A stretch of DNA of 42,154 nucleotides from a virus, in the IMG/VR virus record IMGVR_UViG_3300045988_021923, one strand, 5' to 3'. The notes under the pieces were generated by a model. It was not told the origin of the DNA and searched no databases. It saw nothing but the letters and a program-made list of their open reading frames with translations. A program made the translations under genes and the position numbers. Below are positions 1 through 42,154 of this stretch, one piece after another (position 1 is the stretch's first letter; each line of letters begins with the position of its first letter).

Positions 1-60
1 TCGGTTGATTATTCAACCGGTTTCAACTGTTCGGTTGATTATTCAACCGGTTTCATTTGT
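1..60. repeat. Two tandem 30-bp units TCGGTTGATTATTCAACCGGTTTCAACTGT (second unit ends CATTTGT)
   Basis: Direct reading. Identical units recur at 42069-42154. Each unit holds inverted heptamers CGGTTGA/TCAACCG and the palindrome AACCGGTT. Confidence 0.95.
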
Positions 61-216
61 ATCTGGGGGTCCTGCCGGAGGATTGACCTCCGGCTTTTTC
101 TCGCCCAAAATTTCCCCCGCCTCGGCCTCGGTGATAACGCCCTTTTTCACGGCGCTACGCACCATGTCGGCGGTCCAAAGCCCCTGCGCGTACCATTTTG
201 CGATTTTCTCTTTCAT
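43..216 (-). CDS. xkdX: XkdX-family small phage protein (57 aa)
   Basis: Not in the ORF track (<60 aa). ATG at 216, TGA at 43-45 inside repeat unit 2, GGAGGG SD. MKEKIAKWYAQGLWTADMVRSAVKKGVITEAEAGEILG fits the WY..GLWT...V.KG.IT...I.G pattern of XkdX proteins that follow tail-fibre genes. Confidence 0.7.
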   Translation of the reverse strand: MKEKIAKWYAQGLWTADMVRSAVKKGVITEAEAGEILGEKKPEVNPPAGPPDTNETG

Positions 217-217
217 A

Positions 218-508
218 TCAGCCCTCCATCAGCGTGTCGGTCATCATGGCCGTATACGCTATCTGCGCTTCCAGCCGGTCAAGCTGCGTCGGCTCCGGCG
301 TTGGCTCAGGCTCCGGCTCCGGCACCGTCCCGGCAGTCATCTTCGTCACCACGTTCCCCTCTACCTCGATGTCCACAAACGGGAACGTCTCCGGCACGGC
401 CATCCCCGCCGGGATCTCCGCCCAGCCGGGAGGCGGAGCCGTAATAGCGCTGGAGGTCTGGTTGTTGTGTGCGCCGTTTTCCAGCGCTTTGATCTCAATG
501 ATCTGCAT
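218..508 (-). CDS. Hypothetical protein between tail fibre and XkdX-like gene (96 aa, PEPEPEPTPEP linker)
   Basis: Track ORF 218..598 trimmed to ATG 508 (MQIIEIKALENGAHNN). This start has a GGAGG SD and lies 2 nt after the fibre stop. Confidence 0.7.
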   Translation of the reverse strand: MQIIEIKALENGAHNNQTSSAITAPPPGWAEIPAGMAVPETFPFVDIEVEGNVVTKMTAGTVPEPEPEPTPEPTQLDRLEAQIAYTAMMTDTLMEG

Positions 509-510
509 AA

Positions 511-2121
511 TTAAGCCTCCGAGAAAAATGCCGCATATCCATATTTTGTAGCTTGATTGCACATAGCCCCAACATAGGCTGCTCCGCCAATCGTCCATGT
601 TAAGGTTGCCTTTTGAGCATTAGCAGATACGGTGAGAGGTTTTGCGTCAAATATGTTATTAGCTTGATTATTTTGGTTTACTCCGTAGATTGCCATTTTT
701 GCTGATTGCGGGAAAAGTATGCAAAACCCTCCATCGTATGCGTTTTTCATTTCTTGGACCGGGAAAACGAACACAATCATAGGCTCTGCCTTAAAAACAA
801 GCGAGCGAGTAATATTAGTGCCATAATCTCCGGTGCCCGTATACGTCCCTGTCTCTATGCTTGCCGCCCCCGCAATTTGCTTTAAGGGGATATTGACCAT
901 ATTCCCAAGCACATCTACCAGCCCCGGCTCGTCTTTAAATGTGGTGTCGGGGGTGTAATAGGGGCTGATTGCGGACGGAGCACCTTGCGAATGGAAGCAG
1001 AAAACGCCGTTAATGTATGCCAGGCTCCCCTGCTGCGATGCCACGCCATCCGCAATGCGTTTAAAATTAAGTCCATCAAAGCTCACAAGAGACTCAAGGC
1101 CAAATTTAATGAGCACATTGACATCACTGCACGCAAGCTGCTCCACAATGGTTGTAACATTTGTTTCGCTCGATTGATAATTTGCGTCGGACAACTGCCA
1201 CTCTTTTAGGTCCTCGCTGTGCGCTATGCCATACGGGGTATACGCAAAATATTTTCCTTTAAATTTTACAAAAGCAACGTCGAAAAGTGTATTTGGCAGG
1301 TCCGCAGACGTAAAAACCGTTTCAAAACTATCAGATTTTAGCTTAATGACCTGAAATTTTTTGGAGACTTTGGCCGCAATATAGAAGCCATCGGGACCGT
1401 CAATGCCATTGTTAAAGCCTGACGCTGACGCTCCGAGATTGTATGTGTTTTCCCAATTTTCCGCATCACTGCTCAAATACACCTTGCCGGATATGTCGAT
1501 AAGGACAAATTTGCTCAGATAATTGCTGTAAAACAGGTTGTACGCAATGTTAGTTAGCGATAGCGTGCACTTTAAAGTCCATGTAGACAGATTTTGCGTA
1601 GCATAAATAATTGCCTTGTATGGGCTTGATGTAATGGGAATCAGGAGATAATATGTGTCACCCGCATACACAATTCTGTGTCTACCACCATAGTTATAAC
1701 CACCCGATACAGTTGGGATCGTAAATGTTGTCCATGTTTTTCCGTCCGTTGACATGACTGCGGTTGTGCCGCTGATTGGGAACGAAAAAAGGATGTTGTT
1801 TGCAACCGCAATTGCCTGCCACACGGACCCGCTGACGTTGGGCGCAGTACCCTTTTCCCAATTCTGCCCAGCGTACACATCTACAACCGGATAGGTGCCC
1901 TCCAATACGCTCTTGCTCAGCACATCCAGCACCTCATCCGGCACTGCTGTATTGTCCATGCCGTACTTTTCCGCCGTGGCGTCCTTCAAAAGCGTTACCT
2001 TGTTGAGCGGCGTCCCCTCCTGCGTGGGCTGGTCCGCCCGGGCCATATCAAAGGTGTTTTCCTGTCCGGCCACCGGGGTCAGCGTCACCCGCCCCGGGTA
2101 AAGTGGTACTCTGTCTTGCAT
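511..2121 (-). CDS. Tail fibre / receptor-binding protein (536 aa)
   Basis: Track ORF trimmed to ATG 2121 (GGAGA SD). The N-terminus MQDRVPLYPGRVTLTPV..NTFDMARAD..GTPLNKVTLL resembles the conserved anchor of Firmicutes prophage fibres. The AT-richer C-terminal ~450 aa has repeated Trp-containing beta-like segments. Confidence 0.7.
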   Translation of the reverse strand: MQDRVPLYPGRVTLTPVAGQENTFDMARADQPTQEGTPLNKVTLLKDATAEKYGMDNTAVPDEVLDVLSKSVLEGTYPVVDVYAGQNWEKGTAPNVSGSVWQAIAVANNILFSFPISGTTAVMSTDGKTWTTFTIPTVSGGYNYGGRHRIVYAGDTYYLLIPITSSPYKAIIYATQNLSTWTLKCTLSLTNIAYNLFYSNYLSKFVLIDISGKVYLSSDAENWENTYNLGASASGFNNGIDGPDGFYIAAKVSKKFQVIKLKSDSFETVFTSADLPNTLFDVAFVKFKGKYFAYTPYGIAHSEDLKEWQLSDANYQSSETNVTTIVEQLACSDVNVLIKFGLESLVSFDGLNFKRIADGVASQQGSLAYINGVFCFHSQGAPSAISPYYTPDTTFKDEPGLVDVLGNMVNIPLKQIAGAASIETGTYTGTGDYGTNITRSLVFKAEPMIVFVFPVQEMKNAYDGGFCILFPQSAKMAIYGVNQNNQANNIFDAKPLTVSANAQKATLTWTIGGAAYVGAMCNQATKYGYAAFFSEA

Positions 2122-2132
2122 ATTGTCTCCTT

Positions 2133-2525
2133 TCAGGTCTCTCCGGCGTAGAGGTCGCCGGAGAAAAACCACGCCTGCTCCATGTTGGTAATAAGGGTAT
2201 TAAGGTCCTGCAAAATGCGCTCAATGTCGTTGGCCTTGAGGTAATCTAAAAACCGCATGGTTTCCGGCGTCTTCGGCGTGGACGCCATCACGGCAATGAC
2301 TGCCCGCAGAATTGCAATGTTGCCCCGGTACGTCTCCATCTGGCTTGCAGTCGGCGTGTCCGATTCGGACCAGTCCGCCTTTGGGCTGACCTCCACGGCG
2401 TAGCCATAGCCGGTGAACCGCTCCGCCAGATACCGCACCGCCTCGCCCACCCGGTTCAGGTCGGAGGCGTTGTAAAACGTCCCCGGCCCCCGATTGGTAA
2501 TAAGTGTGGAAAAATCAAACGCCAT
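2133..2525 (-). CDS. Tail-fibre-module hypothetical protein (130 aa)
   Basis: Trimmed to ATG 2525 (MAFDFSTLITNRGPGTFYNASDLNRVGEAV). From recollection only, this family recurs next to fibre genes in Clostridia prophages. Confidence 0.6.
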   Translation of the reverse strand: MAFDFSTLITNRGPGTFYNASDLNRVGEAVRYLAERFTGYGYAVEVSPKADWSESDTPTASQMETYRGNIAILRAVIAVMASTPKTPETMRFLDYLKANDIERILQDLNTLITNMEQAWFFSGDLYAGET

Positions 2526-2553
2526 ACGCCCTCCCGTGTCCGAATCGGACCGC

Positions 2554-2838
2554 TCACTTGTCATAGTAGACCACCACGCACCCGTGGACGCCCATGCTGG
2601 GCGGCTCCGGGTCTCCGGGATAGTTGTCAACAACGTCTACTTCGACCTCCTCCCAGTAATAGCCGCCCTTATCGTCCCGGCGCTTCTTCCACTTTTTCTC
2701 CTTGTGCGTGTTGCCCTTCACGCCGCCGATGCCTCGGATGCCGCCGTTTCCGCTGCCGGGGATGGGGTTTTTCACGCCAGAGCGCCCAAAGCTGTCGCCG
2801 CTCCGCACGTCGGTATAGCCGTTGGTGTAGCGCGTCAT
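2554..2838 (-). CDS. Small Gly/Lys-rich tail-module protein (94 aa)
   Basis: ATG 2838 overlaps the upstream stop as ATGA. Trimmed from track ORF 2554..2943. Confidence 0.55.
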   Translation of the reverse strand: MTRYTNGYTDVRSGDSFGRSGVKNPIPGSGNGGIRGIGGVKGNTHKEKKWKKRRDDKGGYYWEEVEVDVVDNYPGDPEPPSMGVHGCVVVYYDK

Positions 2839-4295
2839 GATTTGACCTCCGCTTTGTAGACAACGGTGTTGGAAAGCGTGATGTCCATTTTGTTCAGGTT
2901 CCCGGTCAGCAGCGTTCCCCACGGGGTGTAAATGCTGACGCAATCGCCCAGCTTTTCACCGTCATAAACGATTTTTGCGGAGATTGCATCGCGGCGCTGG
3001 TAATAGTCATAGACGCGCTGCGCCGCCGCTTGCCCGATGTCTGTTGAAACCAACGTTGCGTCTTTAATTTCCTTGACATTAACCTTGTCCGTGGCGATAA
3101 CATCGGGATTGCTCACGGAGTACACCGTTTTAGTGTCGGTGTATTTCTGGCCGTTGATTTCCACGTCCCCGCTGCTGCTTGCGGCGTAAGTGTGCGCCAC
3201 AACGGAAACTTTGGTCACAACGGAAGATGTCTTGACGCTTGCGCCGGTAAATGTCCTGTCCTGCGGGATTGTCTCCGCAGCAGACGGAAGATTAAATACC
3301 CGGATAACCTCGCCACCGTCTGTGGCAAGACACACGCCCCATGCGAAAATGACGTGCTGTATGGCGGAGCGGCTTGTGCCGGACTGGATAACGCCCTTTA
3401 GCGTTGCGCCCGTTACACCGTCTGCATATTCCACCGTAAACGGCGCACAGAGCGTTTCCAGCAGCGTCTTTGCGCTGATGCCGGATAGATACGCACCGCC
3501 AGAAAATGGCGTATCATCCAGCACGCCTAAAGCGTCCTTGCAGTCGATTTTGTATACCCGGTCGCTCTTGCGGTCGCTACCGTCAATGTAGTACACGCCC
3601 AGCGTCTTACCGTTGTTCTGTACTTCTACCGGCTGTTTGAGCTGGAACAGGTAATCCACATCTTCCAAACTGTCCAATGTCCATTTGAATGTGGAAATCG
3701 GAAGCTCAATCGCGCCCTCGTTCATCTGGTTTGTAATGGACGCTGCCCGCAGCTCATTCATGCCAAACGTGCGTGTTACACCAAACACAATACGGTCCAG
3801 CTTTGCCCTGCGGAGCGGCACAGAGGTCTTTTCAATGGTCAGCACGATTTTGTCATAGCTTTCCACGCGTTTAGAGCAAAAATAGTTGACCGCGTTCGGC
3901 TGATATTCCTGCTCCGCTTTTAGCGTTGTCCCCTGATACCATTGCAATTTGACCTGAGAGCAATATTCGCCGGTCGATTCTTCACCGATGAGGCTGACGC
4001 CCATGCTGGAAAACTGTTTGGAAAATGTAATGGTAATGACCGGGTTCGCTGTAAACGTGCCATCTGCTCCGGAAATATCCGTTGACCAAAACGCAATCAC
4101 GCTTTCTTCCAAAAATCGGTCAAATGTCCCGTCCAACGCCCAGCGGTTATGTTCCAGCGTGATGATTTTGCCCGGTGATACGCCGGGAGGGAGCTTTTGC
4201 AGAACGCTTTCCGACATAGCGACGGTTGCCGCTACTGTGGCGTTTTCTTCAGCGCCTACCGCAACATCGCGGTAAATGACTTTTGTTTTTGCCAT
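2835..4295 (-). CDS. Tail tip / baseplate structural protein (486 aa)
   Basis: Long ORF directly after the tape measure and the Dit-position gene. Assigned by synteny; no enzymatic motif recognised. Confidence 0.6.
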   Translation of the reverse strand: MAKTKVIYRDVAVGAEENATVAATVAMSESVLQKLPPGVSPGKIITLEHNRWALDGTFDRFLEESVIAFWSTDISGADGTFTANPVITITFSKQFSSMGVSLIGEESTGEYCSQVKLQWYQGTTLKAEQEYQPNAVNYFCSKRVESYDKIVLTIEKTSVPLRRAKLDRIVFGVTRTFGMNELRAASITNQMNEGAIELPISTFKWTLDSLEDVDYLFQLKQPVEVQNNGKTLGVYYIDGSDRKSDRVYKIDCKDALGVLDDTPFSGGAYLSGISAKTLLETLCAPFTVEYADGVTGATLKGVIQSGTSRSAIQHVIFAWGVCLATDGGEVIRVFNLPSAAETIPQDRTFTGASVKTSSVVTKVSVVAHTYAASSSGDVEINGQKYTDTKTVYSVSNPDVIATDKVNVKEIKDATLVSTDIGQAAAQRVYDYYQRRDAISAKIVYDGEKLGDCVSIYTPWGTLLTGNLNKMDITLSNTVVYKAEVKS

Positions 4296-4303
4296 GCGTC
4301 ACC

Positions 4304-4699
4304 TCACGGCTTCACTTGCGCGTCCATGGGGATAAAATTCACTTCGATTTCGCCCCAATAATTCACACCATCTTCAGCCTTTTCGATGTCCTGCGAGGCG
4401 CTGGTGTAATACGCCTCATAGGAAATCGTGGTCTGTCCATCCGCCGCCTCCAACATTACGGAATCATCTACACTGTGCTGGAAAAGGTACTCCCAAAATT
4501 CATCCAGCCCTGCGTAGTTATCCCCCCGCCGAAACACTGTGATTTTATGACCGAGGTACGAGCCTATAACGTCTCGTACCATTCGCCCGGTCATCACACG
4601 CCCCGCATTTTCACCGTCAAGGACGTTAAAATAGCGGTTGTATTTGGAGATTGCCACATCGGCGTCAAATACCTTGCCATTCAGTTTAATGTAACTCAC
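4304..4699 (-). CDS. Distal-tail-position protein (131 aa)
   Basis: GTG 4699 with GGAGGTG SD, 1 nt after the tape-measure stop. Function assigned by position only. Confidence 0.5.
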   Translation of the reverse strand: MSYIKLNGKVFDADVAISKYNRYFNVLDGENAGRVMTGRMVRDVIGSYLGHKITVFRRGDNYAGLDEFWEYLFQHSVDDSVMLEAADGQTTISYEAYYTSASQDIEKAEDGVNYWGEIEVNFIPMDAQVKP

Positions 4700-4700
4700 A

Positions 4701-7250
4701 TTACACCTCCGCCAGATTGACGCCAATACGGTTGCTTTCGGACTTGTTCAGGCGGTACACAATGCGGCCCAGCGCCTCATCATCCAGCATCAATACAGCT
4801 TCACTCTGCCCGCCATAGCCACCCTCAGAGAGCGCCTGACGGAACGCCTGAACCATTGTGCTGAGAGGCGTCTCAATGTTCGTCCCCTGCTTTTGGTCTC
4901 CCAGCACCGCCAAGAACTCCCTGTTCGGGGGAATGACTGCGCCGGTAGCCAGCTTCGGCAGCGGGATTGTGGGAACATTGATGTGGCCTACATGGTGATA
5001 AAATGTCCCCGTCAGCTCCGCAAGGCTGTTTGCCGCGTCTACCAGCTCATTAAGCGCGTCAATCGCATTGTTCACGCCCTGCTGCAACGTGGTCAGGATA
5101 TTGTTCCACTTGATTGTGAACGTCCGTCCCATGAGAGACCAGAAATTCGTCCACAGCTCAGAAAACGTTGTGCGGAACTGCGAAAAGCCTAACAGGAAAT
5201 TTGTCTGCCATGTGTTGAACGAAACATCGAGGCTGTCAAGCAGCGTTTGGAACACCTGAAGCACAAGGCCCTGACTTTCGGTAATGCCGTTTGCCATGCC
5301 TTGCATGAGGTAATCGCCCATTTGCGCCGTTTCGGTGGAGGGGGAATGAATACCGAGAACATCTTTCAGCTTGTCAATGATGCCGGTTCCCCAATTCTGG
5401 ATAGTGTCTTTTGCTCTGCTTAGACCACCCAGAACAGAATTGCTCCACCAATTTTTAATCTGCTCCCAGCTTGTTTTCAGTGCATCAAGCATTGCGTTCC
5501 AGTTTGGCTTGATTGCAACGGCCAATCCGGCAGAACCGGCCAAAAGCAGGCCAAGGCCCAACGGAATACCGGCTCCGCTAAACAGCAGGATTGCACCAAG
5601 TACAAGCAGCGCAGAGCTTACAAACGCTGTCACAGCGCCAATAGGGCCGCGCATTAGCTCTTGTACGGTATTCCAGTTTGCCGCTACAGCCGTTGCAAGG
5701 CCGATTGCGCCGACAATTATCATACCGATACCAAGTCCAATGTTGGCCCCGGAAAACGTCAAGATTGCGCCAATCACAAGCAGTGCGCCGGATATTAGCG
5801 CGGTAATTGCTCCAATGGGGCCTTCCAACAGTGACTTAATTGTGTCCCAATTCGCCGCAATGGTTGCCGCCATGCCAAGCGCACCAACAACCATAAGGCC
5901 AAGGCCAAGGCCGATATTTGCGCCAGAAAACAGCAGGATTACGCCGATTTCAAGCAGCGCGACACTCAACAGCGCCGTTAATACGCCAAGCGGGCCTTGC
6001 AGCAGTGCCTTGATTGTGTCCCAATTTGCAGCGATTACAGTTGCTAACCCAATCGCACCGGCAATCATTAAACCCAAACCTACCGGGATATTGGCCCCGG
6101 AGAAGACAAGCAGTGCACCGATGACAAGCAGCGCCCCCGATACAAGCGCAACAACCGCGCCTAACGAGCCTTGCAATAGCTCTTTGATTGCTTCCCAATT
6201 TGTAGTAACTGCGCCCCAAATTGCCAATGCGCCCAGCGCCATTAAGCCAATGCCAAGCGGGATATTAACGCCGGAAAACGTCAGGATTGCGCCCAGCGCC
6301 AAAAGCGCCGCACCGGCAAACAGCGAAACAATCGCGCTGAGTTGGTCATTGATGCTTGACGCAAAATTGGGAGCTGCTGACCCTGCGCCCCCGGAATTAT
6401 CGCCGGAGATTTTATTGATTTCATCAAACGATGCAAGGGACTTGCTTGCCTTTTTAGCCGCTCCGCCCACACCTTTTAATGCGTTTTGCTCGTCATATAG
6501 ATTTTCGGCGGCTTGTGCGCTTTCTTCAACTGTTGTGCCGAAAATCATAGATACAAGCTGAGATACAGCATTAACTACGCGGGTAATCACGTTGACCAAC
6601 AGCGTAAATGCTGGTATAATCAATTTTAGAATAGGCTGTGCAAGTGTCCGCAGCGCCCCTTTGAGCTTTGCAATGGAGGCCATTGCTTCATCATTGGTCT
6701 GGATTGCGCTCCAAACATAATCTTTCAGGGACCGCAGCGCCTTTGTGATTAAAGTAAACACAAACACGCGCCGCGCAAGGCCCTTAATGCGGTTAATGAA
6801 TTTTTGTATGCGCTTATCCGCTTCTTCAGCCGCATCAGACATATTATTTGTTTCTTCTGTTGCGCCCGCTAATTGTGCGGACAAATCTCCCGCTCTATCG
6901 CTCATTCGTTCAAGGTTTCGGGTATCTTTGGCAATGGACGCGTCCATGGTCTCAACCTTTTTTTGCACACCGTCCCATTCCTTTTGTAATGATGCTACAG
7001 TCTGCTCCTGCTCTTTTAATGCGGCAGATGAAACAAATTCGTTGCCGCTTTGCATTTCTGCGAGCTTTGCTTTTGCGGCGTCAAGGTTTGCGGCAAGCTG
7101 CTTTGACTGTTCCACCAGCGGCATTCTCTGCTGTTTCTTGTCGCTGATTTTATCGTTAAGCGTATCGATTTTTTTAGTCAGCCGGTTTAATTCAGTTTGG
7201 GCCTCTTTATCGTCGATTTCGGCTTTAATAATAAGAGAGCCATCCGCCAT
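4701..7250 (-). CDS. Tape measure protein (849 aa)
   Basis: Longest ORF in the window. It has an N-terminal coiled coil and central hydrophobic Gly-rich repeats, and lies between the chaperone genes and the distal tail genes. Confidence 0.9.
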   Translation of the reverse strand: MADGSLIIKAEIDDKEAQTELNRLTKKIDTLNDKISDKKQQRMPLVEQSKQLAANLDAAKAKLAEMQSGNEFVSSAALKEQEQTVASLQKEWDGVQKKVETMDASIAKDTRNLERMSDRAGDLSAQLAGATEETNNMSDAAEEADKRIQKFINRIKGLARRVFVFTLITKALRSLKDYVWSAIQTNDEAMASIAKLKGALRTLAQPILKLIIPAFTLLVNVITRVVNAVSQLVSMIFGTTVEESAQAAENLYDEQNALKGVGGAAKKASKSLASFDEINKISGDNSGGAGSAAPNFASSINDQLSAIVSLFAGAALLALGAILTFSGVNIPLGIGLMALGALAIWGAVTTNWEAIKELLQGSLGAVVALVSGALLVIGALLVFSGANIPVGLGLMIAGAIGLATVIAANWDTIKALLQGPLGVLTALLSVALLEIGVILLFSGANIGLGLGLMVVGALGMAATIAANWDTIKSLLEGPIGAITALISGALLVIGAILTFSGANIGLGIGMIIVGAIGLATAVAANWNTVQELMRGPIGAVTAFVSSALLVLGAILLFSGAGIPLGLGLLLAGSAGLAVAIKPNWNAMLDALKTSWEQIKNWWSNSVLGGLSRAKDTIQNWGTGIIDKLKDVLGIHSPSTETAQMGDYLMQGMANGITESQGLVLQVFQTLLDSLDVSFNTWQTNFLLGFSQFRTTFSELWTNFWSLMGRTFTIKWNNILTTLQQGVNNAIDALNELVDAANSLAELTGTFYHHVGHINVPTIPLPKLATGAVIPPNREFLAVLGDQKQGTNIETPLSTMVQAFRQALSEGGYGGQSEAVLMLDDEALGRIVYRLNKSESNRIGVNLAEV
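5481..6338. repeat. Five tandem 174-bp (58-aa) repeats inside the tape measure gene
   Basis: NW(D/E/N)xxx anchors at aa 351, 409, 467, 525 and 583. Each unit contains two hydrophobic helices of the type GALLVIGAILxFSGANIxLGxG. Confidence 0.8.
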
Positions 7251-7269
7251 AAAATCACCGCCTTACTTT

Positions 7270-7278
7270 TGCTAAAAT
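7270..7278 (+). promoter_or_regulatory. Candidate extended -10 promoter (TGcTAAAAT) for the PH-domain gene
   Basis: TGCTAAAAT lies 28 nt upstream of ATG 7306. No good -35 element. Confidence 0.35.
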
Positions 7279-7305
7279 ATAAAACTAAATTTGGGAGGGT
7301 GTATC

Positions 7306-7689
7306 ATGATAAACTTTAACAAGAACTCTGTTTGGAACTTAAAACCGATTGATGTTTCTGCCGTTCGTTCAGAAGTTACGGGGCTTCTCGTATCCGGCGA
7401 AGAAATTGTGTGCGCCTTTAAAACCATTCGGGACCAGCTTGTTTTTACAAACAAGCGCATCATTTCCATTGATGTTCAAGGCATTACCGGCACAAAGAAA
7501 TCATTTTCTTCTTTGCCATATTCAAAAGTCCAGTTCTTTGCAATTCAGACCCCCGGCATTATGGAAATGGTCCCTGACGCTGAACTGTTTTTAATGTTTT
7601 CCAGCGGTTTTACGGCAACATTTGAGTTCAAAGGCAACGTTGATATTGCCGAAATCGGAAGGATGATTTCAAATTACGTTCTTGCATAA
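7306..7689 (+). CDS. Bacterial PH-domain (YokE/bPH-like) protein, 127 aa, opposite-strand moron inside the tail operon
   Basis: ATG 7306 with GGAGGG SD 6 nt upstream. The pattern SGEEIVCAFKTIRDQLVFTNKRIISIDVQGITGTKKSFSSLPYSKV matches bacterial PH-domain proteins. The gene has its own terminator. Confidence 0.7.
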   Translation: MINFNKNSVWNLKPIDVSAVRSEVTGLLVSGEEIVCAFKTIRDQLVFTNKRIISIDVQGITGTKKSFSSLPYSKVQFFAIQTPGIMEMVPDAELFLMFSSGFTATFEFKGNVDIAEIGRMISNYVLA

Positions 7690-7694
7690 CTCCG

Positions 7695-7720
7695 CCGCCC
7701 TCATAAGAGGGCGGTTTTTT
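7695..7720 (+). terminator. Rho-independent terminator of the PH-domain gene
   Basis: CCGCCCTC-ATAA-GAGGGCGG followed by TTTTTT. Confidence 0.8.
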
Positions 7721-8264
7721 ATACCCACTTGCTGATAATGTCCTCGTCCTGCGCGGAATACTGCTTCTTAAAATCAATCAAATTGCGGTTCTGCTTGTAA
7801 AATTCTTGCTCCGCTTTATCCAGCTTTTTACCCTTCGCTTTCTTACTGCGAATGCTGACAACCTGAGAAAATGTACATTCCCCGATTTCCTGATACGCTG
7901 AAATAAACGTAAACCAATGCACCTTTTCGGCGCGGACTTCCTTGTTTAGCACCCGGTTAATGGGCGCGACAATCAACGGGAAATCCTGATGCCAGTCCAT
8001 TAGCTTAGGCCCGCGTTTCTCTGCCAGCTGTTCTTCTCCGCAGTTCATGAACTTAACGCACTGCCTTATGGCTTCTTCATAATCGCTCTGCGGCATTTCT
8101 GAAAAGGCCGGGTAAAAAATGTCAAGCATTGCTTCAGCCTTGTCCTGCTCCGTCAAATTCGGGTCAGAAAGGGCCTCAAAGATTGTCAGGATGTCCCGAT
8201 AATCTGAGCGGATTTCGTATTCCGTTCCGTTGACCTCTACAGAGGTCGGCAGGTCGAAAATCAT
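7719..8264 (-). CDS. Gp15-family tail assembly protein (181 aa)
   Basis: MIFDLPTSVEVNGTEYEIRSDYRDILTIFEALSDPNLTEQDKAEAMLDIFYP matches the bacteriophage Gp15 family. It sits immediately upstream of the tape measure region. Confidence 0.75.
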   Translation of the reverse strand: MIFDLPTSVEVNGTEYEIRSDYRDILTIFEALSDPNLTEQDKAEAMLDIFYPAFSEMPQSDYEEAIRQCVKFMNCGEEQLAEKRGPKLMDWHQDFPLIVAPINRVLNKEVRAEKVHWFTFISAYQEIGECTFSQVVSIRSKKAKGKKLDKAEQEFYKQNRNLIDFKKQYSAQDEDIISKWV

Positions 8265-8680
8265 TTGTGATACTTCTTAGTGTACTTGCTAATGCGGGGA
8301 TTGGTTGCTTTGCTTTCGCGGGCAAAGGTGGTGTCCACTTCATCCATGATAGAGAGCATCAGGTTCGCCCACGCCGGCAGACCGTCCGCCAGCGCGTACA
8401 CGTTCATTTCGCCAAACAGGGCCGTGCAGATATCAAAGCCGAACACGTCATTGATGATGTCGCGCATTTCCTCATCCATTTTGCGGGCCGTTTCAAACAC
8501 TTCCCGCTTATTGGCGGTCTTTTCAACCTCTGCCTTATATGCGTCCTGTTTCTTATCGAGGGTATCGAAAGCGTTAAACAGCTTTTCCACAAAGCCGCTG
8601 TCGGTCGGGTTAAACGAAAACTGGCAGCTCCCGTTGATGTTGTAAGTAACTAAGCCAGTATCAACAATAAGGTCTTTCAT
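8261..8680 (-). CDS. Tail assembly chaperone-position protein (139 aa)
   Basis: Lies between the major tail gene and the Gp15-like gene. ATGA overlap with the downstream gene. GGAGGA SD. Confidence 0.6.
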   Translation of the reverse strand: MKDLIVDTGLVTYNINGSCQFSFNPTDSGFVEKLFNAFDTLDKKQDAYKAEVEKTANKREVFETARKMDEEMRDIINDVFGFDICTALFGEMNVYALADGLPAWANLMLSIMDEVDTTFARESKATNPRISKYTKKYHK

Positions 8681-8694
8681 AGTTCCTCCAAATT

Positions 8695-8726
8695 GGGGCG
8701 GGTCTTTGCCCGCCCCTTTTGTTTTT
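8695..8726 (+). terminator. GC-rich hairpin plus T-run oriented on the + strand, between the major tail and chaperone genes
   Basis: GGGGCGGG-TCTTTG-CCCGCCCC then TTTTGTTTTT. On the - strand the hairpin is followed only by AAUUU. Confidence 0.45.
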
Positions 8727-9255
8727 AGGTATCAGCCGTAAACTCGATTGCGCCGCCGCTGCCCTTGCTGATGGTGCCGGTCTCACGCTCGCCGCCGTAT
8801 GTGACCTCAATATCACTTGCCAGCATATCGCCGCCAGCGCCGCCGTTGGTGGTCAGCAGCACGGAAGAAGATTTCCAGCGCTCCGCAAAAGGCTTGCCCT
8901 CCGTGTCTGTCAGATACAAGTGTGCAATAAGGATGTCCTGATTGAGCGCTTCGGAGATGCTGCGCCGCACGATTGCCATATCAAGGATATGGTTCAGGAC
9001 CGCATCACCGGCAATCAGGTTATTGCCGGAAAACGTCTGCGTTGCGGTGGGGGTCTTTGCGGTTACATGGGTCTCGCCCAAAATGTCCGTTTTGGTCTCC
9101 TGAGAATAGTCATATTCCACGGAGCTGTCTTCGACTGTACGGCCCATAGGAGACCACACAGGAGCGGAACTCGTGCCGGTGTTCAGATACGCAATCATTA
9201 AGTCACGGGCTGCGCTCTCACCGGTATTGCCCTTGATTGTATATTTTGCTGCCAT
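8725..9255 (-). CDS. Major tail protein (176 aa)
   Basis: Position and size fit. The N-terminus MAAKYTIKGNTGESAARDLMIAYLNTGTSSAPVWSPMG is typical of siphovirus major tail proteins. Confidence 0.7.
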   Translation of the reverse strand: MAAKYTIKGNTGESAARDLMIAYLNTGTSSAPVWSPMGRTVEDSSVEYDYSQETKTDILGETHVTAKTPTATQTFSGNNLIAGDAVLNHILDMAIVRRSISEALNQDILIAHLYLTDTEGKPFAERWKSSSVLLTTNGGAGGDMLASDIEVTYGGERETGTISKGSGGAIEFTADT

Positions 9256-9720
9256 TTAAACATTCACCTCGTATGTCAGTTTTAGAGGTACATAGTAGTC
9301 CTCGTATTGGTCAGACGTTGCGCCCAAATATGACGCAAATGCCGATGCTTCAATGCGGATTGCCCGCCTGTTTTCGCCAATATCCGGGCGCTGTGTCTGC
9401 GCCCAATCTGCAAATTTGTTCAGCAGCTCCACCGCTTGCAGGCGTTTATCATCACTGGTTCCGGGCGGCGAAATCTGGTAATGGATTTCAAAGGAGTATT
9501 CGGCTTGATATCCGCCGCAAATGTACTTTTTCGTGATGGTCGCGCCTTTTACTGAAGAAAGGGCCATTCCTACCGTCTTTGCCGCAAAATACTCGTACTT
9601 GATAAGCACAATATCGTCCGGCAAATCGGGGAATTGATTGGCCCAAATCATCATCAAGCGGTCAAGGTCTGCCTTTTCGCTGCTTGATGCCAGCGTTACG
9701 GGTTTGTTATTTAAGCTCAC
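9256..9720 (-). CDS. Tail-completion / head-tail joining protein (154 aa)
   Basis: GTG start at 9720 overlapping the upstream gene by 14 nt. Assigned by synteny. Confidence 0.55.
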   Translation of the reverse strand: MSLNNKPVTLASSSEKADLDRLMMIWANQFPDLPDDIVLIKYEYFAAKTVGMALSSVKGATITKKYICGGYQAEYSFEIHYQISPPGTSDDKRLQAVELLNKFADWAQTQRPDIGENRRAIRIEASAFASYLGATSDQYEDYYVPLKLTYEVNV

Positions 9721-10120
9721 GTTTCACCGCCTTTTCCGCTACACGCAGCCACTTTTCAATGTTTTGCGCCTTGGATGCCTCAAACCAGTGAGAGCAAGTG
9801 CCGGGTCTGTGGAAAATCAAATCTTTTTCCGGTACTGCCGGAACTTTTGTCGCTCCTTTTCGTGCAAACGAGCTTTTTGTAAGCGGGTCAACATAGAGCT
9901 TGCCGTAGTACAAATACCGGGCATACGGACCGGGATAAATGATTTCATTCCCCGTGACCCTTGTACGTGCTCTTAAAGACCCGGTTAGCATGGGTACAAA
10001 CGGGGCTGTGTCCTTTTCTACCTGCATAGCCAGCGTGTGTTCTGCGCGGCTACAACTATTCGCAACGGCCTCTCCAATGGCCTTTATTCCGTCAGTGTGA
10101 ACAGTGAATTTAAGGGCCAT
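9707..10120 (-). CDS. HK97 gp10-like / minor-capsid-family head-tail protein (137 aa)
   Basis: Trimmed to ATG 10120. MALKFTVHTDGIKAIGEAV...PFVPMLTGSLRA...YARYLYYG resembles gp10-type tail-component proteins. Confidence 0.6.
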   Translation of the reverse strand: MALKFTVHTDGIKAIGEAVANSCSRAEHTLAMQVEKDTAPFVPMLTGSLRARTRVTGNEIIYPGPYARYLYYGKLYVDPLTKSSFARKGATKVPAVPEKDLIFHRPGTCSHWFEASKAQNIEKWLRVAEKAVKRELK

Positions 10121-10121
10121 A

Positions 10122-10571
10122 TTAGACGCCCCCAACTTGCCAATGCTGCATATCCGCGCTGCCAAAGTCTTTCATGTCAACCTTTGTGACCGTGTAGCAA
10201 TCGTCCTGTGAAAACACAGTATTTTCTTTGTCACTGACAAATTCGCCTTTCACAAAAAACGTTGTCCCGCCGTTTCCATCGATTGAAAGCGTCCACAGCC
10301 CGGTTTTATCTTCTGCGCTGTAAAACGCTTGCGGGCCTGCGTAAGTCTTTGGCTTGCCGGTAAATCCGTCCACAGCTTCCACAGAGAACGGAATATATAG
10401 GTCAACCGCGTCTGCACCCTCTAAGCCGCTTTCCCGCACATTGACCGCTTTAGACGCTTGCAGCATGACGCCCCGAAGAATGGTCACGTATAGATTTTCA
10501 ACGGGCTTAAACGTTGTGGGGTCGGTCTCACTAACTGAGTTGTAAATCGTTACAGTGTGGGGGGTGTACAT
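10122..10571 (-). CDS. Head-tail joining (head-closure position) protein (149 aa)
   Basis: ATG 10571 with GGAGG SD 6 nt upstream. The track start at 10577 is a TTG codon. Confidence 0.55.
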   Translation of the reverse strand: MYTPHTVTIYNSVSETDPTTFKPVENLYVTILRGVMLQASKAVNVRESGLEGADAVDLYIPFSVEAVDGFTGKPKTYAGPQAFYSAEDKTGLWTLSIDGNGGTTFFVKGEFVSDKENTVFSQDDCYTVTKVDMKDFGSADMQHWQVGGV

Positions 10572-10984
10572 CTGCAACCTCCTCTGTAAAGCAAACCGGT
10601 ATAGGAAAGATATTCATTGCACGTTTCCGCCAGCAGCTTTCTTGCGCTGTCCGTGGTAGTCAAGGCAGACAGGGCGCTTTCACCGCCTGTGGAAAGAGTG
10701 CGGGAATAACTGCCTACCGTTTCGCTTTTGACCTCCGCGTCCGTTGCCGCCGCATCCGAAAGGCGCTTGTTCGCCAGCTCGTTTGCTTTTTCAATGACCG
10801 CGTATTTGTCAACCAGCGCACAGCAGCACATTTTGACCTCATCCATATTGGCGTTGTCTTTCGCCCGGTTCTGCGTGTAGTAATTGAGAAAGGAGCTGGC
10901 CCGCACAACAAGACGCGGAAAATCTTTTTCACTCACAGCCCCCATATAGGTTCCGAAGTAATATCCGTAATCAGCGTATGTCAT
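10550..10984 (-). CDS. gp6-like head-tail connector protein (144 aa)
   Basis: First gene after the capsid gene. N-terminus MTYADYGYYFGTYMG...FPRLVVRASSFLNYYT is typical of connector/adaptor proteins. Confidence 0.65.
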   Translation of the reverse strand: MTYADYGYYFGTYMGAVSEKDFPRLVVRASSFLNYYTQNRAKDNANMDEVKMCCCALVDKYAVIEKANELANKRLSDAAATDAEVKSETVGSYSRTLSTGGESALSALTTTDSARKLLAETCNEYLSYTGLLYRGGCRCTPPTL

Positions 10985-11002
10985 ACGAGTCAGCTCCTTT
11001 TA

Positions 11003-12217
11003 TCAGTCGGAAACCGTAACGGTTGCGGTGCCGGTCTTAGTTCCGTCCTGCTTAGACTTGGCAGTAACGGTAATGCTGCTCTTAGTTTCGGCAGCGTCAA
11101 CAGTCAACACGCCATCTTCCGTGATGGTGGACTTAGTGCCGTTCTGGCTCCACTCGACTTCACCGTTGATAATGCCCTCACCGGTAACAGCCGCTTTAAA
11201 CGCCTGAGTCTCGCCCTTTGCAAGCGTTGCCGTGGCGGGGGTAATGGTTACGGTGGAAATGTCGCCGCCCTTGCCGTACACGGAGAACGGGAACGGATTG
11301 GCCTTGTCTGCGTTGTAAGCGTTGATGGGGTTTGCAATTTCCCAGCCCAACCGCATAACGGCACGCAGCGCGACCATATCGTTCTGCATGAGGTTGTAGG
11401 TAATGGCCTTGGTAGTCGGGTCCTGAATGACGCCCTCAGAGAAAATCTTGAAAGTCATGTCCTGCCGGATGGCATAAACAAGCTGACTCCAATCGCCGAC
11501 AATCATTTGTGCCTGCGTGGGGTCAAATGCGCCGTTCATGGGGAAGTACATATCCATGCCATCAAGGCCGTAGCGGGTAGCACCCTGCATATCGCTCTTG
11601 AAAATGGGCTGGCCGGTAGTGTCCTTCAGGCCACGCAGCTTGCCGCGCATCTGGATAGCGGACATAACGCCGTTGGGGTTAAATCCGTCCAGCTCAACCT
11701 TGGCAATCAGGCCGCCCTCGCCCATGATGTCGCTATAAACATCGGAGCTAATGGGGACGCCATTACCAGCGGCAACCGCAGCAGGCACAACGCCGGTGCG
11801 CCACGTGCTGGGCTTATTGGTGCCAAACAGGATGGCCGCGTCAATGACCTTGCCGAATGCCTCGGTCAGACGGGGCTTAACCTCGCCCCAGATGTCATAA
11901 TCTGCATCGTCCAGAGCCGCTTCAGGAATGGGGACAATAACGGCGATTTCCTCGGCGTACAGTTTCTTCTTGTCCCACGCCATCTTCGTAGTCTGCTTAA
12001 ACGCATCATTTGCGCCGCTGTCGGTGGCTTCGCCGTTGACAAAGTACGCAGAGGGCAGAGCATCAAGCACGTTGATGGTCTGCGTCTTGCTGGACATATT
12101 TGCCAATCTGCGGCCCATCCGCAAAACAGCAGACTCAGCGATAGCGCCCTGCATGATCTCACGGGTTACGGGTTCCGGGATAAGGCCGGAAAGTGCGGTA
12201 CGGTCCAAACTTGCCAT
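11003..12217 (-). CDS. Major capsid protein (HK97-fold family) with C-terminal Ig-like (Big_2-type) domain (404 aa)
   Basis: Follows the scaffold gene. The capsid-family N-terminal region is present. The C-terminus TVTITPATATLAKGETQAFKAAVTGEG...TGTATVTVSD is a bacterial Ig-like repeat. Confidence 0.85.
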   Translation of the reverse strand: MASLDRTALSGLIPEPVTREIMQGAIAESAVLRMGRRLANMSSKTQTINVLDALPSAYFVNGEATDSGANDAFKQTTKMAWDKKKLYAEEIAVIVPIPEAALDDADYDIWGEVKPRLTEAFGKVIDAAILFGTNKPSTWRTGVVPAAVAAGNGVPISSDVYSDIMGEGGLIAKVELDGFNPNGVMSAIQMRGKLRGLKDTTGQPIFKSDMQGATRYGLDGMDMYFPMNGAFDPTQAQMIVGDWSQLVYAIRQDMTFKIFSEGVIQDPTTKAITYNLMQNDMVALRAVMRLGWEIANPINAYNADKANPFPFSVYGKGGDISTVTITPATATLAKGETQAFKAAVTGEGIINGEVEWSQNGTKSTITEDGVLTVDAAETKSSITVTAKSKQDGTKTGTATVTVSD

Positions 12218-12232
12218 TTGTAACTCTCCTTT

Positions 12233-12739
12233 TTACTTCAGTGCGCCGCGAATGAGGCTATTCATCGCGGCATTTGTGTCAGATTTCTTTTCACCGCCGC
12301 CTGCCGGTGCAGACCAATCAAACTTGACCTTTTGGCGGTTTTCTGTGAGCTTATCCACGGCCTGTTCAAAAGTGGTTTTGTCATCCACCATCTTCAGCGC
12401 CTTAAATGCGATAAACTCCGCATCGTCCCCGGTCAGTCCCTTGCTCAAAACGTACTTGTCGCGCTTCATTTGCTCGATTTCAGCCTGCGCGGCAGTAAGG
12501 GCGGCTTTGTTATCCGCAAACTCTTTGTCGCGTTTCGCCTGACGCTCTTGCTCGGTCTGCTTGCTGTCTTTCCATGTGCGGTATGCGGTGATTTCTTCCT
12601 CGCTGGGAATGCCCTTCATTGCTTTTGCAAGCCGTTTGCCAATCATGGCGTCCACTTCTTCCTGCGTGAAGGTCTTTGCAGGAGGAGTCTCCGGCGCGGG
12701 AACCGGGTTTGGATTTGGATTAGGGGTAGGTTCGCTCAT
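12233..12739 (-). CDS. Scaffolding protein (168 aa)
   Basis: Charged coiled-coil protein with a PNPNPNP N-terminus, immediately upstream of the capsid gene. Confidence 0.75.
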   Translation of the reverse strand: MSEPTPNPNPNPVPAPETPPAKTFTQEEVDAMIGKRLAKAMKGIPSEEEITAYRTWKDSKQTEQERQAKRDKEFADNKAALTAAQAEIEQMKRDKYVLSKGLTGDDAEFIAFKALKMVDDKTTFEQAVDKLTENRQKVKFDWSAPAGGGEKKSDTNAAMNSLIRGALK

Positions 12740-12805
12740 GCTTTTTACCTCCGTTTATTTTCTGGGCCGTCGCCCAGCGGTTTAACGCCTCTCGGCAAGT
12801 TTTGG

Positions 12806-12850
12806 CAAAATAAAAGAGCCAACCACCGAGAAAATCTCAGTAGTTGGCTC
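12806..12850 (-). terminator. Candidate - strand terminator between the head-morphogenesis and scaffold/capsid units
   Basis: On the - strand: GAGCCAAC...GTTGGCTC extended imperfect hairpin followed by TTTTATTTT. Confidence 0.5.
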
Positions 12851-12934
12851 ATCGTGCCACTTCCACGCGCTCTATTGCGCTGTGGGTAATATTTACTTGC
12901 TATTATTTTACCATATCAAGGGCAAAAAGTAAGG

Positions 12935-13069
12935 CTAATTCTGCTTTTTTATGTCTTTCGCTTCAATAATTTGTGCCTTTACATTTCCGTCTTTCATCTG
13001 CTTTAGCTGTACCCGGCAACCGGCAGAGAGGGCCTTTTCGATTGCGGCTTTTAGCTTGTCATCAATCAT
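12935..13069 (-). CDS. Small hypothetical protein (44 aa)
   Basis: Not in the track. ATG 13069 overlaps the upstream stop by 8 nt. Sequence MIDDKLKAAIEKALSAGCRVQLKQMKDGNVKAQIIEAKDIKKQN. Confidence 0.4.
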   Translation of the reverse strand: MIDDKLKAAIEKALSAGCRVQLKQMKDGNVKAQIIEAKDIKKQN

Positions 13070-14267
13070 ACTGAACCTTTGTCCTTTCCTGTTGTTCCGG
13101 CAAACCAGCGGCCTTGCTAAATGCCTTGTATTTAGCGTTCAGGCGGCGCAATTTGGCGTTTGCTGTGATACGTGCATCTTCTTGCCCGCTTGCTTTGTAT
13201 GCCTTTACAAGCCGTTTCTGCTTGATAATTTGGCGTTCTACACGGCGCTGCATCTGAGTGGCCTCGTATGCCGTGTATGTCTTTCCGTCAAACGTACAGC
13301 CCAGTCCATCATCAATATGAGCAAGCTGTTCTTCCGTGTATGTCGGCTCCATAACATCTTCCACAAACGGAGCCCATGTGTGCCGGCAGTTTGCACCTAA
13401 AATACCCTGCACATCGCCAATGCCGCACGATTTTTCAAAGTCCGGGTATTCTTTCTTTGAGGCATTGGGATATTTCTTTGTAAACTCCGCCCAGCGATAA
13501 ATTTTACCTTGAAATTTCTTGTGGTTTTCAAACCCTTTCGGCCCGTCAATGTCTCGTGCGCCCGCGTGAGCCGAAACTAAAACGAGGTCAGTTTGCAAAA
13601 AGTCCATTGACTGGCGGGAATATTCACGGTTGAGCTGGTTTACCCCCGTCATCACGGCCCTGCGAACGGCTGTATCAATGTTGCTGCGCGCTCCGCTTTC
13701 GTAATCGACTACCTTTATCCCGCTCTCTGCAAGCTGTCTAACAGCGTTTGCTATGGCCTGATTGTAGTTGATTGCGCCGCTCTCAATCTGCATGACAGCG
13801 TTATCTAAAGCCCACTGATAAGCTTTAGCGGGAGGAAGCATTGTCTGCCCAGCGTCCACCAGAAAGCCCATAGAAGCGGTTAAATTGTGCAGCGTATCAA
13901 GTGTCTGCGCCTTAATTGCCGCTATTGTAGCTGCGTCTACCAGCGTTTCCGGCTGCGTAACGTGGGCAAGGTCAATAACCTCTGTGTAATACTTCTGGTT
14001 ACGCTCCACCACATCATCAAGCAGTTTATTTAGCTTTTGTTTGCTAATTCCCGTGGTTTTGCTAATAACCTTTGTTATTTCTGTTAGGTAAATGCTATGT
14101 GACCGCAGCGCCCGGATGTCTTGCACCGTTACTTCGTTCAGCTCATCCCGCAGTTTAAGCCGGGAACATATCTCCGTTAGCAGGGTATCTTCAAGACCGC
14201 GAAACAACTCAGCCAACTCTTCGGGGAGCGCATCCAGTAGTTCAGGAGTAAAAGGATACTTTTTCAT
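13062..14267 (-). CDS. Minor capsid / head-morphogenesis protein (SPP1 gp7 / MuF-position; 401 aa)
   Basis: ATG 14267 overlaps the upstream stop as ATGA. Large conserved protein in the portal-proximal slot. No toxin domain recognised at the C-terminus. Confidence 0.75.
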   Translation of the reverse strand: MKKYPFTPELLDALPEELAELFRGLEDTLLTEICSRLKLRDELNEVTVQDIRALRSHSIYLTEITKVISKTTGISKQKLNKLLDDVVERNQKYYTEVIDLAHVTQPETLVDAATIAAIKAQTLDTLHNLTASMGFLVDAGQTMLPPAKAYQWALDNAVMQIESGAINYNQAIANAVRQLAESGIKVVDYESGARSNIDTAVRRAVMTGVNQLNREYSRQSMDFLQTDLVLVSAHAGARDIDGPKGFENHKKFQGKIYRWAEFTKKYPNASKKEYPDFEKSCGIGDVQGILGANCRHTWAPFVEDVMEPTYTEEQLAHIDDGLGCTFDGKTYTAYEATQMQRRVERQIIKQKRLVKAYKASGQEDARITANAKLRRLNAKYKAFSKAAGLPEQQERTKVQYD

Positions 14268-14812
14268 GCCTTTTTCTTTTTCCACTTGAAGGAATACTTA
14301 ACGCCAGCGGCCTTTGCAAACTTAGCGTATGCGTTATTTGTCGCTTCCGTTTGTGCCCTTCTGCTTGCCTCTTTAGCTTCCTGCACGCTTTTATACTTTC
14401 CCGCTTTATAATCGGCCGACACCTTATTTGCTGCTTCTCTTACCTCACGGCGCACGGCGTTGTGATTATATGCAAGCGTTTCATAGTATCCTTTGTTGTG
14501 AGGCCCTGATAATGTAAACGTTGCATCACGACTTTCAATTATGATTGCTTTTGCCCCTGATTTTTGCCACGTTTCAATATCTTTCAGGGACGGGACAGGG
14601 AGAACTCCCTCCGGGTGATTGTGTAAAACGATGTTCCCTTTATAGTCGGCATCTCCATATCCTGTATGTTGAGCTGTCCCTTGTTCTTTATAGAGCAAAT
14701 CACCCGATGGAGAAAAAACGAAAAGCTGTTCTTTTTTTAGATTGGCAATTTTTGATCGGGTGGCATTTATTGATGCAAAGCCAAAGCTCCCGCTTCCGCC
14801 CCTTCCGCCCAT
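14264..14812 (-). CDS. JAB/MPN (RadC-like) domain protein with N-terminal MGGRGGSGS tag (182 aa)
   Basis: GGAGGA SD 7 nt upstream. LHNHPEGVLPVPSLKDIE resembles the RadC/JAMM motif HNHPSGxxxPSxxD with one extra residue. The start overlaps the DUF4417 gene by 46 nt. Confidence 0.6.
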   Translation of the reverse strand: MGGRGGSGSFGFASINATRSKIANLKKEQLFVFSPSGDLLYKEQGTAQHTGYGDADYKGNIVLHNHPEGVLPVPSLKDIETWQKSGAKAIIIESRDATFTLSGPHNKGYYETLAYNHNAVRREVREAANKVSADYKAGKYKSVQEAKEASRRAQTEATNNAYAKFAKAAGVKYSFKWKKKKA

Positions 14813-15429
14813 TTAGCCTTCCTCCGTTTCACAATATCGTCATAATGTGGTTTTACCCTAATTACGTTCCAGTCGCATTCTTCCGGCACTTTGCCGTAAA
14901 ATATCACCCATTCCGGCGATAGCCGTTTCATCATTTCTTCGTAGCCGCGCAGAAAAAGGCGCTTGCTTTCCTTGTTTTTCTGTGTGCCTACTGAACTGAC
15001 AGCCACCACCCCGCCGACAGGCTCGCCGTCAAAGCACCAATCATAGCTATTCTCGTTGCTCCATGAGATCGTCGGATAAACCGTCATGCCGTGAAGCTGC
15101 CAGTATGCGGCCATCCAGTGCTTGCGGTAATGGTTGTATATCTGCATGGCCATCGGCATATCCGTGTAGGTGGAGAAGTCCGGCGCGCAAACCGCCGCAA
15201 ACTGCGACAGTTGCGGAATGTACTTGTCAGGCGTGTTCCAATACCGGATGAATTGATAATCGTCCACGAAGAAATGCACGATCTTGCTTTTCGTGTCTTT
15301 CGCGGTGTAATGGTAATTTATGGGGATAAACTCACCTTGTGGGTATGCCTTGACCGGCTCGATCTGCGGAATGTCGTACTTTCCAACTCCGGGGAATGTG
15401 AACTTGTCGAGATTTTCAAAGTTAATCAT
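14767..15429 (-). CDS. DUF4417-family protein (220 aa)
   Basis: Trimmed to ATG 15429 (MINFENLDKFTF...VHFFVDDYQFIRYW...PDFSTYTDMPMAMQIYNHYRKHW...WCFDGEP), which matches my recollection of DUF4417. Confidence 0.7.
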   Translation of the reverse strand: MINFENLDKFTFPGVGKYDIPQIEPVKAYPQGEFIPINYHYTAKDTKSKIVHFFVDDYQFIRYWNTPDKYIPQLSQFAAVCAPDFSTYTDMPMAMQIYNHYRKHWMAAYWQLHGMTVYPTISWSNENSYDWCFDGEPVGGVVAVSSVGTQKNKESKRLFLRGYEEMMKRLSPEWVIFYGKVPEECDWNVIRVKPHYDDIVKRRKAKWAEGAEAGALALHQ

Positions 15430-15440
15430 AAATCCCCCAG

Positions 15441-15482
15441 CAAACAAAAATGCCGCAAGATACATTTCTGTACCTTACGGCA
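15441..15482 (-). terminator. Candidate - strand rho-independent terminator inside the head module
   Basis: The - strand RNA folds UGCCGUAAG...CUUGCGGCA (9 bp including one G-U; the same position is a C-A mismatch on + strand RNA), followed by AUUUUUGUUUG. It ends 12 nt before the DUF4417 start. Confidence 0.55.
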
Positions 15483-15542
15483 TAGCAAGCGCCCGGAATC
15501 AAACCGGAACTTCCTCAAACAAAGTGTGCTGCCATTACACCA

Positions 15543-15935
15543 CTACTTGCTACGCCGATTGTACCATATTTTTTTGACTCGCTCAACCATTTTCTTTTCG
15601 GTTGGCGTTAGATTCGCGTATCCCTTTGCACCGTCGTTTTCATTGTGTATATATCCGTGGTGGGTATGCGGGGAAACTTTATCATGCGGCCTGTCAATAT
15701 CTATTTGTTTTATGCGCTTGTTCTTAGTGTCGTAGTATGTAATTGCTTTGATGTTATCGCTTTTGTTGAGCGTTACATACACGCGACCACTTGTCATTGT
15801 CTCCATTGGCGTTTTCTGCGCACCGTCAACCGCCTTGACAAACTTGATATTACTCTCTTTGATAATCGTCTTGAACTCGCTACCGTAAGGCTTGCCCTTT
15901 ACGCTCATACCGCTGCTTGCGCCGCGTCCACCCAT
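15543..15935 (-). CDS. Hypothetical protein with N-terminal MGGRGASSG tag (130 aa)
   Basis: GGAGAG SD 7 nt upstream. His-rich segment PHDKVSPHTHHGYIH. Confidence 0.7.
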   Translation of the reverse strand: MGGRGASSGMSVKGKPYGSEFKTIIKESNIKFVKAVDGAQKTPMETMTSGRVYVTLNKSDNIKAITYYDTKNKRIKQIDIDRPHDKVSPHTHHGYIHNENDGAKGYANLTPTEKKMVERVKKIWYNRRSK

Positions 15936-15950
15936 GAATTATCTCTCCAT

Positions 15951-16394
15951 TTACATCCATTGTCCGCCGCGCCTCTTTGCTTTTGCATTTCCTGCCGACG
16001 CTTGCCGTTTGTACCTTTCGTACTCTGCTCGTGCGCCTTCCATAGCAGTAACCGCCCGTTCCTGCAAAGAAATTTTCTCGCGCAATGCGGCTTTCATGCC
16101 ATCAATGGACGCTTGAGACATACCGTAAGACTTTCCCATTTGGTTTGCCTCTCGCAAATCGCGTTTTAGTGCATCGATGTCTTTGCGAGTATCCGCAATC
16201 AGACTTCTTCCGGTAACATCTTGGTGGACATACATCTGATAGCCGGTTGTCTCTTTGGTCGCGCCGCTTTCAATAGCAAACGCAGCTTCAAAGCTACGGG
16301 CGTTCTCCATTTCGATATTGTATGAGTTTTTGTAATCGGGAGAAGATGCGTTTCGACTCCCAATGCCGCCACCGGTTCCACCTCTGCCGCCCAT
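15951..16394 (-). CDS. Hypothetical protein with N-terminal MGGRGGTGGG tag (147 aa)
   Basis: Trimmed from track ORF 15951..16481 to ATG 16394, which overlaps the portal stop as TAATG and has an AGGAGG SD 7 nt upstream. Confidence 0.65.
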   Translation of the reverse strand: MGGRGGTGGGIGSRNASSPDYKNSYNIEMENARSFEAAFAIESGATKETTGYQMYVHQDVTGRSLIADTRKDIDALKRDLREANQMGKSYGMSQASIDGMKAALREKISLQERAVTAMEGARAEYERYKRQASAGNAKAKRRGGQWM

Positions 16395-17824
16395 TACTCC
16401 ACCTCCTGTTGCTGTTCCGTTACCATGTCCTGCATCTTTGGCAGCGCCGCCTTTGCAGTCTCCTCGTCCTCGTTCATCCATTTGGCTCTAAATTCCCAAT
16501 CGTTCATAATACCCGCTTGCAAAAGCTGCATATCGCGGGAAAAGTCAGTCGCTTTATCTTCGATGATGCTATCATCAAAATCAATGCTGATTTCTACGTT
16601 TTCATCCAGCCCGGCATTCATTGCGGTATTGCCAAGCCGCAGAAGAATCCGGCAAAGCTCTGTTAGCGCCTGCTCTAAAACCGCTTCATGCTTTTTGATG
16701 GTACGGAACATGGTGCTGTTTTCGCTGATTACCTGCGTCGCCGTTGCCACGCTTCCACCATCAAAGCGGTAATAGGTTTCGCCAAATCCACACTTGCTGG
16801 AAAGGATATTAAGCTGGTCCTGAATGCCGGTGTTGTGCTCCGCTGTCCGCAACGTCATATCAATCGGCGTTATAACAGCTCCGTCCGATACATCTTCCGG
16901 CAGCACGTAAAATGCCACATCGCCGGGGTCAAACACAGGTTGTCCGTCAAGATACTTTGCCGCAGACGGTTTTACCATAATGCGCTTTTTGCCGAGCTTA
17001 AACTCATTGACATAGCTATCGTATGCAATGTCTACGCCCTGCAATACGTCAATAGCGTTGGCATATACGGAAATGCCAGTTGGCAGCAAGTAATCGTAGT
17101 TATTGGCAATATTCAGCCGGTCAATCACAAACTGCCGCTTGTCGCTGCCGGTATGCACAACAGGCGGAATGCGCTCAAAGCCTTTAACATTGGTCAAGGT
17201 TTCATCCGCAAGCTGCTCATTGTCATACCGATAAATGCGGTTTTCAATGATGTATTCGCCGCTATCCTCTTTATGGTGAATTTGCAAGTACAAATAATCA
17301 TGCCCACTCCGCGTCACTACAGACGAAAAAGCGCACTCGCTGATATAACCGTTCTGCCATGCCAGCGGGTAAATGTTTTCAATCGTTACATAGTCCAGCA
17401 CAATACCGGAGGCGTTTCCGGGGACGATTTCGCCGCTTTCGTTGACTTCTTGCCCCACAACACGGGGGATATACGCCACTGTGCCAAGAGCAGACTTCAT
17501 TTCCTGCATCTCATTTGCCTTGACGGTAAAATTGTTTTCCGCCAAAACACGGTCAATAAACGCCTGCTCGTTCTGCCCCTCCAGCGTGATTTGAACTTTC
17601 TCGTTCATAAGCAGGTTAGCCCAATCCTCGCACAGCTTTTTCCCCATGCCAAGGGAATAACGCTTGCAGTTGACCATACTTTCGCCGTTGCGAACGCGGT
17701 AATTGTGAAACCCTTTAACGTTCCCTTGATACCAGCTTTTCCACTCCGCAACCTTGCTGTAAAACGCTTCGGGGATTGTAGCATAGCCCAACTGATTTAA
17801 CTTTTGAATGATTGCGTTGCTCAT
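16394..17824 (-). CDS. Portal protein, SPP1 gp6-like (476 aa)
   Basis: Size fits. Position is directly after the large terminase (ATGA overlap). The portal-family N-terminal region is present. Confidence 0.9.
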   Translation of the reverse strand: MSNAIIQKLNQLGYATIPEAFYSKVAEWKSWYQGNVKGFHNYRVRNGESMVNCKRYSLGMGKKLCEDWANLLMNEKVQITLEGQNEQAFIDRVLAENNFTVKANEMQEMKSALGTVAYIPRVVGQEVNESGEIVPGNASGIVLDYVTIENIYPLAWQNGYISECAFSSVVTRSGHDYLYLQIHHKEDSGEYIIENRIYRYDNEQLADETLTNVKGFERIPPVVHTGSDKRQFVIDRLNIANNYDYLLPTGISVYANAIDVLQGVDIAYDSYVNEFKLGKKRIMVKPSAAKYLDGQPVFDPGDVAFYVLPEDVSDGAVITPIDMTLRTAEHNTGIQDQLNILSSKCGFGETYYRFDGGSVATATQVISENSTMFRTIKKHEAVLEQALTELCRILLRLGNTAMNAGLDENVEISIDFDDSIIEDKATDFSRDMQLLQAGIMNDWEFRAKWMNEDEETAKAALPKMQDMVTEQQQEVE

Positions 17825-19059
17825 GCGATAACTCCCATCCGGCGGGAAATACGCTCCAAAGCGTACCTTGTGGCATCAATCAAATGGTTATTTGCGTCAG
17901 GATAGCCGCTTATGATGTCCCCGTCTTTGTTTCGCTCGTATTCGTAATTTACAAATTCGTTATATGCGTTTGGCGTTCGCTTGCGGTCAATAACGATTTT
18001 CCGCCGCTGCAACCACTTCATCCCGTAGTCAACGGAACCGGGGCCTTTAACGGCCTCTTTTGCTGGCAACCCCATTGCGCGGTAATCTGCTGTGCTTTTT
18101 GGCTCCGCACTGTCACAAGTGATATATGCGTCCATATAATTGCGACTTTTAATCATACTTCCGCTTGCTTCGTTTGTGAGTTTGTTTTGATATATTTCGT
18201 CAATCAAAAAAATCGTTTCGCGTGCGCTGTCATAATGCAGCCGGATAAAAGCAAAGGGGTCAGGATACCAGCCCCAGTCAACACCCTGATAAATGCGGTC
18301 AAAATGCGAAATTTCATTGTCAGTGATTTCCCGCAATTCGAGGTTTTCAAACACATTGCCGCCAGTTCCGACCGGAATGCCAAGATATTCATGCTGATAC
18401 GCCCGTTCATCCGTCTTTTTGAGATATTCGGCCTCATCAAGAAACTGCTGCCCCAGCCATTCAGGCGGTGCTTGCAGATACGTTGATTTGTGGCACAGAC
18501 GGTCAGCGCGTTCCTCCAAACTGTCTTTGTTGGCCCAATTATCGCGGCTGATCGGCGGGTTATAGCTTTCAAAGTTCCAGTATTTCGAGCCGCCGCGCAT
18601 GGTGGACTGCAAGATAGTACGTATCTCCGCCCGACCCGCAAACTGGTCTTTTTCCTCAAAGTGTGTTACGGCGATATAGCCAAACGGCACTTTGATAGAT
18701 TTTATCTTCATGGGGTCATCAGCGCCCCGAAACATAATCTTTTGCCCGGTAGGCTTGTATATCAGCTCCATAGGGGAAACTTTCGCTTCCCAAAATGCAG
18801 CCATACCTAATTCGCCAATGGCCCACATATATTGCGCGTACACACTGTCACGGATTGTATTTGCCACCTTACGCAGCACCAGCGCATGAGTGCCGGGATT
18901 GCGGATTAACAGCAGCGGCACAATGATTGACACAAACGAGGATTTGAGGGACCCACGCCCCCCGCTTTCATCGTAATGTGTATGGCCATGTTGAAAAACG
19001 TCCCGCGCTACGTCATAAAACGCAGGGCCTATCTTTTCTGACAGACGGATTTCAGACAT
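17821..19059 (-). CDS. terL: Terminase large subunit, PBSX/Terminase_3-type (412 aa)
   Basis: Walker-A-like YDESGGRGSLKSS and a nuclease C-terminal half. ATG 19059 overlaps the terS stop; the track start at 19062 is a TTG codon. Confidence 0.9.
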   Translation of the reverse strand: MSEIRLSEKIGPAFYDVARDVFQHGHTHYDESGGRGSLKSSFVSIIVPLLLIRNPGTHALVLRKVANTIRDSVYAQYMWAIGELGMAAFWEAKVSPMELIYKPTGQKIMFRGADDPMKIKSIKVPFGYIAVTHFEEKDQFAGRAEIRTILQSTMRGGSKYWNFESYNPPISRDNWANKDSLEERADRLCHKSTYLQAPPEWLGQQFLDEAEYLKKTDERAYQHEYLGIPVGTGGNVFENLELREITDNEISHFDRIYQGVDWGWYPDPFAFIRLHYDSARETIFLIDEIYQNKLTNEASGSMIKSRNYMDAYITCDSAEPKSTADYRAMGLPAKEAVKGPGSVDYGMKWLQRRKIVIDRKRTPNAYNEFVNYEYERNKDGDIISGYPDANNHLIDATRYALERISRRMGVIA

Positions 19060-19462
19060 CAATAACTATCTTTACGGGGTCAGCGCTGATTTTTGTCTCA
19101 CTTACTTCACGCCAGCCAAAATTACAACCGAGAGAAAATTTAGCTCCGTTTGCGCCGTCTTTATCGTAGAGCCGAGATTCGGCGTATTCTTCGCATCTGG
19201 ACTTTGCGCGCGTAACCGTGTCATTAAATTCTGGTCTGTCTTGATAATTGATTAGCGCTTGTCGGCTTGCAAATCCCAAGGCCAGCGCAAGCCCTGTTAC
19301 CGTAGGCGGCTTTTCGTCTAAAATAATCGGCCTTCCATATTTATCTGTGGCAACATCGCCATCAATGACAAGCGGCGTTCCTTTGCAACTTTCAAAGTAA
19401 GCGTCAATGGCTTTTTGCATTGCCTTTGCGCTTTTCCATTTTCTTGGCGCTCCGATAGCCAT
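19052..19462 (-). CDS. terS: Terminase small subunit (136 aa)
   Basis: Lies immediately upstream of terL. KPPTVTGLALALGFASRQALINY is an HTH-like segment typical of small terminases. Confidence 0.7.
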   Translation of the reverse strand: MAIGAPRKWKSAKAMQKAIDAYFESCKGTPLVIDGDVATDKYGRPIILDEKPPTVTGLALALGFASRQALINYQDRPEFNDTVTRAKSRCEEYAESRLYDKDGANGAKFSLGCNFGWREVSETKISADPVKIVIDV

Positions 19463-19498
19463 GCGCTCACTCCCTTTCGTTCTGCTGCCGGTAATGAT

Positions 19499-19951
19499 TT
19501 ACTCCACGATCATCCAGTCATCAGCCAGCATATCCGCCTGCGATGCCAGCCAGCCGAGCTGCACGCCGGATGTGCCGACAAACGCAAGCGCTTTGTTGCC
19601 GATAGCTTCGTGATTGGCGTTGACCACCTCGTGCGCAGCATTCTCATAACTGATGCGCTCCGCAAGCTCGACATACTGGTTCTTGCCATTCCAACCACGA
19701 CGGCCAATTCTCTCCCCTTTCTTCGCCGCTTCAATGGCAAGGCCAAAGCTCAGGCAGTCTGTTTCCCGATATGCGGCCTCAAACACATCCTTTGGGCTAA
19801 AGCTCTCGTAGCCGTCCGCGTAGCGGACCTTATAGCCCTCATCCACGGGGTCCATGCTTTTGGGAACGGGCTGGTCCTTCTCGTAGACCTTGCCACCCTT
19901 GCGAATAGCAGGGACTGCTTCAATGATTTTCGTGCCAATATACTTTTTCAT
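19499..19951 (-). CDS. DUF2829-domain protein (Tad2-like candidate), 150 aa
   Basis: LSFGLAIEAAKKGERIGRRGWNGKNQYV...GWLASQADMLADDWMIVE matches the DUF2829 signature. AGGAGG SD. Confidence 0.7.
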   Translation of the reverse strand: MKKYIGTKIIEAVPAIRKGGKVYEKDQPVPKSMDPVDEGYKVRYADGYESFSPKDVFEAAYRETDCLSFGLAIEAAKKGERIGRRGWNGKNQYVELAERISYENAAHEVVNANHEAIGNKALAFVGTSGVQLGWLASQADMLADDWMIVE

Positions 19952-20110
19952 TTCGTATAACCTCCTACCATTGTTTTGCTACCAGCCCCCACCCCTTGGC
20001 CTTACATAGCAGACTTTACCCGCCCCAAAGGGCATACACATCTTGCGTGTCCGGCTCTCCACGAGCCAAACATGGTACGCAGCCGCACTTTCAGCAGCGG
20101 TTTTTCGTTT

Positions 20111-20185
20111 TGGCGCAGACGGTAGGATTTGAACCCACGAACCCGAAACTCTGCCCGGAGCTGTTCCCGCCCAGCTTCCGTCTGC
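20111..20185 (-). tRNA. tRNA-like gene with encoded CCA and a non-canonical anticodon arm (anticodon not assignable)
   Basis: On the - strand: GCAGACG/CGTCTGC 7-bp acceptor, AGCT/AGCT D stem, GTGGG-TTCAAAT-CCTAC T arm, G73, CCA. The anticodon region CCGGGCAGAGTTTCGGG only pairs with a G-G mismatch, and its loop CAGAGUU lacks U33 and R37. Confidence 0.5.
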
Positions 20186-20334
20186 AAATGTCCCCTCTGG
20201 GCCACATCGTTGAGAGGTGCGAGGGGTCCTGTCGCATGGCGGGTGCGACCCGCCGCCCCTGATTAGTGGGGTGCATCAAGCGTGCGGCATATAGTCCCCG
20301 GCACTCCGCCGGGGTCAGGAGGAAAGGATGAAAA

Positions 20335-20372
20335 ATGGAGGTGTAGGTTGGTGGCTTCCCCTACATCTCCAT
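20335..20372 (-). terminator. Hairpin terminator ending the early operon (usable in both orientations)
   Basis: ATGGAGGTGTAGG-12 nt-CCTACATCTCCAT (13 bp, one wobble/mismatch) with T-runs on both sides. Confidence 0.6.
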
Positions 20373-20408
20373 TTTCTCATATTTATTTGCACAATCGCAA
20401 ACCTATAT

Positions 20409-20591
20409 TTACTGTTTTCCTGCTTTAGCAGCCGCTTTTTTCAACTTTCTTCTTTCTAATCGCTTTCTTTCTGCATCATAATGCTTTTGCGCAAAAATGC
20501 AGTCTGTGCACTCCGCTTTTTTGCATTCAAGGCAAGCCTTTATTTGCTCGGCTGTATCATAACAATTTATCTCATCCTTTCGTTTTCCCAT
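20409..20591 (-). CDS. Small Cys-rich basic protein (60 aa)
   Basis: CYDTAEQIKACLECKKAECTDC motif with a Lys-rich tail. Last gene of the early operon. Confidence 0.6.
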   Translation of the reverse strand: MGKRKDEINCYDTAEQIKACLECKKAECTDCIFAQKHYDAERKRLERRKLKKAAAKAGKQ

Positions 20592-20940
20592 TTAGATTAC
20601 TCACCCCTCCGTATCTGACTTTCCTCAGCTCCGGGTAGCGCTCCGTAAATGGAAGCAGCTCCCGCTTTCCGCCAATAATTTGCGCCATCACCCTGTCCAT
20701 GTGTTCCTGCATCACGTCCGCTGCCGGGTCACCGGAGTTGAGGGCGGGCGTGTACTCCTTTTGGGTCTGCTCCCATGCCTCCGTCAGCCGCATGATGCGC
20801 TCATACCCCCAGCCCTCCGTCTGGTGGAGCGTCATTTGCAGGGTGTCGATCATGTACTGCGAGATCATCCGCTGGGTCGCCTCAACCTTTGCCTGTGCGT
20901 ACTGCTCCGCGTACCGCTGCATCCCTGATGTCTTACCCAT
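20572..20940 (-). CDS. Hypothetical protein (122 aa)
   Basis: Trimmed to ATG 20940, overlapping the upstream stop by 8 nt. Confidence 0.55.
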   Translation of the reverse strand: MGKTSGMQRYAEQYAQAKVEATQRMISQYMIDTLQMTLHQTEGWGYERIMRLTEAWEQTQKEYTPALNSGDPAADVMQEHMDRVMAQIIGGKRELLPFTERYPELRKVRYGGVSNLNGKTKG

Positions 20941-21226
20941 CGGTGCCCTCCCTGCGCTCGCCGTGGCTGCAAAAGTCATCTGCGCACATCGTTTCAAATG
21001 ATTTCATACATTTGCCTTTCGGGCCGTCATCTGCCCCATAAGTATCGGGGTCATCATCCCAGTGTACACAGTCCTCGCACCGCACCACCGGGGCCACGTC
21101 GGCAGCGGGCACTTTTTGCAATTTATCAAGCAACCGGCTTACCCGCATCACGGGCGCCATGCACGCCTCGCTTACCCACTCATTCGCAGCTTTCACCGCC
21201 GTTTCCCGTTTAATGTATTCAGCCAT
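20933..21226 (-). CDS. MAEYIKRE-family hypothetical protein, paralogue 2 (97 aa)
   Basis: ATG 21226 lies in the junction AATGGCTGAATACATTAA. It shares MAEYIKRE and PAADVAP with 21219-21470. Confidence 0.65.
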   Translation of the reverse strand: MAEYIKRETAVKAANEWVSEACMAPVMRVSRLLDKLQKVPAADVAPVVRCEDCVHWDDDPDTYGADDGPKGKCMKSFETMCADDFCSHGERREGTDG

Positions 21227-21470
21227 TGCCAGCACCTCCGTCATGCACCGCTGTATATTTCCAAATCAACGTGTTCAGCCTTCTCAGCCCCTCCAAGGTG
21301 ATTAGGTCTTGTGCGCACAGCTCGTCCCGCAGGTGCTCCAGCGCTTCGATTGGGGCCACGTCGGCGGCTGGGATTTCCGATATAATCTCAAAAATTCTTT
21401 GGGTAATATTAAACAAATACGGGCTTTTTAGCCTATGCACCAATGCTTCCCGCTTAATGTATTCAGCCAT
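21219..21470 (-). CDS. MAEYIKRE-family hypothetical protein, paralogue 1 (83 aa)
   Basis: ATG 21470 with GGAGG SD 8 nt upstream. Same junction sequence as its paralogue. Confidence 0.65.
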   Translation of the reverse strand: MAEYIKREALVHRLKSPYLFNITQRIFEIISEIPAADVAPIEALEHLRDELCAQDLITLEGLRRLNTLIWKYTAVHDGGAGNG

Positions 21471-21687
21471 CTTCATCGCCTCCAAATTCCGCCTCGTACT
21501 GTTCCGGTGTGATAATCTCAATGTTCTTTGCGGAGTAGCCCAAGGTGTCGAGGCATATCAGCTTCGCCAGTTTGTCTTTGTCAATAGACGCCGCAGCGTC
21601 CTCATAGGATACGCCGGGTTTTGCCTCAAAGCTGATTTGAGCACCAAACGCCCCAGCCACGCTAAAGCAGATTTTATATTCAGCCAT
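21463..21687 (-). CDS. Hypothetical acidic protein (74 aa)
   Basis: Start ATGGCTGAATAT overlaps the upstream stop by 8 nt. Confidence 0.6.
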   Translation of the reverse strand: MAEYKICFSVAGAFGAQISFEAKPGVSYEDAAASIDKDKLAKLICLDTLGYSAKNIEIITPEQYEAEFGGDEDG

Positions 21688-21880
21688 TGTAGCCCTCCTG
21701 TTTCAGGTCTTGCACAGCCTGGTGGATACGATTTGCGCAGACAGAGCATATTTCTCCCACATCCACTATGTTTGGGTCGCTTGCGTAGGGAATGTCAGCG
21801 TTGTTCTCCACGCTGACCCTATAAGTGTCCCGAAGATTGTGTATTTCTTTTCCGCAAAGATCACAAAAACACTTCGTCAT
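21680..21880 (-). CDS. Zinc-ribbon protein (66 aa)
   Basis: Trimmed to ATG 21880 (ATGA overlap). CFCDLCGK...CSVCANR. Confidence 0.6.
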   Translation of the reverse strand: MTKCFCDLCGKEIHNLRDTYRVSVENNADIPYASDPNIVDVGEICSVCANRIHQAVQDLKQEGYNG

Positions 21881-22113
21881 GTTTTTTCCTCCCTCCTGTT
21901 CCATTTTTCAGCATACTCTCCCGGATAACCCGTTTCCGAATTTGCGTCTCCAGCCCCTAAAACAAAAGGTTGATTTATGTCGTTAAGAACACAATCTGTA
22001 TCATCGTGCATCCAGTATTGCTCAATGATGCGCTTTCTGAAACGATTCACATAGCTTTCTCGGTAAAAGTTCAGTTTACCTCCGCAAAACGGGCACGATT
22101 TTAGGTCAGTCAT
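21877..22113 (-). CDS. Lar-family restriction-alleviation-like protein (78 aa)
   Basis: LKSCPFCGG near the N-terminus and AEKWNRR near the C-terminus, as in Lar-family proteins. Confidence 0.65.
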   Translation of the reverse strand: MTDLKSCPFCGGKLNFYRESYVNRFRKRIIEQYWMHDDTDCVLNDINQPFVLGAGDANSETGYPGEYAEKWNRREEKT

Positions 22114-22276
22114 CCTTCATCGCCTCCAATGCTCTTATATCCGTCTCTGTCAATGTGTGGTTGCTTGCAATATATGTCACAGCGTCGCTTCTATTTTGAC
22201 AGGCTACACATTCGCATCTATTGCAATTACTTGACGTGTTTTCCCGGAAAGGGCATGAATAGTTAAAGCAGTCCAT
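22106..22276 (-). CDS. Small Cys-rich protein (56 aa)
   Basis: Not in the track. ATG 22276 overlaps the upstream stop (TAATG) and the stop overlaps the next start by 8 nt. Sequence MDCFNYSCPFRENTSSNCNRCECVACQNRS. Confidence 0.45.
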   Translation of the reverse strand: MDCFNYSCPFRENTSSNCNRCECVACQNRSDAVTYIASNHTLTETDIRALEAMKDD

Positions 22277-22797
22277 TATTTCGCCTCCAATGCCTTTTCC
22301 GCCGCCTCATGGGTCAGGAAAATGGTCTTGCCGATTTCCTCTGGATAAAACTCCCATGCTTCGCCGTTTTCGTCAGTCCCCTTCAGGAATACAGTTTTAT
22401 AGCCGTCATACCATCCGATGCGGTCTGCGTCATCCAATGAAATTTCCCTGATCGGTTGCTCTACATAGTCTTTGTCAATTCCCCAGAATAAAACTTGATC
22501 CCCAAAGACAACCTCGAGCCAGTCCTTGCACGGTAGAACCTCCAATCGCCCGTCCTTGTCTGCTTTAGCCAACTGGCGGAACCTGTCCAGTGCCTCACTG
22601 GCTTTTTGGTTTCCAATTAAATCCTGAAGAAACACCACAAAAGATTGAAACGCTTCTGGCGTCATGCCCGTGTCTAAATACTGACGCAGCAGCGGGCAGT
22701 GCGCCGCCGGGACCGCCGTGCAGAACCCGCCGACCGCAGTACAGTTCCCGTTATCCTCATGCCTAAAGCGGCAACGCAGGCAATTAACATTTCCCAT
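22276..22797 (-). CDS. Hypothetical protein with N-terminal Cys cluster (173 aa)
   Basis: Trimmed to ATG 22797 (MGNVNCLRCRFRHEDNGNC). Confidence 0.65.
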   Translation of the reverse strand: MGNVNCLRCRFRHEDNGNCTAVGGFCTAVPAAHCPLLRQYLDTGMTPEAFQSFVVFLQDLIGNQKASEALDRFRQLAKADKDGRLEVLPCKDWLEVVFGDQVLFWGIDKDYVEQPIREISLDDADRIGWYDGYKTVFLKGTDENGEAWEFYPEEIGKTIFLTHEAAEKALEAK

Positions 22798-23029
22798 CAC
22801 ATTTCCTCCTCCACCGGCATCCGTTACAGGCCCCCTCATGGGCCAGCGTGTAATTTCCGCATTTCAGGCACAGTTCGTTCCGCAGCGCGTCAATCTCTTT
22901 CGCCCGCGCTTCGATCAAGTCAGCGGCTCCCGCCAGATCGTCGCCCAGCGTGATCGGCGTTTCCCACTCATTTGCCTGCGCCCATTCCGCGTGCTCACGC
23001 AGCGCATTTACGAGGTTTGTATCTCTCAT
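22784..23029 (-). CDS. Hypothetical protein with C-terminal Cys cluster (81 aa)
   Basis: ATGA overlap with the methyltransferase stop. Confidence 0.6.
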   Translation of the reverse strand: MRDTNLVNALREHAEWAQANEWETPITLGDDLAGAADLIEARAKEIDALRNELCLKCGNYTLAHEGACNGCRWRRKCDGKC

Positions 23030-24318
23030 AATTCATCCCCCAATCTCCAATCATCGTCCCGCACCTGAAACGCATCCCCCAACTGCACCGTCTCCGGGTA
23101 ATTGTGCTGTGTGGTTTGGATGGCGTACTTGTCGATTTCGGTTGCATAGTAGGCGGTGATCGCCGCGCCCAGCTTGTCCAGCGCGATATGGCCGCAGCTC
23201 ATGCCGTCGTACATGGAAAGCACTTCCACCGGTTCCTCCGTCAGCCCGGTAAAGTGGCTCATGATATGCGCGATCACATCCACCGTCCAGCCGTTGCCCA
23301 GCATCTTGTAGGCTTGGCTGTTGCTAACCGGGAAAACATACTCCTCCGGCACGGTCTGGAGGTGTTTACATTCCGTCACGGTCAGCTTGCGAATGATGTA
23401 AAATCCGTCTGCCAGTTTAATGGGGTATGTCTTTCCTTTGATGGTAATCCGCCCGCCGTGAACCTCGTAAACTGGGATTTCTTTTCCGCCTGCCGCCTTA
23501 ATTACAAACCGCCCTTTTCCGTCCGGGATAACGGGCACGGCATAAAGCCCGGTTTTTGCCCCTACGCCGCCACCCTGTCCGCACAGGGTTACGCTTTTTG
23601 CGTCCGGGCTGTAAACACGGTATTGCTGGCTGTCAAAAGTCTGGTTCTTTGCGTCGTTCTCAATGGTTCCGATCCTCACCGGCTCCACCAGAACGTTATA
23701 CGGGACGCCCTTGTGGGTGTTCGCCGTCACGCAGGCACTTTTTTCCTGCGTTGCGTCGTGGAAATAATCGAAATCAAAATGGTTCCGCCCGTCCTTGGTT
23801 TCGCGCACCATATAATCCATTTCTTTTTCAGTCAGCGGCTTAATGGCAACAGGTTCCGCCGCACCATTCCGCTGGTGTCTGGAAACCATGTTGTCCGCCG
23901 TGGTTCCGCCGGTTGTGGACAGCAGAGCATACCCTTTTTCTTTCCAGCAGACACCACTTTCCAGAATGTCGCGCAGGAGGATCCCACGGTCCACCGGCTG
24001 CTCCACTGCCACTTGGCTGTATGTGCCGTCCGGGTTTCGTCTGCCCACCCAATACAGGCGCTGGCGGTTTTGTGCGCTCACCAGGGCGCTGTTAATCAGG
24101 ACAGGCTCCACGCCTAACTCCGCCGTGATCTGCGCCCGGATAGCGGGCGACATACTTTTATTGTTTTCGTACAGGAAAAAATCCGGCTGGTATTTATCCC
24201 GTGCAATACGGTAATTTAAGAACAGTTCCCAGCCGATGCCGCTGGCCTCTGTCTCGCGGTTCTTCGTCTGAGCGATGCTCCAATGTGTGCAGGGACTTCC
24301 GCCGATCAATAGTTTCAT
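23026..24318 (-). CDS. DNA (cytosine-5) methyltransferase with permuted motif order IV-X then I-III (430 aa)
   Basis: ATG 24318 (ATGA overlap, GGAGGA SD). Motifs in order: GGSPCTHWS (IV), LYENNKSM (VI), QNRQRLYW (VIII), RKLTVTECKHLQTVP (IX), GNGWTVDVIAHI (X), then LSMYDGMSCG (I), ATEIDKYA (II), LGDAFQV (III). Confidence 0.8.
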   Translation of the reverse strand: MKLLIGGSPCTHWSIAQTKNRETEASGIGWELFLNYRIARDKYQPDFFLYENNKSMSPAIRAQITAELGVEPVLINSALVSAQNRQRLYWVGRRNPDGTYSQVAVEQPVDRGILLRDILESGVCWKEKGYALLSTTGGTTADNMVSRHQRNGAAEPVAIKPLTEKEMDYMVRETKDGRNHFDFDYFHDATQEKSACVTANTHKGVPYNVLVEPVRIGTIENDAKNQTFDSQQYRVYSPDAKSVTLCGQGGGVGAKTGLYAVPVIPDGKGRFVIKAAGGKEIPVYEVHGGRITIKGKTYPIKLADGFYIIRKLTVTECKHLQTVPEEYVFPVSNSQAYKMLGNGWTVDVIAHIMSHFTGLTEEPVEVLSMYDGMSCGHIALDKLGAAITAYYATEIDKYAIQTTQHNYPETVQLGDAFQVRDDDWRLGDEL

Positions 24319-24662
24319 ACGTCCTCCGCTTCCGCAAGCCAGAACGCCCTTCGGCACTCCGAGCATGTGTGCCCTGCGCACTCTGGCACCTTTTTCCCGA
24401 AAATGTGACAGGGATTGATGTATAGACATTCCGCCTGGTCAACATTCGCCTCCGGAAACAGCTTCAAGAACTCGCTCTGCCTGGTTTTTATGGGGTGCTC
24501 CTTCGCCCACTTTTCGGCAATTTCCACCGCCTCCTCCGGGTGGGTTTTTCTCCAGACTGTGCAGGTTTCAAACACGCTAAGCCTTTTCCTGATCTCGCAG
24601 TTGCAGCACTCACAGTTGCACATTCTGCTCAATGTTTTCAAAAACTCCACAGCATCCATCAT
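24315..24662 (-). CDS. Cys-rich hypothetical protein (115 aa)
   Basis: CNCECCNCE and CAGHTCSEC clusters. ATGA overlaps at both ends. Confidence 0.6.
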   Translation of the reverse strand: MMDAVEFLKTLSRMCNCECCNCEIRKRLSVFETCTVWRKTHPEEAVEIAEKWAKEHPIKTRQSEFLKLFPEANVDQAECLYINPCHIFGKKVPECAGHTCSECRRAFWLAEAEDV

Positions 24663-25066
24663 TCTGCCTCCTCAATGGTGACCTCCACGCGGGAGGCTCC
24701 GGTTGTCTGGTACTTCCGCACCGTCAGAGACGATACGGCGCTGTCATCGTTGTAGGCGTGGGTGTTCAGCGCGTCCAGAATGGCCTTCGCCACGTTGTCA
24801 GCGTCAGGGCGCTTGGTGTGGGGCGTACCGTCCAGAGCAGCGGCCTTCTTCTTCGATGTGCTCTTTGGCACCGTGAAGAACGCCGTGACGGTGGCCGTCA
24901 GCGGGATGCCGTCTGCAAATCCCTTTCCGCTCTGGCACTGCCAGCACTGGACCACCTTGTCCTCGTAGTCCCGTGTTTTCTGCGGGGTGTATGTATGGCC
25001 GTTTTTCATGAACCGTGGGCGGCCCTTGCCCACCGGGATGCCAGGGACCGTGAATGTAACCTTCAT
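24659..25066 (-). CDS. rusA: RusA-family Holliday junction resolvase (135 aa)
   Basis: MKVTFTVPGIPVGKGRPRF...KRPDADNVAKAILDALN matches RusA signatures. Confidence 0.8.
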   Translation of the reverse strand: MKVTFTVPGIPVGKGRPRFMKNGHTYTPQKTRDYEDKVVQCWQCQSGKGFADGIPLTATVTAFFTVPKSTSKKKAAALDGTPHTKRPDADNVAKAILDALNTHAYNDDSAVSSLTVRKYQTTGASRVEVTIEEAE

Positions 25067-25200
25067 CGTTTTTCTTCCTTTCCGTCAATAATGACGCTGA
25101 CCACCCGGACGCGGCCCAGAGGCTCCAGCAGCATGGCAGCGGTCTCTTTCGTCACAAATACGTCTAAATCTTCGTGGATGTCGATGACGATCCGGGTCAT
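25063..25200 (-). CDS. Small hypothetical protein (45 aa)
   Basis: Not in the track. ATGA overlaps at both ends bridge two supported genes. Sequence MTRIVIDIHEDLDVFVTKETAAMLLEPLGRVRVVSVIIDGKEEKR. Confidence 0.45.
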   Translation of the reverse strand: MTRIVIDIHEDLDVFVTKETAAMLLEPLGRVRVVSVIIDGKEEKR

Positions 25201-25430
25201 AGCGTGGCCTCCTTGATGAACTTCGGGCAGGCGGTGATACGGTAGGTATCAATGACCTTGAAGCCGGTCTCACCGTAATTCTGAATGCGGCGGGAGGGGG
25301 AAGCAGACCATCCGGGAACGGGCCGGAAGCTGCGGGACCACTCACAGCCGCCGCAGGCGTTGGCACAGTCCCAGCAGAGTTGGTCCGGGGCGGTGCGGTA
25401 ACAGCTCTCCAGCGTAAACGAAGCAGCCAT
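25197..25430 (-). CDS. Cys-rich hypothetical protein (77 aa)
   Basis: Trimmed to ATG 25430 (TAATG overlap). CWDCANACGGCEWS motif. Confidence 0.6.
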   Translation of the reverse strand: MAASFTLESCYRTAPDQLCWDCANACGGCEWSRSFRPVPGWSASPSRRIQNYGETGFKVIDTYRITACPKFIKEATL

Positions 25431-25831
25431 TAAACACCTCGCATATCTGCCAGAGCGCACCATTCGGCATAGGTCATCCCCTGCTTCTTCGCTTCGGAGG
25501 GGGTGGGGATACCGGCCTCATGCCAGCGCTCGTGCTGTTCGCCTGCCTTGGCGTAGAATTTTTCCAGATAGGCGTCGGACGGCTCCGTCATGGGGGCCTC
25601 CTTCGCTTCGAGGGTTTCCGGTTTGGGCAGGTAGGGAACCAGCTCCGATGGGTTCGGGTAAAAAGGGTTTTCCCGTGCCCGCAAAATAACGGCTTGCTTC
25701 GCGTCCTCGTAATCCCACGGCTCCAAGATCATCTGCCATGCCGCCACCGCAACAGAGCCTGTCTGGTTTTTTGCGTTTGGGTAAATCGTTCCGAGCAACG
25801 CAAATAGCTTTGTGATATCTTGCTTGTCCAT
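25430..25831 (-). CDS. G39P-like replicative helicase loader/inhibitor family protein (133 aa)
   Basis: ITKLFALLGTIYPNAK...AVAAWQMILEPWDYEDAKQAVILRAREN.FYPNPSEL resembles the SPP1 G39P family (recollection). Confidence 0.55.
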   Translation of the reverse strand: MDKQDITKLFALLGTIYPNAKNQTGSVAVAAWQMILEPWDYEDAKQAVILRARENPFYPNPSELVPYLPKPETLEAKEAPMTEPSDAYLEKFYAKAGEQHERWHEAGIPTPSEAKKQGMTYAEWCALADMRGV

Positions 25832-25858
25832 GTACTTCTCCTGATAGTCTTACGTAGT

Positions 25859-25916
25859 AATACTCTCTCTCGCTAAGATAATATATATATTTATTATTTC
25901 TCTGAGAGAGAGTATT
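25859..25916. promoter_or_regulatory. 13-bp perfect inverted repeat flanking a 32-bp AT-rich (TA)n spacer
   Basis: AATACTCTCTCTC (25859-25871) and GAGAGAGAGTATT (25904-25916). Spacer GCTAAGATAATATATATATTTATTATTTCTCT. Confidence 0.5.
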
Positions 25917-25926
25917 TCTTCTTAGA

Positions 25927-25943
25927 GGGGGGGTGTGGGGGGG
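25927..25943 (+). other. G-quadruplex-capable motif G7-TGT-G7
   Basis: GGGGGGGTGTGGGGGGG can be read as four G3 tracts with 1-, 3- and 1-nt loops. Confidence 0.4.
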
Positions 25944-26033
25944 ACTTTCTTCTTTGTGCACCTGCTATCGTGCTGCGGCTTGCCTTGCATCCGCCCGTCA
26001 TAGCCATAATGGTACACGCGGCAACGTTGTTGC

Positions 26034-26426
26034 TTAAAACGGAAGATCCCCATCGTCCTCGATCTCACTGAACCCGCCCTTCGGTTCGACCGTTTCCCCG
26101 CCGTCCCGCTTGGAATCGCCAAAGTACACGCTGTCAGCCACGATCTCGGCGGTGCGGCGTTTATTGCCGTCCTTGTCCGTCCAGTCCCGGATCTGCAAGC
26201 GTCCCTCCACAACGGCCATGCGGCCCTTAGAGAAGTACTTGCTCACAAATTCTGCGGTGTTGCGCCAAGCCACCACGTCGATGAAATCTGTTTCCTTCTC
26301 GCCGGACTGGGGCTTAAAATCCCGATCAACCGCCACGGTAAAGGATGCCACCGCCGTGCCGCTGTTGGTGCGGCGCAATTCAGGGTCACGGGTCATCCGG
26401 CCCATCACAATAATTCTGTTCAACAT
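26034..26426 (-). CDS. ssb: Single-stranded DNA-binding protein (130 aa)
   Basis: Trimmed to MLNRIIVMGRMTRDPELRRT. OB-fold signature and an acidic tail ending DDGDLPF. Confidence 0.9.
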   Translation of the reverse strand: MLNRIIVMGRMTRDPELRRTNSGTAVASFTVAVDRDFKPQSGEKETDFIDVVAWRNTAEFVSKYFSKGRMAVVEGRLQIRDWTDKDGNKRRTAEIVADSVYFGDSKRDGGETVEPKGGFSEIEDDGDLPF

Positions 26427-26728
26427 GAAATAGTTCCCTTTCTGTAAATCATGTCTTCCCGGTTCCAATCCGGGTAAAATGCTTTCATGTACGCTACCAG
26501 CCGCACGTAGATGCGCTCGCGGTCTCTCAATGGCCCCTCGTCAAACAGGCGGTGGCAGCGAGGGCAGAGGGTTGCAATGTTCTGCTCGATCCCTCTGCCG
26601 CCCTGCGAACGCCGTACCACATGGGCCACCGGCGCGCCTGCGGGAGACCCGCAGATCACGCACTGGTGATTGTCCCGCGCCCATACAACAACCTTCACGG
26701 ATTGCGGGATGGACGTGGCCTTTGTCAT
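26420..26728 (-). CDS. HNH endonuclease (102 aa)
   Basis: ATG 26728 (ATGA overlap). CVICG...HVVRRSQGG...NIATLCPRCH. Confidence 0.8.
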   Translation of the reverse strand: MTKATSIPQSVKVVVWARDNHQCVICGSPAGAPVAHVVRRSQGGRGIEQNIATLCPRCHRLFDEGPLRDRERIYVRLVAYMKAFYPDWNREDMIYRKGTISC

Positions 26729-27258
26729 TTTGTGCATCCCCATTCCTCCATCATCCCTGCCAGCTTGTCCGGAGGCAGGGTCTCAATACCTTGCTCCCTG
26801 CAATCTTGTACGATCATGTCAATAAGCCGTGACATTTGCGCGGTATCGTAGGTGCTGGAACCGTAGTACAAAACCACCCTGACGCAGCCGGGGAGCTTGC
26901 TTGGCATGGTATCTGTCTGCCAGCCAAGCCCGTTATGCTCCCAACCGCTCTGCAGTTTGTCCGCTGCTTCCGCTGTCACGCACACCGTTTCGTTGTTCCC
27001 GCCAATCTCCCGAATGTAGCTCCGGTAAATATCCGTCTTGGGTATCCGGGTCTTTTCAGCCAGCCGGTCAACCAGAACCCAAAAGTACGCATTCGCATCG
27101 AGGCTCCGCTTCTCCCGGTGTTCCTTGATCTCCACGTCATAGGGCTTGCCCTCTTTCAGTGCGTCAAGCACCTGTCGCGCCTTGTTGGTCTGTATGCACA
27201 GCCAGTCACCGGCGGCATCCATAGACCAGCGGAACGATGTGGCATTAACCCGCTCCAT
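26725..27258 (-). CDS. NinB/Orf-like recombination-associated protein (177 aa)
   Basis: EKRSLDANAYFWVLVDRLA resembles the RSLDQN motif of lambda Orf/NinB-type proteins. Sits in the recombination module. Confidence 0.5.
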   Translation of the reverse strand: MERVNATSFRWSMDAAGDWLCIQTNKARQVLDALKEGKPYDVEIKEHREKRSLDANAYFWVLVDRLAEKTRIPKTDIYRSYIREIGGNNETVCVTAEAADKLQSGWEHNGLGWQTDTMPSKLPGCVRVVLYYGSSTYDTAQMSRLIDMIVQDCREQGIETLPPDKLAGMMEEWGCTK

Positions 27259-27832
27259 AAAATTCCTCCATGCTGGGCCAATGCCCTGTCCGCAAGCATC
27301 TTGCCAAATACCGAAGCTTTGGCAAATATGCGTCTCTCACCCAACGCTCATCATACTGGACTTCATGGCTGGATAATCGCCTGGTGTCCACCGCCAAAAA
27401 GTAATTCTGCATTTCGGCCTCAGTCAAACGGTATGCCACAATGTTGCATCGCTTCCGATGTCTCCAAAACCCGTAGCCGCTGGCAAACATTTCAACCTGG
27501 CATTGCTGCCAATATGCTTTGCTGACCTTAAATACCGGTTTCCCGTAGGTTTTTACCTCAATGATCGTATCCGGAAACTCGCCGTCATAATTTACCCGCA
27601 GCCGATATCGCCGTATGCGAATCTGCTTGTCCATTGTTCTTACGCCAATTGCTGACAAGATGCGATGCTCATATGCCGTTCCGGCCTGCATGGCGGGCGT
27701 CGTAAAATGTTCTTTACGAACCCCTATTTTTTGCAGCCACCAGCGGCGGAATGTTTCCGTGTCCCACCGCCCCATGATGATTGCTGTGTCTGATGCCCCA
27801 AACCATCCGCTCCGGTCATGGTTGTGGATCAT
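27245..27832 (-). CDS. YqaJ-like PD-(D/E)XK exonuclease (195 aa)
   Basis: GWFGASDTAIIMG...AMQAGTAYEHRIL...DGEFPDTIIEVKT, as in YqaJ/lambda-exonuclease-type viral recombinases. Confidence 0.75.
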   Translation of the reverse strand: MIHNHDRSGWFGASDTAIIMGRWDTETFRRWWLQKIGVRKEHFTTPAMQAGTAYEHRILSAIGVRTMDKQIRIRRYRLRVNYDGEFPDTIIEVKTYGKPVFKVSKAYWQQCQVEMFASGYGFWRHRKRCNIVAYRLTEAEMQNYFLAVDTRRLSSHEVQYDERWVRDAYLPKLRYLARCLRTGHWPSMEEFYGAG

Positions 27833-28476
27833 AGCCGCATCACAGCCTTTTCCAGCTTATCAATCGTTGCGAAATATCCAAGCATTGTGCCTAACTGTTT
27901 TTCGTTGATATTCAATGCGTGCAGCAGATCTTTGTGGTCAAGACCCCGCTGCTCTTTTGCCGTAATGAGCCGTTCCAGTCTCTCCTTGATGGCCCAGATG
28001 CTATGGCGGCTCAAATCATCCTCGCCGTCATCCGCATCGGATTCCGCCCATAAGTCAAATCCAAGACCGGTTCTGATGGCAACGCCCTTCACAAATGCTC
28101 TGGCAAGAGCATTGTTGATCCGCAGCTGGTTCAGAGTGTCAGTGTAAACCACCATGGATCCATTCAGCAGCGGCGTATCGTATACAAATTCCAAATCGTC
28201 AATGTGGATCAACACCCGCACAAACCAGCATTCCGTATCGCGCCCTTTGCTGGTGGACACTTTTGCTTGGGGCCAAAGATAAGTATGAGTGGTTGGGCAC
28301 TCCACCGGCGCATACCACACATCATTTGCTCCGTTTTCGTGCAGCAGCTTCACACATTTGCCCCAACTCAAATACGGGACTTTGATTGTCTTGCCGTTTT
28401 CGTCTTTGGCATCCCGCGTATCGCATTGTGGACGCACATCGATTTTAATTAACTCGTTAAATGATTTCAGTGCCAT
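27829..28476 (-). CDS. Sak/DUF1071-type (Rad52-like) single-strand annealing protein (215 aa)
   Basis: Trimmed to MALKSFNEL. VPYLSWGKCVKLLHENGANDVWY resembles Sak-family annealases. Paired with the exonuclease gene. Confidence 0.65.
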   Translation of the reverse strand: MALKSFNELIKIDVRPQCDTRDAKDENGKTIKVPYLSWGKCVKLLHENGANDVWYAPVECPTTHTYLWPQAKVSTSKGRDTECWFVRVLIHIDDLEFVYDTPLLNGSMVVYTDTLNQLRINNALARAFVKGVAIRTGLGFDLWAESDADDGEDDLSRHSIWAIKERLERLITAKEQRGLDHKDLLHALNINEKQLGTMLGYFATIDKLEKAVMRL

Positions 28477-28684
28477 TTTCTTTCCTCCTATATCTCGCAA
28501 ACCGCACGGTCTCGCCGTAGCGGTTCTTCTGTGTGACCGTCTCCACGTCCAGCGCCACGCCGTCCCGCCGCAAGTCAGAGACCCGCGCCGTGAAATTGGC
28601 GATGCCGCACTCGCTCATGGCCTCGGCCCGTGTGATACTGCCGTGTTCATCCAGATACTTCAAGATCCGCTCACACTGGTTCAT
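28457..28684 (-). CDS. Winged-helix DNA-binding protein (75 aa)
   Basis: Trimmed to MNQCERILKYLDEHGSITRAEAMSECGIANFTARVSDLRRDG. GGAGGG SD. Confidence 0.6.
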   Translation of the reverse strand: MNQCERILKYLDEHGSITRAEAMSECGIANFTARVSDLRRDGVALDVETVTQKNRYGETVRFARYRRKENGTEII

Positions 28685-28685
28685 A

Positions 28686-28889
28686 TCAGCCCTCCGGGAT
28701 TTCGATGATCGCGATCCCCATGGCCCGTGCCACGGCTTCCGGATCGCTGTCAACTTCATCCTTGAACCAGTCCTTCGCGCACTCCGGGCAGTAGCACTCG
28801 CCGTTGATCAAAAAACCCGGAGCCACATCGTCAAACGCATTGGGGTTCATGACGATGGAACATCTCGCGCACACCGGATAGATCTTCAT
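28686..28889 (-). CDS. Zinc-ribbon protein (67 aa)
   Basis: ATGA overlap at the start. CARC...CYCPEC. Confidence 0.55.
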   Translation of the reverse strand: MKIYPVCARCSIVMNPNAFDDVAPGFLINGECYCPECAKDWFKDEVDSDPEAVARAMGIAIIEIPEG

Positions 28890-29086
28890 TTCCACGCATC
28901 CCCTCTCTTCCACGCCTTCGTGGCGTTGGATTGCTGGGCGTAACCCGCTGTGATCGCGCCGCAGGTGGAACACCGTACATAGTGCTTAAACGGTGCGTCC
29001 GTGGACTGCACCCGCTCCCCGCTGTCTGTTCCGCAAGCAGGGCACGGCGATAATGCCAACCGTTCCTTTCGATTTCTCGCATTCAT
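28886..29086 (-). CDS. Second Lar-like zinc-ribbon protein (66 aa)
   Basis: PCPACG...YVRCSTCGAIT...ATKAWKR follows the Lar-family layout. ATGA overlap at the start. Confidence 0.5.
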   Translation of the reverse strand: MNARNRKERLALSPCPACGTDSGERVQSTDAPFKHYVRCSTCGAITAGYAQQSNATKAWKRGDAWK

Positions 29087-29205
29087 CGCACACTCACCAC
29101 CATGCAAGACAGGGCAATCAGAAGCAACAGCAGAAAGCAGATTGCGCCAATCCGCGCCGAAGCGTCCGCCTTTCTCTGCTCCCACGTCCGCTTATCATGC
29201 TTCAT
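29083..29205 (-). CDS. Small membrane protein (40 aa)
   Basis: MKHDKRTWEQRKADASARIGAICFLLLLLIALSCMVVSVR, one TM helix. The stop overlaps the next start as ATGA. Confidence 0.4.
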   Translation of the reverse strand: MKHDKRTWEQRKADASARIGAICFLLLLLIALSCMVVSVR

Positions 29206-29299
29206 GCCCCGGCCTCCTCTCGATAGCATCCACGATTTTAAAGGGCAGTGTGCAAGCATAGCCAACACCCAAAAGCATAAAAAACAGCTCCCAGCTCAT
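29195..29299 (-). CDS. Small hydrophobic peptide (34 aa)
   Basis: Not in the track. GGAGGAGG SD. The ATG overlaps the upstream stop as ATGA. Sequence MSWELFFMLLGVGYACTLPFKIVDAIERRPGHEA. Confidence 0.35.
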   Translation of the reverse strand: MSWELFFMLLGVGYACTLPFKIVDAIERRPGHEA

Positions 29300-29436
29300 T
29301 TCTTTGCCTCCTCCTTTTCTACCCCCAGAAATTTCAGGCCGTTAGCCTCTGCATAAACCTGCCCGAACGCGGTCATGATTTTAACCGGGTCAGGCGGTGT
29401 CACCCAAATGATTTTATAAACAGGCTTTTTTTTCAT
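29296..29436 (-). CDS. Small hypothetical protein (46 aa)
   Basis: Not in the track. MKKKPVYKIIWVTPPDPVKIMTAFGQVYAEANGLKFLGVEKEEAKK. First ORF after the Rha-downstream intergenic region. Confidence 0.4.
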   Translation of the reverse strand: MKKKPVYKIIWVTPPDPVKIMTAFGQVYAEANGLKFLGVEKEEAKK

Positions 29437-29464
29437 TGCCTTTTCCTTTCCCTTGTGCTATACT
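29436..29464 (+). promoter_or_regulatory. Candidate + strand promoter TTGCCT-17-TATACT
   Basis: -35 at 29436-29441 and -10 at 29459-29464. The -10 lies inside the 9-bp inverted repeat CTTGTGCTA/TAGCACAAG (29452-29473). Confidence 0.35.
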
Positions 29465-29470
29465 TAGCAC

Positions 29471-29538
29471 AAGAACGCTGTCTTTTGTTCTTAACCTTGC
29501 CCCGTTCGGTGCTCCTACACCGGGCGGGGCGCTTTTTT
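29471..29538 (+). ncRNA. Candidate ~68-nt antisense small RNA
   Basis: Starts downstream of the candidate promoter. Contains hairpin AAGAAC-10 nt-GTTCTT and ends in a + oriented terminator: GCCCCGTTCGGTG-CTCCTA-CACCGGGCGGGGC (G-U pairs only on + strand RNA) followed by GCTTTTTT. Confidence 0.35.
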
Positions 29539-30202
29539 ATCCCGCATTCTGCCCCACCATGGGAACCGTTCGCATTCGTGCCAAACAATCCTTGACTTGC
29601 TGATACTCCATGCCGACATCAAGCAACACCGCAATATGGTTTTCCATGCTTGACACCGCCGCGATTTCGTCAGCGCTCATGTAATCGCTGGCAACCGCCG
29701 CTCTGTCGGCTCCGCGTTCCTCTCGTAACTGCCGGGCCGACTTGCCAAGTGCCGTGCGGTAAGCCAAATCCGTGTACTGGTTGTACTTGAATTTTTTGTG
29801 CGGGCTGTCCGGCAGGGCTTTGATAGCATCCGTCATCCCCAACCGAATAGGCTTGCGTTCTGCCTTGACCGTCTTAATGTTCAGCAGCTCTTTCCGCATG
29901 GCGAAAAACTGACGAACCAGCTCTTTCTTGAACTCAATGACCACTGGCGTATTCCGGAGAAACGTAAGCAAAAGTGTTGCCTGCTGCTCATTCAGGTGGT
30001 AAACCTTGACCATTTGTTGGCCGCCTCGTGTCTGCAAGGTTCGGATTTCAAATCCGACCCTTCCAAATTCCCGAAGGTCTTTTTCATGGCGCTGGATTAA
30101 CTTCTGCACTGTGTCCCGCTTTACGTCCGCACATTCCGCAATCACTTCCGATGTGGTAAACGGTTCTTCAGTGTTGGGGGCAAGATAAACAAGCTCGTTC
30201 AT
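29537..30202 (-). CDS. Rha-family phage regulatory protein with ORF6C-like C-terminal domain (221 aa)
   Basis: PFTTSEVIAECADVKRDTVQKLIQRHEKDLREFG...YHLNEQQATLLLTFLRNT matches the Rha-family N-terminal domain. Confidence 0.75.
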   Translation of the reverse strand: MNELVYLAPNTEEPFTTSEVIAECADVKRDTVQKLIQRHEKDLREFGRVGFEIRTLQTRGGQQMVKVYHLNEQQATLLLTFLRNTPVVIEFKKELVRQFFAMRKELLNIKTVKAERKPIRLGMTDAIKALPDSPHKKFKYNQYTDLAYRTALGKSARQLREERGADRAAVASDYMSADEIAAVSSMENHIAVLLDVGMEYQQVKDCLARMRTVPMVGQNAG

Positions 30203-30423
30203 TTACCCTCCTTGACCGCTCTTGCGGCTTGTATCGCTTCCGATGCCGCTCTAATGTCCGCCTCGGTCACGCCGTAGAGCTTGGCCAGCGGCTTAATGTA
30301 CTTGTTCGTAATGCCATTGACGCCGCGTTCCCATTGGCTTACCGCTGAAGCGTAGACTTTCAGCTTCTTTGCAACGTCAACCAGACGAAGCCCTTTTTTC
30401 TCGCGAAGCTCCCGCAGTTCCAA
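30199..30423 (-). CDS. Cro-like XRE-family HTH regulator (74 aa)
   Basis: TTG start with GGAGGG SD 8 nt upstream. LRELREKKGLRLVDVAKKLKVYASAVSQWERG. First gene of the early operon. Confidence 0.7.
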   Translation of the reverse strand: MELRELREKKGLRLVDVAKKLKVYASAVSQWERGVNGITNKYIKPLAKLYGVTEADIRAASEAIQAARAVKEGK

Positions 30424-30460
30424 TCATTCATCCCTCCTTAAAAAGTTCAGAACTTTAATA

Positions 30461-30489
30461 TTGACAAATTCCGACCACACCGCTATTAT
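30461..30489 (+). promoter_or_regulatory. Strong sigma70-type promoter TTGACA-17-TATTAT driving the lysogeny operon
   Basis: Direct reading: -35 at 30461-30466, -10 at 30484-30489. Confidence 0.65.
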
Positions 30490-30587
30490 GTAAGTGTCAG
30501 CCAACAAAATATCGGTTATAAACCCGCAAAACGGATAAATACGATGGGGGTCTGGTTTTTTGTTGCCTAATTCAGTTCTGTAAGGAT

Positions 30588-30616
30588 ATTATATCCGATG
30601 ATTTGTAGGATGTCAA
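30588..30616 (-). promoter_or_regulatory. Consensus sigma70-type promoter TTGACA-17-TATAAT driving the early (Cro-like) operon
   Basis: On the - strand: -35 at 30616-30611, -10 at 30593-30588. It faces the + strand promoter. Confidence 0.7.
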
Positions 30617-30641
30617 TTAGAAATCTGACAAATCATCGGAT
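30593..30641. promoter_or_regulatory. 14-bp perfect inverted repeat (operator candidate) bracketing the early promoter
   Basis: ATCCGATGATTTGT (30593-30606) and ACAAATCATCGGAT (30628-30641), 21-bp spacer. The left arm overlaps the -10/spacer of the - strand promoter. Confidence 0.7.
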
Positions 30642-30685
30642 AGAAATGCACAACGTTTTTTTCTTCAATTTGTGAGGTTTTGCCA

Positions 30686-31465
30686 ATGGCATTATTTGAA
30701 GCCCAAATTCGCAAATATATAGAAGAAAATTTTAGTGCGCGTGAAAAAGAAATTTTGGCACAAGAACAAAATTTAAAAACCCGGCTTAATAAAAGCCGGG
30801 AGTACAGAATTATGCTGAGAGATTATCAGCAGGAATTGAAAAACCGGGAAAAGAAAATCATTGAAAAAGAAGCAGAATTAAATGAGCGAGAACAAAATCT
30901 TGTGTCCCAAATAAAAGAAAACTTAATCAAGCCTTTATCCGACGAAAAAGGAAAACTTGAACAGCAAATAAAAAAAGCAAAACTTGAATTGTCTGGATAC
31001 CAAAACATGGAATACGAAATTATTGATTGGGTTTCCAGAATGGAAAAGAAAGAAAGCGCGATATTTCAAGAGCTAATTGGCGATGCTCAAAAGTATGACA
31101 ATAATCAAATTTCTATTGACGGTTATGATTTTGAGACATTTGTTGCAAAACTTCTTACCGCCAATCAATTTACAAACGTAGAGGTTACGGCCAAAAGCGG
31201 AGATTACGGGGCCGACGTTCTTGCAAACAAAGACGGAATAAAATATGTCTTTCAATGCAAATATTATTCTAATCAAGTTGGAATTGAAGCTGTCCAGCAA
31301 GTGTATTCTGCAAAAGATTTTTATAACGCTCATGTCGCGATTGTCATTACAAACAGTGTTTTTACAAAAGCAGCTAAAGTATTAGCCAATGAACTAAATG
31401 TTGTTTTGTGGGATTGCGAAAAACTGAACGAGCTAAAAAAGGTTGATGAAAAAAGCGGTGGATAA
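30686..31465 (+). CDS. Coiled-coil protein with C-terminal Mrr_cat-type restriction endonuclease domain (259 aa)
   Basis: ATG 30686 (GTGAGG SD). The N-terminal ~125 aa are heptad-rich (EKEILAQEQNLKTRLNK...). The C-terminus GYDFETFVAKLL...SGDYGADVLANKDGIKYVFQCKYY...IVITNSVFTKAAKVLA matches the Mrr catalytic domain D...(Q/E)xK. Confidence 0.75.
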   Translation: MALFEAQIRKYIEENFSAREKEILAQEQNLKTRLNKSREYRIMLRDYQQELKNREKKIIEKEAELNEREQNLVSQIKENLIKPLSDEKGKLEQQIKKAKLELSGYQNMEYEIIDWVSRMEKKESAIFQELIGDAQKYDNNQISIDGYDFETFVAKLLTANQFTNVEVTAKSGDYGADVLANKDGIKYVFQCKYYSNQVGIEAVQQVYSAKDFYNAHVAIVITNSVFTKAAKVLANELNVVLWDCEKLNELKKVDEKSGG

Positions 31466-31910
31466 AAAAGAAAATAAAGCAGTAGCAAATGTAGATGCCA
31501 TTTTAAATTTAATTATTTCACGCGGTTGGAGCCGTACTTATTTTTCCAAAACCCTTATGGGGAAAAATCACGGATGGCTTACTGATTTAAAAAGAAAAGG
31601 CTGCATTGTATTTCTTGAAGATGCGGCCAAAATATGTATTTTACTGAAAACCACCCCCGAAGAAATCCTTATGCACGAGGGCAAAAACGAAGAAGAAACG
31701 CAAAAGTGCAAAGACAATATTGAGCTGGTAAGGGAGCTGGTGGAGGCGCAGAAAAAGCGCTCCGCCGAAAATGGCGAAGCGCAATATACTGAATTAACCG
31801 ATAAAGAAAAGCAAATCCTTACTCTTTTCCGTCAAATCCCGGAAAAGGAATGGGACAACATTCTTCTTGCGGTTGAAGTTTCTTTACGCAGCAAAGGATT
31901 GTTGAAATAG
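31446..31910 (+). CDS. XRE-like HTH protein, CI-repressor candidate (154 aa)
   Basis: ATG 31446 overlaps the nuclease gene by 20 nt. RGWSRTYFSKTLMGKNHGWLTDLKRKG...EDAAKICILLKTTPEEIL. Confidence 0.6.
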   Translation: MKKAVDKKENKAVANVDAILNLIISRGWSRTYFSKTLMGKNHGWLTDLKRKGCIVFLEDAAKICILLKTTPEEILMHEGKNEEETQKCKDNIELVRELVEAQKKRSAENGEAQYTELTDKEKQILTLFRQIPEKEWDNILLAVEVSLRSKGLLK

Positions 31911-31977
31911 CGACCTCCGCAGCGGCTGCCGGGTCAGTTGACTTGCGTATCATGTCGAGTAACTTTTCTTCGTGCAT
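31819..31977 (-). CDS. Possible small convergent gene (52 aa)
   Basis: AAGGAG SD 10 nt before ATG 31977 (MHEEKLLDMIRKSTDPAAAAEVAISTIL). Its 3-prime 92 nt overlap the 31446-31910 gene antisense, so one of the two calls may be wrong. Confidence 0.3.
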   Translation of the reverse strand: MHEEKLLDMIRKSTDPAAAAEVAISTILCCVKKLQPQEECCPIPFPGFDGKE

Positions 31978-32095
31978 TACAGTCTTCTCCTTCATGTCCA
32001 ATCCCTCCGGCGAAATATTTTTCAAGTCCAATCCTACTATATTTTATCAAGATAAAAATTATTTTTCATACCTGAGTTTTCATCGAAACATTATA

Positions 32096-32136
32096 GTGTG
32101 GCCGACCGGCCACACTTCAGGGGATATCCCCTGAAG
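32096..32136. promoter_or_regulatory. Two abutting palindromes (20 bp and 22 bp), function unknown
   Basis: GTGTGGCCGACCGGCCACAC (9-bp arms) shares one base with the perfect palindrome CTTCAGGGGATATCCCCTGAAG. On the - strand a TATAAT (32095-32090) abuts the first palindrome. Confidence 0.8.
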
Positions 32137-32378
32137 CAATTAAAGGAAACTCAGCCCCGCCGCCTCTGCAACAACAGCGGGGCCGAGTGGCAAGCCTGTG
32201 TGGGGCTGGCTTGCTGCAAATAGAGCATAGCAAAATTGGGTTGGGTACGGCAATCGTCAAACGTGGGAACCCCTTGTTTACTTTATGCAACCTTAGCGGA
32301 CACACTAAAGTAATTTACAGTCTACACTATGATATTTGCCTACCCAAGTTGTGTTCAACAGTGTGGGGAGGTATTTTT

Positions 32379-32813
32379 TTGACTATTCAGGAAATGTGTA
32401 AGGAACGAAAAACTTCTTTGGGGATTACTTCGCAGGAAATAGCAGACCAATCAGGTGTTCCACTATCCACTGTGAACAATTTCTTCGCTCACGCCTCTAA
32501 GTCTCCACCGCTTTATACCGCTGCGCCAATTTGCGCGGTTTTGGGCGTGTCACTGGATGCGTATTTTGGCATTGGAGACCATTTAACCGCAACGGAAGAA
32601 ACCTTGCAGGCGGAAAAGGTCGGTCTGGAAAAGCGCTTATCCAACAAGCGGGAGACGATTGATGTGCAGAATCATACCATCAATGTGATGGAAAAGGGTC
32701 TGCGGATTCGCAACTGCGTGATTTTGGTTATGGGCGTAGCAATCGTCCTGTTGCTGTGCTGGTGCGTATATGTGGATATGCACGCGCTGAATATCGGTTT
32801 TTGGAGGGAATAA
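32379..32813 (+). CDS. XRE-family HTH protein with C-terminal transmembrane anchor (144 aa)
   Basis: TTG 32379 (GGGGAGG SD) or ATG 32394. ITSQEIADQSGVPLSTVNNFF, a coiled segment, then CVILVMGVAIVLLLCWCVYV. The stop overlaps the recombinase start (TAATG). Confidence 0.6.
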   Translation: MTIQEMCKERKTSLGITSQEIADQSGVPLSTVNNFFAHASKSPPLYTAAPICAVLGVSLDAYFGIGDHLTATEETLQAEKVGLEKRLSNKRETIDVQNHTINVMEKGLRIRNCVILVMGVAIVLLLCWCVYVDMHALNIGFWRE

Positions 32814-34117
32814 TGAGAGCTGCGTTATATATCCGCGTGTCCACCGAAGAACAGGCCAAGCAAGGTCTATCCCTCCCGGAACAGAGGGACGCTTTATCAA
32901 AATATGCTGACGCAAACAACATGGAAGTCATCGGCGTATACGAGGATGCCGGTATCAGCGCCCGAAAGCCGTACAAAAAGCGTCCGGCACTATTGCGCTT
33001 ACTTGAAGATTGCAATGCCGGGAAGATTGATGTAATTCTGTTTATCAAACTGGATAGATGGTTCCGCAATGTTTCCGGGTATTATGCAGTGCAAGACCAA
33101 TTAGACAAGTGCGGCGTCAAGTGGCAGGCAACACAAGAGGACTACGAAACGCGCACAGCATCCGGGCGGCTAAAAGTCAACATTATGTTATCTGTGGCGC
33201 AAGACGAAGCTGACCGCACCAGCGAACGAATTAAATTTATCAATGATGGCAAGCGAGCAAAAGGCCAGCCTACTAACGCAAAGGCTCCGCTGGGCCTTGT
33301 GGTAAAAGACCGGCAATATCAAATAGACCCTGATACCGCCGAAGCCGCAAAGGATATGTTTTCCGCATTTATCCGTCTGCGGGGGATTTTGCCCCTAAGA
33401 AAATATATGGCCGCTACGTGGGGAATAAATCGTTCGTATAGCAAATATGTTGGTCTTATCCAAAATCGGTTGTACATCGGAGAAGTATACGGTATTGCCG
33501 ATGCCTGCCCTGCACTAATCAACAAAGACGAATTTACACTCGCAAACGAATTGCTCCAACATCGGAGCCAGCGCGGGGCCAGCGCTTCACCTGACCGCAC
33601 ATATTTGTTTTCTGGCCTGTTGCATTGCCGCGAATGTGGAACCTCGATGCAATCGGAGACCGCGAAGAAAATATATACTTACTACCGCTGCCGAAAGCGT
33701 ATGCTGGATAATTCCGCTTGCCCTCATAATCGCCGTATCCGAGAAGATGTGTTGGAAGAATATTTACTAAGGGAAATCGAACATATCGCTACGGCCTACC
33801 ACGGAAAATACGAAAAAGCAGAAAAAAAGCCTGCCATAGCGGCAGACAAAATTAAACGAAAGATGCAGAAGCTAAAAGAACTTTACCTTGCAGACCTGAT
33901 TGATATTGAGGAATATCGAAAGGATTACGAGGATATGAAACGTAGCCTTGAAATTATGGAAGCGTCTCAGCCGCCTGCATTTGATGTCGGGGCGTTAAAG
34001 TCAGGGCTTGCGGAATATCCACACATGACGAAAGAACAAAAGAAAGGCTTTTGGACACGCACAATCCAGCGCATTGATGCTGATAATGACGGTGCGTTTT
34101 TTGTAACGCCTCGTTAG
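32813..34117 (+). CDS. Large serine recombinase (phage integrase), 434 aa
   Basis: MRAALYIRVSTEEQ...GLSLPEQ resolvase catalytic N-terminus, recombinase domain, and zinc ribbon CRECGTSM...YYRCRKR. Confidence 0.9.
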   Translation: MRAALYIRVSTEEQAKQGLSLPEQRDALSKYADANNMEVIGVYEDAGISARKPYKKRPALLRLLEDCNAGKIDVILFIKLDRWFRNVSGYYAVQDQLDKCGVKWQATQEDYETRTASGRLKVNIMLSVAQDEADRTSERIKFINDGKRAKGQPTNAKAPLGLVVKDRQYQIDPDTAEAAKDMFSAFIRLRGILPLRKYMAATWGINRSYSKYVGLIQNRLYIGEVYGIADACPALINKDEFTLANELLQHRSQRGASASPDRTYLFSGLLHCRECGTSMQSETAKKIYTYYRCRKRMLDNSACPHNRRIREDVLEEYLLREIEHIATAYHGKYEKAEKKPAIAADKIKRKMQKLKELYLADLIDIEEYRKDYEDMKRSLEIMEASQPPAFDVGALKSGLAEYPHMTKEQKKGFWTRTIQRIDADNDGAFFVTPR

Positions 34118-34159
34118 GCATATTTTACGTTGCGGTTAGTCACAGTGAAATATGCCTAA
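34114..34159. promoter_or_regulatory. attP candidate: 12-bp perfect inverted repeat with 22-bp spacer (46 bp)
   Basis: TTAGGCATATTT (34114-34125) and AAATATGCCTAA (34148-34159). It overlaps the recombinase stop codon. Size and outer-arm symmetry resemble serine-integrase attP sites. Confidence 0.4.
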
Positions 34160-34188
34160 AATCCCCCGCCTTTGTAGACGGGGGATTT
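34159..34188. terminator. Bidirectional terminator between the recombinase gene and the convergent accessory operon
   Basis: AAATCCCCCG-10 nt-CGGGGGATTT. On the - strand it is followed by TTTTAGGCATATTT. Confidence 0.65.
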
Positions 34189-34189
34189 C

Positions 34190-34519
34190 TCATATAGCCT
34201 GAAGTTTTCGCATGACATTATCATAGACCTTTCTGTTTACCACTTTCAAGGTGTCCAACAGTTCATCCATGATTTCCCATGCTTTTTCTGGGTCTTTACC
34301 ATCGACAGCTCTCAAAAAGTCACTGTCACCAGAAATACGAACTGCTTCAGGGGCGGGGGATGCTGAATACATGGCTATGGGCGGAGCAGGCCGGTCATCC
34401 TTTTGATTTTGGTGGTCTTGTACGATGTACAGCGCCGCTAACTTCTCATAGTTTGACCAGCTTGTTTCTTCCGTTTTGAGGCGGTTAATCCACAGACCAA
34501 TTTCTTTTTCGTCAACCAT
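34190..34519 (-). CDS. Hypothetical protein (109 aa), last gene of the accessory operon
   Basis: Intact ORF with an ATG start. No motif recognised. Confidence 0.65.
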   Translation of the reverse strand: MVDEKEIGLWINRLKTEETSWSNYEKLAALYIVQDHQNQKDDRPAPPIAMYSASPAPEAVRISGDSDFLRAVDGKDPEKAWEIMDELLDTLKVVNRKVYDNVMRKLQAI

Positions 34520-34534
34520 GGGGATTACACCCCC

Positions 34535-34927
34535 TTATCCCTCCACAGCGTCCATGCAGCGCTGGATAGCTCTACGGAGGGTATCATCATCCGCTTCATC
34601 AAGCATTTCCTGAAGCTGCCGCTTCATATTATCTTTTCCGCTGTCTCTGCTGTAATGACCTCTGACGTAATGCGTACCCCGCCGCGCATAGGAGCTGTCG
34701 CGGCCATAATTGCCCCGCATATCGGCCTCCCAGTTCCCATCACGGGAATAGCGCCGGGAATAACCGCCATCATCTTCCATCATTTCGATTTTGTCGATGT
34801 TCTTGACCGTGCCTACCAGCTTATAGGCGATATCCAAATCGCCCGCGCCAAGCTCACCTTTTCGGGTGATTTCGTCCAGTTCCTTGCAGAGCATATCTCG
34901 CAAATCATACATTGCTTTCATACCCAT
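34535..34927 (-). CDS. Hypothetical protein with Arg/Tyr/Ser/Gly-rich centre (130 aa)
   Basis: AAGGAGG SD 6 nt upstream. MGMKAMYDLRDMLCKELDEI...RQLQEMLDEADDDTLRRAIQRCMDAVEG. From recollection, this family is widespread in Clostridia with unknown function. Confidence 0.65.
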   Translation of the reverse strand: MGMKAMYDLRDMLCKELDEITRKGELGAGDLDIAYKLVGTVKNIDKIEMMEDDGGYSRRYSRDGNWEADMRGNYGRDSSYARRGTHYVRGHYSRDSGKDNMKRQLQEMLDEADDDTLRRAIQRCMDAVEG

Positions 34928-34938
34928 AATGTACCTCC

Positions 34939-35361
34939 TTAGCTTACCCGGTCAACCGTCAGGTTGGAGTTGGCAAAATTGATTGCCTGCGTGCTGGTGT
35001 TTTCCATGGCCACCGTCAGGCAGCAGCCACGGGGGACCTCCACAATGGCACTGACAAAAATGTTAAAATAGTTTTCCACGGCAGCCGGGGTCACGGTGGC
35101 CGTGGCGCTGGTCAGCGGCTCCCCGTTAATAGCCAGCGCGGCGGTAATGGCCTCCACCGTGCCGCCGGTGGGGATAGCAATGTTGCCGCCAAACGTCACC
35201 CGGAAACGGGCCTTGCACTGGTTGGTAAGGCCCCGCAGGGTCACAATGCCCGCGCCCTCACGGTGCACGATGCAGGGCTTGCTGTTGACCGCTGTCTCAG
35301 TCAGCGGCACATTTTGGCCTGCCGCGACCTCAACAATATTGGAGTTAGTATACTCAGCCAT
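34939..35361 (-). CDS. Beta-rich hypothetical protein, possibly BclA-C-terminal/C1q-like fold (140 aa)
   Basis: Sequence style (VPL..., alternating beta-strand pattern, ...AMENTSTQAINFANSNLTV) recalls exosporium BclA C-terminal domains. Weak, unverified. Confidence 0.6.
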   Translation of the reverse strand: MAEYTNSNIVEVAAGQNVPLTETAVNSKPCIVHREGAGIVTLRGLTNQCKARFRVTFGGNIAIPTGGTVEAITAALAINGEPLTSATATVTPAAVENYFNIFVSAIVEVPRGCCLTVAMENTSTQAINFANSNLTVDRVS

Positions 35362-35384
35362 AAAATCAATCCTTTCATGTAACA

Positions 35385-35408
35385 GCGGCGGGGCTACTGC
35401 CCCGCCGC
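35385..35408. promoter_or_regulatory. Intra-operon GC hairpin (10-bp stem, 4-nt loop)
   Basis: GCGGCGGGGC-TACT-GCCCCGCCGC lies between two operon genes. Confidence 0.3.
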
Positions 35409-35477
35409 GTTGTTGTCAGTATCGGCATGGGGCCGATCATCCCGGTCATGCCGCCGGGAAGCTACATTGTGCAGTTG

Positions 35478-36209
35478 TCAGCAGCCGCAGCCACCGCAGC
35501 CGTTGTACGTGCCTGCCGCCCAAGGGTTGCAGGACTGGTACGCCGGGATGGGCGTGGGCCGAAGCTGGGAGATCAGATAGTTGTTCTGGGCGGCCTGAGA
35601 GGCAGCCAGACGCAGCTCCTGATTGGCGCTCTGGAGATCCTGCAGCTTGCTCTGGGTCAGGAAATCGAGGATCGCGCGGCTGTTGCTGTTGGCGTTGTCG
35701 ATGATGTCCCGCGTTGCGGTCTGGATGGTGTTGCGGGTGTCGCAGCCCTGCGTAGCCATGTCATACCGGAGCTGTGCCGTGTCGGCCCGCTGGTTGCAGC
35801 AGCACTCAGCGGCCTGCATCTGCATGGCAGTCAACTGCTGCATGAGAGCCGCCTGCTGGTTGGCGCGGGAAAGCTCTGCCTGCCCGAAGCCGTTTGCCAT
35901 TGCCATGTTGGTGTTGTTGATGAGCTGCGCCTGCTGGTAAAAACCGTTGCACAGGCCGTCGTTCACGCCGTCGATCTTGCGCTCAACATTGGCAAAGTCA
36001 GAGGTCAGCACATAGCCGTCGACCACGCCGGCGCCATTGCCGCCGTTGTTGCCCCAGCCGTTGCCGCCCCAGCCGCAAAAGACAAACAAAAACAGGATAA
36101 TGATCCACCATGCACCGTCACCGCCCCAGCCAAAGCCGTTTCCGCTGCCGGAGGTGTTGGCGGGAGCCACAGGCATGGTCATCGTCGGCATACCGTCAGA
36201 TAGAGACAT
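35478..36209 (-). CDS. Membrane-anchored Gly/Trp-rich, Gln/Asn-rich coiled-coil protein with Cys-rich C-terminus (243 aa)
   Basis: GFGWGGDGAWWIIILFLFVFCGWGGNGWGNNGGNG (one TM helix), central Q/N-rich helices containing ECCCNQ, and a C-terminal GCGGCGC. Confidence 0.65.
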   Translation of the reverse strand: MSLSDGMPTMTMPVAPANTSGSGNGFGWGGDGAWWIIILFLFVFCGWGGNGWGNNGGNGAGVVDGYVLTSDFANVERKIDGVNDGLCNGFYQQAQLINNTNMAMANGFGQAELSRANQQAALMQQLTAMQMQAAECCCNQRADTAQLRYDMATQGCDTRNTIQTATRDIIDNANSNSRAILDFLTQSKLQDLQSANQELRLAASQAAQNNYLISQLRPTPIPAYQSCNPWAAGTYNGCGGCGC

Positions 36210-36239
36210 GATATCTCTCCTTTCAAAATTTTATCAATC

Positions 36240-36257
36240 AAATCGTGGCCACGATTT
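36240..36257. promoter_or_regulatory. 18-bp perfect palindrome AAATCGTGGCCACGATTT between operon genes
   Basis: Direct reading. On the - strand it is followed by a T-rich run. Confidence 0.3.
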
Positions 36258-36260
36258 TGA

Positions 36261-36479
36261 TTACCGCAAAAAGCTCTCAAATTGCTTTGCCATTGCCTGC
36301 AGCTGGTTCAGCTGCTGCTGGCTCATTTTGCCGGATTGCAGCAGCTTTTCCACCTCCGCTTTTGGATCGCCCTGAAACGTGGCGCGGAACTGGTTAAATT
36401 GCTGCATGAGCCGCTGAAATTGGCCCATCGGCCCCGGCATCTGACCGCCGCCCATGGCCTTTAAAAACGGATTAGCCAT
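36261..36479 (-). CDS. Small Gln-rich helical protein (72 aa)
   Basis: The start overlaps the upstream stop by 8 nt. MANPFLKAMGGGQMPGPMGQFQRLMQQFNQF. Confidence 0.6.
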   Translation of the reverse strand: MANPFLKAMGGGQMPGPMGQFQRLMQQFNQFRATFQGDPKAEVEKLLQSGKMSQQQLNQLQAMAKQFESFLR

Positions 36480-36918
36480 CAGCCTCCGCCTCCTTTACTT
36501 TCTTCGCGGGCCTTTCTTTGCCTCGAATTTCGCCCACAATCGCCGCCAGACGGTCAAATTCCTCCCGCGTGACAAAATCCACGGCCTTAGCCTGCGGTGC
36601 GGCAGGCGGCGTCTGAGAGCGCTCTACGAGGTCATAAATTTTAAGGGACGGTTTGCCGCTGGCGTCCGCCTGCTTGAGATACACGGTGGGAGCCGTGCTG
36701 TCCCACAGCGCCACGGCGGCGTTAGGCGCGATCATCCAGTTGCGGGCCTCCTGCTCTCCGGCCACCCACTGGACGCCGCTCTGAGCCACCGGATTTTGCG
36801 GGGCCTGCGGCATCTGGGGCGTCATGGGCTGCATCTGCTGCTGACGCATCTGCATGAGGTTATCCGGCATAGGCGGCGCGTAATAGGGATTTTGCCAGCC
36901 GTAAGGTGTGTATGCCAT
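36472..36918 (-). CDS. Hypothetical protein with Pro/Gln/Met-rich N-terminus (148 aa)
   Basis: ATG 36918 (AAGGAGG 9 nt upstream) is preferred over the track start 36927. Conserved-looking core GVQWVAGEQEARNWMIAPNAAVALWDSTAPTVYLKQADASGKPS. Confidence 0.6.
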   Translation of the reverse strand: MAYTPYGWQNPYYAPPMPDNLMQMRQQQMQPMTPQMPQAPQNPVAQSGVQWVAGEQEARNWMIAPNAAVALWDSTAPTVYLKQADASGKPSLKIYDLVERSQTPPAAPQAKAVDFVTREEFDRLAAIVGEIRGKERPAKKVKEAEADG

Positions 36919-36919
36919 G

Positions 36920-37300
36920 TCAATCATCCTCCTTGACCCAGTAATATAAGATTGTCTCGTTGCTGCTGTCCCAGCTATCCCAGATTACCCCGTCCTGTAC
37001 GCAGACTACGTGGCCGGACAGCGCCAAAATATACGTGCCTACCGGGTGATCGTTCGCAAACTGCCCCACCGTGTAGCAATCCGGGCAGGTGTCCGGCACG
37101 ATATACCGCTTGTACCCGATGCTGTGGAGATACCGCCCCCAGCAGGCATTGGCGGAGGGCATATCACCGTCAAGATACCCTTGGATGCACAATCGCAGAT
37201 ACGTCTCGCCCCAGTCCTTGCCGGTGGCCTTGGAGATAGCTCGCACGGTGCAGTCCCCTACATTTTTCCCACAGGGATTTTGGTTAAAGTACTCAAACAT
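36920..37300 (-). CDS. Putative papain-like cysteine peptidase-fold protein (126 aa)
   Basis: Trimmed to MFEYFNQNPCGKNVGDCTVRAISKATG (candidate catalytic Cys), with a later GHVVCV...DSWDS (candidate His/Asp). Assignment is inferential. Confidence 0.55.
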   Translation of the reverse strand: MFEYFNQNPCGKNVGDCTVRAISKATGKDWGETYLRLCIQGYLDGDMPSANACWGRYLHSIGYKRYIVPDTCPDCYTVGQFANDHPVGTYILALSGHVVCVQDGVIWDSWDSSNETILYYWVKEDD

Positions 37301-37415
37301 GGAACAGCTCCGCAAAATACACGTAGGTCCGCAGCTCCTCCGGGTCCGGGAACAGCCTTAAAATGTCCATTGCCATTTGCTCCGTGTAGCCGATGGCAAG
37401 CAGTCGGTCGTACAT
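37293..37415 (-). CDS. Small leader-position protein (40 aa)
   Basis: Only the last 40 codons of track ORF 37293..37898 are kept. AAGGAGG SD 7 nt before ATG 37415. The stop overlaps the next start by 8 nt. Confidence 0.45.
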   Translation of the reverse strand: MYDRLLAIGYTEQMAMDILRLFPDPEELRTYVYFAELFHV

Positions 37416-37447
37416 CGCGCACCTCCTTGTCTTGCCCTTATGGTAGC

Positions 37448-37474
37448 AAAAAACCGGGCAGCCAAACTGCCCGG
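37448..37474 (-). terminator. - strand hairpin plus U-run immediately upstream of the accessory operon RBS
   Basis: On the - strand: CCGGGCAG-TTTGG-CTGCCCGG followed by TTTTTTG. It ends ~30 nt before ATG 37415. Confidence 0.5.
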
Positions 37475-37505
37475 AAACTGCCTGTATTCTGCCCTCAAAC
37501 TGCCC
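37462..37505. repeat. Four tandem 11-bp repeats nnAAACTGCCC
   Basis: CCAAACTGCCC GGAAACTGCCT GTATTCTGCCC TCAAACTGCCC at exact 11-bp phasing. An inverted GGGCAG copy lies at 37456-37461. Confidence 0.9.
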
Positions 37506-37537
37506 AAAAAATATTTTGACTTTTTTGCTTTTTCTTC

Positions 37538-37566
37538 TTGACTTTACGCTAATATTAGCGTATAAT
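37538..37566 (+). promoter_or_regulatory. Promoter copy 1: TTGACT-17-TATAAT with 16-bp palindromic operator in the spacer
   Basis: The spacer contains ACGCTAATATTAGCGT. The 31-bp core is identical to 39484-39514. Confidence 0.75.
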
Positions 37567-37610
37567 AAGGATGTAAACAAGAGAGGGGAACACCCCGGGA
37601 GGAAATAAAA

Positions 37611-37961
37611 ATGAACTACAACAAGAGTGAGATCATGAAAGCCGCATGGACCCTTTACAGAACGGCTCAGAAGTGGGTCAACAAGCTCAGCTTCGGTGAG
37701 TGCCTCCGCCGCGCATGGGAAAACGCCAAGCGCACCCTTGAAGCCACCAAGAAACTCATGTCCAACGACTGCATGAAGGTCATCAACGGCGTTCGCCTTA
37801 GTCTCCGCCGCACCGTCGTAGCCGACTATGCGATGGGCTGGATCGTGACCGGCAAGACTTACGCCGCCCGCAAGGAGCTCAAGTCCGCAGGCTTTCACTG
37901 GGACCCCGAATCTTCCAACTGGTTTACCACCGACCGTAAAGTCGCCGAGTATTTTTGCTAA
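37611..37961 (+). CDS. Hypothetical protein (116 aa)
   Basis: GGGAGG SD. SEIMKAAWTLYR...SFGECLRRAW and a C-terminal GWIVTGKTYAARKELKSAGFHWD...NWF. Both modules are seen in phage/plasmid proteins of unknown function (recollection). Confidence 0.7.
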   Translation: MNYNKSEIMKAAWTLYRTAQKWVNKLSFGECLRRAWENAKRTLEATKKLMSNDCMKVINGVRLSLRRTVVADYAMGWIVTGKTYAARKELKSAGFHWDPESSNWFTTDRKVAEYFC

Positions 37962-37979
37962 TGAGAGAGGAGATCAAGC

Positions 37980-38435
37980 ATGACAACCTATTACGTTACC
38001 GCAGATCTTGACCGTGCGCCGACGGAGCAAGAGACAAAGGAGATCGGCGTACCGCACGCAAAAATTTTTCTTGGCCGCGTCAAGGCAATTATCTGCGCCG
38101 ACAGTATCAAGGACGCCTGCGCGCGAGGGAGTGAGTGCATTTCCGGCTGTATCAAAGAGGGCAGGACAATCAGCAATGTCGGCTGCATGCCGGTTGCCGC
38201 GGCAAAGGAAATGGGAGACGACGAGATCTACAAGGGCTACCCCACAACGACGTGGCTGCTGTATTACCGGCTTAAAGCCGGGCTGACGCAGGCACAGCTT
38301 TCGAAAGCGTCCGGCGTCAACATCCGCCAGATCCAGCGGGTGGAGCTGGGCGAGGCGGAGGCCGGAAACCTGTCCGCTAAAAATATTATTGCCCTGGCGG
38401 ACGCCTTGGGCGTGGACGTGAGGGCGTTGGTATAA
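37980..38435 (+). CDS. Protein with C-terminal XRE-family HTH domain (151 aa)
   Basis: LLYYRLKAGLTQAQLSKASGVNIRQIQRVELGE...IIALADALGVDVRAL. Confidence 0.7.
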   Translation: MTTYYVTADLDRAPTEQETKEIGVPHAKIFLGRVKAIICADSIKDACARGSECISGCIKEGRTISNVGCMPVAAAKEMGDDEIYKGYPTTTWLLYYRLKAGLTQAQLSKASGVNIRQIQRVELGEAEAGNLSAKNIIALADALGVDVRALV

Positions 38436-39466
38436 TGCGGCTCAAAAAATGTGCTAAATGCGGCAAGCTATTTAACACCGCCAAAAACGAGCAGACGCTG
38501 TGTGACGAGTGCGTTGCTACGGCCAAGTCCACCACCATCCGACCCCGGACCTGCCGCGAGTGCGGTGCTATTTTTGACGGTGGCCCTCGAGCGTGGTACT
38601 GCCCAGAATGCAGGAAGATTCGGGAGAAAGAGTCGGCCAAGCATTACAGGGACAATGGCCCATCACGCCCGCTCGGAAGCATTGACCGCTGTTCCGTCTG
38701 CGGTAAAGAGTATGTTGTCAATTCTGCGCGGCAGCGGTATTGCCCGGCCTGCGCTCCGGAAGCAATCCGGGAGGTTGACCGCGAGGCGTCGAAAAAATGG
38801 AACGCTGAAAATGGTTTTTACGACCGCACGCAATTAGAGCGGAGCGGCCAGAAAATATGCGTGATCTGCGGAAAACCTGTGCCACCCGGAACGCCTCGGG
38901 TAACTTGCTCAGATGAGTGCGACAAGCTCCGGATAAAATATAATCAGGACAAGGCGGAGATCAAGCGGGGCAATCGCAAATCTCCTACCACGGTTGAGCG
39001 GCTGGACAAGGAGCTTCCTCTGGCTCCGGTGGAGCTGACGCCGGAGATCATCAAGGAGTTAGAGGCTGACCTGCTGTCTGTTATTAAGCGCTGCCCGGAT
39101 TGCGGGCAGCTATTTGTCAAAAAAAGCAAAAATGCTCGGTTTTGCCGGGCTTGCGCCCTACAGCGTAGCCTGGAGAGCACCCAAAAGTCGAGTAATGAGC
39201 ATTACTATGCAGACGTGGAGGCGAGCCGGGCCAAGCGCCGGGAGGATTACGCAAAAAACAGAGAGGCCGTCCGAGCCTACCAGGCGGCATATTACGCCGC
39301 CCACAAGGACGAGATAAAGCAGCGCCGCCAGCAAAACCAGCAAAAAAAGGCCGGAGACAAGGAGGCTCTCAAAGCCTATCAGGCCAAGTATTACGCCCAA
39401 AACAAGGAGCGCATCAAGGCCCAGCGCAAGGCCAAAAAGGAGCGGGACGCCGCTGAAAAAAAATAA
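38435..39466 (+). CDS. Multi-zinc-ribbon protein (five CxxC-x(10-14)-CxxC units) with C-terminal YYAxxK(D/E)xIK repeats (343 aa)
   Basis: The start overlaps the upstream stop (TAATG). Five units, for example CAKCG..CDEC, CRECG..CPEC, CSVCG..CPAC, CVICG..CSDEC, CPDCG..CRAC. Basic repeat tail. Confidence 0.7.
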   Translation: MRLKKCAKCGKLFNTAKNEQTLCDECVATAKSTTIRPRTCRECGAIFDGGPRAWYCPECRKIREKESAKHYRDNGPSRPLGSIDRCSVCGKEYVVNSARQRYCPACAPEAIREVDREASKKWNAENGFYDRTQLERSGQKICVICGKPVPPGTPRVTCSDECDKLRIKYNQDKAEIKRGNRKSPTTVERLDKELPLAPVELTPEIIKELEADLLSVIKRCPDCGQLFVKKSKNARFCRACALQRSLESTQKSSNEHYYADVEASRAKRREDYAKNREAVRAYQAAYYAAHKDEIKQRRQQNQQKKAGDKEALKAYQAKYYAQNKERIKAQRKAKKERDAAEKK

Positions 39467-39485
39467 ATTATTTTGCTTTTCTCTC

Positions 39486-39514
39486 TTGACTTTACGCTAA
39501 TATTAGCGTATAAT
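39486..39514 (+). promoter_or_regulatory. Promoter copy 2: TTGACT-17-TATAAT with the same palindromic operator
   Basis: Identical 31-bp core CTTGACTTTACGCTAATATTAGCGTATAAT, with a similar leader and hairpin before the SD. Confidence 0.75.
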
Positions 39515-39555
39515 GAGAGCATAAAGAGAGGGGCACAGCCCGGGAGGTAAAAATC

Positions 39556-39876
39556 ATGACGTACATTAGCAGCCAGCATTACATTGACCCGGAAATCGTT
39601 GAGGCCAAAAAAGCGGAGCTTGTAGACGTGTTTGAGGTTGTTATCCCTTGCACTTACGTTGGCGTTATTGATGGCGTGGAATACGCAATGCAAAACGATA
39701 AGCATCATACTCTGGCAGCCGCCAAAGAGCTTGGCATCCCTGTTGTCTTTGACGTCTCCGATGACGCCGAAGGCCTCGCTGGCGAGGAGCTCCTCGAAGC
39801 CCGTTATAATGACGGAGACTATTACAATGTTGAGACCAGCAATCCCATTGATGAGCAGTTTGACCTGATCTGGTAA
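39556..39876 (+). CDS. Strongly acidic hypothetical protein (106 aa)
   Basis: GGGAGG SD. About a quarter of the residues are Asp/Glu, concentrated in the C-terminal half. Confidence 0.65.
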   Translation: MTYISSQHYIDPEIVEAKKAELVDVFEVVIPCTYVGVIDGVEYAMQNDKHHTLAAAKELGIPVVFDVSDDAEGLAGEELLEARYNDGDYYNVETSNPIDEQFDLIW

Positions 39877-39885
39877 GCCAAATAA

Positions 39886-39922
39886 GCAAGAGGGCGTGTC
39901 CGAATCGGACACGCCCTCTTGC
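39886..39922. terminator. Bidirectional terminator (17-bp perfect stem, 3-nt loop)
   Basis: GCAAGAGGGCGTGTCCG-AAT-CGGACACGCCCTCTTGC lies between convergent genes. Confidence 0.8.
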
Positions 39923-40158
39923 TATCCTTTGATATCGTCCGCGATCTTGGCATAGGCACGCCGCCGGATCTTGGCAAGCCCGTCCACGCTGACGTGGAGC
40001 AGCGCCGCCGCCTGTAGGCAGCTCTGGCCGTGGACGTCCACCGCCAGCACCGCCGTCTCCTCGTCAGGCGGCAAGCCTACCAGCCGGACGGCCTGCGCCG
40101 CCCGGGCCGGGGCCATAGATGACAACAGCGCCCGGATCTCTCGGTTTTGTTTTTCCAT
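39922..40158 (-). CDS. Sigma-70 region-4-like small HTH regulator (78 aa)
   Basis: DEETAVLAVDVHGQSCLQAAALLHVSVDGLAKIRRRAYAKI resembles region 4 of ECF sigma factors / small phage late regulators. Confidence 0.6.
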   Translation of the reverse strand: MEKQNREIRALLSSMAPARAAQAVRLVGLPPDEETAVLAVDVHGQSCLQAAALLHVSVDGLAKIRRRAYAKIADDIKG

Positions 40159-40227
40159 ACGGTTTCCAGACTTGCAGAGCGCTAAAAAGCGTGGATGTTG
40201 CCATCTTCTGGCCCTCCTCTCAGTAGT

Positions 40228-41247
40228 TTAGCCCGCCCAGTCGGCGCGGGCCTCCCGGACGTCGATGTGGGTAAAACTCTTGTAGACGCCCACCCCGCCC
40301 CAATCGGGCATAAGCGTCCGCGCAAACGCCGCCACGGCCTCCGGCGTCTGCCCCTTGACCACAATATCCGCCGCCGTGCCATAGCAGTGCTGGCTGCGAG
40401 CCACGCCGCCCACCTTGGCGTTGTACTGCGGCGTCCGGTAGGCACTGTGAATGACCACCGGAACGCCAAAGTGACTGCGGATGCTCTGCAAGACCATCAC
40501 CAGCCGGGGGGCTACCAGAACGGAATCGGAGCTATCCTTGCAGGCAAATTCTTTCACTGTAAAGTTTGTGGACAGCTTCTTGCCGCCGTCCTTCGCCTTG
40601 GAATAGGCGTTGATCTCTACCATAGGTTTCTCTCCTTCCGGTTCGTGTGCGTCCCCGCTTTTCTTTTTCCACACCAGGAAGAACGGGATCACCCGCCCAT
40701 CCCCGGTGAAGCCATTGCCGTCCCTGCCCATGAAGCAGGTAGACCCGCCGCCGTCCATCATAATGGCGTTGTCCCAGCCGGACGCGGCCAGCAGGTCACG
40801 GAGCTGTTCCGGTGTCCGCCGGTCACGGCTCACGTAGTAGGCGAACCGCCCATCCTTGGTGCCGATGGCCGTTCGCGGGGCTTTGTACTTCATGTCCGCC
40901 CCGCAGTGGATAGGGCTGATCTTCTTGCCGTCGATGATGAGGTGAACGCACTCCATGTAGTTTGCGTCGCTGTTGGGCACGGTTTTCACGCCGAAGTCCG
41001 CCGGGGTGTTCCAGCTGATGGCCCACGCCCGGTATGCCGGGGCTTTGTAAACCTTCCCATCTGCTTTCAGGTGGCAGGCGGGCTGCTGGTTCCGCAGGAA
41101 AATGGAGCCATTGCATATGGCGTCCCCGCCAGCCTCCGCCAGCATCTTTTTCAGGTTGGCCGTGGTGGAGCAGAGACGCCGCCGATTGAAATAGATTTTC
41201 AAAAATTGGAGGTCGAAGAGCGGGACAGTGCCCGCTCTCGTCGTCAT
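40228..41247 (-). CDS. Two-domain endolysin: N-terminal phosphodiester-glycosidase (NAGPA/DUF2233-like) plus C-terminal Peptidase_M15 domain (339 aa)
   Basis: N-terminal: AICNGSIFL...PRTAIGTKDGRFAYYVSRD...AIMMDGGGST. C-terminal: HSAYRTPQYNAKVGGVARSQHCYGTAADI...HIDV. ATGA overlap with the holin gene. Confidence 0.8.
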   Translation of the reverse strand: MTTRAGTVPLFDLQFLKIYFNRRRLCSTTANLKKMLAEAGGDAICNGSIFLRNQQPACHLKADGKVYKAPAYRAWAISWNTPADFGVKTVPNSDANYMECVHLIIDGKKISPIHCGADMKYKAPRTAIGTKDGRFAYYVSRDRRTPEQLRDLLAASGWDNAIMMDGGGSTCFMGRDGNGFTGDGRVIPFFLVWKKKSGDAHEPEGEKPMVEINAYSKAKDGGKKLSTNFTVKEFACKDSSDSVLVAPRLVMVLQSIRSHFGVPVVIHSAYRTPQYNAKVGGVARSQHCYGTAADIVVKGQTPEAVAAFARTLMPDWGGVGVYKSFTHIDVREARADWAG

Positions 41248-41693
41248 GTCCCGGCCTCCTGCTTGCCCTCGTCGCTGGCCTGCCGGATGGCGTCCAGCAT
41301 ATTCTTCACAAAGGCCGGGTAGGGAACGCCCATAATGGCCGTGTTCTCTAAAATACTCAATCCCTCATTGGCGATGAAGAACATACAAACCGCGTCTCTC
41401 ACAAAGTCGCTGGATGTAGCTTGGTCTAACAGCGCCCCCATCCAGACAAGCGCCAGTTCTACGCACTTCTTCGCAAGACCCTTGAAGCCTGCATCGGAAC
41501 TCAGCGCCCCGGTGCTGCTCTTCCCGGACTTGTGCCAGATCGCCGCCACCAGCCAGCCCGTGGCGTAATCCAGCACCATAAAGCAGATCAGCACTTTCAG
41601 CGCCATATCCAAGCCGCCCAAAGCCTGCGCGATGACGGAGCCGGTTGTTGCCAGCGCCGCCAGAATCAGATTTTTAATATGTACTGCGTTCAT
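41244..41693 (-). CDS. Holin (phage_holin_4_1 / toxin secretion-phage lysis holin family), 149 aa
   Basis: Multiple TM helices. LICFMVLDYATGWLVA...KKCVELALV...FFIANEGLSILEN matches the family signature. Confidence 0.8.
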   Translation of the reverse strand: MNAVHIKNLILAALATTGSVIAQALGGLDMALKVLICFMVLDYATGWLVAAIWHKSGKSSTGALSSDAGFKGLAKKCVELALVWMGALLDQATSSDFVRDAVCMFFIANEGLSILENTAIMGVPYPAFVKNMLDAIRQASDEGKQEAGT

Positions 41694-41719
41694 AGCTTTT
41701 GCCCTCCCTGCGCAGTGCT

Positions 41720-42046
41720 TCAGCGGTTCACCCGCACGGCCTTTACCGGGTTTCCGTTGGCGTTGTAGGTCACCTCATAGCGGCCCTCGGCAACGGTCAC
41801 GGTCATGGTCTGGCCCGCCAGCTCCGGCTTGTACCGCATGATGTCACAAAGATGCTTCACGTCCTCCGGCTCGGTCTCTGCGGGGATGAAGCCCTCAGCC
41901 ATTTCTTTCTCAGACCAACCGGCGATACCACCGTCGGGGTTTAAATGGAAGTTGGCACCGGCCTCCTTCAGCTTGGTGTTGATAACCTCGATGCTCTCGC
42001 CGTTCTTCTTGCCCTCGTTGATGATGCTCTCGTAGATCTTTTCCAT
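41720..42046 (-). CDS. Hypothetical protein upstream of the holin (108 aa)
   Basis: ATG 42046 is preferred over the track TTG at 42064. First gene after the 30-bp repeat array. Confidence 0.6.
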   Translation of the reverse strand: MEKIYESIINEGKKNGESIEVINTKLKEAGANFHLNPDGGIAGWSEKEMAEGFIPAETEPEDVKHLCDIMRYKPELAGQTMTVTVAEGRYEVTYNANGNPVKAVRVNR

Positions 42047-42068
42047 GGTATGTACCCCTTTCAAATTT

Positions 42069-42154
42069 ACGGTTGATTATTCAACCGGTTTCAACTGTTC
42101 GGTTGATTATTCAACCGGTTTCAACTGTTCGGTTGATTATTCAACCGGTTTCAA
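42069..42154. repeat. Two full and one truncated (26 nt) copies of the 30-bp unit seen at 1-60
   Basis: Direct reading. Copies at 42069-42098 (first 2 nt differ), 42099-42128 and 42129-42154. Confidence 0.95.

Follow-up and report, generated by a model that had tools for sequence, protein, structure and literature searches.

Two short segments of a phage genome carry one and the same near-consensus promoter, each time with a perfect palindrome packed between the two hexamers, and each stands at the head of a different transcription unit. What reads this palindrome, in which direction does its reader act, and what kind of genes does the arrangement serve? The window, i.e. the whole 42,154-nucleotide stretch analysed here (IMG/VR virus record IMGVR_UViG_3300045988_021923), belongs to a temperate phage: it encodes a holin (41244-41693) and an endolysin (40228-41247), both on the minus strand, and a serine-recombinase integrase (32756-34117). 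Its best sequence matches are human faecal phage records. We consider it likely that the two segments are copies of a portable module that heads an accessory locus of the acr-aca type, with an XRE-HTH protein acting as autorepressor at both promoters. The carriers of this module are temperate phages of Flavonifractor and other Oscillospiraceae, and the function of the locus is probably anti-defence.

Anatomy of the twin promoter segments

An earlier note on this DNA, based on its letters alone, had described two segments of about 85 nt, some 80% alike and sharing an identical 31-bp core. The alignment bears this out: 75 of 89 columns agree between 37523-37610 and 39471-39555, an identity of 84%, and 37536-37566 equals 39484-39514 exactly. 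Within the core, the 30-mer CTTGACTTTACGCTAATATTAGCGTATAAT has exactly two sites in the window, 37537-37566 and 39485-39514, both on the plus strand, and no match with up to three mismatches turned up in 100 dinucleotide-preserving shuffles. Both copies contain the near-consensus promoter recognised previously, TTGACT-17-TATAAT, which matches the sigma-70 consensus at 11 of 12 positions. In P1 (37538-37566, plus strand) the -35 hexamer lies at 37538-37543 and the -10 at 37561-37566; in P2 (39486-39514, plus strand) they lie at 39486-39491 and 39509-39514. These are the top two sigma-70 matches (11/12) across the 34-42 kb region. Upstream of each promoter runs a T-rich tract, the first (37523-37537, plus strand) UP-element-like and forming the left edge of repeat copy 1, the second (39471-39485, plus strand) starting 5 nt past the stop codon of the preceding 343-aa gene. 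The two tracts align with each other, and the sequence upstream of the -35 is T-rich in most related cassettes as well.

The spacer of both promoters is filled by the palindrome. It is perfect, as the earlier note held, and 16 bp of it are exact at 37546-37561 and 39494-39509, but its full extent is 18 bp rather than the 16 bp first reported: TACGCTAATATTAGCGTA occupies 37545-37562 (putative operator O1) and 39493-39510 (putative operator O2), with its final two bases doubling as the opening two of the -10 hexamer. The 16-bp form, ACGCTAATATTAGCGT, occurs at these two places only, even when up to three mismatches are allowed across the window.

The two downstream units extend as originally drawn, from 37611 to 39466 and from 39556 to 39876, both on the plus strand. 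Unit 1 opens with a basic 116-aa cargo protein (37611-37961) whose N-terminal 50 aa are AcrIIA3-like. It continues with the candidate autorepressor, a 151-aa protein with an XRE HTH (37980-38435; HTH_3, E=4e-10), and ends with a Zn-ribbon-rich protein of 343 aa (38435-39466; DZR_2, E=2.5e-7), the usual third gene of the cassette. Unit 2 holds the second cargo gene (39556-39876), which encodes an acidic 106-aa protein (pI 4.05; phrog_4807, of unknown function). No convincing terminator was found between unit 1 and P2, which begins 19 nt past the unit-1 stop codon, so transcription from P1 may reach unit 2 as well. The cassette as a whole sits between the lysis genes and the integrase gene, divergent from a minus-strand group of small genes that begins at 37415. 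A strong 18-pair hairpin (39885-39923) ends both the plus-strand cassette and the convergent minus-strand lysis operon.

That the cassette is present twice is thus confirmed, but the copies did not arise by a fresh duplication in situ. The leader of copy 1 matches that of locus L001, and the leader of copy 2 matches those of L002 and of the second copy in L006. Since the leaders match those of different loci, the two copies are distinct circulating alleles, and a fresh tandem duplication is rejected because both leader alleles also circulate separately. The two-promoter layout itself is rare; outside the window, L006/L026 and L055/L093 it was not seen. Among named phages, the closest counterpart of the cassette is carried by the Flavonifractor phage Cormatin, at about 72% identity.

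The palindrome and its constant partner gene

The association between palindrome and HTH gene was followed in both directions. The forward set consisted of 80 viral loci that had been retrieved only by a 66-aa HTH-domain query. Many of them are close relatives, from gut phages of a few metagenomes, so that the counts overstate independent events. In 77 of them the palindrome (with at most four mismatches) stands inside TTGACx-17-TAnnnT, on the same strand and 350-1050 nt upstream. The contig of the remaining three ends 183-306 nt upstream of the HTH match. The reverse search, with the exact 18-mer, returned 72 viral stretches, 70 of them in promoter context; the other two both come from one 176-kb contig. 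Among the 70, the HTH gene follows 350-1050 nt downstream in 60, nine are cut less than 650 nt downstream, and one is a second copy that has the HTH gene upstream. Every evaluable promoter copy found with the 18-mer thus has the HTH gene downstream. The HTH protein is the sole protein that always accompanies the operator. Comparative genomics, through this two-way co-occurrence with an only constant partner, favours the 37980-38435 protein as the shared repressor, the candidate that the earlier note had put forward.

Co-occurrence cannot by itself identify the binder, however, and the palindrome might instead be the operator of a CI-like or Cro-like repressor or of a host factor, the cassette then being part of the lysis-lysogeny switch or of a host regulon. 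The locus does lie in a lysogeny-proximal region, and the window encodes further HTH proteins, a 208-aa RstR-like ORF (32187-32813) and a 221-aa Rha-like ORF (29537-30202). Yet neither a further palindrome nor the half-site ACGCTAAT was found elsewhere in the window, the lysogeny region (29-33 kb) included. Relatives whose operator is identical either lack the window's CI-like protein or have a version of only 47-67% identity, and loci of the Cormatin type have a different genomic neighbourhood. As to a host regulon, 596 Gb of bacterial and archaeal genomes contained 14 exact 18-mers, of which three are prophage cassettes in Oscillospiraceae or Clostridiales MAGs; the other 11 stand outside promoter context with no HTH gene nearby, where about nine were expected by chance, and this chance-level count speaks against such a regulon. 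We therefore hold control by another regulator to be improbable.

The architecture of the HTH protein fits the role of palindrome reader that we favour for it. An N-terminal alpha/beta domain (residues 1-71) is followed by the C-terminal XRE HTH (approximately residues 92-143), and the AF2 model (pLDDT 93) has an N-terminal beta-alpha-beta-alpha-beta arrangement and a C-terminal five-helix HTH. The closest folds to this model are NGO0477 (3kxa, a two-domain Neisseria prophage regulator), C.AhdI and C.BclI, together with the 434 and P22 repressors. C proteins and phage repressors are dimers that read palindromes, and XRE HTH dimers are the classic readers of palindromes of 14-18 bp. The HTH has 773 homologues, and homologues annotated from Flavonifractor plautii are among them. 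With a profile of 29 homologues and an E-value limit of 10, a search of all PDB sequences returned HipB, 434 Cro and repressor, C proteins and HigA, and no chain named Aca or AcrIIA1.

Zinc ribbons can also bind nucleic acids, and a Cys-rich third gene is present in most loci, which leads to a reading where the Zn-ribbon protein (38435-39466) recognises the palindrome or the leader hairpin and the HTH protein has a different target. This is very improbable: third genes of several unrelated types occur, L030, L034-36, L050 and L075 have none while their operator is unchanged, and it is the XRE HTH, given the folds just named, that is the typical reader of palindromes.

Unit 1 might also be taken for a type II toxin-antitoxin pair of the HigBA or HicAB kind, autoregulated through the palindrome. 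Toxin-antitoxin promoters likewise carry palindromic operators, the gene before the XRE HTH here encodes a small basic protein of 116 aa, from a family with a pI of about 9.9, and the HTH resembles HipB and HigA in the profile searches, but this likeness is generic to the XRE fold. A pair of the HigBA, HicAB or HipBA type was rejected: searches of Pfam, NCBIfam and PADLOC gave no toxin match, and no toxin fold was recovered; moreover, relatives keep the HTH and have unrelated proteins, for the most part acidic with a pI of about 4, in place of its partner. Such a reading has hardly any likelihood left.

It can further be asked whether the palindrome needs any dedicated reader. The promoters might be constitutive, the palindrome being kept by recent descent or for DNA structure; the promoter would work factor-free, and many of the loci belong, as said, to closely related gut phages. 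The pattern of variation argues otherwise. The 29-mer of P1 recurs identically in 7 viral contigs. The 149 promoter instances reduce to 23 distinct 29-mers; in these the -35 is invariant, the spacer measures 17 nt in 23 of 23, and the -10 hexamer takes 8 forms. Ten positions of the 29-mer that lie in the spacer are invariant (11-12, 14, 16-19 and 21-23). The sequence of sigma-70 promoter spacers is not normally conserved, and with ten positions fixed while the -10, the leader and the flanks vary, the comparison indicates that the spacer sequence itself is under selection. The commonest operator variant, TACGCCAATATTGGCGTA, is symmetric, being changed in both half-sites. It was found in 15 loci, always together with the recognition helix SGIYIRQIQKVESGE in place of SGVNIRQIQRVELGE, a pairing suggestive of protein-DNA co-variation that amounts essentially to one clade-level event. 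A one-sided T-to-C change of the operator is tolerated in several loci with the usual helix. Finally, 14 loci and Cormatin have a second palindrome 31-32 bp upstream, at a distance of about three helical turns, and because this copy stands outside the promoter, the motif is more than a promoter by-product. Constitutive promoters are, on these grounds, scarcely credible.

The weakest alternative turns the sign around: the HTH protein would activate from the palindrome like a C protein or a MerR-type factor, in keeping with the best structural matches of its HTH domain, C.AhdI and C.BclI, but with hexamers already at consensus and a spacer of the optimal 17 nt, activation is unlikely, and a dimer seated in the spacer would clash with sigma. 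MerR-type promoters hold their palindrome in an over-long spacer of 19-20 nt, and a promoter of this type is rejected by the 17-nt spacer of every distinct variant. C-protein circuits have adjacent restriction-modification genes and C-boxes upstream of a weak promoter. A controller circuit of that kind is rejected too, since no restriction-modification genes were found, the promoter is of consensus type, the site lies in the spacer and only the HTH fold is shared. We regard activation as extremely improbable, and repression by the HTH protein as the likely mode of control.

Leader hairpins and exchange of the cargo genes

Transcription from P1 would start at about 37573 (+/-2), so that the predicted unit-1 leader spans 37573-37610 (plus strand) and the operator, lying wholly upstream of this predicted start, would not be included in the unit-1 RNA. 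For unit 2, the predicted leader covers 39521-39555 (plus strand). The earlier note had seen in each leader a short G:C hairpin abutting the Shine-Dalgarno (SD) sequence, and both fold as it claimed: GGGG/CCCC (37585-37588/37593-37596) at -6.8 kcal/mol and GGGC/GCCC (39531-39534/39538-39541) at -6.2 kcal/mol, each directly 5' of GGGAGG (37597-37602 and 39542-39547). Taken as single sequences, the window's two hairpins gain modestly over shuffles, with a z-score of about -1.2 for the whole leader and of -2.5 to -2.7 for the 14-mers.

We scored conservation of the hairpin by folding each sequence separately and comparing it with its shuffles. Of 62 distinct leaders, 58 reach -3 kcal/mol or better when the 24 nt preceding GGAGG are folded, mostly as a hairpin of 3-5 G:C pairs that ends 1-2 nt from the SD core; the folding energy averages -5.6 kcal/mol, that of shuffles -2.5, and the z-score has a median of -2.2. 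The stem occurs in several versions (GGGG/CCCC, GGGC/GCCC, GAGG/CCUC, GGGGC/GCCCC and GCGGG/CCCGC), all of which are consistent with a pairing that is maintained while its sequence changes; this covariation is anecdotal, since indels and register shifts kept the MAFFT alignment from placing the stems in one register. The stem sequence is unrelated to that of the operator, and a search of 37300-40000 on both strands gave no Rfam match at E up to 1. Most likely, the hairpin would stabilise the mRNA or keep the SD accessible in front of a cargo that varies. A role as translational operator is also plausible, by analogy with Aca2. For an RNA reading through from unit 1, the prediction is that nucleotides 39471-39480 of the T-rich tract at 39471-39485 pair with the SD in front of the 106-aa gene.

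What follows the leader differs widely between phages. The window has the order 116-aa gene, HTH gene, Zn-ribbon gene, and the same order is found in about 80 relatives. The first genes behind the promoter fall into at least 11 unrelated families of small ORFans, mostly acidic (pI about 4), and most of these families received no assignment from Pfam, PHROG functions or NCBIfam. ParB-N-like matches were obtained for one 119-aa cargo family only. The 106-aa protein of unit 2 has no similarity to that family or to solved structures, and in L038 it is a member of its own family that heads the main cassette. PADLOC returned generic HTH hits only on the window and lends no support to a reading of the locus as a defence system.

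The N-terminus of the 116-aa protein matches the AcrIIA3 model NF033948 (E=7e-8), covering model positions 1-60 of 119, and each of the 26 aligned relatives hits this model too; the score of 32.5 bits lies below the cutoff of 70 for this equivalog, and the resemblance is therefore one of domain, not of AcrIIA3 membership. Apart from this AcrIIA3-like part, no cargo family matched known anti-defence proteins. The 116-aa protein has no Pfam family, and its AF2 model (pLDDT 89) gave no significant fold match in the PDB and only an uncharacterised orthologue in BFVD.

Exchange of the cargo can be seen directly by comparing the window with L006. The two are near-isogenic, 98.5% identical from 32069 to 37615, just past the start codon of the first gene. 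From there they are unrelated, 460 nt in L006 taking the place of 661 nt in the window, until homology returns at 38277, where the HTH domain starts, and continues at 91% through 40628. The swapped part includes the N-terminal module of the regulator, which is a 93-aa Cys-knuckle form in L006 and the 151-aa form in the window. The promoter-leader and the DNA of the HTH domain thus form conserved arms between which the cargo is swapped. A bolder extension would combine two levels of control, as with Aca1 and Aca2: the HTH protein, or its Zn-ribbon partner, would also bind the SD hairpin and repress translation of the cargo, the arms would make up an integron-like platform for the exchange of anti-defence genes among phages of gut Oscillospiraceae, and the variable N-terminal modules could, by analogy with AcrIIA1, be effectors or sensors. 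We consider this extension unlikely.

Proposed mechanism and relation to known systems

The model that we favour can be put together as follows. A near-consensus sigma-A promoter would drive each unit and produce a burst of expression when the phage DNA enters the cell. A dimer of the XRE-HTH protein (37980-38435) would then bind the 18-bp palindrome and, because the palindrome fills the 17-nt spacer and overlaps the -10, would exclude RNA polymerase when bound. Unit 1 would in this way come under negative autoregulation, and unit 2, with its 106-aa gene, would be repressed in trans by the same protein. Over evolution, the promoter-leader on the left and the HTH-domain DNA on the right would act as arms between which cargo is exchanged among phages.

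Were this model correct, the 18-bp operator and the HTH gene would together identify a locus that occurs in well over a hundred contigs of gut phages, and the families of small, mostly acidic proteins found at its head (at least 11) would form a shortlist from which to pick anti-defence candidates for Flavonifractor and other Oscillospiraceae. To our knowledge, essentially no anti-defence proteins are known for these hosts. The locus would also provide examples from Clostridia of two features of Aca-type systems, the control of several neighbouring operons through repeated motifs and the presence of conserved hairpins in the leaders. The pair formed by the window and L006 gives a direct view of cargo exchange between the start codon and the HTH-domain DNA.

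Some of the likenesses concern the fold of the regulator only. The 434 and P22 c2 repressors and the controllers C.AhdI and C.BclI share the XRE HTH fold with the window's protein (Foldseek rmsd 1.2-1.6 A over about 59 residues), but these dimers, whose palindromes of 14-18 bp overlap promoters, govern lysis-lysogeny decisions or the timing of restriction-modification through operator arrays, whereas the cassette has a single operator in the spacer and accessory genes under it.

The Listeria anti-CRISPR locus is closer in organisation and, like the window's cassette, adjoins lysis genes. Both belong to temperate phages of Firmicutes and encode a two-domain HTH protein of about 150 aa proposed to repress through a palindrome. 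In Listeria, AcrIIA1 is bifunctional, an HTH autorepressor that also inhibits Cas9, and acrIIA3 is among the genes of the locus (PMC9410906); the first gene of the cassette has, correspondingly, an AcrIIA3-like N-terminus. The two regulators differ in that the HTH is C-terminal in the window's protein, the reverse domain order, and the PDB searches gave no sequence similarity of the HTH to AcrIIA1.

One member of the HTH family has already been listed as a candidate Aca. The 93-aa short form with the Cys-knuckle, which shares 82% identity with the window's HTH domain across 61 residues as well as the recognition helix, stands verbatim in AcaFinder Table S5 as uvig_171045:6593-6874, in a list of 1,422 Aca families predicted through guilt-by-association (PMC9765179). 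That entry and the window's HTH thus represent one protein family. The entry carries no AcaHMM hit and no associated known Acr (PMC9765179), and with an empty AcaHMM_hits field and no Aca-named PDB match, the family shows no detectable membership of Aca1-Aca12. Unlike the present analysis, the listing is a prediction only, from which operator, promoter, leader, cargo catalogue and two-promoter layout are absent.

The most complete likeness is with the acr-aca operons themselves, such as those of Aca1 in Pseudomonas phage JBD30, Aca2 in Pectobacterium phage ZF40 and Aca10-14 (PMC9410906, PMC6765145, PMC13551039). Their promoters are near-consensus, and an inverted repeat always lies within the core promoter (PMC9410906); a second DNA motif upstream is present in about 40% of aca1 operons, Aca1 and Aca2 bind hairpins conserved in the 5'-UTR, and further copies of Aca motifs often stand before neighbouring operons (PMC13551039). 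As far as sequence can tell, the cassette shows every one of these architectural features: a strong core promoter with an internal inverted repeat, variable small genes first and a conserved HTH gene downstream of them, all borne by a phage, an optional second upstream repeat, a hairpin in the 5'-UTR, and the motif repeated before a neighbouring operon. There are differences: by the AcaFinder field the HTH is not detectably a member of Aca1-12, no cargo is a validated Acr, the operator is placed entirely ahead of the predicted transcription start and would stay outside the unit-1 RNA, the hairpin consists of 3-5 G:C pairs that abut the SD and does not resemble the operator in sequence, and many members have an extra N-terminal domain or a Cys-rich knuckle. 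As the regulatory logic is already established for acr-aca loci, the concept is left unchanged; the cassette would join this known kind of locus, and its main value would be as a marker for candidate anti-defence genes in the phages of Oscillospiraceae.

Modular exchange in the first unit

When the window (32069-40628) is compared with the near-isogenic phage L006 (IMGVR_UViG_3300030675_000025), the first cargo gene and the N-terminal module of the regulator prove to be cleanly replaced together, the limits of the exchange falling at the start codon (37615) and at the beginning of the HTH domain (38277). In the 151-aa protein of the window (N-terminal domain 37980-38250) and its relatives, this conserved domain is joined to at least three kinds of N-terminal module: an alpha/beta domain of 90 aa, a Cys-rich knuckle of 30 aa (CX6CX2C...CH) and, in the related viral locus L049, another domain, of 95 aa. 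Wherever the 116-aa cargo family is present (29 loci), the regulator is the 151-aa form, and this constant co-occurrence suggests that the two proteins form a functional pair.

A different cargo family, small and acidic, is represented by the first gene of the related locus L050 (about 2523-2880), whose 119-aa product has a ParB/Srx-like N-terminal domain and matches several ParB-like PHROGs (best E=7.8e-6) as well as TIGR00180 (E=0.005). Such a domain is unusual as a stand-alone form within an accessory locus.

The second unit and its surroundings

When transcription reads through from unit 1, the RNA spanning 39467-39558 has a predicted folding energy of -27 kcal/mol (z = -3.65); in the predicted structure a T-rich tract (39471-39480) pairs with the SD region of the 106-aa gene, GGAGGUAAAA. 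Since transcripts started at the second promoter copy, P2, are missing this tract, P2 may be needed for translation of the 106-aa gene as well as for its transcription. Between the cassette terminator and the endolysin, the - strand (39922-40158) encodes a protein of 78 aa whose HTH resembles sigma-70 region 4 (Sigma70_r4_2, E=1.3e-4). Of 36 long related loci, 27 have a homologue of this protein beside the cassette.

The exact 18-mer operator palindrome also occurs three times in a 176-kb contig (IMGVR_UViG_3300049793_000301; loci L131 and L147), twice within L131 at a distance of 521 bp; these three copies have no promoter context, and the cassette's HTH gene does not lie near them.

Repeats outside the cassette

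Four direct repeats CTGCC(C/T), at 37466, 37478, 37490 and 37501 (within 37454-37507; spacing 11-12 bp), are placed between the first promoter copy, P1, and the start (37415) of the divergent - strand gene. The first of them is included in a terminator-like - strand hairpin (37454-37474) with a T-run, located closely upstream of the SD of that gene, and other lineages carry direct repeats of TTTGGTCA at the same position. The repeat region may be a regulator site of the - strand operon.

A 30-bp tandem array (TTTCAACTGTTCGGTTGATTATTCAACCGG) occupies the right end of the window with 3.2 copies (42059-42154), and two further copies are found at the left end (1-60); the genome is therefore probably circular or terminally redundant. 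Every unit contains the inverted repeat GGTTG-ATTATT-CAACC, which resembles an iteron or a packaging site.
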